A DNA stretch of 47,894 nucleotides from a virus. This document shows, one piece after another, positions 1 through 47,894 of the stretch. Numbering within the stretch: the first letter of the stretch is position 1; each line of letters opens with the position of its first letter. Where the stretch lies: IMG/VR virus record IMGVR_UViG_3300031234_000013; one strand, given 5' to 3'. The notes beneath the pieces are model-generated. The model was given only the letters and a program-made list of their open reading frames with translations, was not told the DNA's origin and did no database searches. Position numbers and translations under genes: made by a program.

Positions 1-127
1 TCCTAACTTTGAAGTAGTTAACTTCGAAGATATGTTACATATTTACACAGGATCATTACCTGTAATGTACAGCCACTGGAGTTTTGGAAGACAGTACATA
101 GAGCTTCATAAGCAATATTTAGCTGAT
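1..127. repeat. Terminal overlap copy A: bases 1-127 are identical to 47768-47894 (circular assembly overlap or terminal redundancy)
   Basis: Direct comparison of the first and last 127 bases of the window shows an exact match. Confidence 0.95.
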
Positions 128-1372
128 AGAATGGGCACAGCATATGAGGTTGTGTTCAATACAAATCCATCACTGTGCTATCTGTTAGAGCATAACTCGC
201 CAACAATGCAGGCTTTAGTTCAATGCCATGCCAGTGTAGGACATTCCAGCTTCTTTAAGAATAACATATACTTTAAAGAACATACCAATGCTAATAGCAT
301 TATGCCTTTCCTTAAGAATATGAAGATATTCATAGAAGAGTGTGAACACCAGCATGGTGCTAAGGAAGTAGAAAGCTTATTGGATATGTGTCACGCCTTA
401 TCTTTGTATGCCATTGACCGTAGACCTATTAGGAATAAGACTAATAAGGAGAAGGAGGCAGTTAGGCTAGAGAGAAGTTTAAATAAAGATCGTGATTATG
501 ACCTTACTCAGCAGCTAGGAGATAAGACTACTAAGTCTGCACCAGGATCTGGAAGACTAAGAGAGGAGAACATACTCAAGTTTATTGGTAAGTTCTCTCC
601 AGCACTTAAACAATGGCAAAGAGATATCATAAGTATATACTGTAAGATTCAACAGTACCTGTATCCTCAAATGCTTACAAAGCTAATGAATGAAGGTTTT
701 GCATCTTTCTGGCATCATACACTAATGACAGATTTAGGAGACTTAGGGTACTTAGAGGCAGGTCAGTCTATAGAATTCTTACACAGCCATTGCTCTGTGT
801 TAAAACAACACGACTTTGATAGCAAATACTACAATGGAGTTAATCCATATAAACTTGGATTTGAGATGTTCAAGGATATAAGACGTATATGTGAGAATCC
901 AACAGAAGAAGATAAGGAATGGTTCCCAGGACTTATAGGTAAGAATTGGATTGAAGAAGTTAAATTTGCAGCTTATAATTTCAAGGACGAGAGTTTTATA
1001 GGGCAATACTTAAGCCCTAAACTAATGAGGGATCTTAAGCTGTTCGTGTTGAACGATTCGTGTGATAATAATGAATATGAAATTACTCATATACACGATG
1101 ATGACGGGTACAAGGAAATAAGAAGTAAGCTATCTAAGCAATACCTATTCGGAAACCATATACCAGATATTTATGTAGAAGGTTGGGACTTCAAAAAGAG
1201 AAGAACTTTATACTTAGTAATTCAAGAACATAATGGTGTTGAGATTAAGGATGATGATACTGGGGCATGTAAGAGTGAAGCTGTAATGGATATGATAAAG
1301 AAGTACTGGCCGTTCCCTGTACACATTAAATACATTAAAACTGACGGTGAGGAAATACCTTTTGCGGAATAA
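2..1372 (+). CDS. spoVR: SpoVR/YcgB family protein, 3' part (456 codons). The 5' part is 47649..47767 and the frame is continuous through the overlap (~496 aa in total)
   Basis: Motifs HWSFG, AYEVVFNTNP, PTMQALVQCHASVGHSSFFKNN and NEGFASFWH align with bacterial YcgB/SpoVR. It follows the DUF444 gene as in yeaGH-ycgB clusters. Confidence 0.9.
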   Translation, partial: PNFEVVNFEDMLHIYTGSLPVMYSHWSFGRQYIELHKQYLADRMGTAYEVVFNTNPSLCYLLEHNSPTMQALVQCHASVGHSSFFKNNIYFKEHTNANSIMPFLKNMKIFIEECEHQHGAKEVESLLDMCHALSLYAIDRRPIRNKTNKEKEAVRLERSLNKDRDYDLTQQLGDKTTKSAPGSGRLREENILKFIGKFSPALKQWQRDIISIYCKIQQYLYPQMLTKLMNEGFASFWHHTLMTDLGDLGYLEAGQSIEFLHSHCSVLKQHDFDSKYYNGVNPYKLGFEMFKDIRRICENPTEEDKEWFPGLIGKNWIEEVKFAAYNFKDESFIGQYLSPKLMRDLKLFVLNDSCDNNEYEITHIHDDDGYKEIRSKLSKQYLFGNHIPDIYVEGWDFKKRRTLYLVIQEHNGVEIKDDDTGACKSEAVMDMIKKYWPFPVHIKYIKTDGEEIPFAE

Positions 1373-1964
1373 ACTTAAGCATACTATAAAGAGAGTTGCG
1401 TATAGGACGTTAGAAGCTACATTCATGGCAACAGTAATATTTGTACTACTTAGTGCTAACAAAGCCCATGCCGGTTCTTATGTGGCCCCTACAGCTATGT
1501 TTGAGTCTGACGATGAGGCATGGGTAAACTTAGAATTACGTATGCTACATGATAAGGATAATACTATAGTAGTTGCTATAGACGGAGAAGGAGGATATAA
1601 CGACACTGCTGATGCGTTTATTAAAGTAGTTAAGATGTTACATGCAGAAGGTAAGACAGTTGACTTTGTAGTTACTACAGAAGCTGTTAGTAACCATGCA
1701 AGAATAGCTTGTTATGCTGATTCTGTTAAGATAGTAGGTAGGGGAAAATTAGTATTCCATGACTCTTTTAACATAGACGAATCAAAGAGCCAAGGACATA
1801 AAGTATACGATAATGATGAAACAACCACATCACTATTCCAACAGTGCGTTACAAAGGGGCTATTAAGTCAATCAGACGTGTTCACAATAACAGTTCTTCA
1901 TAAGAGAATTGAAGAGTATAGAAACTTACAAAAGGTAGTTCTTGACGACTGGAAGGGGTGGTAG
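1347..1964 (+). CDS. ClpP/S14-like (crotonase-fold) serine peptidase homolog with an N-terminal signal-peptide-like segment. The start is uncertain (ATG 1347 or ATG 1425)
   Basis: VAIDGEGGY..(27 aa)..AVSNHA..(20 aa)..LVFHDS mirrors the ClpP pattern INSPGG..SM(G/A)..IHQP. It is a paralog of 38410..38985. The hydrophobic stretch ends in AHA-G. Confidence 0.6.
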   Translation: MRKYLLRNKLKHTIKRVAYRTLEATFMATVIFVLLSANKAHAGSYVAPTAMFESDDEAWVNLELRMLHDKDNTIVVAIDGEGGYNDTADAFIKVVKMLHAEGKTVDFVVTTEAVSNHARIACYADSVKIVGRGKLVFHDSFNIDESKSQGHKVYDNDETTTSLFQQCVTKGLLSQSDVFTITVLHKRIEEYRNLQKVVLDDWKGW

Positions 1965-1965
1965 T

Positions 1966-2073
1966 ATGTCTAAAACAACATTACACAATTTTGCATGTAT
2001 AGTTATAGTAGCATTTTCATGTACTTTGTGCGCAGTATTAATAGATTTTTTAATTAAATACGGTAATCAATAA
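1966..2073 (+). CDS. 35-aa hydrophobic peptide
   Basis: Strong SD (GGAAGGGGTGG) before the ATG. TAATG overlap with the next ORF. One predicted TM stretch. Confidence 0.35.
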   Translation: MSKTTLHNFACIVIVAFSCTLCAVLIDFLIKYGNQ

Positions 2074-2258
2074 TGATTAAATTACTATTTCCTATAAGAC
2101 ATGAGACTACAAGTCAAGGAAGTGACATGTACTATGTTAGTTTAGACACTAGTTTATATATAAATTTCGATAAAAAGGAATATGTAGATCAATATCCTAC
2201 TTTAAAATCTATAAAAGTTTCAATACTAGGGTTTGGCTTTAGGGCGAATAACTCATGA
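2073..2258 (+). CDS. Hypothetical protein (61 aa)
   Basis: ORF track entry. Start/stop overlaps with both neighbours. Confidence 0.45.
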   Translation: MIKLLFPIRHETTSQGSDMYYVSLDTSLYINFDKKEYVDQYPTLKSIKVSILGFGFRANNS

Positions 2259-2524
2259 AAATGCAATATAAATTATTAACTGTATCGGGCAGTGAGGGTG
2301 CATGTGTGTCATGCAATACACCTTATAGGTTAACTAAAGTTAGTAGTGATAGAGATCATAGAGAAAATGACATATTCGAGATTATGCACACATGTAGGCA
2401 CATAAATAGACCACAGGTAACTAGGAGATTTATAGAAGATGTATGTCTATATATAATAGAACCGGTTAGGGCACGAAGACTTACGCTATTTAAGAAGTGG
2501 AAAAATAGACAAAGAGGTAAATAA
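2255..2524 (+). CDS. Hypothetical Cys/His-containing basic protein (89 aa)
   Basis: ORF track entry. ATGA overlap with the upstream ORF. CxxC plus HTCRH residues. Confidence 0.5.
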   Translation: MKMQYKLLTVSGSEGACVSCNTPYRLTKVSSDRDHRENDIFEIMHTCRHINRPQVTRRFIEDVCLYIIEPVRARRLTLFKKWKNRQRGK

Positions 2525-2525
2525 C

Positions 2526-3401
2526 TTGCAGACGTTACTAATAGATGGTGATATTATATTATATCAAGTAGCATTTGCTATGGAAAAGCCTATGTATGTG
2601 TGTAAAAATGCTATATATAAGAATAAAGGAAAAGCAGACGCTGCTAGTATTAAAAACGGATTTCCTGTAACTAAGCGTGTAGTCCTGGGTACAGAAAAAC
2701 ACTTAAGGGCTAAGTTGGATGCAACACTTAATACATTATTTAAAGAATGTGGTACTAAAAACTATAAATTATTCCTAACTTTTAACGAATTAAGCCCTAA
2801 TTATAGGTTAAAGTTAGCAACTATACTACCATATAAAGGAAATCGTGTTGGAAGCGTTAAGCCACAACACTATAAAAGATTGAAGGAAATATTAGTAAAC
2901 GAGTATAGAGCTATTAAGGTAGAAGGCCAGGAAGCAGATGATTCACTTACTATACACCAAATGGAATCTTTTAGGACTACTGGAAGTTATGAGCGTACAA
3001 TAATATGCTCACTAGATAAAGACTTTAAAATGGTTCCAGGACTACACTACCACCTAACAAGTAAGGTAATATCACTAGTAACTGAAGATGAAGCTATGAT
3101 TAGTTTCTACAGGCAGATACTTATAGGGGATGCTGGTGATAATATACCAGGACTTACTAAGACTCTTAGACTGCAAGGGCGTGTAGAAGAAGCTGATAAA
3201 CTAACACACACACACTATTTAAAGCATTTTAATGAGATTATAGTTGACATGAAACCTGATGATGTGTATAATCATGTATTAGGAATGTATGAAGCCTATG
3301 GATATTCAGATAAGGAATTTCTAGAGATTGGTAACCTATTGTGGTTGAGACGTCACCCAGGACAAATCTGGAGTGAAGATAAAAAGAGAGGTTTAGTATG
3401 A
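2526..3401 (+). CDS. 5'-3' exonuclease / flap endonuclease (PIN-like, PolA N-terminal type). TTG start
   Basis: LLIDGD, GQEADDS, LDKDF and LIGDAGDNIPGL motifs typical of FEN/5'-3' exonucleases. Confidence 0.85.
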   Translation: MQTLLIDGDIILYQVAFAMEKPMYVCKNAIYKNKGKADAASIKNGFPVTKRVVLGTEKHLRAKLDATLNTLFKECGTKNYKLFLTFNELSPNYRLKLATILPYKGNRVGSVKPQHYKRLKEILVNEYRAIKVEGQEADDSLTIHQMESFRTTGSYERTIICSLDKDFKMVPGLHYHLTSKVISLVTEDEAMISFYRQILIGDAGDNIPGLTKTLRLQGRVEEADKLTHTHYLKHFNEIIVDMKPDDVYNHVLGMYEAYGYSDKEFLEIGNLLWLRRHPGQIWSEDKKRGLV

Positions 3402-3616
3402 CATTATTGCAACTTAATCCTTCAATACCAGTACAGACTCCTAAAGGTCATGGACTTGCCATATTTGTAAATGAACTTAGTGAAGAGCACAATATGCTAT
3501 GGACAGTAATTATAGATGAAACTTCAGAAATATGGACGTTTCAAAACCCCCAGATTAGGGGGTCTAAGAACATTACATTTGGACGATTAAGTCAATACCC
3601 TAAGAAGGAAGTGTAA
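3398..3616 (+). CDS. Hypothetical protein (72 aa)
   Basis: ORF track entry, overlap-coupled on both sides. Confidence 0.55.
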   Translation: MTLLQLNPSIPVQTPKGHGLAIFVNELSEEHNMLWTVIIDETSEIWTFQNPQIRGSKNITFGRLSQYPKKEV

Positions 3617-4260
3617 TGGTTAAAATAGTTGCTATATCAGACACACACATGGCACATAGAGACCTTTATAGACTAGTTAAGGGAGACATATTAGTACACT
3701 GTGGAGACTTAACACATAGAGGAAGATCACATGAATATGCAGATGTATTAGAGTTCTTTAGACTACACTGTGCAAGATATAAGCATGTAATATTTATAGC
3801 GGGTAACCACGATTTTGGGTGTAAAGAGTACATGGATAACATGTTACAATGTGGAATGTTCCCAGATAATCTTCATTACCTACATAATGAAAGTAAGGAA
3901 ATAATGGGTATAAAGTTTTTTGGAAGCCCTAACACACCTCCATTTTATGACTGGGCATATATGAGTAATGAGGGAGAACTGTCAAATATATACAGTCTTA
4001 TACCTAAAGATACTCAAGTTCTAATAACCCATGGGCCTGCATTTGGCATATTAGATGTAGAAAGTAGGAACGGTGAGCATTGTGGCAGCACTTCATTACT
4101 AAGAGCAATAGTTGACCTGGACAACTTAAAACATCACCTATTTGGACATATACATGCCTCCAATGGACAACAAGAATCACAAAACGTTACATTTAGTAAC
4201 TGCTCTGTTCTCGATGATAATTATGATATGAAATTTAAACCTACAGTTATTAAGGTATAA
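3616..4260 (+). CDS. Calcineurin-like metallophosphoesterase, MPPED/239FB-like subfamily
   Basis: ISDTH, GDILVHCGDLT, IAGNHD, LITHGP, HCGS and FGHIH motifs in the canonical order. Confidence 0.85.
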   Translation: MVKIVAISDTHMAHRDLYRLVKGDILVHCGDLTHRGRSHEYADVLEFFRLHCARYKHVIFIAGNHDFGCKEYMDNMLQCGMFPDNLHYLHNESKEIMGIKFFGSPNTPPFYDWAYMSNEGELSNIYSLIPKDTQVLITHGPAFGILDVESRNGEHCGSTSLLRAIVDLDNLKHHLFGHIHASNGQQESQNVTFSNCSVLDDNYDMKFKPTVIKV

Positions 4261-4264
4261 TAAA

Positions 4265-4588
4265 ATGTCGTCATGGGAAGAGTTTTTAGCTAATCAAATA
4301 TTTGAAGCTAAATTACCAGAACCAGTTAGGGAGTATAGGTTCCATAAGACTAGAAGATTCAGATTTGATTTTGCGTGGTTAGAACATAAATTTGCAGTAG
4401 AGGTTCACGGACAGGTATGGGGTAGAGGTGGGCACACATCTGGAGCAGGGTTCACTAAGGATAGGCAGAAAATTAACTTAGCTATATTAGATGGCTGGAA
4501 GGTAATGGAGATGACCACAGGTCAGGTTGGAGACTGTTTAGCGATAGGATGGATAAAAGAATATTTTGATAAGTTTGTGGAGAAATAA
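4265..4588 (+). CDS. Small PD-(D/E)xK-type endonuclease (Vsr/DUF559-like)
   Basis: RFDFAW..AVEVHG core resembles the D..E-x-K/H nuclease motif. Size and context fit. Confidence 0.55.
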   Translation: MSSWEEFLANQIFEAKLPEPVREYRFHKTRRFRFDFAWLEHKFAVEVHGQVWGRGGHTSGAGFTKDRQKINLAILDGWKVMEMTTGQVGDCLAIGWIKEYFDKFVEK

Positions 4589-4591
4589 TAT

Positions 4592-4753
4592 ATGATGGAA
4601 TGTTTTTGTAATGAGTGCAACGGAGTACCTATGACTGACTTAGAGACAATAGAAAGATTAACATTAGAGACTGTTAAGTCTTTAGTATTGGATATTAAGG
4701 ATTTAGAGTTAAGAGTGTCACAGTTAGAAGACTTTTTAAATGGTAATACATAA
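4592..4753 (+). CDS. 53-aa protein (CxxC N-terminus, coiled-coil-like tail)
   Basis: GGAG SD ~10 nt upstream. Below the 60-aa track cutoff, read manually. Confidence 0.4.
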   Translation: MMECFCNECNGVPMTDLETIERLTLETVKSLVLDIKDLELRVSQLEDFLNGNT

Positions 4754-4899
4754 TGCTAATACCGTGGAAGTGGGAAAGACTAGATGGAGAGACCTGTAGA
4801 TATAAAGTAATTAATGGGTGGATAGTACTTCATTGGAATATGGCTGGTGAGCATACTTCAGTATTTGTACCTGACGAACAACATATATGGAAAATATAA
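4753..4899 (+). CDS. 48-aa Trp-rich protein
   Basis: TAATG overlap with the upstream ORF. Read manually. Confidence 0.35.
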   Translation: MLIPWKWERLDGETCRYKVINGWIVLHWNMAGEHTSVFVPDEQHIWKI

Positions 4900-4903
4900 T
4901 TAA

Positions 4904-5206
4904 ATGCGAAAACCTGTAATTGTTGGAAAGGCCTTTCAGGAGCAATTAGCATCACAAATAAGGTGGTGGTTTGATCCTATTAATGATGCTAATATTGCGA
5001 AAATAATCGAAGAAAATAAAAGAGTAAGAGCAGAGAAATTATCTCAAGGTTATATTCTAGAAAGTGGTGGCGCATATTATACAGAACAGGATATATTAGA
5101 CGGTAAAACAGGGTTAAATGGAACACTATATCATCTAGGCTATAGAGCACTTGATAATGGTAAATGGCGTAAGGCTACTGAAGAAGAACTAAAGGAAGCA
5201 CAATAA
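4904..5206 (+). CDS. Hypothetical protein (100 aa)
   Basis: ORF track entry, tight packing. Confidence 0.55.
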   Translation: MRKPVIVGKAFQEQLASQIRWWFDPINDANIAKIIEENKRVRAEKLSQGYILESGGAYYTEQDILDGKTGLNGTLYHLGYRALDNGKWRKATEEELKEAQ

Positions 5207-6001
5207 ATGAGAAATTCTACCTTAATAAAGAAAAGTATAGATTCTGGCATAGTGTACGGAACAGTGGACATAGAAAACTGTCCTGCTATAGTGGCTGGTT
5301 GGGGACTATTTGATCAGAACTTTGGAATGGATCAGATACTAACAACTCCTAAAATTACATCAATATCGTACATGAAGGAAACAGATAGTAAGCCTACTAC
5401 ATTAGGGTGGACGTTCAATGAAGATGCGAAGGGTAGTGATACGTCTTTGTTATTAAAGTTCAGCGAATGGGTTAAGGATGTAGATGTTATTATAGGACAG
5501 AATACAGATGCTTTTGATATAAAAATGATTAATTGGCGTATTAACGAATTAGGCCTACCACCTATTGAGTGGCCACAGTTCTCATTAGATATTCTTAAGT
5601 TGAGCCGTAAGGTGTTCAGACCACTATCACATAAATTAGACTTTAGAAGTAGAACTTATGGATTTGGAGGTAAGATAGATCAGACAATGAAACAGATTAT
5701 GAAAGTAATGGATGGAGATGAGAAAGAACAGGCCGAACGTATGCGTTATAACGCTAAGGACGTATTGGACACTCGTAAGGTGTTCTGGAGGGAGGTAGAT
5801 TCATACAAGCTTCCTGTAGCTTTTGTTAAGCACTTAGAACGTATTATAAAGGGTGATAAGCCGTTCTGTAAACACTGTCAGTTTAATAAGAAGAACAAGT
5901 TTGATATAACACAGTTCAGAGTTAAACTTAAGGATACAAAGAACTACAAGTTTAGATACCAATGCAACAGATGTGACTATATATGGGATTCTAAGAAATG
6001 A
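5207..6001 (+). CDS. DEDD (DnaQ-like) 3'-5' exonuclease with a C-terminal CxxC..CxxC zinc ribbon
   Basis: DIEN (Exo I), GQNTDAFDIKM (Exo II), YNAKDV (Exo III), CKHC..CNRC. Confidence 0.7.
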   Translation: MRNSTLIKKSIDSGIVYGTVDIENCPAIVAGWGLFDQNFGMDQILTTPKITSISYMKETDSKPTTLGWTFNEDAKGSDTSLLLKFSEWVKDVDVIIGQNTDAFDIKMINWRINELGLPPIEWPQFSLDILKLSRKVFRPLSHKLDFRSRTYGFGGKIDQTMKQIMKVMDGDEKEQAERMRYNAKDVLDTRKVFWREVDSYKLPVAFVKHLERIIKGDKPFCKHCQFNKKNKFDITQFRVKLKDTKNYKFRYQCNRCDYIWDSKK

Positions 6002-6291
6002 GAGAAATTAAATTTAGACAATGGCACTATAATAGATTTATTTACCACGATTTATTAGCAGAGTATGAAATTTATTTACCTGCAGATGAACCTATATTAC
6101 AACAATACACCGGACTTAAAGATAAGAATGGGATTGAAATTTATGAGGGAGATATAATCAGATTACAGGATTATGATGAATTTACTATTATAAATGTTTT
6201 ATGGAAACAAAATATAGCAGGGTTTAATATTTCTAATAAATATGACACTGTTGTTATAGGTAACATATACGAAAATCAGGAACTATTGTAA
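5998..6291 (+). CDS. YopX family protein
   Basis: IKFRQW, QYTGLKDKNGIEIYEGDII and GNIYENQELL are characteristic of YopX. Confidence 0.8.
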   Translation: MREIKFRQWHYNRFIYHDLLAEYEIYLPADEPILQQYTGLKDKNGIEIYEGDIIRLQDYDEFTIINVLWKQNIAGFNISNKYDTVVIGNIYENQELL

Positions 6292-6581
6292 TGAAAAACT
6301 ACCGTATTATAGAAAAGAAAGGTGAAATAAAAACTATACAATATCCAGATAGTCCTAATGGTTGTTATGGGCATTATTGTTGTTCATGTGGTGAGATTGA
6401 AGAGGTATATATTGCTAGATATATTGTTCAACAAAAATTACCAACTCACTATTCGGGAAACGGGTTAGTTCCTATAGATAATCAATATATGTATAAGGAC
6501 CTCAAAGAGTTTAATAATCTAAACGAAGCTAAAAAATTTAAAAGAGATTTAGACCTTGAAACGGGGATTATAATTGAATGA
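6291..6581 (+). CDS. Hypothetical protein (96 aa)
   Basis: ORF track entry, overlap-coupled. Confidence 0.55.
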   Translation: MKNYRIIEKKGEIKTIQYPDSPNGCYGHYCCSCGEIEEVYIARYIVQQKLPTHYSGNGLVPIDNQYMYKDLKEFNNLNEAKKFKRDLDLETGIIIE

Positions 6582-6982
6582 AAACCCTTAAACGCAATGG
6601 CTGCTATTACTTTGATAACTCAGATAGTGTCTTCTTTGACGTAGATGACACTCTAGTAATATGGGATCACACAGATGAAAACGGTAACCACCATAGGAAT
6701 TCTATTGCGTTTAATGATCCTAATATTGGTAATCACACCGTATATCTATTGCCTCACAGGACACATATCAACACTCTTATACGTAACCATGGTCGCGGTA
6801 AACATATTATCGTTTGGTCTGCTGCTGGAGCTAGATGGGCGTTAGAAGTTGTTGAAAAGTTAGGACTACAGCAGTATGTAACACTAGTTATGGAGAAGCC
6901 AGTGTGCTATGTAGACGACAGTCCAATGGAGAATTGGAAGCCTAAGAGGATTTATATACCACATGACGTGGAGGGTAAATAA
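6578..6982 (+). CDS. HAD-superfamily-like phosphatase (small)
   Basis: FFDVDDTLV (DxDxT motif I), VWSAAG (motif II-like) and a late YVDD. Confidence 0.55.
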   Translation: MKTLKRNGCYYFDNSDSVFFDVDDTLVIWDHTDENGNHHRNSIAFNDPNIGNHTVYLLPHRTHINTLIRNHGRGKHIIVWSAAGARWALEVVEKLGLQQYVTLVMEKPVCYVDDSPMENWKPKRIYIPHDVEGK

Positions 6983-7163
6983 CATGCAAAAAGAATTAAA
7001 ATATATTCATAATCAAGAATTATATGCTGAGGAGTTAAATAAATACTCAGGTTTTAATGGTAGATGGTCTAAGGTGGAATTGATACTTAGACAGAAGCAT
7101 CGTAAATTCCTAATAGAGATAATAGATTATTTAGAACAAATAAATAATGAGGAGTTAGAGTAA
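6963..7163 (+). CDS. Hypothetical protein (66 aa)
   Basis: ORF track entry. Confidence 0.45.
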   Translation: MTWRVNNMQKELKYIHNQELYAEELNKYSGFNGRWSKVELILRQKHRKFLIEIIDYLEQINNEELE

Positions 7164-7534
7164 TGCCCGAGTTTATTGCCCATGATCCATCATTAAGTTG
7201 TCCATATACTGACTGTATAGTTCCAGGATGCACAGAGGTTAAAGTATTAGATTTACAAAGACTTCGTTATGACCTTATGCCTGTCGAATTTGATGACGTA
7301 GTACAGGTGTTACAACATTCAGCACATTCAGGTAAGTATGGTGAGAATGATTGGTTAAATGGTGTTAACTTCGAACCAGAGAAGAACCTAGCATCTATTA
7401 AGCGTCATATTAGAGATTATAGGTTAGGCAATAGAGCTGATAAAGATAATGGACTACACCCCATGTTAATGGTTGCGTGTAGAGCATTAATGCAGTATAC
7501 ACTAGATGTAAGGAGTGAAAAAGATGTTAGATAA
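7163..7534 (+). CDS. Possible all-alpha dNTP pyrophosphohydrolase (DUF5664/MazG-like)
   Basis: GKYGENDW..ASIKRHIRDY..DNGLHPMLMVACRALM resembles the phage dATP/dGTP diphosphohydrolase family. Confidence 0.5.
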   Translation: MPEFIAHDPSLSCPYTDCIVPGCTEVKVLDLQRLRYDLMPVEFDDVVQVLQHSAHSGKYGENDWLNGVNFEPEKNLASIKRHIRDYRLGNRADKDNGLHPMLMVACRALMQYTLDVRSEKDVR

Positions 7535-7691
7535 CATGAGTATGGATGGTAGATATGATTATCAATCACTATTATTATTACATACAATAGTTAATTACAC
7601 TATTAATTACAAACCTAATACATTACAGTATAGTATACATAACCATTTTGAAACAGTGAAGGCACTAATAGGAGACAGTGATGTTAGATAA
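7524..7691 (+). CDS. 55-aa protein bracketed by identical 12-nt junctions
   Basis: AAGGAG SD 8 nt upstream. It begins and ends inside the repeated GATGTTAGATAA. Confidence 0.4.
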   Translation: MLDNMSMDGRYDYQSLLLLHTIVNYTINYKPNTLQYSIHNHFETVKALIGDSDVR

Positions 7692-7851
7692 AACAGGTAA
7701 AGACTTAGAAATGCTGGCTTCCACAGTAATTAGAGTGTACTTTGAGTCAGCTTTAGACTTAAAAGATTCGAAAGGTGATAGAGTAATGGTTACGTGGCTG
7801 GAAGCCAAGGACATATTGGTACAGGTATTAAAGAAACAACAAATCATTTAA
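7681..7851 (+). CDS. 56-aa protein
   Basis: GGAGA SD. It displaces the antisense 60-aa track ORF 7665..7847. Confidence 0.45.
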   Translation: MLDKTGKDLEMLASTVIRVYFESALDLKDSKGDRVMVTWLEAKDILVQVLKKQQII

Positions 7852-7867
7852 TTAGAGGATTCAAACT

Positions 7868-8032
7868 ATGTTAGTATTTTTCTTAGGTGTGGTAGTAGGT
7901 GTTGTATTGTCAAATGTAAAGAATATCATTTTTGCAGTTAAAGCTGCTCACAGGGCTACAGTGTCACAGGAACCATCACCCACAGTGGTTTCGGCTCCAT
8001 TACAGACTACACCTCCTAAGGTGGCAGAGTAG
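7868..8032 (+). CDS. 54-aa membrane protein
   Basis: AGAGGA SD. N-terminal TM (LVFFLGVVVGVVL). Confidence 0.45.
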   Translation: MLVFFLGVVVGVVLSNVKNIIFAVKAAHRATVSQEPSPTVVSAPLQTTPPKVAE

Positions 8033-8038
8033 TCCTAT

Positions 8039-8140
8039 ATGATTTCCCTATGTCTAATAGTAATTTTATTAATGATATGGGGAATTGTTGAGAGTTTTAG
8101 AGTTATTGTATCTACTGTTATAAAGGTGTTAGATAAGTAA
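8039..8140 (+). CDS. 33-aa hydrophobic peptide
   Basis: Last small ORF before the terminator. Weak SD. Confidence 0.3.
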   Translation: MISLCLIVILLMIWGIVESFRVIVSTVIKVLDK

Positions 8141-8152
8141 ATTTTAGTTAAT

Positions 8153-8191
8153 AAAAACCCCTATTAGATTTCTCTTTTAGGGGTATTTTTT
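8153..8191. terminator. Bidirectional intrinsic terminator between the convergent arms
   Basis: ACCCCTA (8157-8163) pairs with TAGGGGT (8178-8184). It is flanked by an A-run upstream and a T-run downstream, so both strands read hairpin plus U-tract. Confidence 0.8.
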
Positions 8192-8207
8192 CGTCTTAGT
8201 GTATGTA

Positions 8208-8420
8208 TTACTTATGTAACACTCCTGTAATTCCTGCGCCATATGCTGCAATAGCTATTAGTAATATAACTACAGCCTTACTTATCAGACTGAATAATCC
8301 ACTTCCTATATTAGTATATAACTTACTTTCTAATTTCTTACACACCTTATCAACAATAAGGTCTATGTCGTCGTTACTCAATACAATATGCTGCGGATTG
8401 CTTGGTTCCTCCAGTGCCAT
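8208..8420 (-). CDS. 70-aa C-terminally membrane-anchored protein next to the endolysin (lysis accessory?)
   Basis: TM stretch AVVILLIAIAAYGAGITGVL. Start overlaps the endolysin stop. Confidence 0.55.
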   Translation of the reverse strand: MALEEPSNPQHIVLSNDDIDLIVDKVCKKLESKLYTNIGSGLFSLISKAVVILLIAIAAYGAGITGVLHK

Positions 8421-8848
8421 TAGACCGATCTCCTAACATCTGTTACGTAGTCTTGTATGTAGTTAGATTCAGCTACAGAGTGGTTCTGGTTACCACCTAA
8501 ACACTTAACAGTATTATTAGCATCATCCCAACTTTCAAAGTAAGTAACATGCCCCTGCCAGTCACTGTCAAAGGGGAAGTGGAATACTAATATGTCACCT
8601 TCTTTAGCGTCATCAGGGTCTATTTTTTGACCATAAGTCTTGAAACTCTGAGCATTCAATAACCCAGTACCATGAAACCCTGCCTCTCTCTCACAGAAGT
8701 TAACCCACGCAGCACACCAACTGGTAGTTGCAGGATCAATGGCTATGTCACCATTAATTGCCTGAGAGTGCAATAACGCTCTTAATTCTCTATTGTTTCT
8801 TACTTGCTGAAGTCCTAAGAACTTACGAGCTACATCGATGCCTGCCAT
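8420..8848 (-). CDS. Endolysin, NlpC/P60-CHAP-like (TIGR02594-type) cell-wall hydrolase
   Basis: TSWCAAWVNFCEREAG (Cys), GDILVF, WQGHVTYF (His) and GGNQ motifs. Confidence 0.8.
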   Translation of the reverse strand: MAGIDVARKFLGLQQVRNNRELRALLHSQAINGDIAIDPATTSWCAAWVNFCEREAGFHGTGLLNAQSFKTYGQKIDPDDAKEGDILVFHFPFDSDWQGHVTYFESWDDANNTVKCLGGNQNHSVAESNYIQDYVTDVRRSV

Positions 8849-8850
8849 AA

Positions 8851-10251
8851 TTAGTTTCCTTGATTGTCACTGCTTGCATATTGTTGTTGTTGGTCTACTT
8901 GTGCAGACTGTGGAGGCTGTTGAACCTGTTGTTGCTGTTGTGCTGCTGTTGCTTGTGCATACTGATCAGGGGAGTAAGGGTCTTTACCGTTCTCTATTTG
9001 AACAATTCCCTGCATTACTTTAGTACGTGTTGCAGTATTAGACATATCTATAGGTTTATCAGGGTCTATACCTGCAGACTTGGCTAATGTATTAACATAT
9101 CCTTGTGTATCATTTTCACTAGATGGTGCATAGTGGCTTATAATAGTATTTAAGGACTGACCATTGTACTTAGTAGTTAGTAGATTAGATAAGGCTCCTA
9201 AACCTTGTTCTGGAGTTGCAAAACTTGCAAATCTAGGATCTGCACCTTTAGTGAACCCTGGTTGACTTTGTGTAAACCCTCCTATCTCCAAATTACCAGG
9301 ATTGTTATTACGAACACCTCTAGGAAGATTATGGTTGTTAAACTGGTCTTGTAATTGTTGTGGATCCACTTGAGTATTTCCTGATTTGCTGCTAGAAGTC
9401 TGCTGTGTACTAGAGGATGGTTGTACACCATTAATAGCGTCTTGTCTTGCTTTATTGGTACTTTGTTGTTCTTGTTGAGCCTGCTTCATTGCTGCAGCCC
9501 CGTAACTACCAGGTAAGTGTACATTAGCAAAGTCGCCATAGGGGCCAAATGATTTCCATTTTGTTCCTGATTCTAGACCATACTTAGGAGCTAGTGTAGC
9601 CATAGCATTTGCAAATGCTTTAACCTGTGATGGATAGTGCTTATCATCCCAACCATAACGAGAATCAACAATATCTAATGCCTTACCTGTAAGGTGCGCA
9701 CTATTCATTGTTTGAGAATTACCTTCTCTGATCTTTTGGGCCTGTGCTTCAGGAGTCATTCTTCCCTCAGCCACTACTGGTGAGAATCCTTGAGCTTTTA
9801 ACTCTGCCATTAATCCTTTAGCGCCTTGTAACATGACAGGGTCTATACCTCTCATATTAGGCTTATAAGAGCTTTCTTTTGCCATTGCTTCAGCATCAGG
9901 ATCTATAGACTGAGCTGCCTGTTGTCCTAATAATGACTGCGATGTATTAGTTTGCGGTGTCATACCTAGCTGATTCTGTACGTAACCTCCTATCAATCCT
10001 TGATTAGGCTGCTGTGCAGGTGTTACCGCAGGTGCTGTAGAAGGTTTAGCAGCAAATGCTTTTGTAAGTCCAGAAACTAGACCATTAAGACCTGACAGCA
10101 TTGACCCTGTACCTTGCTGTGCTGAAGCAGTAGGTGCTGATTTTCCTACTACACCTTGGTGTAAACCTTGAGCTAGAGGTTGTAGTAAACCGAAATTAAT
10201 TCCACCAGATTCTGGTAATTGTTGTTGTTGAGGATTAGATCCACTTAGCAT
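8851..10251 (-). CDS. Virion-associated protein with a central M15-type (VanY-like) peptidase domain and a C-terminal RNNNPGN domain. Q-rich ends
   Basis: SAHLTGKALDIVD (SxHxxGxAxD), WKSFGPYGDFANVH and RGVRNNNPGNLE..HYAPSSENDT. Confidence 0.7.
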   Translation of the reverse strand: MLSGSNPQQQQLPESGGINFGLLQPLAQGLHQGVVGKSAPTASAQQGTGSMLSGLNGLVSGLTKAFAAKPSTAPAVTPAQQPNQGLIGGYVQNQLGMTPQTNTSQSLLGQQAAQSIDPDAEAMAKESSYKPNMRGIDPVMLQGAKGLMAELKAQGFSPVVAEGRMTPEAQAQKIREGNSQTMNSAHLTGKALDIVDSRYGWDDKHYPSQVKAFANAMATLAPKYGLESGTKWKSFGPYGDFANVHLPGSYGAAAMKQAQQEQQSTNKARQDAINGVQPSSSTQQTSSSKSGNTQVDPQQLQDQFNNHNLPRGVRNNNPGNLEIGGFTQSQPGFTKGADPRFASFATPEQGLGALSNLLTTKYNGQSLNTIISHYAPSSENDTQGYVNTLAKSAGIDPDKPIDMSNTATRTKVMQGIVQIENGKDPYSPDQYAQATAAQQQQQVQQPPQSAQVDQQQQYASSDNQGN

Positions 10252-11915
10252 TATTGTCCACTCCCCATTGTTCCAGAAGCTATTTGACCAGCTGTTATTG
10301 ATAACCCTTTACCTATAACCTGATTCAACACTTGAGCTGCTTTAGTCCCTGAGAATTTAGATAAATTCTGTAGTGTAGACTGTCCTATAGGTGTCTGGGA
10401 TAATGCTTTAACTCCATACACAGCTCCTATTGATAACGCTGCTAATGGATGTCCTGCACCAAGTTCAGTAGCGCCAGCTGCTATAGCTCCTAGTCTTGTC
10501 AAATTATTATCTGTGAATCTTGCTACTGAGTTTAAACCATGAGCAGCTTCTACCGCCTTATTTAACCCGTCCATTGTTCGTTTAGCGTCAATCCCTAATA
10601 CTCTATCCATGGTTGGTTTCCATTTAGATAGGTTAGCCTGTAATTGTGGTATAGACAACATATTACCACTAGCATCGCTTAATACTTTATTTATTATGTG
10701 AGAATCAATTATATTCTGTCCTTGTTTATTCAATACAGCCTTAAACCCATTTATATCATTAACCCTTCCTGGCAGTGTTTTAGTGTTTAATAGATTATCC
10801 AGTAAAGCATTGGCAGTATGTGGATCTTTAACAACGGCTGCTGGATCTAAAGCATTAGCTACAGCATCCATGCCATATGATCTCATTGGTAATATTGTAC
10901 CTTTCCATATAGCATTAGCTTCGTTATATTTATCTAGTGCTCCTACTTTTATAGCTTCAGATTGTAAATGAGACTCTTCTAAATCTCCTAAACCTCTTAG
11001 ATCCTTACCCATTTCTGATGTTACTGAATTAGAAGTAAACTTGGTATAATTAGAACTTAATATCTTGCGAGCATCATGTAGTCCTGCTAAATCTGTAGCA
11101 TTATTAGATACATTTATAGTATCCTTTAATACTTGTTTTTGTAGTCCATTTAAACTATCTGAGTATTTATCTAATATTGACTGAGCATTACTAGCAATAG
11201 GTGTTCCAGAAACATCTCCTGGCATTCCTCTGAACTGTTCAAAGGCCTTATTAGCTACTGCCATACCAGTATTCCAAGTATTTGCTGATGCCTGCGCTGC
11301 AGCTTCATTGGTGCTGTATCCCATCAATTTAGAACTTATAGTGTCTAATACGCCTTGTATTTTAGCAGGTAGCAATCCAGCACCAATAGTTTGAGTTGCT
11401 ATAGTGCTAGCGCCCTCAACACCAGCTCCAACAACTGTTCCAGTAACTCCGGCTATAAGTTTTTGTGAAGCATCTCCATCTACTGCTGTTGCTGAAGTTG
11501 TGAAGTTATTAGCTATAAAAGCTGCAGAATCTGCTCCTACAGATCCTACATCCATTGCGGCCATGGCACCTCTAGCTGTTAGTCCTGCAGCTCCACCAGC
11601 AGCAATTGCACCAGCCATTCTACCAGCAAATGCTGTGTTTGGATTATCATGCATTGCCTGACCAGCAGGTGTTTGCGAAGCTTCAGGTGCTCCTACAGCA
11701 CGTGCTACAGGCCCTCCTGGCCCTAAACCTACTGCAGACGCTGCTCCACCACCAAATGCGTTAATTTTGTCTAAAATACCATCATTAGTAGGCTGTGCTG
11801 GCTGATTAGCAGAATCTCCCTGATCAGACATATACTTACTAAAGTCCTGAGCAGATTGAGCAGCCTGCGGCGTAGTTTGAGGTTGTGGCATGTACTGATC
11901 AAAAGAATCTGGCAT
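10251..11915 (-). CDS. Ala/Gly-rich internal virion (ejection) protein candidate
   Basis: 554-aa low-complexity protein in a run of overlap-coupled large genes distal to the tail genes. Confidence 0.5.
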   Translation of the reverse strand: MPDSFDQYMPQPQTTPQAAQSAQDFSKYMSDQGDSANQPAQPTNDGILDKINAFGGGAASAVGLGPGGPVARAVGAPEASQTPAGQAMHDNPNTAFAGRMAGAIAAGGAAGLTARGAMAAMDVGSVGADSAAFIANNFTTSATAVDGDASQKLIAGVTGTVVGAGVEGASTIATQTIGAGLLPAKIQGVLDTISSKLMGYSTNEAAAQASANTWNTGMAVANKAFEQFRGMPGDVSGTPIASNAQSILDKYSDSLNGLQKQVLKDTINVSNNATDLAGLHDARKILSSNYTKFTSNSVTSEMGKDLRGLGDLEESHLQSEAIKVGALDKYNEANAIWKGTILPMRSYGMDAVANALDPAAVVKDPHTANALLDNLLNTKTLPGRVNDINGFKAVLNKQGQNIIDSHIINKVLSDASGNMLSIPQLQANLSKWKPTMDRVLGIDAKRTMDGLNKAVEAAHGLNSVARFTDNNLTRLGAIAAGATELGAGHPLAALSIGAVYGVKALSQTPIGQSTLQNLSKFSGTKAAQVLNQVIGKGLSITAGQIASGTMGSGQ

Positions 11916-13471
11916 TATTTACTCGCTTTTTGTAGACCAAAGGCGGCTACTAACTTATCTTCAGTCATGTCTGGATGATCTAACATTGCTTGATGTAAAG
12001 CAGCATTAGGTACAGGACGTCCATTGTGCACATATCCTGAGGGCTCATTAGCTTTCTGCGGATCAAAAGGTTCAGGAACAGCTGTTCTCCAAGTTTGATA
12101 CTTCTGCTGATCTCCACCAGCCCTTATACGATTACTAGTTACCCAGTTATCGTGAGCTTTAGTTTGAGCTTGGTCTCGTACATTGCCTACAATGGCCTTT
12201 ATAGAATCCCAGTTAATGTTAGTACCGCCTACAATCTTATTTAATTGGTCTAATTGAGATTGAGTCATCTTTTCACCAGGAGTCTGATTAGCAAGTGCAC
12301 TTTTAGCTACGAAACCGCTTTCAGCGAAGAAATGTTGTAATATCTGTACTTGAGTAGAATTTATATTTAGTTTAGTAAGATCTTGTAGTTTACCAACAGT
12401 ACCTTTTGGAACAACTTTTAATATATTCAGAACTGAATTACTATTAGTTTCTAGAGTTTTAAGTCCTGGCATTGCTAAATCAGCAGTCTTCATTTCGTCA
12501 GCGTCTTTTGAATCTATAGCTTTCTGAGTACCACCACCTCCTGACAAACTATTTGGAGTAAGAATCTTACTAGTAGCATCATTAGCTTGATTATAATTTT
12601 GCTGTGCTTGCTGTATACGAGTAGCATCGCCAGACTGTTTAGCTGCAGTTAATTCATTTTGACGTTGTTCTACTAAGTTCTGAGCCATACCTAATGGAGT
12701 AGTTTTAGGTTGTAACTTACCAGCGTCTTTAGCATTAGCGTCATTAGCGTCATCTTGTTTTTGCTGTAGAGAATTAGCAATAACAGCATGAAGATATTGT
12801 GGATCATATCCTGCCGGTGTTACCGGTATACCAGCAAACACTTTCTGAGCAGATTGTGGCAATGTTGACAATAAAAGTCCAGCAGTTTTTATCTGTGTTT
12901 GAGGATCCTTTATGTTAGACAATGTTGAAGCTACTGTTCCTAATTGGTCTGTAATAGCTTTAGCATTTTTTAGTACAACAGTATCTGTATCTGCATTGGA
13001 TTTAGCTACTTCTGATATTGATTTCTGAATGGCTAAATTAGCAGTGTCAAACTTCTGACCTGCATCCACCCCACCATATTCATATTCAGCAGCCCGTGCT
13101 CCTGCCATACCGCCTTGTTGATAAGCAGCATTAACCCTTGCGTCTGCTGCATCCTTAGCTTGGGCAGCCTGTAGATCCATCTGCGCTCCTTGAGCTCTAG
13201 CGGTGTTGAAATCCGCAGTTGCTTGAGAGTTCTGCAGCTCAGAAGGAGCTTTAGCAGCTGATTGTGCCATGTTCTGCTGAGTCTGTTGTATGTCAACTTG
13301 TGCTTTTTGACGCTCAACAGCAGAGTTCTGTATAGAGTTAGCCGTACTAATACCCTGTTGTAGACCACTAGCTAAACTGTCAATACCGCTAGGCGTTGGA
13401 GCTATTTTAGCCACTTCACCTAGATGCACTCCCTCAGTTAAGGGGCGTAATAAACCGAAATCAATTGCCAT
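11915..13471 (-). CDS. Gln/Ala-rich internal virion protein candidate
   Basis: 518 aa, coiled-coil-like Q/A-rich composition, synteny. Confidence 0.5.
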   Translation of the reverse strand: MAIDFGLLRPLTEGVHLGEVAKIAPTPSGIDSLASGLQQGISTANSIQNSAVERQKAQVDIQQTQQNMAQSAAKAPSELQNSQATADFNTARAQGAQMDLQAAQAKDAADARVNAAYQQGGMAGARAAEYEYGGVDAGQKFDTANLAIQKSISEVAKSNADTDTVVLKNAKAITDQLGTVASTLSNIKDPQTQIKTAGLLLSTLPQSAQKVFAGIPVTPAGYDPQYLHAVIANSLQQKQDDANDANAKDAGKLQPKTTPLGMAQNLVEQRQNELTAAKQSGDATRIQQAQQNYNQANDATSKILTPNSLSGGGGTQKAIDSKDADEMKTADLAMPGLKTLETNSNSVLNILKVVPKGTVGKLQDLTKLNINSTQVQILQHFFAESGFVAKSALANQTPGEKMTQSQLDQLNKIVGGTNINWDSIKAIVGNVRDQAQTKAHDNWVTSNRIRAGGDQQKYQTWRTAVPEPFDPQKANEPSGYVHNGRPVPNAALHQAMLDHPDMTEDKLVAAFGLQKASK

Positions 13472-13474
13472 GAA

Positions 13475-14713
13475 TTATAACCCCAATGCGCCTAATATGC
13501 CTGTTGTAGATCCGGTAGATGATACACCACCTAGAGAGCCTAAAATTGAACCTATACCCGCCAATCCTGAAGAAGAAGATGATTGTCCCAATGTTTGATA
13601 TTGTGTACCTCCCAATATTGCTGCCTGACTTAGCGAATTACCTGCTGAAAGTGCAGCGTTAGCCTGATCTTGACCTAGACTATTAAGAAGATTTGATAAA
13701 CTATTTCCTTCAGATGTAGCTAGTGAAGCTTGAGAAGTTGCTGCCTGTTGTCCCGCACCTGCTAGACTTGATAATTGAGTTAAGGTATTACCGTAGAACT
13801 GGCTTAACGTATTCTGACCAAATTCTTGTAACTCCTTCAACATCTGACCTGAACCTAAGTACCCTTTAGCAGAAGCATCACTATCAATAGCCTGTGTACC
13901 CTGTTGTAGCTGTGCTTGGTAACCAGGTTCATTAGTTATGTTGTTCTGAACCTCATTTGCTGTAAGAGGGCCTTGTGCAGTGTATTGGTTATATAAAGCA
14001 TTAGCTTGTTGGTAATTAGTTTCTTCTCCTTGATATGCGGTATTTTCTATACCATACGTCAAGTTAGCATCTGAGTTAGGGTTATTAAGTTCTTGTTGTG
14101 CTAAACCTGTAGTAATAGCACTACTAAGTCCTGCATTATTCTCAAACGTAGATAATGAAGCATCTAACGCTCCAGCACCAGTATCACCACTATTTGTATC
14201 AATACCAACCCCTGGTAACGATTCTGCATTAGTCCCAGCTCCAATACCTTGGTAATCATAGTTACCAAAGAACTGACCTTTACTATTGAAGTTAGGAGTA
14301 GAATTCTCAGTTATGTAGCTATCTACATCCTGTTGTGTAATACCTGCTTCTAGAGACTGTAACGTAGGAGCAGTAGGAGCAGTAGGTGCTGAAGGATTAT
14401 ATGGAGTTAAACCTATATAAGAATTTAATTGATCTAATGCCTGCACACCTTCCTGTGTAGCAGGTTGAAGATCTGAAGTAGCTAACTGGAACTGCGCATT
14501 AGTAGCCTGAATAGCAGATCCTATAGCCTGTGTAGCATCATTAGATGCTTCATTAGCAGCCTGTACACCAAATTGACCTGCAGCATTAGCAACAGATGCA
14601 GGGACTGTAGATACTACGGAGCCTCCAGTCTGACCACCTCCTAATCGGTAAACATCTTTACCAAAATACTGGGTTCCATGAAAACCTACAATTTTATTTA
14701 AAATATTAAGCAT
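13475..14713 (-). CDS. Gln/Asn/Gly/Ser-rich virion protein candidate
   Basis: 412 aa, low complexity, synteny. Confidence 0.45.
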   Translation of the reverse strand: MLNILNKIVGFHGTQYFGKDVYRLGGGQTGGSVVSTVPASVANAAGQFGVQAANEASNDATQAIGSAIQATNAQFQLATSDLQPATQEGVQALDQLNSYIGLTPYNPSAPTAPTAPTLQSLEAGITQQDVDSYITENSTPNFNSKGQFFGNYDYQGIGAGTNAESLPGVGIDTNSGDTGAGALDASLSTFENNAGLSSAITTGLAQQELNNPNSDANLTYGIENTAYQGEETNYQQANALYNQYTAQGPLTANEVQNNITNEPGYQAQLQQGTQAIDSDASAKGYLGSGQMLKELQEFGQNTLSQFYGNTLTQLSSLAGAGQQAATSQASLATSEGNSLSNLLNSLGQDQANAALSAGNSLSQAAILGGTQYQTLGQSSSSSGLAGIGSILGSLGGVSSTGSTTGILGALGL

Positions 14714-15159
14714 TATACTTTTCCATATAGGTCATACTGATATAATAATAGATCTGTAGGTTCGCCATCATATAAGCTACCACCATCAATCATTCCACAA
14801 GCTTTCCATCCTAGTTTCTTGCACAATCCGTGAACATTAGCGCAAGGTACAGGTATTTCTGTAAAACACTTCTTAGCTTTAGTGTTCTCTTTAACCCAGT
14901 TAAATCCAGCAATACTAGATTGTTTAGATAAGTCACAAACTCCCCAGAACGTTGGGTGTATGTTTATATGAACTTCCATTACTTCTGAAGTTAAAGGTCT
15001 GATGTTAAATATTCCTACAACTGTATCGTTTTGTTTAATTACAAGGTATCTATAAGATTTATCAGGCTTACCAGAATAAGCTGTAACTTTAGATAGTTTA
15101 GGACTTGATAATATACTATTAACTAGTTTATAATCTTTAGTTTCTTGTATCGTAATCAT
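14713..15159 (-). CDS. GNAT-fold acetyltransferase-like protein inside the tail gene cluster
   Basis: VVGIFNIRPL..VHINIHP..CKKLGWKACG pattern resembles the small phage GNAT-like (DUF2824-type) family. Confidence 0.45.
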   Translation of the reverse strand: MITIQETKDYKLVNSILSSPKLSKVTAYSGKPDKSYRYLVIKQNDTVVGIFNIRPLTSEVMEVHINIHPTFWGVCDLSKQSSIAGFNWVKENTKAKKCFTEIPVPCANVHGLCKKLGWKACGMIDGGSLYDGEPTDLLLYQYDLYGKV

Positions 15160-15308
15160 TACAGAGTTCCTAAGTAAGTCTGTAATTGTTGTTCAGTTCC
15201 TGAGAACTTCTCAAATGATCCTGAAGACAGCATATAAGACCATGTATAAACTACAGCCTTAGTAGTTGTGTTATATGTTGTAGATATTAACGTATAATCA
15301 TAATTCAT
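15159..15308 (-). CDS. 49-aa protein
   Basis: TAATG overlaps at both ends. Read manually. Confidence 0.35.
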   Translation of the reverse strand: MNYDYTLISTTYNTTTKAVVYTWSYMLSSGSFEKFSGTEQQLQTYLGTL

Positions 15309-17737
15309 TAACTGTACTCATATATAAATACAACACCTGCAGACCCTGCGGCTCCTGCTGTACTTGAACCGTTAATAAGTCCACCGCCAGCGCCAGCTCC
15401 GAACCCTGTACCTGCTGTACCGGCTGCTGTTGAAGTTATGCCGGGCCCTCCTGAACCAAATGCTGTATCTCCGCCCTTTCCGCTAAATCCCGCTGAAGTT
15501 ACACCTCCAGACATTCCAACTGCTCCGCCCTGTCCTGGTACATTCAATAATGAAGTGCCTTGTGACGTTCCCACAGCTCCACCAAGACCTCCTGAATTAA
15601 ATGTGAAGCTACCACCTAAGTTGGCACTAGTAGGGCTTCCTGCACCACCATTTGCTGTTATAGTTCCTACTGTACAGGCTACTGTAGTGTTTCCACCAGT
15701 ACCACCATTATTAGATCCTGATGCTCCTGCTGTACCTGCTGCACCAATTGTAACAGTAGCAGATGTTCCTACTTGAGTTGATGTAAGTGAGCATTGAATT
15801 CTATTACCAGCACCGCCCCCGCCTACTGTATTCCAGTTACCAGCACCTAGAGCATCATTAACTCCTCCAGACCCACCGCCAGCGCCTAATACGTCAAAAA
15901 TTACTGTTGTTGCTGCTGTGTTTCGCGTGTACGTGCCAGAAGACGTGAATCTAGTTATTCCCAGTAATGTTCCTACAGGTAATGAAGTTATGCCAGTATT
16001 AGCAATGGTTATACCACCACCACTATTTGTTACACTTATTCCTGTTCCTGCTGTCAAAGTTGCTACAGTTAAAGTGTTACCTGTAGTATTTCCAATCAAC
16101 AATTGACCATTAGTATACGATGTAGTTCCTGTACCACCCTTATTAACTGGTACAGTTGGCAGCTGTGACGTTGTAGCTGTACCACTTATATCTGCGAAAG
16201 CTGGTTGAGACACATTAGGAGTTCCTGTAGTGTCTATATTATTAACCCATTTATGAGCTGTTGATGAAATACTAAATACACCTCCTAAAGCCAGCGAGGT
16301 TGGAGGTGGTATTGCATTAGCTATGTCAGCAGCTACTATAGTTCTATATGAAGGAGTTCCTAAAGTGGCTCCACTATTAGGCCCTGCTAAAAATGTATTA
16401 GAAAACTTTTGAAGTATTGTAGGCTGTAGATTACCTGAAACAGTTATAGGGCCGCTAGTCACTCCGCTATCGAATACTACACCATCTCCTACAAACCCTA
16501 CGGATGTAACACTACCAGATCCTGTACTTACAGTTGTCCATGTTGCGGGGCTAGCGTTACCATTAGAAACTAATATCTGTCCTGCTGTTCCATTAGCTGT
16601 AGTGTCAGATGCTATTAGATTATAAATTCCTAAAGGAGATCCTGCGTATGTTGGGAATGTTACTGTTGAAGGAAATGCTGATGTAAATGGTGTTCCAAAA
16701 TTAAATAAAGTACCATTAAGTACGCTGTACTGAGTTGGTGCAAAGTTTATACCAGCAGTATCAGTATTAGTGATTGTTCCTGTATTATTTACTCCTGTAC
16801 CGCCCTTACTTATACCTACTATATTGTGATACGTTGTAGCATTACCCGATGATGTTACATCACCTGTTAGATTAGCATTAGTTGTTACTGTTGCTGCATT
16901 ACCTGTGGTATTCTGGTTAAGAGTCGGAAATGTACAGTTAGTCAATGTTCCAGATGATGGAGTTCCAAGTGCAGGAGTTACAAGTGTAGGACTAGTACTC
17001 ATTACAAAAGTCGAACCAGTTCCTGTCTGTGACGTTACTGAGGTTGCATTACCTGTGCTTGTTATAGGGCCTGTAAGATTAGCATTAGTAGTAACAGTAG
17101 ATGCTAGTGTTGCAGTTGCAGCGTTACCAGTAGTACTCTGATTTAAAGTAGTTATACCTGGGTTAGGATAAGTACCTGTTAATACTCCTCCAGCAGTTCC
17201 GCTTGGAGCAGCTGACCCCGCAGTAGTTGCAAATGTAGCCGTTGCCGCATTACCAGTGGTACTTTGATTAAGAGTAGTAATTCCAGGATTAGGGTAAGTA
17301 CCTGTAAGTACACCACCAGCAGGGCCAGAAGGTGTAGCTCCTGTTATAAAAGTCTGTGTAGCTGAATCAATACGTCCTTGAGCATCAATAGTTATAATGG
17401 GTACTTCTGTACCACTACCATACACTCCAGGTATAACTGCAGTGTTTGCTAAATCATTAGGTTGAATTTGATCTGATAGTGTAGATTCTAATTGGCCAGA
17501 ACCAGTTACTACTTTAACAAACCCAGAACTTAGATCTGCTAATACTTGACCACTTTGTAGTGTACCAGTTAAGTCTCTGGTACTTAGTACATACTGTGCT
17601 GTTGTTGGAGCACCTGTACCACCAGTTAACAGGTTATTAGATAATAAAGTAAAGTAGTTACCCCATGCAGTTGTCAAGCTACCTGTGGGGGTAGCTATAG
17701 GACACTGAGTTGGTGGTGGCAATAACTTTTGAGGCAT
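15308..17737 (-). CDS. Tail fibre protein with internal repeats and a glycine-rich C-terminal domain
   Basis: 809 aa. GGVLTGTYPNPGITTLNQSTTGNAATAT occurs twice plus a third partial copy. The C-terminal ~200 aa is rich in GGxG. Confidence 0.75.
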   Translation of the reverse strand: MPQKLLPPPTQCPIATPTGSLTTAWGNYFTLLSNNLLTGGTGAPTTAQYVLSTRDLTGTLQSGQVLADLSSGFVKVVTGSGQLESTLSDQIQPNDLANTAVIPGVYGSGTEVPIITIDAQGRIDSATQTFITGATPSGPAGGVLTGTYPNPGITTLNQSTTGNAATATFATTAGSAAPSGTAGGVLTGTYPNPGITTLNQSTTGNAATATLASTVTTNANLTGPITSTGNATSVTSQTGTGSTFVMSTSPTLVTPALGTPSSGTLTNCTFPTLNQNTTGNAATVTTNANLTGDVTSSGNATTYHNIVGISKGGTGVNNTGTITNTDTAGINFAPTQYSVLNGTLFNFGTPFTSAFPSTVTFPTYAGSPLGIYNLIASDTTANGTAGQILVSNGNASPATWTTVSTGSGSVTSVGFVGDGVVFDSGVTSGPITVSGNLQPTILQKFSNTFLAGPNSGATLGTPSYRTIVAADIANAIPPPTSLALGGVFSISSTAHKWVNNIDTTGTPNVSQPAFADISGTATTSQLPTVPVNKGGTGTTSYTNGQLLIGNTTGNTLTVATLTAGTGISVTNSGGGITIANTGITSLPVGTLLGITRFTSSGTYTRNTAATTVIFDVLGAGGGSGGVNDALGAGNWNTVGGGGAGNRIQCSLTSTQVGTSATVTIGAAGTAGASGSNNGGTGGNTTVACTVGTITANGGAGSPTSANLGGSFTFNSGGLGGAVGTSQGTSLLNVPGQGGAVGMSGGVTSAGFSGKGGDTAFGSGGPGITSTAAGTAGTGFGAGAGGGLINGSSTAGAAGSAGVVFIYEYS

Positions 17738-19428
17738 TAACTATGACCTATTGTTATTTCTGCTTGGAAACCTAAAAGACAGAAGTTGGCATTCATGGTA
17801 GTTGATATTCTGAATATCATGCCAAACCTAGAACTTCCTAATCTGGTTTCATATATACGTCCACCCTGTGGTGGTACAGTATAAGTATTAACTAATTGCC
17901 AAGTAGCGCCGTTATCTGCACTCTTTTCCAATGTGAAAGTTTCATTACTTCCTACACCCGTCTGTACGTCTATCTGCATACGGCTAAAGAATACTCTCTT
18001 ACCGCCAGCGTATGTTCCTTGTGGAGAACTTACAAATTGTCGTAGAATTGGAGTACCATTCTCAGTGAAGTTCTTATCATCAAGGTAATATATCTTACCG
18101 CTATTGAAGTCTCCTACTAGATTCTTTCCATAGCAAAAAGCTTCACAGTTAGCTAAGAATCTTCCGTACTGTCCGTCTACTAGAGACTTTCTGAAGTACC
18201 ATGCCCCTTTAGCCTGATCAGCTTGAATAGTCTTAGGTGTATCATATACTAATGTGTAGTTACCGCTTGGGGATGTCAGAGTGTATAGTTCATGTCCATC
18301 TAAGTTAGCTAAGAATGCAAAACAGTCGTTTATTGGAAATGTATTAGATAACAATGTATCTATAGGGGGTGTTGATACTGGAGAAGGGTTATAGTAGTAA
18401 ATACGTGGTTGAGTCTGGAATACACTGTATCCACCGTTACTATTGGCAGATAAGAATATAAAGTAGTTTCCATTAACACCTATAGTATCACTGGCTGGGC
18501 ATCCATAATGTAGGAATGTTGAACTATCTCTAGTGAAGGGGAAGAACTCACCACCTGTATTTAAATCTGTTTCTGTGGTGTCAGTACCAAAAAACCACAA
18601 TCTTCCTTCGTGTGATAGAACACCAGTAATGTTGTCTGGCTGTCCAAATTTAGATGCAAAGTTCAATGGATCCCATGTAGTGGTATCACTTACATTACTA
18701 ATCTGGTACGTCATTGAGTTCTTTAATACAGCAATAGCATAATCATCCTGATTTTCTATGTCAATAGCTGTTAGTGGTGGATTAGTTTCACCTGTTGACG
18801 CTTGTAAAGTGCAACCTGTACCTGTAGGATCTGTAACTATAGCTGTAGGATTAGTATAATTAGATCCACCATTTACCATATTAATTGATACTACACCGCC
18901 AGCAGATACTGAAGCAGTAGCGCTTGCTCCTGAACCTGTAGGGTCTGTTATAACTACAGTAGGGTCTTGTGAGTAGAATGTCCCAGAAGTTAGTACTTGT
19001 ATCGAAGATACGAACTGAGTAACTTGTGGTATATTGAAAACATTAGTACCAACATTATACGTATACAATGATGTACCGTCTATCATGAACACCTGGTGGT
19101 TGTTATCATTACCTCCTGTGATTGCTCTAATCTTGCAACGACCAGATGAAGTTTCTAACGCAGCAATAGGAGTTAGAGTACCATTAGAAGATACACTACC
19201 GAATACTGCACCAGCTATACCATACAATACACCATTTAGTGCATATAATGCTCTAACTGAATCCTGCCCAGTATCGCAGAACAGAGTAAGTCCGTGCATA
19301 GGATAAGCTACAACCTTATACTTACCTTTAGCAGGATCTTGTTCTAAATACATATTTGTAAGCTGTGCCTGATTCTGGTCAGGAGCTTTAGATAAGTATG
19401 ATTGATCCAGCAAATCTAATAATGCCAC
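17737..19428 (-). CDS. Tail tube/nozzle-type structural protein (phage-stabilisation-protein-like)
   Basis: 563 aa, position between the adaptor-like gene and the fibre. N-terminus SKAPDQNQAQLTNMYLE resembles that family. Confidence 0.5.
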   Translation of the reverse strand: MALLDLLDQSYLSKAPDQNQAQLTNMYLEQDPAKGKYKVVAYPMHGLTLFCDTGQDSVRALYALNGVLYGIAGAVFGSVSSNGTLTPIAALETSSGRCKIRAITGGNDNNHQVFMIDGTSLYTYNVGTNVFNIPQVTQFVSSIQVLTSGTFYSQDPTVVITDPTGSGASATASVSAGGVVSINMVNGGSNYTNPTAIVTDPTGTGCTLQASTGETNPPLTAIDIENQDDYAIAVLKNSMTYQISNVSDTTTWDPLNFASKFGQPDNITGVLSHEGRLWFFGTDTTETDLNTGGEFFPFTRDSSTFLHYGCPASDTIGVNGNYFIFLSANSNGGYSVFQTQPRIYYYNPSPVSTPPIDTLLSNTFPINDCFAFLANLDGHELYTLTSPSGNYTLVYDTPKTIQADQAKGAWYFRKSLVDGQYGRFLANCEAFCYGKNLVGDFNSGKIYYLDDKNFTENGTPILRQFVSSPQGTYAGGKRVFFSRMQIDVQTGVGSNETFTLEKSADNGATWQLVNTYTVPPQGGRIYETRLGSSRFGMIFRISTTMNANFCLLGFQAEITIGHS

Positions 19429-19430
19429 TA

Positions 19431-20396
19431 TTAATTTCTCTCATTATAGTTTGAGTAGTAATCATAATTTGGAACTATATGCAGAGAACTTGGCTCACTA
19501 TCGTACATAGACATTTCTGCTAAGCTAGATTGTGCAATAGTGCTAATATCAGGATTAAGCTTAGATGTAGCAATACCATAAGCTGCTGCTACTCTTACTG
19601 CTAAATTATATGTAATACATTCTAACCATTCTTGAGGTAGATCTGGACTATCTGCTGTAGTATTAAAGTCATCTATCCTTCTAACGTAAGATATGCGTAT
19701 GCAGTCCCCACAGCTATCTGCTACAGGCCAAACATAGAAAAAGGAATCATTCACCTTAGGAGCATAAAAAGCGGCAACAGCTTTACCAGTTTGAGTCTTA
19801 TTTGGTAGATACATGAACTGGGTACGTCCTTGCATTTCAATAGGACGTTCAAACCCACCACCTTGCGCCCAGAAGCGCGCATTTATTATCTGTAAAGGTC
19901 TGTCTAATCTAGTTGTGAATGAGAATACACTGCCACCAGCCAGAGCTTGAGCATTCAAATTAGCAACTGTTGTTATAGTATTAACGTCAGGGATGGTTGC
20001 TACAGTTGTCCATTGTAGGACATTTGTACTCAATTGTATGCCTATATTGTCCCCTATAGATATGCCAACGGTAGATTGTACAGATAACGTATTACCACTA
20101 GCATTAACAGTAAGTGAGTTAAATATAGGGTCTACACCTCCTACATCTGTATCTGTTGCACCAGTTCTATAGCTTTGCTGGCCTACTGTAAGGAATATAG
20201 CAGCTTCATTAGCAGTCCATAGATGTATTCCCTGGCCTTCCCAGTTCTTAACCATTTTGTTAAGTATATTCATGCAGAATGTGGTATCTGCTGCTGAGAC
20301 GGTATCTCCCTGACCGTATACGCCTAAAAGTGTTAAACTGTCAGCTATAATCTCTGCTGCAGTCTGCGAAAATGATGTATTGCCTGAGTTACTCAT
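19431..20396 (-). CDS. Tail adaptor / tail tubular A-like structural protein
   Basis: 321 aa, synteny only. Confidence 0.4.
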   Translation of the reverse strand: MSNSGNTSFSQTAAEIIADSLTLLGVYGQGDTVSAADTTFCMNILNKMVKNWEGQGIHLWTANEAAIFLTVGQQSYRTGATDTDVGGVDPIFNSLTVNASGNTLSVQSTVGISIGDNIGIQLSTNVLQWTTVATIPDVNTITTVANLNAQALAGGSVFSFTTRLDRPLQIINARFWAQGGGFERPIEMQGRTQFMYLPNKTQTGKAVAAFYAPKVNDSFFYVWPVADSCGDCIRISYVRRIDDFNTTADSPDLPQEWLECITYNLAVRVAAAYGIATSKLNPDISTIAQSSLAEMSMYDSEPSSLHIVPNYDYYSNYNERN

Positions 20397-20399
20397 TAA

Positions 20400-20789
20400 T
20401 TAGCCCTGAGGAAAGAATGCAAAATTGAAGGGAACAGTGTCATATCCGCCCCACGGGTACGCCCAGTTATTCCATAATATGTTAGGTACGAGTGTTCCAT
20501 TAAGCTCATACTGTTTTCCCCATATACCTAATCCGTCAGTGATACCTTGTACGAATTGTGGTGAAGGTCTTGGAAGTGCAAAAGGAATAGGTAAACTATC
20601 CATTGGTACTGGTATTGGCATAGTGACTGGGTGTCTAGGCTCCCAGCACCTACTACATACACGTAGTCCTGTCCACTCTACCTTAATCTCACTACGTTTA
20701 ACTTTACGTGCGCAGCGCATACAAATGGCGTTAGCAGAACCAACCGCACCATAGTTTGCATCTACTGGTAAACCATAATCGTTAGACAT
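20400..20789 (-). CDS. Zinc-ribbon structural-module protein
   Basis: CMRCARK..(17 aa)..CSRCWEPRHP. Confidence 0.5.
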   Translation of the reverse strand: MSNDYGLPVDANYGAVGSANAICMRCARKVKRSEIKVEWTGLRVCSRCWEPRHPVTMPIPVPMDSLPIPFALPRPSPQFVQGITDGLGIWGKQYELNGTLVPNILWNNWAYPWGGYDTVPFNFAFFPQG

Positions 20790-20943
20790 CTGCGTTTAAG
20801 GCCTGATAATCAGTTATTTCATGACATACAACAATATCTGATACGTTCTTTTCACATATCATATGTACGTCTGGTTCATCACAGAAAGCATTAATAGCTA
20901 GTAATAATATAACTACAAATAACACAATTCTTAACAAGTTCAT
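20782..20943 (-). CDS. 53-aa secreted or lipoprotein-like peptide
   Basis: GGAGAG SD. N-terminus MNLLRIVLFVVILLLAINAFC. Overlaps both neighbours. Confidence 0.4.
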   Translation of the reverse strand: MNLLRIVLFVVILLLAINAFCDEPDVHMICEKNVSDIVVCHEITDYQALNADV

Positions 20944-22181
20944 TATATAACTCTCCATGCAGCTATTAGTCCGCTTACTGTACCAGCACCAGCAGCAAAT
21001 ACGTTCTTAGCTACTAAGAATACAGTTGTAGTTGTTGATATGTTAAGTATCTGATTAGGTGGAGTAGCTCCATATTGTACGTTAGCAGTAACGCCCTGAC
21101 TAGCTCCAGCAGTACCGCATAAGCTAGGATCCTGTAGCGTTGCACTGGTAGTGCTAAAACTTGCAGATATAGATGTAGCAGTTGATAAACTTACTGAGCT
21201 CGTGAATAATATTCCACCATATACACACCATACTCCAGGAGTTAGAGATATAGAGGTAACGTTAATAGCTGTACCGGCAATTGACACTGCAGAAGATGAT
21301 GGTATTTGAGAACTAATCACTTCTCCAACAAAACCAGCAGTCTGTGCTACACCAGACGTTCTACCGAATATATTAGTACCAAAAGTTCCCTTTGACTGTA
21401 AGTTAATAGCTATATTTGTATCAGTACCAGTTGCGCTTATGGTAGGAGCATGGGAAGTAGCCGCATTATCAATAGTTAGTGCATTAACTGCAGAAGAGGT
21501 TGGTGACAGGTTTAATATTACATTGCCATTAGTATCTTCAATATCAGCAATCTTAGGGTTAGTTAAAGTCTTATTAGTAAGAGTTTCAACATTTGCCAAA
21601 GTGCTTAAAGTACCAGTAGTAGGCAGAGTAACAGCAGTATTATTAGTAGATGTAAAGTTTATACCAAATGCGCCAATAGTGGTTAAACTTCCAGCTAAAG
21701 TTAATACATTTGACCCATTATTTACACCTGTACCGCCTAGAGCTGGTGTTACTGGAAATGCAATTTCTGCAACCTGTGCTGCAGATCCTGTAGTATTTCC
21801 TAAAAAACTGTTAGCCGCTACAGTCTGAATCTTAGCATACGTTACAGCGTTATTTGAGATATTTGTGGTGCCAACAGTACCAGTAAATGTGCCAGTTACA
21901 GTTAAATTACCTGTTACTGATGAATTACCAGCTACTGCAGTATTACCTGAGAAAAGTGTATTAGGAGTAACAGTTAATGTAGAAACTGTAGTTAACCCTA
22001 ATGTAGTACCATTAAATGACACATTAGAGCAGTTAACTTGACCAGTAGACAGTCCTAGAGCTGTGCTTAAACCATTACCATCAGATATCTGCTGTACTGT
22101 ACCAGTTATACCTGTGTTGTTAGGGGTTATTAAAAACCCACCTAACGTTGCATTTACTAGCTGACCTGAAAGCTGAGCCAT
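20943..22181 (-). CDS. Fibre or spike-like structural protein
   Basis: 412 aa, T/S/N/G-rich beta-type composition, NISNNAVTYAKIQ motif common in fibre proteins. Confidence 0.55.
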   Translation of the reverse strand: MAQLSGQLVNATLGGFLITPNNTGITGTVQQISDGNGLSTALGLSTGQVNCSNVSFNGTTLGLTTVSTLTVTPNTLFSGNTAVAGNSSVTGNLTVTGTFTGTVGTTNISNNAVTYAKIQTVAANSFLGNTTGSAAQVAEIAFPVTPALGGTGVNNGSNVLTLAGSLTTIGAFGINFTSTNNTAVTLPTTGTLSTLANVETLTNKTLTNPKIADIEDTNGNVILNLSPTSSAVNALTIDNAATSHAPTISATGTDTNIAINLQSKGTFGTNIFGRTSGVAQTAGFVGEVISSQIPSSSAVSIAGTAINVTSISLTPGVWCVYGGILFTSSVSLSTATSISASFSTTSATLQDPSLCGTAGASQGVTANVQYGATPPNQILNISTTTTVFLVAKNVFAAGAGTVSGLIAAWRVI

Positions 22182-22186
22182 TAAGA

Positions 22187-22639
22187 TTATCCTGCAATAG
22201 GTAGTGTATTAGCTGCTACAAGAACTTTAAGTACAATAGTGATAACATCACCTGCTGCAGCACCTGTCGTAGTAATAGTTATATTACCTGTATTGCCTGC
22301 ACCAGCAGTTGACTGTATGCCACCAAATGAACAGAAATCTGAGTCTACAGGATTAGTCTTTGCTGGTATGTCTAAGGCTACTACTGGCGTTGTAGCATCA
22401 AAGTTTAATACTGCTAGGGGTGAAGTACCAGAACTTGAGAATGATGCGTATATGTGTAAAATAGATGCAGCATTAGCTGTAGTCAAGAATAGGCCTGGGT
22501 AAGCAGTTTGTAGATTAGTTAGAACAGTTGCTGCATTATACACTACTGAATTAGTTAACTGCGTAGGGCCGGTAGCTATTGTAAAGGTAGAATAGGCCAC
22601 AACTTCTCGTAAGCCTGTTATTTGGTAAGTTGTAGCCAT
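22187..22639 (-). CDS. Structural protein (150 aa, T/A-rich)
   Basis: Synteny downstream of the capsid gene. Confidence 0.5.
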   Translation of the reverse strand: MATTYQITGLREVVAYSTFTIATGPTQLTNSVVYNAATVLTNLQTAYPGLFLTTANAASILHIYASFSSSGTSPLAVLNFDATTPVVALDIPAKTNPVDSDFCSFGGIQSTAGAGNTGNITITTTGAAAGDVITIVLKVLVAANTLPIAG

Positions 22640-22667
22640 TAGTTATGTACCTATATTAAGAATTAGT

Positions 22668-22690
22668 GGCAGGATTTTATATCTCCTGCC
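22668..22690 (-). terminator. Hairpin after gene 22697..23125 (partial terminator or stabiliser)
   Basis: GGCAGGA (22668-22674) pairs with TCCTGCC (22684-22690). No clean U-tract. Confidence 0.35.
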
Positions 22691-22696
22691 TAGATA

Positions 22697-23125
22697 TTAG
22701 TAAGTTACGTATGTAGTTAAAGATGTAGCAATAACATTTGTATTAGCACTAGCAGCATAAGAAACACCTGTTGCACCTGCTGTACCATTAATAGTAACGC
22801 CGCCTGCAGCAAATAATGTTCCTGCATTAGCTGAAACATTGTTGATTACGAATTTCTGACCAGTTAAAGATGGTACTGGTAAGAAAATAGCATCACTAGC
22901 ATTAGCAGTAGTTACTTTAGAGATATTTGTAGTGATTGCAGTAGCACCAGCTAATGTATGCGTAGTAGAAGCTGTAATTGAAGCTAAAGATTCACCTAAA
23001 GAAATGTAATCTGACCCTATATGAACAGTTACTACGCCTGTCGTTGAGAAATCAGGACGTGTATCTGATGGTACTAGAACTTCTAAACTTACTGTGGAAC
23101 GGACTGGATCTGTAAATGTACTCAT
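22697..23125 (-). CDS. Structural protein (142 aa, T/A/S-rich)
   Basis: Synteny. Own intergenic regions with hairpins on both sides. Confidence 0.5.
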   Translation of the reverse strand: MSTFTDPVRSTVSLEVLVPSDTRPDFSTTGVVTVHIGSDYISLGESLASITASTTHTLAGATAITTNISKVTTANASDAIFLPVPSLTGQKFVINNVSANAGTLFAAGGVTINGTAGATGVSYAASANTNVIATSLTTYVTY

Positions 23126-23216
23126 TATATTTATACCTATTATTTGTTTTAGTTATTACCCTGTCCTTAGAGTTCGATTTGCTTTGTAACTATTAACTAC
23201 TTCTTAATGTGAGGAA

Positions 23217-23237
23217 GGACACGAGTCCATCGTGCCC
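23217..23237 (-). terminator. Hairpin immediately downstream of the major capsid gene
   Basis: On the minus strand, GGGCACGA-tggac-TCGTGTCC forms 8 bp with one G-U pair. Confidence 0.45.
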
Positions 23238-23258
23238 TGTCTCATTAAGCTTTAACGG

Positions 23259-24176
23259 TTATGCACCAGCAGCTTGGAAAGCTCCTAAGTAGCAAACCCA
23301 ACCAGCAGATACACGCATGCACTTAGAGAAAGCCATGTTTTTAGTATCGAACTCGTTGTCTGATTCTACATCACCTGAGAAACGGTCATAGAACTTTAAG
23401 CCGTCCATTACATCTGTCTTGACAATATAAGCAGTCGTTGACGAGATGTACGGTGTAGCTACAACTTCTTTGAACACACCAGCATCTTTCAGGTAGTTAG
23501 GATCATTGTTAGTCGTGCCAACACGCAAATCACTGTCTAAGATACGACGAGCTTGAGGTATCAAAGTAGTGTTGATAATGAGTTTTTGAGGCTCAATATT
23601 TGCACGTTTGCCACGTAAATCTAATGCCAGACGAATCTGAGTAGTTAACGCTTCCAGGCTAGCTTCAGATAAAGCAGCATTGGTAGAGATAATATTAGAT
23701 TGTACTGGGCCTTGACCTTGTGGATGGGATGCACTAAATAAACTAACGCCATCGCCACCATCTTGTAATACAGATGATACTGCGCCATTGTTAATTACGT
23801 TAGCTGCTAAGATGTTACGGGTTTCAGTTTCCGCTTCAGCCAGCATTCTGGTGAAACGACGGGCTTGCTTCATCGTCTTACCATCTTGCATCATTTCCAT
23901 TGAGATTTTGAATCCTAATGCCCATGTATCATGTGTGAAACGTGGGGTATAGAACTGTCTAGAAGTATCAAACATTAAAGTTTGACCTTCACCTTTTTTC
24001 TGCATCGTGCTCATTGGAATCAGAACACCATCTACTTCATAAGCATCATCGGAGCTTTCAATCTCCATGATTCTGCCGACTAAATCGTCTTGAAGTTTCA
24101 GGTCATCCCCATGCCATTCATTGATAATTGGCAGTAGGTCTGAAGGAAATGAGGAACGCATGATTGGATTTGCCAT
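23259..24176 (-). CDS. Major capsid protein candidate
   Basis: 305 aa, located after the scaffold genes. Locally higher GC and codon bias, followed by a hairpin. Assigned by synteny. Confidence 0.65.
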   Translation of the reverse strand: MANPIMRSSFPSDLLPIINEWHGDDLKLQDDLVGRIMEIESSDDAYEVDGVLIPMSTMQKKGEGQTLMFDTSRQFYTPRFTHDTWALGFKISMEMMQDGKTMKQARRFTRMLAEAETETRNILAANVINNGAVSSVLQDGGDGVSLFSASHPQGQGPVQSNIISTNAALSEASLEALTTQIRLALDLRGKRANIEPQKLIINTTLIPQARRILDSDLRVGTTNNDPNYLKDAGVFKEVVATPYISSTTAYIVKTDVMDGLKFYDRFSGDVESDNEFDTKNMAFSKCMRVSAGWVCYLGAFQAAGA

Positions 24177-24193
24177 GATTTATTGCTCCTCGA

Positions 24194-24781
24194 CTATGAA
24201 TGTGAAACTGTAGATTCAATTGCAGCACCTGGAATTACAGGTCCTAACAACTTAACTAACAGGATTGCTCCGCCTGACTGACCTACTGCATTACTAGCGT
24301 CACGACGTACACCAATGATTTTTACATCATTAATAGACGCTGAAGCAGAAGCAGAGGTAAGCATGGTACCAGAAGTGTTACCAGTTGAAGCAACAATATT
24401 TAAAGGTGCGTTAAACATTGCGCCTACCTGTGCGGCAGTAACAACAGAACTAACAGCATCTTCTTGTACTTCATAGATAGCTTCTGGGTCATCACAAACG
24501 TCAATATATGCAGCAGTTGACGCTGGTAAGTTACCAGTGTACGGGAGAGCAGCGATAGGGCGGAACCCTACAACAACACCTAGAGGAACATGTCCAGATA
24601 CGAACGCCTGAACTACAGGTACTTGATTGGTTGGATCAAGAGCACCAGTAGCAGGTAACTGAACAACATCATTTTCGCCGAGAGCGGTAGAATTAGTAGC
24701 AGGAACATAATATTCCCTAATTCTTGGTTGTCCGCCACCGACACGGCTTACTAAACGTAAACCAAAACCAGTTGTAGCCAT
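24194..24781 (-). CDS. Head structural or decoration protein candidate
   Basis: 195 aa directly upstream of the capsid gene, with similar codon usage. Confidence 0.45.
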   Translation of the reverse strand: MATTGFGLRLVSRVGGGQPRIREYYVPATNSTALGENDVVQLPATGALDPTNQVPVVQAFVSGHVPLGVVVGFRPIAALPYTGNLPASTAAYIDVCDDPEAIYEVQEDAVSSVVTAAQVGAMFNAPLNIVASTGNTSGTMLTSASASASINDVKIIGVRRDASNAVGQSGGAILLVKLLGPVIPGAAIESTVSHS

Positions 24782-24833
24782 AATTTAAAAACTCCAAATT
24801 ATTATTAGTTAGTTTCCGTACGTTTTACGCATA

Positions 24834-25334
24834 TTAATTATATCTCTTGTCCATGCCTTCGTATTGAGTGTCCTCGATCTTAGACTTCAGTCTTTCGTTG
24901 TTCTGTTCGGCTTCTAATTCTTGCCTAGCCTGATAGAGATCTTCATCAATCTCATAAACGATTCCTGGTTGTGAAAGTCTGATACCTTGTTCAACTTGTA
25001 TGGTAGAACCCATACTGTTTTTTTGACTAAGTGATCCACTTCCAGCCTTCATATCTGGGTCAATCTTTACTACGTAGCCTAAACCTTCTAAGTATTGTCT
25101 AGTTGCCGGATCATCATTGTCTATGCGTAAACGCTTTCCTGGCGTTTTATATTTGTCGTCAATGTGTATACGGCTAACGAATTCAGTTTGTGATCGTCTA
25201 ACGATGCGTCTAAGTTCTTCTTTTGATACCTTGACTTTACCTGATGTAATGTCTTTTAACTTAATATCTTCTTCTAATATTTCTACTTTTTCTTCTACTA
25301 TTTCTACTTTTGTATCTTCTAATTTTTTATTCAT
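24834..25334 (-). CDS. Head-module protein (166 aa, acidic and basic termini)
   Basis: Synteny. Confidence 0.45.
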   Translation of the reverse strand: MNKKLEDTKVEIVEEKVEILEEDIKLKDITSGKVKVSKEELRRIVRRSQTEFVSRIHIDDKYKTPGKRLRIDNDDPATRQYLEGLGYVVKIDPDMKAGSGSLSQKNSMGSTIQVEQGIRLSQPGIVYEIDEDLYQARQELEAEQNNERLKSKIEDTQYEGMDKRYN

Positions 25335-26226
25335 CTCTGAGATCTCCGGTTAACTCTAATTGTGCAGCATATTGTTCGTTAGTCATCTTAGATCCATACT
25401 GTCTAGCCTGTGAAGCTAGTTCCTTCTGACGACTTGTTAATCTTGACGCAAGACCTGTTGAGGCACCTGTACTTGAACCACCTGTGCCAGATCTAAGAAC
25501 TTTAGGTTTTTCAGCCTGACGTTCATTTTCAAATCTTTTAGGGAATAGAACTTTAACTCTTTCAACTACACGAGCTAAATGTTCCTTTTGTGATATTTTC
25601 TCACCAGTTTCTTCAAGTTCTTCAGCAACTAGTAAGTCTAGAGCTTCTGCAGCCTTAACCATACGAATGTTTTCTTTAGTCTGGTTATTAAACCAAGTCT
25701 TATGTTCTTCCTGGAAATCTAACAATTCCTGAGTTATTGCTGGTTTTTCTGGTGCTATTGTTACTGGTTTTAAAGCTTCTGCAGCAACTTTCTTCTGCTC
25801 AACTTCAATAGCTCTAACCTTAACCAGGTCGGCTTCCATAACAGCACGTTCTTTTGCGTTTGTAAGCTCCTCCTGACGTTTACGATACGCAATGTCTGCA
25901 AGTTTAGCATTCTGTTCTGCTAATTCCCTTACAACTTTCTTAGTTTCTTCCTGTTCTTTCTTTAAAGCATCAATCTTTTTGAAGAATGATCCATCTTTAA
26001 CAAATTGTTCTGGAGACTTCTTTCCTGGGCCTTTAAAGTTAGGATCATATCCTTGCTTTAACGCTTCCTCCAAATGTGGGTCAATATCAGCTGCATCAAT
26101 AGGTTCATCTGAATACTCAGTATGTTCTTCATGTTTAGATACTACTTCTTTACCTTTCTTTTCCTCAATCCTTGCTAATTCAACTTTTAACTGTTCCTTT
26201 AATGTTTCTGGAGTATCTGCAGTCAT
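25327..26226 (-). CDS. Scaffolding protein candidate
   Basis: 299 aa, E/K-rich coiled-coil composition between the portal and capsid genes. Confidence 0.6.
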   Translation of the reverse strand: MTADTPETLKEQLKVELARIEEKKGKEVVSKHEEHTEYSDEPIDAADIDPHLEEALKQGYDPNFKGPGKKSPEQFVKDGSFFKKIDALKKEQEETKKVVRELAEQNAKLADIAYRKRQEELTNAKERAVMEADLVKVRAIEVEQKKVAAEALKPVTIAPEKPAITQELLDFQEEHKTWFNNQTKENIRMVKAAEALDLLVAEELEETGEKISQKEHLARVVERVKVLFPKRFENERQAEKPKVLRSGTGGSSTGASTGLASRLTSRQKELASQARQYGSKMTNEQYAAQLELTGDLRDE

Positions 26227-26230
26227 CTGA

Positions 26231-26551
26231 TTATTCCTCTACTACGGCTAATATATCTTTGTCCAACATTACTCTAATTTCATTCCCTTCTGAGTCTTCT
26301 TTGACTAGTTGTTTTCCTGCGTATCTTGCAAAAGCTATTACATCTCCAACCTTAATATCAGGCCTATTGCTTGCCAGTGAATCTGGGAACATATCTTCAC
26401 CTAAAGCAATAATAGTACCTTCCTCCTTAGCCATTGCTTCCTTTTCTATAGTAGACTGTACGAAAACTATACCGCCTGCTGACTTTTCAAACTCTTGTTT
26501 ATTAATCTTCACTATCAAGCATTGTCTTACTGGTCTGTACTTCTTCATCAT
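26231..26551 (-). CDS. groES: GroES-like co-chaperonin (Cpn10)
   Basis: RPVRQCLIVK..KSAGGIVFV..EEGTIIALGE..IKVGDVIAF..ILAVVEE aligns along the full length with bacterial GroES. Confidence 0.8.
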   Translation of the reverse strand: MMKKYRPVRQCLIVKINKQEFEKSAGGIVFVQSTIEKEAMAKEEGTIIALGEDMFPDSLASNRPDIKVGDVIAFARYAGKQLVKEDSEGNEIRVMLDKDILAVVEE

Positions 26552-26747
26552 TTATCCTCTCTTGAAGGAACATTCTAACTTCTTTTAATAATTCTAATGT
26601 ATAAATTTGACCTTTAAGTTGAGCCAAATCTTCGCCTAAATCTCTTATAACCTTACCGCTCAATACTATCTGTGTTACTCCGCCCCTATTAGCTTCAAGA
26701 TGTTCATCTATTAACTCTAAATATGCCCTAGTTACTGGGCTGTCCAA
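26502..26747 (-). CDS. Small protein between the portal and GroES genes (about 81 aa if it starts at TTG 26747)
   Basis: The open frame continues past the portal stop. The upstream part of track ORF 26502..26852 lies inside the portal gene, so the start is trimmed. Confidence 0.35.
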   Translation of the reverse strand: MDSPVTRAYLELIDEHLEANRGGVTQIVLSGKVIRDLGEDLAQLKGQIYTLELLKEVRMFLQERINDEEVQTSKTMLDSED

Positions 26748-26751
26748 CCAA

Positions 26752-28869
26752 TCACTGACCTGCTGCTGCTTGAGGAGTTGATGCTGCACTTGGTGGGCCT
26801 CCTTGTTGAGCCTGTTGTTGTTGTCCTTGCTGTTGTAACTGAGCATGTGCAAGGTTCATTTCGTTATTATGCATAATACCATCTGATTGAAGACTTGCCA
26901 TATCGCTCATAGAATCAATCTGCTTGCTTAGAATAGCTAATTGTAATGAATGCTGCTGGTATAATCCATCGTCCTGTACAGCCTGTGCTTGAGCCATTTC
27001 CATAAGAGATCTCGCACGTAATTCAAGAACTTGAGCGTGAGTTTGAAAGAATTTAGTCTTAGCTTCGAATTGACGAATACTTAGTTCTTCTGCCTTTAAT
27101 TTCTTATCTTCAGCCCAACTTTGAATCTCAGCTTGAATTTTAACCATGTTTGGATCTGGTTTATTCATTTCTTGAGGTGTCAACATTATACTTTCTGCTG
27201 ATACGTGTAGTTCTGAATTATCAATAATCATTTTAGTAATAGCTATAGGGTTAGCACCTTTTAACTGAGATATACCAATAAGAAGTTGATTCTTCTGTCC
27301 ACGTTGAAATTCTGATGATAGGTTAGGGTCAGCTACAGGCATTATAGATATTTTCTTCATGTCAAAATCGTTACGATTTACAACATTAGGCTGATCAATT
27401 ACATGATAATACTTAGTTTCGTCTAAAAACTCACCATTTAGAATAAATATCTTTTTAAATTCTGCAGTTAATGATCTGTATATTCTTCTCTGAATAGATG
27501 TGAATATCTTTAAACCTTGAGCTTGTAGTGCCTGAACGGCTCCCGTTTTGGCGTTATCTGCACTTGTTCCCCCAGTCATAACTTCAGTAGACGAACTTAG
27601 ATCTTTACCAGTCTGAATCAATAAACCTAATAGCTTAAACAAAGTCTCAGAAGGTTCTTTATACATATGTGGTATCATACCCTCTTTAAGGGTAACACCA
27701 GCCATTGCTTTTACTGTCTTCCACTCACCAGGATCGTGGTCTGTATCTCCACTTCCCATGTTCTTTAAACGAGAATCTTTATATCCACCTTGAAGGTTTG
27801 ATAGTTGTCCAGAGTCTATGAGCATGTTTAACAAAGAGTTAATACTCTGGTTTAAATGCATCATTAATATTCCAAAACCTACAGATTGGAACTTTCCTTT
27901 TGGCGATACTAGGAAGTGATAATCAGTAAACGATTGTGTAGGTTCAATGTAAAGAAGTTTTACACCTTTAGTTATTAGGCTGTCTTTACTATATCTAGGA
28001 ACAATGCGTAATACTTTACCGTTTTCTTTAAGAATTGTTACAATGTAAGGTTCTGCGTAGTTATCATCGTCCAGATCTAAAAATGTGTGTTGTTCAATTA
28101 CTTCAATAGGTTTATCGAAGTGGTCATTTTCTAGGGATACAATAAGCTCATCAATAGGTTGTTTAGTGAATAATTCAGCATTCTGATGCTCAATAAGCTC
28201 ATTTAAACTGAAGTGTAATACATGACTAATACGTCTAGCATCTTGTAATGACTTAGCATTAGAGTTAATTATTAGGTCTTTAGGTTCACATAATTCTGAT
28301 TTAATAACACGTCTTATTGGATCATAGTATGTCTTACGGCATAAGAATCCAATTAGCGGTAATAAGTTCAATAACTTATCTAATTCCATTTCCCAGTCTT
28401 CTTGTTCAAATAGAAGCTGGTAGTTCATATAAGTAGTGGTACGTTCTGCAAGATCTTGTGCATCCTTAGTGAAACTTAACCCTATTACGTTTCCTTTAAC
28501 AACCTTGCCGTCTTTAATAATCTCAGGGTATGTGCGTGAGCTGAACTCATAGCATGCTTTTGTAATTAGTGGATATTTAACATTAGAAGAATTTGGTAGT
28601 GGTTGATTTTTCTGTATTGACTTAAGAGTAGTAAGAGCTTCAACTTTCTTAATATCGTCTAACCATTCTGAACAAGATTTAAGGTCTTCTTCAAACCCAG
28701 ACAATACTCTTTTTCCTATTTTATCTATATAGTTTTTATGAGATTCGCCTTTATATGACAAATCTGCTTGATCTACCAAGTTATCTAGTTTAGCATACTC
28801 TTTAAGTAATGCTAATTTAGATTTAGCTTCACTTTTAGTTTCTACTTCTAGTTCTTTTAAATCAGACAT
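26752..28869 (-). CDS. Portal protein candidate (Q-rich C-terminus)
   Basis: 705 aa, immediately downstream of and overlap-coupled to the large terminase. Confidence 0.75.
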   Translation of the reverse strand: MSDLKELEVETKSEAKSKLALLKEYAKLDNLVDQADLSYKGESHKNYIDKIGKRVLSGFEEDLKSCSEWLDDIKKVEALTTLKSIQKNQPLPNSSNVKYPLITKACYEFSSRTYPEIIKDGKVVKGNVIGLSFTKDAQDLAERTTTYMNYQLLFEQEDWEMELDKLLNLLPLIGFLCRKTYYDPIRRVIKSELCEPKDLIINSNAKSLQDARRISHVLHFSLNELIEHQNAELFTKQPIDELIVSLENDHFDKPIEVIEQHTFLDLDDDNYAEPYIVTILKENGKVLRIVPRYSKDSLITKGVKLLYIEPTQSFTDYHFLVSPKGKFQSVGFGILMMHLNQSINSLLNMLIDSGQLSNLQGGYKDSRLKNMGSGDTDHDPGEWKTVKAMAGVTLKEGMIPHMYKEPSETLFKLLGLLIQTGKDLSSSTEVMTGGTSADNAKTGAVQALQAQGLKIFTSIQRRIYRSLTAEFKKIFILNGEFLDETKYYHVIDQPNVVNRNDFDMKKISIMPVADPNLSSEFQRGQKNQLLIGISQLKGANPIAITKMIIDNSELHVSAESIMLTPQEMNKPDPNMVKIQAEIQSWAEDKKLKAEELSIRQFEAKTKFFQTHAQVLELRARSLMEMAQAQAVQDDGLYQQHSLQLAILSKQIDSMSDMASLQSDGIMHNNEMNLAHAQLQQQGQQQQAQQGGPPSAASTPQAAAGQ

Positions 28870-30374
28870 TATTCTTCAATTCCGTAGCCAGTAGAGTCTC
28901 TATTTTGCGAATACCGTTGTCTTACCGGTTTATTGTATTGTTCTTCTTCTTCATATGTCTTAGCTACTGATAGCCCACATAACATTAAGTATCTAGTGCA
29001 GTCCATCAAGTGATTATGCTTTAAAACTATAGCTCCTTTATCATTACGTCTATACATCCTGTATTCATACAACCAGTTACGTAATGTGCTAAATATCTTT
29101 AAGCGGCCAGTAGAAAGCCTGCTGTATACTTCTTGCAGTCCGATTTCAACTGATCCTGCTCCTGACGGAGTAGCCAGTGTGAGATTAAGGCCAAGTCGTT
29201 CATATGCTTCGAGAAAGGATTCTGAATCAACACCTTTGCCGTTTTTAGATCCATGAGGGTCAGCAATTCCATCAATCCACTGTCCTCTTGCCTTAATTGA
29301 TGCAGCGTGTATTTCTGCTTCAGCCTGTCCAGCATACATTTCACTATAGCAGTACCACGTGTCGCTTTCGATGTCATACGCACCCCATAATGCTGCTGTC
29401 TTATTCCAACCAGGGTCAAATGAGTAAGCCCTTGGCCAGTAGTCTGGTATTTTGAAAGGGTCACATACAAGGTTTGATTCGCTTATAGGGAATATTGCGC
29501 CGCTTCCTAGATATGGAGTACCTTTAGTTTTAACATCCCTCATGTGCAAAGGTATTGTAGCTAATAGGTTTTTCTTACGTTCTTCAGATAGATGTGGTAC
29601 ATCATTCCAACCTACCATTACTATAAATCTTGGTGCACCATCTTCAGGTTTTTCCATGAAGTGTAGCACTGTATCTGTTAGACCACTATCTGGTGTGAAC
29701 GTCAAATAAACAGTTCCGCCTGTAGTAAGTACACGCATCTGTACTTCTACGTATATATCTAATGGAACTTCTTCATCTAGCATTGCTACATCAACTTCTG
29801 CTGATTCAAACGCGTTCTTGCCAGCATTGTATGTCTTAACAATAATCTTGCTTGTACGTCCTGTAGGTATGTGCTTGATATAATATATACCAATACCTCC
29901 TGGAGTTCCTTGGAGACTAGACGTGTCTACAATACAATCTTTAGGTATCATACCGGTACCTTGTTCTGTACGCCCCATAAGTAGACGTTGCATACCGTCT
30001 CTTATAGTGTCTCCTCTATCACCAACTAACCAGCATTGCACTGGCCTATTGAACTTCTTACCTTTCCACCACTTAGGGTAAACTCCAATGCAGTGCCTGA
30101 CCATCTCATATAAACCGCACATAGTCTTTCCGGTACGGTTGCCTGCTATGAAAGCTCTTTCAGTGTACGTTGAACCAGCGTTAATGAACTCAATGTGCTT
30201 AGGGTAATTATCTCTAGAAGTGTCTTTTAAACATCCTTCAAGTAATTCACCTTTATCAGGGAATATTGTATCTATGTAATTGAACTTAATACGATTAGCT
30301 AACTCTTCCTTAAGTACATATAACTGTTCTTTCTCTTCTCTTGATAGATTATCTATATTCATTTTATAAAACAT
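28869..30374 (-). CDS. terL: Terminase large subunit (alternative start ATG 30362, giving an ATGA overlap with the upstream ORF)
   Basis: Walker A AGNRTGKT, Walker B VAMLDEE, C-terminal nuclease-like region. Confidence 0.9.
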   Translation of the reverse strand: MFYKMNIDNLSREEKEQLYVLKEELANRIKFNYIDTIFPDKGELLEGCLKDTSRDNYPKHIEFINAGSTYTERAFIAGNRTGKTMCGLYEMVRHCIGVYPKWWKGKKFNRPVQCWLVGDRGDTIRDGMQRLLMGRTEQGTGMIPKDCIVDTSSLQGTPGGIGIYYIKHIPTGRTSKIIVKTYNAGKNAFESAEVDVAMLDEEVPLDIYVEVQMRVLTTGGTVYLTFTPDSGLTDTVLHFMEKPEDGAPRFIVMVGWNDVPHLSEERKKNLLATIPLHMRDVKTKGTPYLGSGAIFPISESNLVCDPFKIPDYWPRAYSFDPGWNKTAALWGAYDIESDTWYCYSEMYAGQAEAEIHAASIKARGQWIDGIADPHGSKNGKGVDSESFLEAYERLGLNLTLATPSGAGSVEIGLQEVYSRLSTGRLKIFSTLRNWLYEYRMYRRNDKGAIVLKHNHLMDCTRYLMLCGLSVAKTYEEEEQYNKPVRQRYSQNRDSTGYGIEE

Positions 30375-30541
30375 TCTTCTAGAGTTTTATCTATTTTTAA
30401 CGTTCTATAAGTATCATTTTTTGAATCTAGTAGAAAATAGTCTAAATTATGTAAAATTTTACATTTTGGTATAAATGTTTTTGGTTGTCCTTCATAACCT
30501 ATAGCATAATAATCTATATACTCAAATACTGATAAAATCAT
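30359..30541 (-). CDS. Hypothetical protein (60 aa) between terS and terL
   Basis: ORF track entry, overlap-coupled. Confidence 0.4.
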   Translation of the reverse strand: MILSVFEYIDYYAIGYEGQPKTFIPKCKILHNLDYFLLDSKNDTYRTLKIDKTLEECFIK

Positions 30542-30963
30542 TACTCACCACTAAGTTTATTTGATTGATTATTAGCTTTATCCATCATTTCTTTCAATTT
30601 ATCATTGATTTCTGTATCTGACATTGCTTTAACAAGTGAGCTGAAGTCTACTTTATGAGTATCTACTTCTGAATAATCGTCTTTATACCTTACTTTCATA
30701 GTTTGAAGGTATGTAGGGCCATTAAACCCTTTGTACATGCCTCTCATGCCTTTAAACCCTATATCTTCCATATGCGCCTGTGCATACGTCTGAGCAAGGT
30801 CAAATGCTTCAATAAACCCAGGTTTTGAACTGTCGGTAGACCAACGAAGTAATGTTTTCCTACTAACACCTAACTCTGCAGCCATTTGAATTATTGACAT
30901 TCCTAACTTGCCACATTCAATGATTCTACGATTAGTATCTCTTTTATATTCAATTTCGTACAT
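30541..30963 (-). CDS. terS: Terminase small subunit candidate (N-terminal HTH)
   Basis: MSIIQMAAELGVSRKTLLRWS helix-turn-helix. Position upstream of terL. Confidence 0.7.
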   Translation of the reverse strand: MYEIEYKRDTNRRIIECGKLGMSIIQMAAELGVSRKTLLRWSTDSSKPGFIEAFDLAQTYAQAHMEDIGFKGMRGMYKGFNGPTYLQTMKVRYKDDYSEVDTHKVDFSSLVKAMSDTEINDKLKEMMDKANNQSNKLSGE

Positions 30964-31457
30964 TAATTGCTATCATCCGCTGCTAAGTTATTAGAATTTA
31001 CGTGTTCAACAGTCTTAGCAGTCATGTAAATGCCAAGTATTGACCCTAGGAAGAAAAGTGTTGCAGAATCAAGAGAAGCCAATAAGCCACCATTGATAAT
31101 AGATTGTTTAATATTAAAGAATTCAGCGAAACCAAAATGAGTTAAAACTATTATACATATTCCCCAGCACAGGAAAGGACGCCATCCGTGTTGAAAAAAG
31201 CTTTGTGATTCGTCTTCTTTTGTATTTTCATTAACTTGAGCTAAAAGAAGTTCTACTCCAGCCTTAATTTCTGCTAACTTTTCAGATTCTAGATTTCCGA
31301 ATACTGATTGAATAGCTCCCATTACACCGCCAGAATCTGCTGATGCTCCTAATAGGCTTGATACAATTGATGATTTTGATGCAGATGTGAACATAGGGCC
31401 GATTACTTTTTCAAGTAGTTCGAATAGACCAGGTATGATTAGAAGTATTGAACCCAT
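30963..31457 (-). CDS. Holin-like membrane protein (resembles the 3-TM gene-transfer-release holin family). Start set at ATG 31457
   Basis: GWRPFLCWGICIIVL motif and TM segments. The TTG start at 31523 is rejected because a terminator hairpin lies inside that extension. Confidence 0.55.
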   Translation of the reverse strand: MGSILLIIPGLFELLEKVIGPMFTSASKSSIVSSLLGASADSGGVMGAIQSVFGNLESEKLAEIKAGVELLLAQVNENTKEDESQSFFQHGWRPFLCWGICIIVLTHFGFAEFFNIKQSIINGGLLASLDSATLFFLGSILGIYMTAKTVEHVNSNNLAADDSN

Positions 31458-31486
31458 GGCAGTGTATGCTCTTATTATTTTTAGGC

Positions 31487-31520
31487 AAGCAAAAAAGCCA
31501 CCTGTAATAAGTGTGGCTTT
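31487..31520 (-). terminator. Intrinsic terminator between the late promoter and the first late gene
   Basis: Minus strand reads AAAGCCAC-acttattacag-GTGGCTTT followed by TTTGCTTG. The stem is 31494-31501 / 31513-31520. Confidence 0.6.
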
Positions 31521-31560
31521 CAATCAGAATCGCAGCAGGTGATTCGTTGACTGTAAATAC

Positions 31561-31589
31561 ACTATAACACAGTTTAATATATTTGTCAA
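31561..31589 (-). promoter_or_regulatory. Sigma70-type late-arm promoter (TTGACA-N17-TATAGT with TGT extended -10)
   Basis: Minus strand reads TTGACAaatatattaaactgtgtTATAGT. Predicted start site near 31554. Confidence 0.6.
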
Positions 31590-31600
31590 CACTTATTTTT

Positions 31601-31688
31601 ACTGTTTTAACGGTAATTACTTAACTTATTGATTACTTTTGTATTATATTTTATAAATAATATTACAATTAACTGTTATAGCGGTAAT
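31601..31688. repeat. Two copies of a 17-mer, ACTGTTNTANCGGTAAT (31601-31617 and 31672-31688), upstream of the late promoter
   Basis: 15/17 identity, 71-bp spacing, in an AT-rich non-coding stretch. Confidence 0.6.
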
Positions 31689-31693
31689 AAGGG

Positions 31694-31769
31694 CATGCCG
31701 TGGTACGCCTACTCAACTTTAACGACCTGACTGTTGTAATTACGTTCGGCCTAAACTGGCGTGGCATGC
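31694..31769 (-). other. Long GC-clamped imperfect hairpin directly after the zinc-ribbon ORF stop
   Basis: GCATGCC/GGCATGC (7 bp) plus ACGCC/GGCGT (5 bp) enclose ~45 nt. No U-tract. Confidence 0.5.
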
Positions 31770-31958
31770 TTAACTGTTTTTACACGGAGTTGAAGAGTTC
31801 TTAACAAATCCTCTAGTAGCTCCTAAATACTTTGTCATAACACCTTGACAATTTGAACATAATTGATCATTTTCTTCAGAATCGTGTACAAAACGTTCTT
31901 CTATATGTGCGTCAAGGCAACACTTTGATTCACATTGATATTCAAAATATTTATACAT
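31770..31958 (-). CDS. FmdB-type zinc-ribbon protein (62 aa)
   Basis: The MYKYFEYQC..(33 aa)..CSNCQG..GFVKN pattern matches the FmdB-family regulatory zinc ribbon. Confidence 0.6.
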   Translation of the reverse strand: MYKYFEYQCESKCCLDAHIEERFVHDSEENDQLCSNCQGVMTKYLGATRGFVKNSSTPCKNS

Positions 31959-31961
31959 TAC

Positions 31962-32250
31962 AGTCTCTTATTTATAAAAACACTGGCCGCCTTACTGTGA
32001 CGCTTTCGACATAGTCTACAGGCATGTCAGGGAGCTGGCGGCTCTATTTACTGCTATCGAGATGCAAACTTCGATTTTCATACCATTAGCTTTGTAAGCA
32101 GGTTTAATGTTTCGGCACTATTGCCAGTCACCTTCTGTGCGCCAGAGGGGGCGGCGGGTTTGTGAGATCCCATCAACTCATCAGATACGAAGCCTCCTTT
32201 AGGCACATCATTAAGTCCATAATGGGGGTAAATGGGGACTTTGTATGATT
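31962..32250 (-). ncRNA. GC-rich structured leader or candidate non-coding RNA upstream of the zinc-ribbon ORF
   Basis: About 290 nt between a good promoter and the ORF with no credible ATG-initiated CDS. Locally far more GC than the flanks, with several stems (GCCGCC/GGCGGC, TGACAT/ATGTCG, GGCA/TGCC). Confidence 0.35.
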
Positions 32251-32255
32251 TTATC

Positions 32256-32284
32256 AATATATCACAAATAAGACTAAATGTCAA
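32256..32284 (-). promoter_or_regulatory. Sigma70-type promoter (TTGACA-N17-TATATT) reading leftward
   Basis: Minus strand reads TTGACAtttagtcttatttgtgaTATATT. Back-to-back with P1. Confidence 0.55.
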
Positions 32285-32312
32285 GAACTTTCTAACATTT
32301 ATATTAAAACAC

Positions 32313-32341
32313 TTGACTTTTAACAAAAAATAGTGTACAAT
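32313..32341 (+). promoter_or_regulatory. P1: sigma70-type promoter TTGACT-N17-TACAAT reading rightward into repeat array 1
   Basis: TTGACTtttaacaaaaaatagtgTACAAT. Paralogous to P2. Confidence 0.65.
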
Positions 32342-32365
32342 ACACTTAGTCGACTGGGTTACTAT

Positions 32366-32445
32366 TACTAATAACTATATTACTAATAACTATATTACTA
32401 ATAACTATATTACTAATAACTATATTATTATATATTATTATATAT
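32366..32445 (+). repeat. Tandem repeat array 1: four perfect 15-mers (TACTAATAACTATAT) followed by two 10-mers (TATTATATAT)
   Basis: Units at 32366, 32381, 32396 and 32411, then 32426-32445. Confidence 0.95.
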
Positions 32446-32564
32446 TAAACTATCACTAGTAGTAATATATAATGGGTATTTAGATGTATTACTTCTATAC
32501 ATATATAAGTACTTAACATTTAGTACATATATCTTATAATATTGGTTATATCTATATGATGGTT

Positions 32565-32765
32565 TCATATAATAACCTTATATTCTCTTAGCTTATATCT
32601 TAACTTAGATCTAGATATACCTAATAACTTAGATGCAAGTGTCTGATTATGTTTAGTATAGTCCATTGCCTCTAATATTAACTCCCGCTCAACCCTACTG
32701 AGTGTCAATGTTAAGTTAAGATGATTAGCATTTGTTAATGTCTCTCTTTCTTTAGCTGTAGTCAT
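32565..32765 (-). CDS. Fis/NtrC-type HTH (HTH_8) DNA-binding protein (66 aa)
   Basis: RVERELILEAMDYTKHNQTLASKLLGISRSKLRYKLREYKV matches the Fis-family C-terminal HTH. Confidence 0.75.
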   Translation of the reverse strand: MTTAKERETLTNANHLNLTLTLSRVERELILEAMDYTKHNQTLASKLLGISRSKLRYKLREYKVII

Positions 32766-32781
32766 GTTGTTATCCTATTGT

Positions 32782-33048
32782 TTATATTAAGTATTGACTA
32801 TCTTGTTTCTCACAAGTTATTGATATTACTTCATCCATGGGTTCTTCAATTTCAACAACACGTCCATTCTGTGAACATTTGAACCTTATTAATTTAAAAG
32901 TAATATTTAAACCTCTAGTGGCTTCTGGACTTATATTCCAGCAATTACGTACTGTATGTAACACTGGCACTCGTAAAGTTAACACAGCCTTAAAGTAATT
33001 GTAGTTCAATTTACACAAAAGTTTAAAGATTTGAAACTTAGTTCTCAT
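32782..33048 (-). CDS. Hypothetical protein (88 aa from ATG 33048; alternative starts 33081 and 33165)
   Basis: The chosen ATG overlaps the stop of the upstream 57-aa ORF (ATGAGAACTAA). Confidence 0.45.
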   Translation of the reverse strand: MRTKFQIFKLLCKLNYNYFKAVLTLRVPVLHTVRNCWNISPEATRGLNITFKLIRFKCSQNGRVVEIEEPMDEVISITCEKQDSQYLI

Positions 33049-33211
33049 ATATCTTCTCCATGATACCGCTGTCAGCTCCATAGAGGCACCTTCCTGCTCT
33101 TTTTTCCGGCTTAGTAGTACTGGTGGAAGGGTTGCGTGCAGATAACGCCTCCAGAGCGTCCGCAATTCGTTTGAGCTGTGTTACTATTTCATATTCTGCT
33201 GTTGTACTCAT
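33038..33211 (-). CDS. 57-aa protein
   Basis: ATGA overlap with the stop of 33208..33447. Read manually, below the track cutoff. Confidence 0.45.
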   Translation of the reverse strand: MSTTAEYEIVTQLKRIADALEALSARNPSTSTTKPEKRAGRCLYGADSGIMEKIYEN

Positions 33212-33447
33212 AGTGTATTACCCCTTGTCCCATATTGTTCCTCTAAATCACCCATATCATTACCCCACTCATGTTCCTCATGGCTGTGATTATCTTCACA
33301 ACCCTGAGAACAGAAGTACAGTGTATCCCCATAGTCTCTATCAAGCTCTACAACCCATTTACTGGTGAACTTACCGCACCAGTCACAGTTCTTTGCTGGA
33401 ACCTCACCTTGGTCTGACAATTCGCTTATACGTGATCTACTGTTCAT
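33208..33447 (-). CDS. Zinc-ribbon protein (79 aa, acidic His-rich C-terminus)
   Basis: CDWCGK..(20 aa)..FCSQGC. First gene after the leftward promoter. Confidence 0.6.
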   Translation of the reverse strand: MNSRSRISELSDQGEVPAKNCDWCGKFTSKWVVELDRDYGDTLYFCSQGCEDNHSHEEHEWGNDMGDLEEQYGTRGNTL

Positions 33448-33481
33448 TGTGTTTACCCCACTGTTGTTAGTACATAGACCA

Positions 33482-33509
33482 ATTATAACACAGAGTAAAT
33501 ATTACGCAA
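33482..33509 (-). promoter_or_regulatory. Sigma70-type promoter (TTGCGT-N16-TGTTATAAT, extended -10) for the leftward regulatory operon
   Basis: Minus strand reads TTGCGTaatatttactctgtgtTATAAT. Confidence 0.6.
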
Positions 33510-33571
33510 TAGTTTGTGACAAATATTTTGTAAATTTTTCAGTTTGACTTTTAGTCATTTGAAAATACTAC

Positions 33572-33599
33572 GGAATCTCAGAAAAAGACCTGAGATTCC
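33572..33599. other. Perfect 10-bp inverted repeat with an 8-nt loop (GGAATCTCAG..CTGAGATTCC)
   Basis: Read directly. No adjacent U-tract on either strand. Confidence 0.7.
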
Positions 33600-33668
33600 T
33601 ATAAAATTGAGTACTTTTTACTCTACTTTCTTAAAAATTGGTCAATATAGTGCCAAGTACCTACGCGC

Positions 33669-33978
33669 CAGTCACCAAAGTCACTGTATATACTCCCCCT
33701 GGGTGGGTAGGTATGTAATACATTACTGTCATGGACTTAAGATGATTATGTTATATATGTTATATATAATACATACATACAATCAACGCTTTATGAACTG
33801 GTTATTGTGTATGTTATATGATATATCAATACAATCATACTGTTGTGACAGTAGTACCTGTGTGCATGGAGGCCATTTTTATTATAAATGCAGTGAGTGC
33901 TGTGACTGTATGGTTACAGCAGTCACGATGGTCACTGTGTATCACATATGGTCGGATCATGGTCACTGTAATCACGAT
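33669..33978. repeat. Cluster of GTCACTGT-type motifs (33680, 33931, 33962; variants at 33902 and 33920), including ATGGTCACTGTnnATCAC twice
   Basis: Read directly. The non-coding region is rich in inverted repeats (GTGACTG..CAGTCAC at 33902-33926). Confidence 0.7.
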
Positions 33979-33990
33979 AGTATCAGTATC

Positions 33991-34003
33991 CCGGAAATTC
34001 CGG
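33991..34003. other. 13-bp perfect palindrome CCGGAAATTCCGG
   Basis: Read directly. About 105 bp upstream of the P2 -35 element. Confidence 0.7.
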
Positions 34004-34109
34004 CTAACTCAAGTAATTGATTATATTATAGGTGATTAATAATAGTCTAGTATTGATAATTTATAGTAAATTATATTTAACTATTATACAGGTAGTTATT
34101 AAATAGTTC

Positions 34110-34138
34110 TTGACAAATTGTAAAATATGTTGTACAAT
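34110..34138 (+). promoter_or_regulatory. P2: main early promoter TTGACA-N17-TACAAT
   Basis: TTGACAaattgtaaaatatgttgTACAAT. The leader is paralogous to that of P1. Confidence 0.7.
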
Positions 34139-34170
34139 AACGTATAGTCCACCGGGATCCATAGTAGTAA

Positions 34171-34365
34171 TAACTATAGTACTATATAACTATAGTAACT
34201 ATATAACTATAGTAACTATATAACTACAGTGACTATAACATATAATAACATATAACTATAATAATATATATAATAACTATAGTAATATATAATAACATAT
34301 AACTATAATAACTATAGTGACTATCATGACTACAGTGACTATAGTGACCTTATGACTACAGTGAG
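34171..34365 (+). repeat. Repeat array 2: four ~17-bp tandem units (TAACTATAGTAACTATA), six ACTATAGT palindromes, second-order repeats and ACAGTGAC motifs
   Basis: ACTATAGT at 34173, 34189, 34206, 34276, 34311 and 34338. ACAGTGAC at 34226 and 34332, plus a 7/8 match at 34358. Confidence 0.9.
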
Positions 34366-34481
34366 AGAGATAAACATGATGAACTATAGCATACATAGTA
34401 GATATATTAGATATATGGTATATAATGATATATAGGGATATGTAGAATAGATAATAATGATAAATAAATATTATATGGTAC

Positions 34482-34509
34482 TTGTATTGTGTAATAGTTG
34501 AGCTATACT
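34482..34509 (+). promoter_or_regulatory. Possible secondary early promoter (TTGTAT-N16-TATACT)
   Basis: Weaker match ~35 nt upstream of the first early ORF. Confidence 0.3.
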
Positions 34510-34543
34510 ATAAGTAAGAGATAGTTAATTATATAGGTGACTT

Positions 34544-34690
34544 ATGAACATATCACAGAACATAGTTAATAAGATGAAGAATTTAGAAGAAACAAGACGT
34601 GCTAAGAATTATTATATACAAGATAGGATATTGAAGAACAAGGAATTACAAGAACTGATTATTGAACTTGAACATCATGAATGTGAATAA
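34544..34690 (+). CDS. 48-aa early protein
   Basis: AGGTGA SD plus ATG. Read manually. Confidence 0.5.
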   Translation: MNISQNIVNKMKNLEETRRAKNYYIQDRILKNKELQELIIELEHHECE

Positions 34691-34700
34691 GAGGTGATTT

Positions 34701-34811
34701 ATGGAAGTTATCTTTGGTTTAACTGTAGTTTGCTTCTGTATGGGTCAGCCGCTTTTAGGTTTAGTGTTTATGGGGTTCTTTGCTTTGTTGTGTGTTCTAG
34801 GAGCTAAATAA
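34701..34811 (+). CDS. 36-aa hydrophobic early peptide
   Basis: GAGGTGA SD. TM-like sequence. Confidence 0.4.
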   Translation: MEVIFGLTVVCFCMGQPLLGLVFMGFFALLCVLGAK

Positions 34812-34812
34812 C

Positions 34813-35016
34813 ATGATAACTGAACCTACCATCTATCACTGTGTTGAAAGCTTGGTTAACGACTTACAAGACACTATGCAGGTCTGGGAAGGTGTATGGA
34901 GAGGTGTTGCTATAAGTCCCAAATTGGCGTTGATACCAGTATGGTGTTTTGTTCATGTTAAGCTTACTAATAAGGTTCAAGTATACTGTTCATGGATGGT
35001 TTGTAAAATAGTTTAA
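34813..35016 (+). CDS. Hypothetical early protein (67 aa)
   Basis: ORF track entry. AGGAG upstream. Confidence 0.5.
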   Translation: MITEPTIYHCVESLVNDLQDTMQVWEGVWRGVAISPKLALIPVWCFVHVKLTNKVQVYCSWMVCKIV

Positions 35017-35024
35017 TAAAACTG

Positions 35025-35052
35025 TTGCACTGTGTAAAAGTTGTGCTATAAT
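35025..35052 (+). promoter_or_regulatory. P3: TTGCAC-N16-TGCTATAAT (extended -10)
   Basis: TTGCACtgtgtaaaagttgtgcTATAAT. Confidence 0.6.
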
Positions 35053-35094
35053 TAATACATAGGGTAGATAAATTAATTATTAATGTGGTGACTT

Positions 35095-35211
35095 ATGAGA
35101 ATTCAATATTTTAGCAAATGGCGTCAAGAATGGATAGATTTTAAAAACCAACCTACAAAAGGCGAATTAGCTAGTTTGAATAAATATTTTTATAAAATTC
35201 GTACAGTTTAA
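35095..35211 (+). CDS. 38-aa early protein
   Basis: GGTGGTGA SD. Read manually. Confidence 0.4.
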   Translation: MRIQYFSKWRQEWIDFKNQPTKGELASLNKYFYKIRTV

Positions 35212-35333
35212 GTGTGAAAGAGTAAGAGATAAGGACATACACAAATACCGGAAGGAATCGAGGAGCTAAGAAAAACAAAAAGGATGAGTATTAGATCACT
35301 TTGATTTAATTTCATCTTATGGAGGGACAAAAT

Positions 35334-35480
35334 ATGTTATATATCAAATATCATTACGATACACATTTATGGAACTTAGTTGAGCTGGTAGATGAAACGG
35401 AGTATGTAAGAGGCATCTGTAATTATAAGTTTGATGCAATGAGGATGTTAGCTGATTATGGACACTCTATAATTGATTGA
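35334..35480 (+). CDS. 48-aa early protein
   Basis: GGAGGG SD. Read manually. Confidence 0.4.
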   Translation: MLYIKYHYDTHLWNLVELVDETEYVRGICNYKFDAMRMLADYGHSIID

Positions 35481-35494
35481 TTACATGGTGATTT

Positions 35495-35662
35495 ATGTGC
35501 ACACTATATTACCTAATAGTTTTAGAAAATGACAAACCAGTATTTAAAATTGGAACAATGACACAGAAAGAAGTTGCTAAGATTAGGAAGTGGTATAGTG
35601 AAGACATAAATCACAATTATACTTTTGCATATAAACAAGAAGAATATCCGGAGATTAAATAA
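35495..35662 (+). CDS. 55-aa early protein
   Basis: GGTGA SD. TAATG overlap with the next ORF. Confidence 0.45.
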   Translation: MCTLYYLIVLENDKPVFKIGTMTQKEVAKIRKWYSEDINHNYTFAYKQEEYPEIK

Positions 35663-35850
35663 TGGATACCAATAATATTTATATCGAAGAAATGGACTCT
35701 GATACTAGCGATTATCCAGATTTATATTTCTTTGTTATATCAGCATATTGGAAAGATACGGAAGTTGATTTAACTGAAGACGAGTTAAACGAATTACAGG
35801 ATAAACATGCGGATTTTGTTTATGAGACAGGATTAGATAGATTATTTTAA
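35662..35850 (+). CDS. Highly acidic 62-aa early protein
   Basis: 18 Asp/Glu against 3 Lys/Arg by manual count. GGAGA SD. Confidence 0.6.
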   Translation: MDTNNIYIEEMDSDTSDYPDLYFFVISAYWKDTEVDLTEDELNELQDKHADFVYETGLDRLF

Positions 35851-35858
35851 ATAAATAC

Positions 35859-35886
35859 TTGCACAATTTTTGATCAGTGTTATAAT
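35859..35886 (+). promoter_or_regulatory. P4: TTGCAC-N16-TGTTATAAT (extended -10)
   Basis: TTGCACaatttttgatcagtgtTATAAT. Same -35 hexamer as P3. Confidence 0.6.
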
Positions 35887-35933
35887 TAGATTAAGACATA
35901 GACAATATGAAGTGAGAAATTAGAGGAGTATTT

Positions 35934-36095
35934 ATGAAAACTATATTAGTTAGATTGTTTAGTTTACTGTTAGCTGTAACTATGGTTGTAACCATGGCTC
36001 AGGACGCAAATGCACGCGGTATGGGAGGTTTTAAGAGTGGAGGGTACTCAGCACATGGGTTGAGTCATTTTAAGTCCCTGAGAAGCTTTAAATAA
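35934..36095 (+). CDS. 53-aa secreted peptide candidate
   Basis: AGAGGAG SD. Signal-like MKTILVRLFSLLLAVTMVVTMA. Confidence 0.5.
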   Translation: MKTILVRLFSLLLAVTMVVTMAQDANARGMGGFKSGGYSAHGLSHFKSLRSFK

Positions 36096-36111
36096 CGTTT
36101 GGGGGTGGTAT

Positions 36112-36348
36112 ATGAAAACAATTATATTATTAAGCTTATTAACAATCAGTTTAAACAGCTATGCGGGATACAATGATGTAGCTGATAGTCAGAAACAGGC
36201 TGAAGGTAGTTATATTCAAATACTCAGCGATTCTGGGGAGTATGTTAACTTAGAAATACCTGAAACACATAATGTTAATCAGTTTTCAAACTTTAATGTA
36301 GATCAAAAATCAGGTTTAGCTACTGAATTTGATATTACTGGGGAGTAA
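36112..36348 (+). CDS. 78-aa secreted protein candidate
   Basis: Signal-like MKTIILLSLLTISLNSYAG. GGGGGTGG SD. Confidence 0.6.
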   Translation: MKTIILLSLLTISLNSYAGYNDVADSQKQAEGSYIQILSDSGEYVNLEIPETHNVNQFSNFNVDQKSGLATEFDITGE

Positions 36349-36350
36349 TT

Positions 36351-36908
36351 ATGAGTAAAGTATTAAAAAATAAATTGCCAAGAATTACTTTTAGCTTACA
36401 AGAAGCTATGAATAACCAAGCTTGTCAAGATGGTAAGGAGAAATTCGAAAACTACTTAATTAAAAATAATATTAAATATAATAATAAAACTAGATTTTCT
36501 TTAACTTTATTGTTAAAAAGTAATTCAGTTTCAGATTTTTTCTGGATGCTTAAAAATTTAGATAATGTTAATATTGAACTTAGTTTTAAATTATCTATTA
36601 CAGTAAGTAAAAACGCAGCATATCGGGCTGGAGCATTTGTACAAGAATCAAGAGTAACAAACCCATATAACGCAGAAATGGCGGTAGAAGCGCCAGCATT
36701 TAGGTCGGCAGAATACGCAAAACTAGCAGCAGACTGCTTTGATCCATCGGATGCAGCAGATGCAGCAGGTATGGCAGCAGCGTATGCTGCATACGCACAA
36801 CGAGCATTGGCAGAATATTGGGAAGAAGACGTAGAACAAGGAGACGAAGCGTTTTTAGCAGAAGAGCAAAAACAAATTGATGATATTTTAACTATTATAG
36901 GGGAATAA
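36351..36908 (+). CDS. Hypothetical protein (185 aa) with an Ala-rich acidic C-terminal half
   Basis: ORF track entry. GGGGAG SD. Confidence 0.6.
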   Translation: MSKVLKNKLPRITFSLQEAMNNQACQDGKEKFENYLIKNNIKYNNKTRFSLTLLLKSNSVSDFFWMLKNLDNVNIELSFKLSITVSKNAAYRAGAFVQESRVTNPYNAEMAVEAPAFRSAEYAKLAADCFDPSDAADAAGMAAAYAAYAQRALAEYWEEDVEQGDEAFLAEEQKQIDDILTIIGE

Positions 36909-36910
36909 TA

Positions 36911-37090
36911 ATGAATATTAATTTAATTTTCCAACTTATTAGAGATTACAAGTTAAAGAGAGGATTGGAGAATTCTGATGTAAAATATTATACACAGAAT
37001 ATTAAAGACGCTGTAGAAGCATTGGATACTGGAAAACTAGTAGGAAGGTCTTTTCCGCATGATTACATTGCAAATGGGGGAACTTTATGA
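36911..37090 (+). CDS. 59-aa protein
   Basis: GGGGA SD. ATGA overlap downstream. Confidence 0.45.
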   Translation: MNINLIFQLIRDYKLKRGLENSDVKYYTQNIKDAVEALDTGKLVGRSFPHDYIANGGTL

Positions 37091-37329
37091 AATACTTACT
37101 ATTAAGCCTTTGCATATTAACATTTCAATGTCATGCAGATGATCTTGTATGTCAAAGATTAAATGGAATTACAACATGTATGGGAACACAGGATAATACA
37201 ACACATGTGTCAAGTTCAGCATGTTGGGACACAGGTTTAGGAGCAACACAATGTACAGGAGATAATATATCAGAAAATCCAGGAGTAAATGGTCACAATG
37301 GTGGTGAGTTTGATAGGGATGAACAATAA
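37087..37329 (+). CDS. 80-aa Cys-rich secreted protein candidate
   Basis: Signal-like MKYLLLSLCILTFQCHA. 5 Cys in the mature part. Confidence 0.6.
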   Translation: MKYLLLSLCILTFQCHADDLVCQRLNGITTCMGTQDNTTHVSSSACWDTGLGATQCTGDNISENPGVNGHNGGEFDRDEQ

Positions 37330-37330
37330 T

Positions 37331-37564
37331 ATGAGAATATTTGCTATTATTTTTGTTGTAGTATCAGGAATTATTACTATAATATCTTTTATACCATGTG
37401 ATAATATTATACCTGAAGGATTTGTTATATGTAATAAAGACGGTAAATATACACAATACCGTAATGTAGAATATGTAGGAACTAATGGCAGATCTGCTTT
37501 ATATTTTGTATCTAAAGGTCACAGGTATATTGTTAGCTTAGATAACTGTACGTATATTAGGTGA
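37331..37564 (+). CDS. 77-aa N-terminally membrane-anchored protein (start trimmed to ATG 37331)
   Basis: MRIFAIIFVVVSGIITIISFI TM. The upstream part of the track ORF overlaps the previous gene. Confidence 0.5.
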   Translation: MRIFAIIFVVVSGIITIISFIPCDNIIPEGFVICNKDGKYTQYRNVEYVGTNGRSALYFVSKGHRYIVSLDNCTYIR

Positions 37565-37569
37565 TTAAT

Positions 37570-37737
37570 ATGGCATCTAAATGGCGCGTTAAATCAACAC
37601 CAGACTACGGTAATTCTTGGAATTTAGTATTGGACGATTGTGATAGTAAAGTTGATGCTCAAATAGTTGCTAAGTCTTTATTATTAATGAATTTAAAGAA
37701 ATTCTATATGTACTTGGTGGAGGAATATTATGAATGA
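37570..37737 (+). CDS. 55-aa protein
   Basis: AGGTGA SD. Read manually. Confidence 0.45.
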   Translation: MASKWRVKSTPDYGNSWNLVLDDCDSKVDAQIVAKSLLLMNLKKFYMYLVEEYYE

Positions 37738-37855
37738 TTTCACTATTTATAATATATTAGAAACTCCAGAATATCAGTATATTTTGCCGACAGGATATAG
37801 TAAATATTGGACACATTCTGAATTATTCGAATATAGTAAAACAGAGGAATTATGA
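37730..37855 (+). CDS. 41-aa protein
   Basis: GGAGGA SD. Overlaps both neighbours. Confidence 0.35.
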   Translation: MNDFTIYNILETPEYQYILPTGYSKYWTHSELFEYSKTEEL

Positions 37856-38073
37856 GACAATTTAGAGTACAATTCGATATAAATACTAATAAATGGGTGG
37901 CCCAGTATAAGTCATGGCTTCTATGGCACACATTCAAAAAGTGCATGATATTATCAGAGAGTATATTCTCTAGGGATTATGAGTTCAAAACAAGATATGA
38001 AGCTGTAGAGTATGTTTTCAGCCAGACTAAAGAAAATGAAAAACCACAAGTTAAATACACTGTTGACATTTAA
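37852..38073 (+). CDS. Hypothetical protein (73 aa)
   Basis: ORF track entry. GAGGA SD. Confidence 0.55.
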   Translation: MRQFRVQFDINTNKWVAQYKSWLLWHTFKKCMILSESIFSRDYEFKTRYEAVEYVFSQTKENEKPQVKYTVDI

Positions 38074-38091
38074 ACATGTATATGTAATAAT
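38063..38091 (+). promoter_or_regulatory. P5: TTGACA-N17-AATAAT with TG extended -10
   Basis: TTGACAtttaaacatgtatatgtAATAAT. Confidence 0.5.
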
Positions 38092-38122
38092 ATACAAATA
38101 ACATAATTAAGAGGGCGTTTTG

Positions 38123-38407
38123 ATGGATTTTCAACCCATATTAACTGTTGGACTATTAGTTAGTTTACTAGCTAATTTACAATTATTCCAGGACTTAAGA
38201 AGTTTACATGATAAATCACAGAGAGCATTACAATTAGTAATTGATAATTGCGAGGATCAGCTTCAAGAAGATAATATAGTTGCTAGAAAACAAACTCACG
38301 CTATAGAGAGAAAATTAGCTGAATTAACTGTTTCTAGACTAACTAAAAGTGTTAAAAAATCCTTAAAACAGGATAAAAGTGTTAAAAAATCATTAAAAAA
38401 GGAATAA
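38123..38407 (+). CDS. 94-aa N-terminally membrane-anchored protein with a Lys-rich repeated tail
   Basis: ATG at 38123 (the track start 38120 is TTG). KSVKKSLK occurs twice. Confidence 0.55.
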   Translation: MDFQPILTVGLLVSLLANLQLFQDLRSLHDKSQRALQLVIDNCEDQLQEDNIVARKQTHAIERKLAELTVSRLTKSVKKSLKQDKSVKKSLKKE

Positions 38408-38409
38408 AC

Positions 38410-38985
38410 ATGCCACAACGTACAAGCTCTTGTGATGATTATAATGACGATGGTAACTCATTAGTATATATAGTAAATAATCCTAATGTGCAGAATGTAT
38501 ATTCAATATACCTAAATAAAGAAGTTGGTGAGGCAGAACACTATCGCAAAATGTTTAACTTACTAAGAACATCATCCAGCGATGATAGATTTATAATTTA
38601 CTTGAATAACTTTGGTGGATATGTACACACAGGAATTGATATTATAAATTCTATGAAAGCTTGTAGAGGTAAGACAGTTGCAGTGGTTAGTGGCCCATTA
38701 TATTCTATGGCACCATTAATAGCTTTAAGTGCTGATAAATTAATAATAGAGGCAAATACGTTCTTCATGTTCCACGATTATAGTGGAGGAACAAGTGGTA
38801 AAGGACACGAACAACATGCTTCTATTACACATGAAAAGCCTTTCTTTGACGAAATGTTCCATTCAGTAACAAATAAGTTTCTAACACCTAAGGAGATTAG
38901 AGGAGTCAATAAGGGAAGAGATTTGTACTTGAAACGAGAAGACATTATGAAACGACTACGTAAAATTAAGAGGCTGGTTGAATAA
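38410..38985 (+). CDS. ClpP/S14-like serine peptidase homolog
   Basis: IYLNNFGGY..GPLYSMAP..FMFHDYSGG parallels the ClpP INSPGG..SMG..IHQP pattern. Paralog of 1347..1964. Confidence 0.7.
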   Translation: MPQRTSSCDDYNDDGNSLVYIVNNPNVQNVYSIYLNKEVGEAEHYRKMFNLLRTSSSDDRFIIYLNNFGGYVHTGIDIINSMKACRGKTVAVVSGPLYSMAPLIALSADKLIIEANTFFMFHDYSGGTSGKGHEQHASITHEKPFFDEMFHSVTNKFLTPKEIRGVNKGRDLYLKREDIMKRLRKIKRLVE

Positions 38986-39052
38986 CAATAAATTAATGTA
39001 TAAAACTTGCTAAATTAGGAAGTTTGGTGCATACTAACGGGAGGTGACTAAA

Positions 39053-39196
39053 TTGAAGTATGCACTCTTAGCAACAGTTAGTGTTTTATATTTTGGGCAG
39101 GCAGTTATATATTTTTACACAGAGCAGAAAGGAATGGCACTAGCGTTTGCTAGCTACGCAGTTTCTAATATAGGCATTATTATGGCGAGTAAATAG
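39053..39196 (+). CDS. 47-aa membrane peptide (TTG start)
   Basis: GGGAGGTGA SD 5 nt upstream of the TTG. Confidence 0.4.
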   Translation: MKYALLATVSVLYFGQAVIYFYTEQKGMALAFASYAVSNIGIIMASK

Positions 39197-39198
39197 AT

Positions 39199-39348
39199 AT
39201 GACTAGAAACTTATTAATAGCATTACTTATTTGTATACCTTTAAGTTTCACATTAGCATTAATATTTAGGCAATGGGCTACTGTAGTAGCTGTTCCAGTT
39301 GGAGGAATTATTGGATATTATACGGCCGAATTGGACTACAAGGAATAA
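39199..39348 (+). CDS. 49-aa membrane peptide
   Basis: Two hydrophobic stretches. Read manually. Confidence 0.4.
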   Translation: MTRNLLIALLICIPLSFTLALIFRQWATVVAVPVGGIIGYYTAELDYKE

Positions 39349-39350
39349 CT

Positions 39351-39539
39351 ATGTTTAGATACTTAATGGTGTTAAGGTGCCCATGCTGCAATAATGAACT
39401 TGAAGAGTTTGAACTTCAGCGTTATGATGAGTTTGGAGGCATGAAAGAGGAATGTTACGCTGAGTCACTTAAAGCAGCTTACGAAGACAATGAAGATTTA
39501 ATGAGCCAATCATTGGAAGATTACTTAAGAGGTGTTTAA
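39351..39539 (+). CDS. 62-aa acidic protein with CPCC (start trimmed from the track ORF)
   Basis: AAGGA SD before ATG 39351. The upstream part of the track ORF overlaps the membrane peptide. Confidence 0.5.
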   Translation: MFRYLMVLRCPCCNNELEEFELQRYDEFGGMKEECYAESLKAAYEDNEDLMSQSLEDYLRGV

Positions 39540-41197
39540 TGGCAGTAATTAGAGAACCTTGTGAAGACTGCGGAAGTGATGATAATAGAGCAGTTTTCGA
39601 TAATGGAAGCACATGGTGTTTCACTGAAGACTGTTCATATAATAAAACTCGTAAAGTTGTTAACGACACACCAACAGATTTAGACAAGGGAGTCTATGAG
39701 CCAATTCCTAATCGTAGATTGTCACAACGTACATGTGAGTTCTTCAGCTATGAGGTAGGATTTGAAAATGGAGCTTCAACCCATATTGCAAATTACAGAG
39801 ATACTACAGGTAAAATTGTAGCTCAAAAGATTAGATACCCAGATAAAAGATTCGCATGGAAAGGAGAGCCTAATAAGGCAACCCTATTTGGTAAGCATTT
39901 GTGGAATAACAAATCAAAGAATATTATTATTACTGAAGGTGAAATTGATGCCCTATCGATCGCGGAAAGTCAGGATTGTAAATGGCCTGTTGTATCAATA
40001 CCTAATGGCGCGCAATCAGCAGTTAAAACAATTACAGCCGAACTTGAGTGGCTCAGCGGTTTTGACCAAATCATTTTATGCTTTGATCGCGATGATGCTG
40101 GTCAACGAGCAACTGAGGCTGTTGCTGCCCTCTTTGCTCCAGGGAAAATCAGAATTGCAAATCTCAGCGGTAAAGACGCTAATGAAGTGCTTGTAGCTGG
40201 TAAAATTAAAGAATTGACATCTATAGTATGGAATGCTGCAGAGTATAGACCAGATGGTATTGTTACAGGACGTGAAATTGATTTAACAACATTGTTCACT
40301 AAGGAAGACAGTGGACTTAGTTCTCCTTATCCAATGATGGATGAAATGATACGAGGCTGGTTGCCAGGACGTTTATATACATTCTATGCAGGAACTGGTA
40401 ATGGTAAAACCTCAATAATGAAAGAATGTTTAAGACATTTACGAATACATCATCCCGAACAAGTAATAGCTAATTTCTTTTTAGAAGAAAATTTAAAACA
40501 TACAGTTAAGTCTCTGTTTGCGTTAGAATGCAACATTCCTACATTCAAATTAAACGAGAATCCAGAATTACTATCGGAGACTGATAGAACAAAGAGTTAT
40601 GATAAATTAATACATGATGGAAAAGAAGATAAAATGCTATTTTATAGGCATTTTGGTAGCTTGGATGCTAAAAGACTATTTAATATGTTAGAGTATTTTG
40701 TAATTGGTAAAAAGGCTACAATAGTATTCTTAGATCATATATCAATTTTAATATCAGGACTTGAAGATCAGGGAGAAGGAGAGAGAAGAGCTATTGATAG
40801 GATCATGACGGACTTGAGAGCATTCGCTGAACGTACACAAGTTACATTTATTATTGCTACACAACTTAAGAGGCAAGAGAAGTCATATGGAGAAGGAGCC
40901 GATATTACTGAATCTAGTGCTCGTGGAAGTGGAAGTATTGAACACCTAAGTGATGTTATTATAAGCCTTAATAGAAATAAAGGATCTGATAGTCCTAATG
41001 AAGTACAGTTAAAAGTTATTAAGAATCGTGTTAGTGGGTTTATTGGTGAAGCAGATTTAATAGAATATAATTTAGATACTGGTAGATACTTACCTAAGAG
41101 AAAGTGTATTAAGGTGCCTGATAAGTATAAAAATAAATTAGAAGAAGCTGATAAATACATGGCAGAAGCTAATAACAGAATGGGAGATATGATATAA
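39539..41197 (+). CDS. Bifunctional primase-helicase (T7 gp4-like)
   Basis: Zinc finger CEDCGS..CFTEDC, TOPRIM ITEGEIDALS and FDRDDAG, Walker A GTGNGKTS, Walker B IVFLDHIS. Confidence 0.9.
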   Translation: MAVIREPCEDCGSDDNRAVFDNGSTWCFTEDCSYNKTRKVVNDTPTDLDKGVYEPIPNRRLSQRTCEFFSYEVGFENGASTHIANYRDTTGKIVAQKIRYPDKRFAWKGEPNKATLFGKHLWNNKSKNIIITEGEIDALSIAESQDCKWPVVSIPNGAQSAVKTITAELEWLSGFDQIILCFDRDDAGQRATEAVAALFAPGKIRIANLSGKDANEVLVAGKIKELTSIVWNAAEYRPDGIVTGREIDLTTLFTKEDSGLSSPYPMMDEMIRGWLPGRLYTFYAGTGNGKTSIMKECLRHLRIHHPEQVIANFFLEENLKHTVKSLFALECNIPTFKLNENPELLSETDRTKSYDKLIHDGKEDKMLFYRHFGSLDAKRLFNMLEYFVIGKKATIVFLDHISILISGLEDQGEGERRAIDRIMTDLRAFAERTQVTFIIATQLKRQEKSYGEGADITESSARGSGSIEHLSDVIISLNRNKGSDSPNEVQLKVIKNRVSGFIGEADLIEYNLDTGRYLPKRKCIKVPDKYKNKLEEADKYMAEANNRMGDMI

Positions 41198-41493
41198 TGA
41201 CTTTGACAATTAGAAATTTAAAGAATCAACGTAAAAGAGTTAAAGGAATGCCAAAGTATTTCCAAAATGAAAGAGTTAAGTACTTAAAAAGTATTACATT
41301 GACTATACGAATACTTCAGAATGATAGGTTAGTTAAAATGATAAAGGAAGGACTGGCTAGAACAGTTACTAAACAGGTTAATAATGTTAAGCCTAAATCA
41401 TTCTATAAAACTGGGGTGTTTAAAGTTAAATTGGCACATCAATATGTTAAGCATAGACCTGTTATGAGATTAAGTACTAGGACTGGCGGATAA
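41197..41493 (+). CDS. Basic 98-aa protein with an internal repeat (TLTIRNLKNQR / TLTIRILQNDR)
   Basis: ORF track entry, overlap-coupled between the helicase and polymerase genes. Confidence 0.55.
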   Translation: MTLTIRNLKNQRKRVKGMPKYFQNERVKYLKSITLTIRILQNDRLVKMIKEGLARTVTKQVNNVKPKSFYKTGVFKVKLAHQYVKHRPVMRLSTRTGG

Positions 41494-43421
41494 TGAAGCA
41501 GTACATTGTAGATTTAGAAACTAATGGATTGTTACAAGAAGTTACTAAAATACACTGTATATCTGTAGTGGATTTAAACTCGTCTTGGTCTAAACTATAC
41601 TTAGAAAAAGATGCACAAGAGTTCATTAAACTAATTGATAGTCCTGATGTAGAGTTAATTGGCCACAACATATTTAATTATGATTTAAAGGTAATAGAAA
41701 AGTTATGTAATTGGAAGCCACATAAAGGACAGAAAATACATGACACTTTTATATTGGCTCAACTTTTGTTCTCAGATTTAAAGAATGAAGATCCTAAATC
41801 GGCACATTCATGGACTGGTAAAATATTTAGTAAAAGAGATACAGGATCACATAGTTTAAGAGCGTGGGGTCAAAGAATCTGCCAGTATAAGGGAGATTAT
41901 GACGGAGGCTGGGAAACTTATAATGATGATATGGGATCTTATTGTATTAAGGACACGTATACTACAAAAGGACTATTTCAGTTTCTAATGTCACAAATTA
42001 CCAATAAATTACTAACTACTGAAGCAATTGAATTAGAATACTCAATATCTCCAATTTTAGCACGTCAACAAGCATATGGGGTACTATTTGATGTGGAAAA
42101 AGGACACAAGCTTCTTGATAAACTTACGTCTTCACTAGTTGACAGTCGTTGGAAGCTTCAAGAGATATTCAAACCCAGGTTCATTAGTAAAGGTGAATTT
42201 ACTCCAAAACGTGACGACAGAAAGCGTGGATATAGGGCTGGTTCAAAGATCACAAAAATAGCATTAGAAGAATTTAATCCTGGCAGCCGTGTTCAGATAG
42301 TTTCTAGATTAAAGCAGCAGTTTAACTGGAATCCTGAGGAGTTCACGGAAGCTGGTAACGTTAAAATGAATGAGGATATTATAGATGCTCTTCCATTTAA
42401 GGAATTATTGCCGTTAAAAGAGTATCTAACCATAACCAAGCGGATATCTCAGTTAGAGACAGGTAAACAGGCGTGGCTGAATAAGATTGGCAAGGATGGA
42501 CGTATTAGGGGTGGTATTATGCAGAATGGTACTACTACAGGACGTATGAGTCACTTTAGCCCCAACTTAGCACAGGTTCCTAGCAGTGAAAGCTTATACG
42601 GTGCTGAATGTAGAGAACTGTTCACTGTTCCCGAACACAGAACAATGATTGGTGTCGACGCAGATGCATTAGAGATGAGATGCTTGGCAGGGTACCTTAC
42701 ACAACTGGATGGTGGCAGGTTCTTAACTTCTCTTTTACAAGGAACTAAAGAAACTAAAACGGATCCTCACAGTATTAACGCAGAAGCTATGGGTATTGAA
42801 CGAGAAGCAGCCAAAACAGTGTTCTATGCTTGGCTATATGGAGCTAAAAATGCTAAGGTTGGTAAAATATTGCTAGAAAATGGTGTGAATTTTGAAGATT
42901 ATGTGGTAGACTTTAGAAAGAATGCGGCTGGAATGGCTCAGTGGGCTAAAGAGCAAGGATCAGATAAATCTAGTGCTTACTGGGAATGCTGGGTAGCAGG
43001 TAAGGAATGTTTAAAGAGGTTCGGTGATAGAATTCCAGAATTAACACAACTAAAGAATGAAATACATAAAAGAGTACAAGAAGTAGGATTCATTAAAGGA
43101 TTGGACGGTCGTAAATTGTTTATGAGATCGGAACACGCAGAGCTTAATACAGTATTGCAGAGTGCAGGAGCGCTTTTAATGAAAAAAGCTCTATATATTG
43201 CAGATACTGAGCTACAAAAACAGTTTTTACCAGGTAAAGATTACGAATTTGTATTAAATGTTCATGATGAGTGGCAATTAGAGGTTGACAAATCAATTAA
43301 CTGTGCTATAGTTAAAGATATATTAGAAAATAGTATTAAGCAGGCTGGGGAGTATTTTAAGTTCCCAGCGCCAATGAAGGGAAACAGTCAAGAAGGCAGT
43401 AACTGGGCACAGACTCACTAG
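41493..43421 (+). CDS. Family A DNA polymerase with a 3'-5' exonuclease domain (T7 gp5-like)
   Basis: VDLETNGL, HNIFNYDL, YCIKDT, DADALEMR (motif A), AKTVFYAWLYGA (motif B), NVHDEW (motif C). Confidence 0.92.
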   Translation: MKQYIVDLETNGLLQEVTKIHCISVVDLNSSWSKLYLEKDAQEFIKLIDSPDVELIGHNIFNYDLKVIEKLCNWKPHKGQKIHDTFILAQLLFSDLKNEDPKSAHSWTGKIFSKRDTGSHSLRAWGQRICQYKGDYDGGWETYNDDMGSYCIKDTYTTKGLFQFLMSQITNKLLTTEAIELEYSISPILARQQAYGVLFDVEKGHKLLDKLTSSLVDSRWKLQEIFKPRFISKGEFTPKRDDRKRGYRAGSKITKIALEEFNPGSRVQIVSRLKQQFNWNPEEFTEAGNVKMNEDIIDALPFKELLPLKEYLTITKRISQLETGKQAWLNKIGKDGRIRGGIMQNGTTTGRMSHFSPNLAQVPSSESLYGAECRELFTVPEHRTMIGVDADALEMRCLAGYLTQLDGGRFLTSLLQGTKETKTDPHSINAEAMGIEREAAKTVFYAWLYGAKNAKVGKILLENGVNFEDYVVDFRKNAAGMAQWAKEQGSDKSSAYWECWVAGKECLKRFGDRIPELTQLKNEIHKRVQEVGFIKGLDGRKLFMRSEHAELNTVLQSAGALLMKKALYIADTELQKQFLPGKDYEFVLNVHDEWQLEVDKSINCAIVKDILENSIKQAGEYFKFPAPMKGNSQEGSNWAQTH

Positions 43422-43430
43422 AGGTATTGT

Positions 43431-43667
43431 ATGAAAGTTTTTATAGTATTAGAATATGAAGGAGATGTGTCTAGAATATTAGATGTGTATGCGGATTTAA
43501 ACTCAGCACAGGTTAGGGTTAATAGGCTTGAACACGACCATGAAGTTCCTGGTCGAACTTTTCACCTATTAACCAAGTCAGTTAAAGAGCTTCACGGTCT
43601 AAAGTTCAATGTAGATGGTAAGTTTAGAACACTAATTCCATATGGTAAATTAAGAGGATCAAAATAA
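43431..43667 (+). CDS. Hypothetical protein (78 aa)
   Basis: ORF track entry. Confidence 0.55.
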   Translation: MKVFIVLEYEGDVSRILDVYADLNSAQVRVNRLEHDHEVPGRTFHLLTKSVKELHGLKFNVDGKFRTLIPYGKLRGSK

Positions 43668-44230
43668 TGGCTATTGCAAAGAAGATTAAGCAGGAGGAAG
43701 GTATATCTCTACCTTTAGGTAATCATATAGCCTTACTATCAGGCGTAATACATCTAGGAGTACAACGTAATACCTATAATAATGAAGAGTCGTTAAAAGA
43801 TCAAATACTTTTACAGTTTGAATTACAGGACGAGCTATTACCAAATGGAGCACCCCTTACTGTAAGTAAGACTATAAATAATTCAGCTTCCGGCCCTAAA
43901 TCTGGACTTGTGTTAGTAGGAAAAGCGTTTGGTGTGGATATGCAGAATGATGGTTTAGACTTCGAAGCTCAATTAGGCAAGCCGGTATTATTAGAAATTA
44001 AGCCTCAAGAAAAGGATAAAAGCAAACAATCTGTAGGAGCTGTATCCCCACTACCTAAGGTTCTTAAAGGTTCAGTTAAGCCCTTGGTAACCAGTCCTAA
44101 GATTTATTTTGATGTAGAGGAAATTACGCCTACGCAACTGGAAGAATTGCCACCATGGATTGTAAATATAATTGCTAAGCGTATTTCCGAGCCAAAAGAA
44201 AATAAGCCATCAAGCCACGATATGTTGTAA
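43667..44230 (+). CDS. Conserved-looking replication-module protein (possible ssDNA-binding role)
   Basis: 187 aa next to the polymerase. GVIHLGVQ..ILLQFEL pattern. The function is inferred only from context. Confidence 0.4.
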   Translation: MAIAKKIKQEEGISLPLGNHIALLSGVIHLGVQRNTYNNEESLKDQILLQFELQDELLPNGAPLTVSKTINNSASGPKSGLVLVGKAFGVDMQNDGLDFEAQLGKPVLLEIKPQEKDKSKQSVGAVSPLPKVLKGSVKPLVTSPKIYFDVEEITPTQLEELPPWIVNIIAKRISEPKENKPSSHDML

Positions 44231-44243
44231 TTGGAGCTACTAA

Positions 44244-46223
44244 ATGAGTATATTAGCTAAAGCAGGTAAGCGTCTTACATCTACAATTGAGAATGAGATG
44301 TCATTACAAGAGTATTTAGATCTGTGTAAGACTGATAAACTTGCATTTGCTACACCAGCAGAACGTTTGTTGGCAGCTATTGGACAAGTTGAGATGTTGG
44401 ATACAAGAAAGGATGACAGATTAAGCCGTATATTCAGTAACGAAACAGTTCCAACTTATCCTAGTTTCAATAAGATATTTGGATTAGAACATACAATTAA
44501 GGATATTGCAGGATTTGTAAGACACGCCGCTCAAGGCCTTGAAGAGCGTAAGCAGATTCTATATCTTTTAGGGCCTGTTGGTAGTAGTAAATCATCAATT
44601 GTGTCTATTATTAAGAGGCTAATGGAGTCAGTGCCTTTCTACGCCCTTAAATTCCATAAAGAAGCTGTATATGGTAAAGATAAGGACGGTAAAACTATAC
44701 TATTAGAGGATGAAGTTAATCAAATAAGCCCTATTAATGATAACCCATTATCCTTATTCACTAAGGAAGATGCAGAAGAACTAGGTATTCCAGAACGTTA
44801 TTTCGGAGTTATACCTAGCCCATGGTTGACTAAGCGTATTACTGAAGTTGCTGGGGATTTAACTAAATTCACAGTTGTTAAAGTATACCCTAGTGAGGCT
44901 CACCAGTTAGCTATTAGTCATATTGAACCTGGCGATGAAAATAATCAAGATATTTCATCATTAGTTGGTAAACTTAACATTAGAGAGATAGAGAGCTATG
45001 CACAAAACGACCCTGACGCCTATAGCTTCTCTGGAGGATTGTGTCTCGGCAATAGAGGTATTACAGAATTTGCGGAAATGTTCAAATCACCAATTAAATC
45101 ACTTAATCCGCTCCTCGAAGCAACTCAGTCAGGATTTTATAAAGGAACTGAGTCAATTTCCGCCATACCGTTTGAAGGTATTATTATCGCCCATAGTAAT
45201 GAGAGCGAATGGCAGAAGTTCCGTAATGACAAACGGAATGAGGCACTCATTGATAGAATATTTATCGTTAGAGTTCCTTACTGCCTTAGATACTCAGAGG
45301 AAACTAAAATCTACGAAAAAATGCTCAAAGAAAGTAGCTTAGGAACAGCTCCAGTAGCTCCTAAGACGCTAGAAACAATGGCACAGTTCTCAGTTATGAG
45401 TCGATTGTTTAAGTCTAAACATAGCCAGCCTACTGTTAAGATGAAGATTTATAATGGAGAGAATTTAAAACATACTAATCCAGATGCTAAAAATGTACCT
45501 GAATACCATGTTGAAGCTCACGAGGCTAATGCAGATGAAGGATTTAGTGGTATCAGTACACGATTCGCATTTAAGATATTAGCTCAGACATTTAATTATA
45601 GTCAGGACGAAGTAAGTGCTAACCCTCTACACTTGCTTATGATATTATCAAAGCGTATTAAGGAAGAACATTTAGCTAAGGAAGACGAATTACTGTACTT
45701 AGAATTAATTGATGTACTTTATAAGGAGTTTCACAAGACATTTGATAAGGATGTTAAGAAGAGCTACATAGAGTCATATCAAGACTATGGTCAGAACATA
45801 TTTGATAAGTACATAATATACGCTGATCACGTGTTAAATGAGAATGATTATAGGGATGAGATGACAGGTTTGTCTATGACTCCTCAGGACTTAGAGAAGT
45901 ACCTGGAAGAGATAGAAACACCAGCTAATGTAACTAATAAAAAGGATTTTAGACATGAAGTTGTAAGATACTGCTTGAAATATCAAGTATCTAATAAAGG
46001 AAAGAATCCACCATGGGGTAGTTACAATAAAATAAGGGAAGTTATTGAGAAGAAGATATTCGCTAACATGGACGACATGTTACCAATTATCAGTAATACA
46101 GAGAAAGCTAACGCTAGTGACAAGAGAGCACACCAGGAGTTTGTTACTAGAATGCAGACTCTAGGGTATACTCCTAAGATGATTCAAATTCTTATTGACT
46201 GGTATATTAGATCTCCGAGGTAG
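44244..46223 (+). CDS. prkA: PrkA/YeaG family AAA+ serine protein kinase
   Basis: SLQEYLDLCK, AERLL, RLSRIFSN, HAAQGLEERKQILYLLGPVGSSKSS (Walker A), GGLCLGNRGITEFAEMFK. Collinear with E. coli YeaG over ~650 aa. Confidence 0.92.
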   Translation: MSILAKAGKRLTSTIENEMSLQEYLDLCKTDKLAFATPAERLLAAIGQVEMLDTRKDDRLSRIFSNETVPTYPSFNKIFGLEHTIKDIAGFVRHAAQGLEERKQILYLLGPVGSSKSSIVSIIKRLMESVPFYALKFHKEAVYGKDKDGKTILLEDEVNQISPINDNPLSLFTKEDAEELGIPERYFGVIPSPWLTKRITEVAGDLTKFTVVKVYPSEAHQLAISHIEPGDENNQDISSLVGKLNIREIESYAQNDPDAYSFSGGLCLGNRGITEFAEMFKSPIKSLNPLLEATQSGFYKGTESISAIPFEGIIIAHSNESEWQKFRNDKRNEALIDRIFIVRVPYCLRYSEETKIYEKMLKESSLGTAPVAPKTLETMAQFSVMSRLFKSKHSQPTVKMKIYNGENLKHTNPDAKNVPEYHVEAHEANADEGFSGISTRFAFKILAQTFNYSQDEVSANPLHLLMILSKRIKEEHLAKEDELLYLELIDVLYKEFHKTFDKDVKKSYIESYQDYGQNIFDKYIIYADHVLNENDYRDEMTGLSMTPQDLEKYLEEIETPANVTNKKDFRHEVVRYCLKYQVSNKGKNPPWGSYNKIREVIEKKIFANMDDMLPIISNTEKANASDKRAHQEFVTRMQTLGYTPKMIQILIDWYIRSPR

Positions 46224-46225
46224 TT

Positions 46226-46420
46226 ATGGCTAAGTTTAAAGTCTCATTAAAAGAGCTAGTTAGATTAGTTAGACAGTCTTCACAGGACATTGTATTAGCT
46301 GCGCAGGCTTTGGAGTCAGGGTTAGAGGGATCTTTTCCTGACAGCTTGTTACAAGACCTTAAAGATGATATATTTAGATATGAACAACTAGTTAAAGAAC
46401 GTCAAAAAAGGAACGTATAA
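46226..46420 (+). CDS. 64-aa protein inserted between prkA and the DUF444 gene
   Basis: ORF track entry. TAATG overlap with the next gene. Confidence 0.55.
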   Translation: MAKFKVSLKELVRLVRQSSQDIVLAAQALESGLEGSFPDSLLQDLKDDIFRYEQLVKERQKRNV

Positions 46421-47652
46421 TGCCTCTTATTATTGACAAGAGATTTCTACCTAAAGGAGCTACAATAGGATCTCGTCAAAAATTCATTGATAGGTATAAA
46501 GACTCTATTAAAAAGAAAATAAGGGAAATGATAGATAAGAACTCTATTAAGGATTTTAATAACGGCTCTAAGAAGATTAAGATTAATATAGATGACTTAG
46601 ACAGTCCTAATTTTGAATTAGACTCTACTACTGGTAACAAAGATCACGTACTTATAGGTAATAAGACTTTTAAGAAAGGAGACACTATACCAAGACCTTC
46701 AAGAGGAAGTGGTAAATCTGGAAAGTCTGGAGGTAATTCTGGAGACTCAAACGATGGTTTCGAGTTCACACTTACTGAGGAAGAATTCGCTAACCTATTT
46801 TTCGAGGATTTAGAGCTTCCAGATCTTATTAAAAGACAGTTTAGTGTTGACACTTTTGAAATACAGCCTGCTGGGTATAGCAAGAGTGGAGGGCCTAGCA
46901 GTTTAAACGTAAAAAGGACTATTCTAAATAGCTTAGGACGTAGATTTATACAGAGAAAAAAGGATCAATTAATATTAGAACTAAATGATATGGAAACTGC
47001 AACGGATTCTGACACTAGTGAGGAATTTGTATTAGTACCTAAAAAGAAAGTTCAATTCATTGAAGAAATGGATTTAAGGTACAATTTTAGAGATAAGGTA
47101 GAGCAGCCCACAACTAAGGCAGTAATGTTCTGCATGTTGGACGTAAGTGGAAGTATGGGAGAGTATGAGAAGGATATAGCTAAACGATTCTTCATTCTTC
47201 TTAATCTGTTCCTTAAACGAAATTACGAACAAGTAGATGTTGTGTTCATAAGGCACTCAGATACAGCAGAAGAAGTAGACGAGAAGAAGTTTTTCTATGA
47301 TACATGGTCTGGTGGTACAGTAATAAGCTCTGGATATGAAAAAATAAAGGATATTATAAACACTAGATACAATCCTGAAATGTGGAATGTATACATAGCT
47401 CAGGCTAGTGATGGTGAGAATTTCGAATATGACAATGATTTAATGACTGATTTATTAGTTAATAGAATATTACCAAGTGTTCAGTATATGGCCTATATAA
47501 ATATAGGATCTAGGAATTCAAGTAATAATGATTTTCTTAAAATACTTGACAATGTATCTGATAGTAATGTAAACTTTAAGAGTAAAGTAGTTATTAATAG
47601 TAAGGATATTTTCGAAGTATTCAGAAGCCTATTTAAGAAGGGGAAGGTATGA
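46420..47652 (+). CDS. yeaH: YeaH/YhbH family protein (DUF444, vWA-like C-terminus)
   Basis: IDKRF..RQKFIDRYK, Gly/Ser-rich linker, FEFTLTEEEFANLFFEDLELPDL, MLDVSGSMGE. Confidence 0.9.
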   Translation: MPLIIDKRFLPKGATIGSRQKFIDRYKDSIKKKIREMIDKNSIKDFNNGSKKIKINIDDLDSPNFELDSTTGNKDHVLIGNKTFKKGDTIPRPSRGSGKSGKSGGNSGDSNDGFEFTLTEEEFANLFFEDLELPDLIKRQFSVDTFEIQPAGYSKSGGPSSLNVKRTILNSLGRRFIQRKKDQLILELNDMETATDSDTSEEFVLVPKKKVQFIEEMDLRYNFRDKVEQPTTKAVMFCMLDVSGSMGEYEKDIAKRFFILLNLFLKRNYEQVDVVFIRHSDTAEEVDEKKFFYDTWSGGTVISSGYEKIKDIINTRYNPEMWNVYIAQASDGENFEYDNDLMTDLLVNRILPSVQYMAYINIGSRNSSNNDFLKILDNVSDSNVNFKSKVVINSKDIFEVFRSLFKKGKV

Positions 47653-47894
47653 AAAAAGTTAAAAATAGCCCTTTCCTACTAGATGATTGGACTGGGCAAT
47701 CATTAGAAGATGGTTGGAACATAATAGCTAAGCTGGCTAAGGAAAAGTACAATTTAGACTGGTATAATCCTAACTTTGAAGTAGTTAACTTCGAAGATAT
47801 GTTACATATTTACACAGGATCATTACCTGTAATGTACAGCCACTGGAGTTTTGGAAGACAGTACATAGAGCTTCATAAGCAATATTTAGCTGAT
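47649..47894 (+). CDS. spoVR: SpoVR/YcgB family protein, 5' part (runs off the window end and continues at 2..1372)
   Basis: ATGA overlap with the DUF444 stop. The last 127 nt duplicate the window start in the same frame. Confidence 0.9.
   Translation, partial: MKKVKNSPFLLDDWTGQSLEDGWNIIAKLAKEKYNLDWYNPNFEVVNFEDMLHIYTGSLPVMYSHWSFGRQYIELHKQYLAD
47768..47894. repeat. Terminal overlap copy B (identical to 1-127)
   Basis: Direct comparison. Confidence 0.95.

Follow-up and report, generated by a model that had tools for sequence, protein, structure and literature searches.

The left end of the T7 genome carries a terminal repeat with a C5..G5 element, an array of short repeats (SRL) and early sigma-70 promoters; the promoters of this end are phiOL and A1-A3, and SRR and phiOR lie on the right. 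The intergenic phage region described here has the same order, and in both genomes the promoters lie within ~1 kb of the C-rich/G-rich element and are followed by the first early gene. Moreover, in T7 as well as here, copies of the repeated word are found on both sides of the end element, modules consisting of a rightward promoter and AT-rich DNA flank the junction, and the phage encodes a T7-type replisome. The T7 word CCTAAAG, however, recurs with a period of 13 nt and is not AT-extreme, whereas the array here is denser, with periods of 9 and 17 nt. Also unlike T7, the present phage is without an RNA polymerase (RNAP) of its own, its genes diverge from the region on both strands, and its end site is a candidate. 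We know of no function for SRL and SRR, and a literature survey on their function and on LUZ24 leader RNAs found nothing usable.

Iteron origins, such as lambda ori, P4 ori/crr, R6K and P1 oriR/incA, are the second relevant group. They share with this locus helix-phased direct repeats of 17-22 nt with an adjacent AT-rich stretch, lineage-specific words, a variable copy number, nearby transcription and a second, distant cluster (compare P4 crr and P1 incA). Unlike in these origins, neither an initiator gene nor DnaA boxes were found here, and the 9-nt sub-phase and the up to 37 copies are unusual. Cooperative repressor and centromere arrays, exemplified by the omega heptads of pSM19035, the met-boxes of MetJ and ParR/parC of R1, form a third group. 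Like the present array, these ribbon-helix-helix (RHH) arrays consist of contiguous 7-11-nt units, direct and inverted, and are repeated at several promoters of one replicon; the MetJ boxes are tandem palindromic octamers. The present locus differs in having many more units, no RHH protein recognised in the genome and no partition ATPase. Finally, the Pseudomonas phage LUZ24 (Bruynoghevirus) has a homologous TerL, two convergent gene arms, ~1.9 kb of non-coding DNA across its joined ends, sigma-70 promoters on both sides and a C-run at its physical end, which begins CCCCCAGGAGTCCCCCAG. This C-rich end is followed by ~1 kb of non-coding DNA with sigma-70 promoters. Unlike here, the first 1.5 kb of LUZ24 yielded no tandem array, and its TerS is unrelated.

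The layout has precedents, the nearest of which are the T7 left end and iteron origins. The claim of the first-pass annotation of this DNA, that no element with such a layout had been described, was too strong, since the T7 left end has the same order and the LUZ24 end is similar. It differs from these in its 9-nt phase and very high copy number, in the exchange of words between close lineages and in the duplicated cassette of promoter, box and array. The setting differs too: an RNAP-less phage with a T7 replisome and with genes that diverge from the region. We regard the comparative anatomy as solid, whereas the function is what we infer.

The phage genome and its repeat array

The window, i.e. 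the whole stretch of 47,894 nt that was analysed, is a circularly assembled phage genome. Its ends share a 127-nt overlap, so that the true length is 47,767 nt. The same genome is found in several peat or soil-type assemblies. It belongs to an uncultured family whose closest cultured relatives show ~40% protein identity (42% for the best primase match, 41% for the best TerL match). TerL also matches gp66 of LUZ24 (38% identity, E = 1e-52) as well as phiEco32-like and 7-11-like phages; EBPR podovirus 1, its best cultured match, was set aside, its gene layout being different. Starting at 34544, the early and replication genes are read rightward, past the artificial end of the contig, as far as ~7.5 kb; their products include a T7-type primase-helicase, a family A polymerase, a 5'-3' exonuclease, a gp3.5-like amidase, ClpP and PrkA/DUF444/SpoVR. 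The genes for structure, lysis and the terminase occupy 31.5 kb to 8.4 kb in leftward orientation, and a small leftward operon (32565-33447) codes for an HTH_8 protein, a conserved ~90-aa protein and others. The genome has no recognisable phage RNA polymerase, initiator, integrase or repressor, and Pfam and PHROG scans of ~40 of its proteins found no Rep/O-type initiator. In this family, a T7-type replisome goes together with full reliance on the RNA polymerase of the host. DnaA boxes number 13 in the window, compared to 17.4 expected, and none lies in the region under study. The cumulative GC skew has its minimum at ~34 kb, at a switch that is fully confounded with gene orientation.

The two divergent operons are separated by 1.1 kb of non-coding DNA (33448-34543), which holds the array (array A, Table 1). 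As noted in the first-pass annotation, the first real gene (gene 1) begins only at 34544, with an ATG. The segment 34110-34540 has no ORF; the forward frames of 34146-34543 contain 16-30 stop codons each, and their longest open stretch is 49 codons.

The same annotation had singled out the octamer ACTATAGT for its six copies within 175 bp, far above chance. The octamer occurs eight times in the 47,894 nt, and six of these copies lie within 34173-34345 (starting at 34173, 34189, 34206, 34276, 34311 and 34338), so the enrichment is indeed local. In 5000 dinucleotide-preserving shuffles of 34110-34540 it was found 0.28 times on average and three times at most, which shows that its clustering is not a by-product of AT-richness. 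The tandem units of ~17 bp were also recovered: TRF reports 10.1 copies of a 17-nt period over 34170-34343 (80% match), besides 20 copies of a 9-nt period over 34171-34345. The second-order repeat, a 20-mer (AATAACATATAACTATAATA) starting at 34244 and 34291, and the three copies of ACAGTGA (34226, 34332 and 34358) are present as described. The palindromic octamer is thus real and clustered, but it is not the unit. The true repeat unit is a word of 9-10 nt, YTAYAGTRAC, i.e. (C/T)TA(T/C)AGT(G/A)AC, and the palindrome results where CTATAG has an A before and a T after it. That the octamer over-reads the unit follows from the related lineage L008, which uses the non-palindromic word YATAGTGAC ~30 times.

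Array A has the lowest GC content of the region (11-15%), and the AT-rich, GATA-rich spacer between it and the promoter P2 has 17.5%. Inverted copies of the array word lie to the left of the array, at 33641-33689 and 33922-33980, and the feature therefore reaches beyond 34110-34540. Strain L003, which is near-identical to the window, lacks one 17-nt unit of array A; array copy number is the only difference between near-identical strains. A DNA similarity search of the region against 50,697 phage records gave no match. The units follow each other head to tail without unique spacers, unlike CRISPR arrays with their 24-48-nt repeats and unique spacers. Type III antitoxin or pseudo-ToxI elements, whose 34-45-nt units fold as pseudoknots, are not matched either, as the units here are 9/17 nt long, the fold is no better than that of shuffles, and there is no terminator, no Rfam match and no adjacent toxin.

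Table 1. Coordinates of sequence features in and around the intergenic region
Feature	Position	Strand	Remarks
Leftward consensus promoter, TTGACA-17-TATATT with TG	32256-32284	-	back to back with P_B
Module B: P_B, box and array B	32313-32427	+	paralogue of P_A, box and array A
P_L, TTGCGT-N16-TGnTATAAT	33482-33509	-	predicted to drive the small minus-strand operon; read from sequence
Hairpin/dyad with 11-bp stem	33572-33599		compensatory changes in L008 (GGAATCTCAG..CTGAGATTCC versus GGAATTCCAT..ATGGAATTCC)
Bipartite element, candidate terminase/genome-end site	33640-33720		box TCAATATAGTGCCAAGTACCTAC at 33640-33663, C-run ACTCCCCCTGGGTGGGTAGG at 33701-33720
Left cluster of the array word, inverted (GTCACTGT, GTCACGAT and others)	33840-33985	-	inverted repeats I1, I5 and I8; minus-strand matches at 33922, 33962 and 33971
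P_A, distal early promoter, TTGACA-N17-TACAAT	34110-34138	+	11/12 match
Box TAGTCCACCGGGATCC	34146-34161	+	~+1 to +16 of P_A; identical in L008
Array A	34170-34365	+	~20 units, 9-nt phase, 17-nt and 47-nt higher orders; includes six ACTATAGT
Candidate unwinding region	34395-34480		AT-rich, GATA-rich; relatives have AT-rich segments at the same place
P2, proximal early promoter, TTGTAT-N16-TATACT	34482-34509	+	~35 nt before gene 1; read from sequence

Promoters, the duplicated cassette and the candidate genome end

The near-consensus promoter that had been reported upstream of the array, P_A, is present and is the sole match of its kind in the window. From -60 to +30 it is almost invariant between the window and L008. 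The DNA downstream of it is non-coding, as claimed, but to speak of a ~390-nt untranslated leader over-reads the transcript: because of P2, just upstream of gene 1, this leader is only one of two possible 5' ends. P2 has a counterpart in L008 (TTGTAT-N16-TATAAT), and further counterparts are 12/12 promoters in L009 and L010 and, found by eye, TTGACA-N16-TATAAT before gene 1 of L012. Consensus leftward promoters lie at the position of P_L in L009, L010 and L011; in L009 and L010, consensus leftward and rightward sigma-70 promoters bracket the spacer.

The arrangement of promoter, box and array occurs a second time in the window, as module B. Its promoter P_B (TTGACT-N17-TACAAT, 32313-32341) is followed by a box variant, TAGTCSACTGGGTTAC, that is found after P_B in L008 too, and by array B, in which TATTACTAATAACTA forms a perfect 15-nt repeat of 4.3 copies (32363-32427). 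Strain L003 has two of these 15-nt units versus four in the window. Module B of L008 (3846-4093) contains a perfect 18-nt array of 7.8 copies with the same word as the main array of L008. In both the window and L008, module B has the orientation of the P_A cassette and lies 1.8-2.4 kb to its left. P_B reads antisense into the small leftward operon. The leftward promoter behind it heads a long leader that is followed by Zn-ribbon and late genes and has equivalents, identified by eye, in L009-L011; folding a naive alignment of the leader that precedes the Zn-ribbon gene into a consensus gave no supported structure. A promoter that reads into an array is found in the window and L008 only, twice in each, and not in L009-L012. 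In L009, L010 and L012, the sole consensus rightward promoter lies downstream of the array.

Left of array A, the spacer contains a bipartite element whose box is 100% conserved between the window and L008. Its pattern, (C)ATATAGTGC..ACC(C)TAC and ~45 nt further on a C5-6..C4-5 run, is present in 11/11 lineages. In eight lineages the arrays are located right of the C-run, at a distance of 200-800 nt, and still left of the proximal early promoter; single copies of each lineage's word abut the C-run or lie to its left. The distances between C-run and early promoters (400-1000 nt) match those in T7 and LUZ24. The element probably marks a terminase or genome-end site.

Same place, different word

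We compared the window with 10 other lineages, at 61-85% primase or 66-69% TerL identity. Long relative contigs were found via primase homologues (54-85% identity), and TerL profile scans of IMG/VR and metagenome contigs added only L022 and L102 as further usable relatives; the HTH_8 profile was too variable for scanning. All of the 11 lineages keep a non-coding spacer of 0.9-1.7 kb that separates the leftward operon of small genes from the rightward early genes. An array is present at this position in eight of the ten other lineages (L008, L009, L010, L011, L012, L018, L019 and L022), each with a word of its own and a period of 9-21 nt, and no clear array was found at the spacer of L020 and L102. 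The conservation in relatives, for which the first-pass annotation had proposed to look, is one of place, while the word differs each time. The words are YTAYAGTRAC in the window (period 9/17 nt), YATAGTGAC in L008 (9/18 nt), CTAGCAGCT in L009 (10 nt), AATAGCTAY in L010 (10 nt), ACTACTAGGCA in L011 (19 nt), AAGCTTAATAAG in L012, ACTATAKA in L018 (10 nt), TAGGCTGATAACATA in L019 (21 nt) and CCTTGCCTAG in L022 (10/20 nt). In the window, L008-L012, L018 and L019, the spacer is enriched 4-20-fold in the lineage word compared to the remaining locus, and other non-coding DNA of these loci is essentially free of arrays. Between the window and L008 the word has been kept although the arrays are rearranged. 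Exact k-mer sharing across intergenic regions was uninformative at such divergence.

The pattern of same place and different word offers a handle for finding the cognate binding protein, and it could also explain the long-unexplained short-repeat arrays at T7-like genome ends. We considered three candidate binders. The 66-aa HTH_8/Fis-like protein (32565-32765), put forward in the first-pass annotation, is conserved in all nine lineages in which that region was recovered, but it was rejected because changes of the word are not mirrored in its recognition helix: in L018 and L019 the helices are nearly identical and the words different, whereas the window and L018 have similar words and different helices. 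TerS (140 aa) has an N-terminal HTH that is compatible with a binder role; among the four TerS sequences recovered, the window and L008 share one HTH, from which those of L009 and L020 differ. The product of gene 1 has no profile match in the window, including to RHH families, and shows just 40% identity to its L008 counterpart despite the word common to both phages. The first gene after the array of L011 matches several RHH families at E ~1e-3, below threshold. Since this sub-threshold match is confined to L011, gene 1 was not retained as an RHH autoregulator.

Readings of the array

The array most likely acts as a DNA binding platform, either an origin or an operator, and not as RNA. Our leading reading, to which we give a probability of roughly 0.35, is a DNA iteron platform that would most likely be a transcription-activated replication origin; an operator comes second and an element like the T7 SRL third. 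The origin and the operator, both named in the first-pass annotation, still lead, and the repeat RNA that it named as well is disfavoured by fold, terminator and promoters. What these DNA readings may have in common is a phased multi-site platform for a lineage-specific DNA-binding protein.

In the proposed origin, the phased sites, about one per helical turn and with inverted copies across P_A, would be coated cooperatively by a lineage-specific phage protein. Together with the adjoining AT-rich stretch they would form a replication origin in a phage that has a T7-type replisome and neither an RNA polymerase of its own nor a recognisable initiator, so that opening and priming would be driven by transcription by the host RNAP. 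In the lineage of the window and L008 this could be transcription from the strong sigma-70 promoter P_A into the array, and in all lineages negative supercoiling between the divergent P_L and P2/P_R. The array, its phasing, its constant place with a changing word, its duplication along with a promoter and its variable copy number are observed; protein binding, origin function and the role of transcription are all three what we infer. The origin is placed first because the units of 17-21 nt are iteron-like and have the lowest GC content of the region, followed by more AT-rich DNA, because strong host-type promoters flank the array, with consensus sigma-70 sequences in each of the lineages examined, because a T7-type replisome is present without phage RNAP or initiator, and because there are two cassettes, just as T7 has several modules of promoter and AT-rich DNA. 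As in iteron origins, the array has a helix-related spacing, with periods of 17 nt in the window and 18, 19, 20 and 21 nt in relatives, a 9-10-nt sub-phase and a GC content of 11-17%; the initiator and DnaA boxes of such origins were not found. Of the features of the T7 primary origin, the replisome is present, and a promoter stands upstream of AT-rich DNA in the window and L008 but not in L009-L012; a phage RNAP is absent.

Several observations sit less easily with an origin. Neither an initiator nor a binder was recognised, the HTH_8 protein does not co-vary with the word, DnaA boxes do not cluster, the GC-skew switch is confounded, and a promoter into the array is confined to the window and L008. 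Two lineages, L020 and L102, have no clear array, and perfect unit copies and copy-number changes between strains fit neutral slippage. Should the genome end be situated 450 nt further left, the argument from supercoiling between divergent promoters holds for concatemers or circles only.

In the operator reading, which we regard as possible though unlikely, a small phage repressor, for example of the RHH or HTH type, would polymerise on the contiguous 9-nt sites and act as a roadblock. Transcripts from P_A and P_B would be blocked just past their starts, and P2 and the late promoter, beside arrays A and B, would be modulated. Cooperative repressors typically bind contiguous sites spaced by about one helical turn, co-regulated promoters would be expected to share a module of promoter, box and array such as the one found twice here, and in the lineages with arrays these lie upstream of the proximal early promoter. 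However, 20 to 37 sites far exceed known operators, and the position of the array relative to promoters varies across lineages. Contiguous units in the 7-11-nt range of RHH operator arrays are present, but the binder is matched only by the sub-threshold RHH-like first gene of L011; in the window no RHH protein or other repressor was recognised, gene 1 is without a match and diverged from its L008 counterpart, and the HTH_8 protein does not follow the word. If the array is an ordinary origin or operator, the result is a useful annotation rather than new biology.

A third reading, which we consider distinctly unlikely, takes the array as the counterpart of SRL/SRR, the end-adjacent repeats of a phage with direct terminal repeats (DTR). 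In this case the array would belong to the concatemer-junction region and serve TerS recognition, end processing or the handling of the leading end at ejection. The TerL homology to packagers of short DTRs, LUZ24 gp66 in particular, points in this direction, and so does the match of the genome layout with that of LUZ24, in which TerL and TerS are read leftward from promoters on one side of the DTR and the early genes rightward from promoters on the other, with ~1 kb of non-coding DNA. Moreover, the box/C-run resembles the LUZ24 end and the T7 element TTCCCCCATAGGGGG, and its distance to the early promoters is that of both phages. Copies of the word abut and flank the C-run, as CCTAAAG does in the terminal repeat, SRL and SRR of T7, and in eight lineages a word in one orientation lies between end element and sigma-70 promoters, with copies on both sides. 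The TerS HTH, being the same in the window and L008 and different in L009 and L020, is also consistent with this reading. Against it, the window was assembled as a circle, with 127 nt of overlap, and its candidate end is read from sequence, LUZ24 itself has no such array, and a further array that has a promoter of its own and lies 1.8 kb off, past four genes, is unexpected for a pac site.

More speculatively, the duplicated cassette of consensus sigma-70 promoter, box and self-expanding array could be a host-RNAP counterpart of T7 phiOL/phiOR in a family that has a T7-type replisome and no RNAP. Two rightward cassettes would bracket the concatemer junction and link transcription by the host to the entry of the genome, the initiation of replication and/or the processing of the junction. 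The array, whose 9-nt phase also yields serial -35/-10-like hexamers, would be an RNAP-capturing or pausing track tuned by copy number. We regard this as a long shot. The control region, with its conserved box/C-run as candidate end site, lineage-specific phased arrays and consensus promoters, provides concrete cis-elements.

Neutral slippage would make the array a slippage-prone, AT-rich minisatellite that has no sequence-specific function and is tolerated in a long spacer constrained only by its length or AT-richness, which we think improbable. Perfect and recent unit copies (15-nt x 4.3 in the window, 18-nt x 7.8 in L008), copy numbers that differ between otherwise identical strains, words that change freely between lineages and two lineages without arrays are all in line with it. 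Slippage does not account, however, for arrays at the same place in most lineages when other non-coding DNA is essentially without them, for the word shared by the window and L008 despite rearrangement, or for the duplication of the array together with promoter and box. In addition, non-tandem and inverted copies at a distance, some of them abutting the C-run, argue for binding sites rather than plain slippage.

Least probable is that transcripts from P_A and P_B titrate a host or defence RNA-binding protein, like pseudo-ToxI or CsrB-type sponges: a strong promoter and a conserved 5' box do directly precede both arrays in this lineage, and rapid copy-number change would suit an arms race, but we gave this reading little weight because the P_A transcript folds no better than shuffles (z = +0.83 in the window, -1.79 in L008), and no terminator was found, no credible Rfam match was obtained (gathering threshold for the whole window, E-value threshold for 31.5-34.6 kb), the units measure 9/17 nt and not 34-45 nt, L009, L010 and L012 have no good promoter into the array, and inverted DNA copies lie outside any transcript. 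A leader RNA is likewise unlikely, because in most other lineages the array is upstream of the proximal early promoter and because there is no fold signal. Chi-like sites, restriction decoys, matS/Noc/Spo0A boxes and primase sites (GTC) were considered and dropped because of the differing words of the lineages or an unsuitable orientation.

Conserved elements of the control region and late-operon leader

Within the non-coding spacer between the divergent operons (1.1 kb in the window), which otherwise shows no conservation, a bipartite element is kept across the phage family. It consists of a box, ATAGTGC..ACC(C)TAC, that is followed about 45 nt further on by a C5-6..C4-5 run. In LUZ24, the physical left end is similar, as is the C5..G5 element in the terminal repeat of T7; the family's element is a candidate for a genome-end or terminase cleavage site.

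A GC-rich leader of ~250-300 nt is transcribed from a consensus leftward sigma-70 promoter. In most lineages its 3' end carries a hairpin and a T-run, immediately ahead of the Zn-ribbon gene and late operon. The window's hairpin has a GCCGCC/GGCGGC stem (31986-32042), and TGTTTTT comes next. A leader of this build resembles the terminated leader of the lambda PR'-tR' style, which suggests that the late genes are under antitermination control. RNAalifold, run on a naive alignment, yielded no consensus fold for the leader.

Coordinates of features in the window phage and its relatives (L-numbers)
Feature	Genome	Position	Remark
Bipartite element	window	33640-33720	
Bipartite element	L008	~5680-5750	
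Bipartite element	L009	~4030-4110	
Bipartite element	L010	~4100-4180	
Bipartite element	L019	~3510-3580	
Bipartite element	L020	~6070-6135	
Bipartite element	L102	~3310-3365	flipped
Late leader with promoter	window	31975-32284	minus strand
Late leader with promoter	L008	3476-3800	
Late leader with promoter	L009	2920-3195	
Late leader with promoter	L010	1806-2095	
Late leader with promoter	L011	1700-1990	
Contig break	L002	start	inside 15-nt array
Contig break	L013	start	58 nt before gene 1
Contig break	L022	end	inside its 10/20-nt array
In-frame repeat, 126 nt x 1.8	window	17095-17322	809-aa structural gene
In-frame repeat, 12 nt x 43	L012	5203-5724	DUF6745 gene
In-frame repeat, 15 nt x 21	L019	9166-9480	
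PrkA/DUF444/SpoVR triad	window	44244-47652 and 32-1372	
Tyrosine recombinase	L018	11662-12480	
Tyrosine recombinase	L019	12512-13348	
Tyrosine recombinase	L020	12670-13593	

Dyads and promoter-like sites

The spacer also contains a hairpin or dyad with an 11-bp stem (33572-33599). It lies ~65 nt upstream of the leftward promoter P_L and is retained in the relative L008, with compensatory changes in both arms; neither strand has a convincing T-run beside it. A perfect 13-bp palindrome, CCGGAAATTCCGG (33989-34005), stands between the left inverted cluster of the repeated word and the rightward promoter P_A, and is missing from L008.

In L008 (6290-6560) the 9-nt phase of the word causes -35-like (GTGACT) and -10-like (TATAGT) hexamers to recur at 17-18-nt spacing. 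Scanning this region detected 14 promoter-like sites, mostly on the plus strand, compared to 4.5 +/- 2.1 in shuffled sequences. These sites could follow from the word itself, or they could form a track that binds RNAP.

Repeats and contig breaks

Several independent assemblies stop within or beside the arrays of the family. The arrays are thus a practical source of fragmented or mis-collapsed contigs in this phage family. Long in-frame tandem repeats are also found within genes of the window and of two relatives.

Gene content

The replication arm of the 48-kb window phage encodes a complete triad of PrkA, DUF444 (YeaH/YhbH) and SpoVR (YcgB), which is kept in all relatives. Among cultured phage records, the only PrkA homologues detected came from Thermus phages, one Enterobacter record and a small number of jumbo phages. 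Three more distant relatives encode a tyrosine recombinase (Phage_integrase, 270-310 aa), located between primase-helicase and polymerase together with an RNA ligase or RtcB; this recombinase is absent from the window phage. Finally, the 92-nt tRNA-Phe called by ARAGORN (47747-47838) falls within the reading frame of SpoVR and in the zone of the 127-nt assembly overlap, and is probably a false positive.

Follow-up and report, generated by a model that had tools for sequence, protein, structure and literature searches.

The bacterial yeaG-yeaH-ycgB (prkA-yhbH-spoVR) genes form a module of which YeaG and YeaH are known to quiesce metabolism and aid survival of nitrogen-starved E. coli (PMC4664914, PMC10954441), and the three genes show cofitness of r > 0.7 in six bacteria (bioRxiv 10.1101/072470). 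Homologues of all three lie in the replication arm of the viral genome described here, where they take up ~9-10% of 47.8 kb. This raises the questions of whether the trio truly belongs to the phage, how it got there and what it may do in an infected cell.

Layout of the locus and integrity of the assembly

The window, meaning the whole stretch of DNA that was analysed, is 47,894 nt long, and a scripted comparison found its last 127 nt (47768-47894) to be identical to nt 1-127. Such a repeat is the mark of a circular or circularly permuted assembly, and removing one copy leaves a circular genome of 47,767 nt. The largest k-mer of de Bruijn assemblers is frequently 127, and therefore the repeat is probably an assembly overlap. 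The features of the locus, read through the window wrap, are as follows.

41493-43421, + strand: family A DNA polymerase (PolA; phrog_17 DNA polymerase, 9e-115), upstream boundary of the putatively inserted block
43667-44230, + strand: 187-aa ORF of unknown function, directly before PrkA, lineage-specific (phrog_862, function unknown, 1.8e-9)
44244-46223, + strand: PrkA/YeaG homologue with AAA+ domain and PrkA C-terminal (kinase-like) domain (Pfam, NF011999)
46226-46420, + strand: 64-aa accessory ORF in a variable slot between PrkA and DUF444
46420-47652, + strand: YeaH/YhbH (DUF444) homologue with C-terminal vWA/MIDAS domain (Pfam, NF003707, Foldseek)
47649-47894, + strand: SpoVR/YcgB homologue, N-terminal part (Pfam); the ORF goes on at window position 128
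47768-47894, no strand: terminal direct repeat of 127 nt, exact match to nt 1-127
1-1372, + strand: SpoVR/YcgB homologue, rest; nt 1-127 duplicate 47768-47894
1347-1964, + strand: ClpP/NfeD-like ORF directly after SpoVR (phrog_1827 'ATP-dependent protease', 1.2e-5; weak NfeD1b_N match)
2526-3401, + strand: 5'-3' exonuclease, FEN-like (Pfam 5_3_exonuc_N, 1.1e-4), downstream boundary of the putatively inserted block

The original prediction, made from the sequence before any database search, had described a complete trio in bacterial gene order, tightly packed in the replication arm of a lytic-looking phage, and the coordinates bear this out. The ORFs encode PrkA of 659 aa, DUF444/YeaH of 410 aa and, once joined across the 127-nt repeat to its end at 1372, SpoVR of 496 aa, all exactly as anticipated, with the 64-aa ORF between the first two. 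Only 2 nt separate the PrkA stop codon TAG from the ATG of the 64-aa ORF, and the overlaps proposed for the next two junctions, TAATG between the 64-aa ORF and DUF444 and ATGA between DUF444 and SpoVR, are both present in the sequence. The genes of the replication arm share one strand, a Shine-Dalgarno-like motif lies upstream of every ORF and no + strand terminator is predicted within the arm, a layout that fits the suggested expression of the trio with its replication neighbours. For the ClpP/NfeD-like ORF the true start is likely the ATG at 1425, which would give a signal-peptide-like N-terminus; homologues occupy the same position in contigs L047, L048, L074 and L077, and the L074 copy has a weak CLP_protease match. 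The genome also looks virulent, in that no integrase was found among the tested ORFs in Pfam and PHROG scans and tblastn with the integrase of a relative gave no match.

Given that the trio genes are of bacterial type, it could be argued that the contig is an assembly chimera of phage and bacterium, or that the trio is decaying passenger DNA. One contig of the same lineage ended up in the bin of an archaeal metagenome-assembled genome (P0031, P0165), indicating that such contigs do get misassigned. However, identical junctions are found in 12 independent related contigs from JGI, NCBI, ENA and Logan, and GC, GC3 and codon usage run across the region without a break. Because synteny is kept and composition is continuous, a chimera, which had been named as an outcome that would undo the original prediction, is excluded. 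Composition and codon usage of the trio match those of the replication genes (r = 0.91). Furthermore, every ORF is intact, start and stop codons overlap, and conservation exceeds that of the polymerase, which speaks against decay. The probability that we leave to an artefact is negligible, and we regard this explanation as already effectively refuted.

Family membership and conserved sites

Profile searches gave very strong matches for all three families, with Pfam E-values of 1e-124 to 1e-142, so that the predicted full-length alignment with the bacterial trio is upheld and the lack of significant matches that might have spoken against it was not encountered. PrkA matches AAA_PrkA (PF08298) at 4.5e-142 (473.8 bits against a cut-off of 25, 357 of 358 profile positions) and the PrkA C-terminal domain (PF06798) at 1.2e-56 (192.7 bits against 25), exceeds the cut-off of the NCBIfam equivalog NF011999 (852 bits against 576) and has a sequence match to PDB 9xip, 'Serine protein kinase', at 2e-46. 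It owes its 659 aa to a private insertion of ~22 aa (residues ~138-163), the PrkA of most relatives being 635-640 aa long. Two sites were assessed, the Walker A lysine (B. subtilis K108) and the C-terminal lysine that is mutated in catalytically defective YeaG K426A. Walker A reads G110-PVGSS-K116-S117, in which neither K116 nor S117 varies across the 129 aligned sequences, and K444, which aligns with YeaG K426, is invariant in the lineage. The phage-lineage P-loop is GPVGSSKS, whereas the bacterial one is GPVGGGKS; the two glycines before the lysine are thus replaced by S-S, and the solved PrkA 9xip has S-A there. At a total of 20 PrkA positions, the residue that is nearly fixed in bacteria is replaced in the phage lineage by another one, itself nearly fixed.

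The DUF444 protein matches PF04285 at 5.3e-130 (434.7 bits against 27, profile positions 2-417 of 418) and exceeds the cut-off of the NCBIfam YeaH model NF003707 (443.5 bits against 396). In its AlphaFold2 model (pLDDT 76) the C-terminal half adopts a vWA fold, with Foldseek probability 1.0 to CMG2, integrin I and the MDN1 MIDAS domain, and the MIDAS motif DxSxS...T...D is complete, its residues D241, S243, S245, T300 and D331 being invariant in 74 sequences. SpoVR matches PF04293 at 2e-124 (415.9 bits against 27, profile positions 1-404 of 407) but stays below the cut-off of the NCBIfam equivalog NF008737 (515.9 bits against 679), a point in which it differs from the bacterial module; on these scores it is a family member too diverged to count as an equivalog of enterobacterial YcgB. 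Its sequence is the same as that of database protein P0241. The AlphaFold2 model of SpoVR (pLDDT 87, pTM 0.85) has no match among PDB folds (best E 0.74), and the invariant residues include H65, W66, E89, N93, H116, H121, N270, E271, G272, Q309, N321 and Y323. An intein inserted in some relatives marks out a key motif of SpoVR.

The family names SpoVR, YhbH and PrkA derive from Bacillus sporulation, and the trio could accordingly be read as sporulation auxiliary genes, by which a spore-forming host would be driven to enter or complete sporulation. Viral spoVR has been so interpreted in a virome study (PMC8940887), and phrog_10856 is annotated 'sporulation protein'. However, the models that the proteins match are of Proteobacteria type (PRK15455, PRK05325.1-2 and PRK11767), the DUF444 protein scores 232.6 bits with TIGR02877, the spore-type YhbH model, far short of its cut-off of 467.95, and the closest cellular homologues of the trio proteins (51-54% identity for PrkA) all come from non-sporulating Pseudomonadota. 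We consider a sporulation role highly improbable.

Descent of the trio in a phage lineage

Twelve other contigs, most of them from genomes of ~46-51 kb and with PrkA 53-93% identical to the one described here, share the gene order of the arm: primase-helicase, PolA, ~190-aa ORF, PrkA, DUF444, SpoVR and 5'-3' exonuclease. In each of the 11 relatives with a contig long enough to show it, the exonuclease follows the trio. A homologue of the 187-aa ORF (23-89% identity) directly precedes PrkA in 10 of the 12 contigs; it was not detected in L077 or L084, is absent from all PrkA loci outside the lineage and has no Pfam or PDB match. What lies between PrkA and DUF444 varies: in this slot other members have an HNH endonuclease, a DUF6899 protein or small ORFs unrelated to one another, or no gene at all. 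The 64-aa ORF, predicted to be a phage-specific insert, is present as placed, but it occurs only here and in L047 (91% identity, dN 0.09) and has no family match in Pfam, PHROGs, NCBIfam or PADLOC. Because it is confined to this genome and its closest relative and the slot contents vary, it is an accessory gene outside the module.

The three genes of the trio, adjacent and on one strand in the order prkA - yeaH - spoVR, are inherited together. A survey of IMG/VR found this order in 76 of 84 PrkA loci and in all members of the lineage, and each of the three families forms ~46 clusters, mostly on contigs of up to ~51 kb and ~20 of them at 45-51 kb. Pairwise divergence of the three proteins is correlated across 19 genomes (Mantel r = 0.85-0.89), with none of 2000 permutations as high, and in the DUF444 and SpoVR trees the lineage forms one clade each with the copies of jumbo phages and Thermus phages outside. 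The trio-bearing genomes are also one bipartition in the PolA tree, although all trees are by neighbour joining only and support for one PolA clade is 41/100. In contrast, the trio is absent from all 38 more distant relatives, outgroup phages found through PolA, in which, where the contig is long enough, a 5'-3' exonuclease homologue follows PolA at a distance of a few hundred nt to ~2.5 kb. Given these outgroups, the block was most likely inserted once, between the PolA and 5'-3' exonuclease genes. The trio proteins are only ~40-54% identical to any cellular homologue, and no lineage contig was found in GTDB species-representative genomes.

PrkA is the most conserved gene of the replication arm in every relative, with 54-93% identity compared to 45-81% for PolA and 33-85% for primase-helicase, and its dN is 0.037 against 0.138 for PolA; dN/dS values are rough because dS is saturated. 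The trio has thus been retained in one position across a whole uncultured phage lineage, with conservation as tight as that of the lineage's DNA polymerase, and therefore the phage evidently needs it.

The trio is not new to phages, being present in PHROGs, RsoM2USA, Thermus YS40 and IMG/VR (PMC8504454; PMC8940887), but it is previously unanalysed as a module. The Ralstonia jumbo phage RsoM2USA has a complete trio in the same order (ORF30-29-28), and the paper describing it lists PrkA and SpoVR (PMC8504454). Jumbo-phage PrkA is 48-50% identical to the copy described here, both in RsoM2USA and in the uncultured megaphages LR745206 and LR7565xx, for which the comparison is the PrkA match alone, their copies being left out of the trees. 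Jumbo genomes measure 340-640 kb and commonly hold accessory genes, in contrast to 47.8 kb here, and the genes around their copies differ from those of the lineage. Since its proteins fall outside the lineage clade, RsoM2USA acquired its trio separately. The Thermus phages phiYS40, TMA and relatives, 150-kb myoviruses of a thermophile, have homologues of all three families (YS40_056, 057 and 059, with SpoVR and a 'serine kinase' annotated), but in the order DUF444, SpoVR, hypothetical gene, PrkA and at only 22-29% identity.

Possible roles in the infected cell

The phage trio resembles the module of Pseudomonadota in families, gene order and full-length domain architecture, and shares with it the Walker A lysine, the YeaG K426 equivalent, MIDAS, the SpoVR motifs and co-inheritance. 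It differs in its place within the replication gene block of a ~48-kb virulent-looking phage, and in the variable small ORFs or homing endonucleases between its genes. We slightly favor a reading in which the intact trio was taken up once, has been kept vertically and imposes or controls a starvation state in the host. Accordingly worded, the region would consist of intact and presumably working copies of PrkA/YeaG, YeaH/YhbH (DUF444) and SpoVR/YcgB, taken up together by the ancestor of an uncultured podovirus-like lineage (genomes of ~46-51 kb), probably from a member of Pseudomonadota, and all three genes would since have passed on vertically under strong purifying selection. The layout suggests transcription with the replication genes by host RNA polymerase, and tightly coupled translation. 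By analogy with the families, PrkA would be an AAA+ motor driven by ATP, its C-terminal domain being kinase-like. YeaH may dock on it by way of the vWA/MIDAS metal site, in the manner of other AAA+/vWA pairs, and SpoVR would be the third, obligatory partner, with a conserved His/Glu-rich site.

The combination of an AAA+ ATPase with a vWA/MIDAS partner recalls the MoxR-type pairs RavA-ViaA and CbbQ-CbbO, and midasin/MDN1; here, too, an AAA+ gene adjoins a vWA gene with complete MIDAS. The likeness is an analogy of the 'works like' kind and claims no membership. PrkA is a family of its own with an extra kinase-like domain and has SpoVR as a third obligatory partner. B. anthracis PrkA has been placed in AAA+ clade III, not MoxR, and showed no detectable kinase or protease activity (PMC13001217). 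The biochemistry of PrkA is disputed: YeaG has been reported to be a kinase, and another study describes PrkA as a protease that depends on ATP (PMC9512850).

Starved E. coli cells are kept viable by YeaG and YeaH, which serve there as a 'metabolic brake' (PMC4664914, PMC10954441), and the phage trio may impose or control a similar brake, by which growth metabolism of the host would be stopped while the nutrient-poor cell stays alive and productive until the phage has replicated. However, mutant phenotypes of the bacterial trio vary between species (bioRxiv 10.1101/072470), so the transfer of function from E. coli is weak. A metabolic brake also seems counter-productive for a lytic phage, and an opposite effect of the module, or an action on proteins of the phage instead, is just as conceivable.

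Pairs of AAA+ and vWA/MIDAS proteins elsewhere are protein-remodelling chaperones. The Foldseek matches to the MDN1 MIDAS domain, the constant position of the trio inside the replication block from PolA to the 5'-3' exonuclease, the lineage-specific ~190-aa ORF directly upstream in most members and a conservation of PrkA above that of the polymerase would all suit a machine that remodels or assembles replication or other phage proteins. Nevertheless, thousands of bacteria that lack phage replication genes have the trio as a self-contained stress module (bioRxiv 10.1101/072470), the outgroup phages, whose replication genes are the same, manage without it, and its neighbours are others in jumbo and Thermus phages. 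Action on the phage's own machinery is unlikely, though worth bearing in mind.

The original prediction had also raised a counter-defence role. On this reading the trio would block or pre-empt an abortive-infection or dormancy-type response, for example by overriding host PrkA-YeaH-SpoVR signalling or toxin-antitoxin modules. The toxin-antitoxin modules mqsRA and dinJ-yafQ become repressed in E. coli through the action of YeaG (PMC4664914), the gene placement suits early or middle expression, and the 20 switched PrkA positions could shield phage proteins from partners in the host or make them a decoy. However, a search of PADLOC-DB 2.0 with the four ORFs and three neighbouring ORFs gave no match at E <= 0.01, and hence no defence model for any trio protein, and the literature searched gives no link of the trio to phage defence. 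A pure decoy is argued against because all catalytic and metal-binding residues are kept. We judge a counter-defence device distinctly unlikely.

Returning to the starvation reading, we tentatively suggest, as a possibility that we hold with less confidence than the general reading, that the trio is an insulated, phage-tuned 'brake' as indispensable as the replication enzymes. With it, the phage would be able to infect cells that are starved or close to dormancy where nutrients are scarce, to set the metabolic state of these cells and to sustain them over an extended latent period. If this is true, the compact, co-evolving phage copies would give direct access to the targets and mechanism of YeaG, YeaH and YcgB, including the SpoVR fold.

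Identity of the trio and the genome that carries it

The trio, consisting of the genes for PrkA (YeaG), DUF444 (YeaH/YhbH) and SpoVR (YcgB), lies at the end of the window and continues across it into the first nucleotides. All ORF positions of the original prediction were confirmed exactly, as were the successive junctions, namely a 2-nt gap, a TAATG overlap and an ATGA overlap. A Shine-Dalgarno-like purine run is found 5' of every ORF of the region, which is arranged as follows.

44244-46223, plus strand, PrkA ORF, 659 aa
46226-46420, plus strand, 64-aa ORF between PrkA and DUF444
46420-47652, plus strand, DUF444 ORF, 410 aa
47649 past the window end to a stop at 1372, plus strand, SpoVR ORF, 496 aa once joined

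Nucleotides 47768-47894 are an exact direct terminal repeat of nucleotides 1-127, indicating that the sequence represents a circular or circularly permuted genome of 47,767 nt. A repeat of 127 nt is what a k = 127 assembler typically leaves as overlap on a circular molecule, and this one is probably such an overlap rather than a true terminal repeat. The only tRNA called by ARAGORN, a 92-nt tRNA-Phe at 47747-47838 inside the SpoVR ORF, is most likely a false positive, as Rfam returned no tRNA at gathering score.

Profile searches matched each anticipated Pfam family over essentially its full length: AAA_PrkA (4.5e-142) and the PrkA C-terminal domain (1.2e-56) in PrkA, DUF444 (5.3e-130) and SpoVR (2e-124). 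PrkA and YeaH exceed the equivalog cut-offs of the Proteobacteria-type NCBIfam models, SpoVR scores below its own equivalog cut-off, and the window DUF444 falls far below that of the spore-type YhbH model. Sporulation control could be proposed as the function of the trio; however, the proteins are of the type found in non-sporulating Pseudomonadota, which argues against it.

The remainder of the genome is that of a phage. One arm encodes the large terminase, portal, major head protein, tail proteins and lysis proteins, and the plus-strand arm a T7-like primase-helicase, family A DNA polymerase (PolA), exonucleases and a metallophosphatase. Pfam and PHROG scans of the ORFs tested, and tblastn with the integrase of a relative, detected no integrase in the window genome. 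Its nearest cultured relatives are podoviruses, with a terminase identity of only ~35-41%, and no near-identical DNA was found in cultured phages. The finding could be an artefact, and a chimera of phage and bacterial DNA was the objection that the original prediction itself had raised. This is contradicted by uniform composition and by the same gene order in relatives: in GC, GC3 and codon usage the trio resembles the replication genes (codon-frequency r = 0.91), and composition does not shift at 44.2 kb or 1.4 kb. The contig is phage and not a chimera.

Two ClpP/NfeD-like serine-protease ORFs (38410-38985 and 1347-1964) are also located on the plus-strand arm, a possible link to protein turnover. 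One of them matches Pfam CLP_protease (1.5e-10) and the other lies directly 3' of SpoVR; if the latter starts at ATG 1425, its N-terminus is signal-peptide-like (MATVIFVLLSANKAHA|G). The closest relative, L047, also carries a Peptidase_M17 gene. At the end of the same arm, an ORF at 7163-7534 contains a dATP/dGTP diphosphohydrolase N-terminal domain (PF18909, 1.9e-12), a domain found in nucleotide-pool enzymes of phages with modified bases. Homologues of this ORF are present in all lineage loci, and no PurZ-sized ORF was evident.

A phage lineage with the trio at one site

When 5.8 billion proteins were searched with PrkA, ~46 clusters matched it at 54-93% identity, mostly on contigs up to ~51 kb, with ~20 of them having a longest contig of 45-51 kb. 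Ordinary bacterial PrkA follows next, at ~54% identity and lower. DUF444 and SpoVR searches gave an equal pattern, and the window proteins themselves are among the entries (P0121 for DUF444, P0241 for SpoVR). A scan of GTDB genomes yielded no contig of this lineage, only ordinary bacterial trios at 51-54% identity. Two NCBI entries assigned to a "Nitrososphaeraceae archaeon" MAG (P0031 and P0165, on a 9.7-kb contig) are a lineage-type PrkA-DUF444 pair, at 64% and 55% identity, most likely from a misbinned phage contig.

Twelve related contigs were compared: eight from the protein clusters, L050 from a JGI metagenome, and L078, L079 and L084 from IMG/VR. All 12 have the order primase-helicase, PolA, ~190-aa ORF, PrkA, variable slot, DUF444, variable slot, SpoVR and 5'-3' exonuclease, with 0-2 more ORFs between the last two. 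The ~190-aa ORF was not detected in L077 and L084, and two contigs are incomplete, L075 starting just 5' of PrkA and L050 stopping within SpoVR. PDB sequence searches gave no useful match for the window copy of this ORF (43667-44230, 187 aa) or for DUF444.

By comparison, none of 38 IMG/VR phages reached through PolA (31-40% identity) has the trio. Wherever their contigs are long enough, an exonuclease homologue is found a few hundred nt to ~2.5 kb behind PolA, leaving no space there for the block. In a neighbour-joining PolA tree, the trio-bearing genomes form one bipartition, with a bootstrap of only 41/100. The lineage is a single clade in both the DUF444 and the SpoVR tree, and 41 lineage members form a clade in the PrkA tree, where the nearest neighbours of the basal members are still within the lineage. 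Copies from jumbo phage RsoM2USA, other IMG/VR contigs and a Thermus phage fall outside it. As to whether the three genes were acquired together, a question posed by the original prediction, their pairwise distances agree closely in 19 linked genomes (Mantel r 0.85-0.89, with 0 of 2000 permutations as high). These sequence comparisons are most simply read as a single ancient insertion, which placed the block between PolA and the exonuclease gene, followed by vertical co-inheritance. We hold these evolutionary claims, and the identity of the trio, with very high confidence.

In every relative, PrkA exceeds all other genes of the arm in conservation. Even the comparison with the closest relative has saturated dS, so dN/dS was dropped in favour of dN and amino-acid identity, the only informative measures. 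Against that relative, dN is 0.037 for PrkA, 0.138 for PolA and 0.111 for the primase-helicase.

Table. Amino-acid identity to the window protein among relatives
PrkA: 54-93%
PolA: 45-81%
Primase-helicase: 33-85%
DUF444: 35-85%
SpoVR: 41-85%

Lifestyle and host may vary within the lineage. Between primase-helicase and PolA, L073 encodes an RNA ligase along with a tyrosine recombinase of the Phage_integrase family (4027-5749), and L077 has small ankyrin-repeat ORFs at 422-616 and 10224-10427.

Conserved residues and variable slots

Residues expected of working proteins are retained. In PrkA, the Walker A K116 and S117 are invariant, as is K444 within the lineage, the aligned partner of the residue K426 that was changed in catalytically defective YeaG (PMC10954441). 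The YeaH MIDAS residues D241, S243, S245, T300 and D331 are invariant across 74 sequences, and its AlphaFold2 model has a vWA fold matching CMG2, integrin I domains and the MDN1 MIDAS domain. The invariant residues of SpoVR are His/Glu-rich (H65, E89, H116, H121 and the N270-E271-G272 motif); its AlphaFold2 model is confident (pLDDT 87, pTM 0.85), with no fold match in the PDB and a single distant one in BFVD.

The phage proteins do differ from their bacterial counterparts. At 20 PrkA positions, lineage and bacteria are each nearly fixed for differing residues, and the P-loop reads GPVGSSKS in the lineage whereas it is GPVGGGKS in bacteria. Phage-specific inactivation by this GG-to-SS change can be ruled out, because Lys and Ser never vary and a cellular PrkA of solved structure, the PDB entry 9xip named "Serine protein kinase", has GSAKS, with S-A at these positions. 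An insertion of ~22 aa in the AAA domain (residues ~138-163; 44655-44730) is private to the window genome, partly common to the homologue P0002, and accounts for a PrkA of 659 aa as opposed to 635-640 aa in relatives.

Three lineage SpoVR proteins of 790-793 aa (P0251, P0254 and P0262) carry a ~295-aa insert within the most conserved SpoVR motif (NEGFA|SFWHH), corresponding to window residues 274/275. The insert starts with Cys and ends in TGN before SFWHH. Its only Pfam match, Intein_splicing, is sub-threshold (E 0.003), but a TxxH block and a LAGLIDADG-like stretch point to a probable intein that carries a homing endonuclease.

The 64-aa ORF is conserved (91% identity) in the closest relative only, hence in two genomes. 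In other members the PrkA-DUF444 slot is either empty or occupied by an HNH endonuclease, a DUF6899 protein or unrelated small ORFs. The ORF is therefore rejected as a fourth module component, and on these sequence grounds it is an accessory gene outside the module. The DUF444-SpoVR slot is sometimes filled too. Both gaps are insertion hot spots (L048 11914-12369, with matching slots in L047, L073, L074, L076 and L077), the unrelated occupants being 29-113 aa long, and in several members PolA is split or followed by an HNH gene.

Proposed function and novelty of the phage-borne trio

The trio lies in the replication block with no terminator between, and so is probably made early to mid infection; consensus scans for a promoter or terminator of its own were at chance level. 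The phenotypes known for E. coli or Shewanella mutants that lack yeaG, yeaH or ycgB concern a growth advantage on L-arginine, slow growth on N-acetylglucosamine and the lag after 24 h of nitrogen starvation. In six bacteria, yeaG, yeaH and ycgB show cofitness of r > 0.7, and a single pathway has been proposed (bioRxiv 10.1101/072470). YeaG and YeaH jointly act as a "metabolic brake" in nitrogen-starved E. coli, where they are required for long-term viability and make the lag before regrowth longer (PMC4664914, PMC10954441). What PrkA does biochemically is contested. Reports describe YeaG as a kinase and B. subtilis PrkA as an ATP-dependent protease (PMC9512850), while B. anthracis PrkA had neither activity and oligomerised with ATP (PMC13001217). 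YeaH and YcgB were called uncharacterized as late as July 2026 (bioRxiv 10.64898/2026.07.20.739708).

From its anatomy, PrkA would be an ATP-driven motor with a kinase-like domain. In other AAA+/vWA pairs, the vWA/MIDAS partner docks on the AAA+ motor or on substrates; YeaH may likewise dock on PrkA or on its substrates, with SpoVR as a putative obligatory third partner. As our best, though tentative, explanation, the phage would impose or control the host starvation state through the trio, halting growth metabolism while keeping a nutrient-poor cell alive and productive. Alternatively, it could act on phage machinery, or serve in counter-defence, although no PADLOC model matched any protein.

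The trio is not new to phages, nor is it a new kind of system; it was already in phage databases, unremarked. Each of the three proteins has a PHROGs family. RsoM2USA carries the trio in the gene order of the window, and its description lists PrkA and SpoVR apart, remarking no module (PMC8504454). In Thermus phages YS40 and TMA the set is rearranged. The survey of viral databases proposed in the original prediction bore out co-occurrence: 191 IMG/VR stretches encode PrkA, and 76 of the 84 loci examined have the full ordered trio, though many may come from jumbo phages or from host DNA flanking proviruses. The 30.8-kb "complete genome" record of Enterobacter phage LAU1 (MN688132.1, 1-3308) starts with YeaG and YeaH beside tail-fibre genes. 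SpoVR is absent there, as would be anticipated from the separate location of ycgB in enterobacteria, and the record looks like a prophage excised with host flank rather than a phage-borne trio. Viral spoVR has been published as a "sporulation AMG" (PMC8940887). No paper in the literature searched analyses the trio as a module of phages, and nothing relevant on PrkA structure or yeaG in phage turned up. The novelty lies in a deep lineage of small phages, virulent in appearance, with the trio as a fixed, syntenic, strongly constrained core block.

The trio is one of the most widespread bacterial stress modules of unexplained mechanism. Phages of this lineage spend ~1/10 of their genome on it and hold PrkA tighter than DNA polymerase, and such carriage and conservation suggest that, through this module, cell physiology can be controlled by an agent that is not part of the cell's own regulation. 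The lineage also offers a corrected interpretation of spoVR and other viral "sporulation AMGs" of viromes. It is likewise a natural experiment, providing compact co-evolving triplets for co-variation and complex modelling, and a clean deletion or expression test of the module during infection, both under growth and under starvation.
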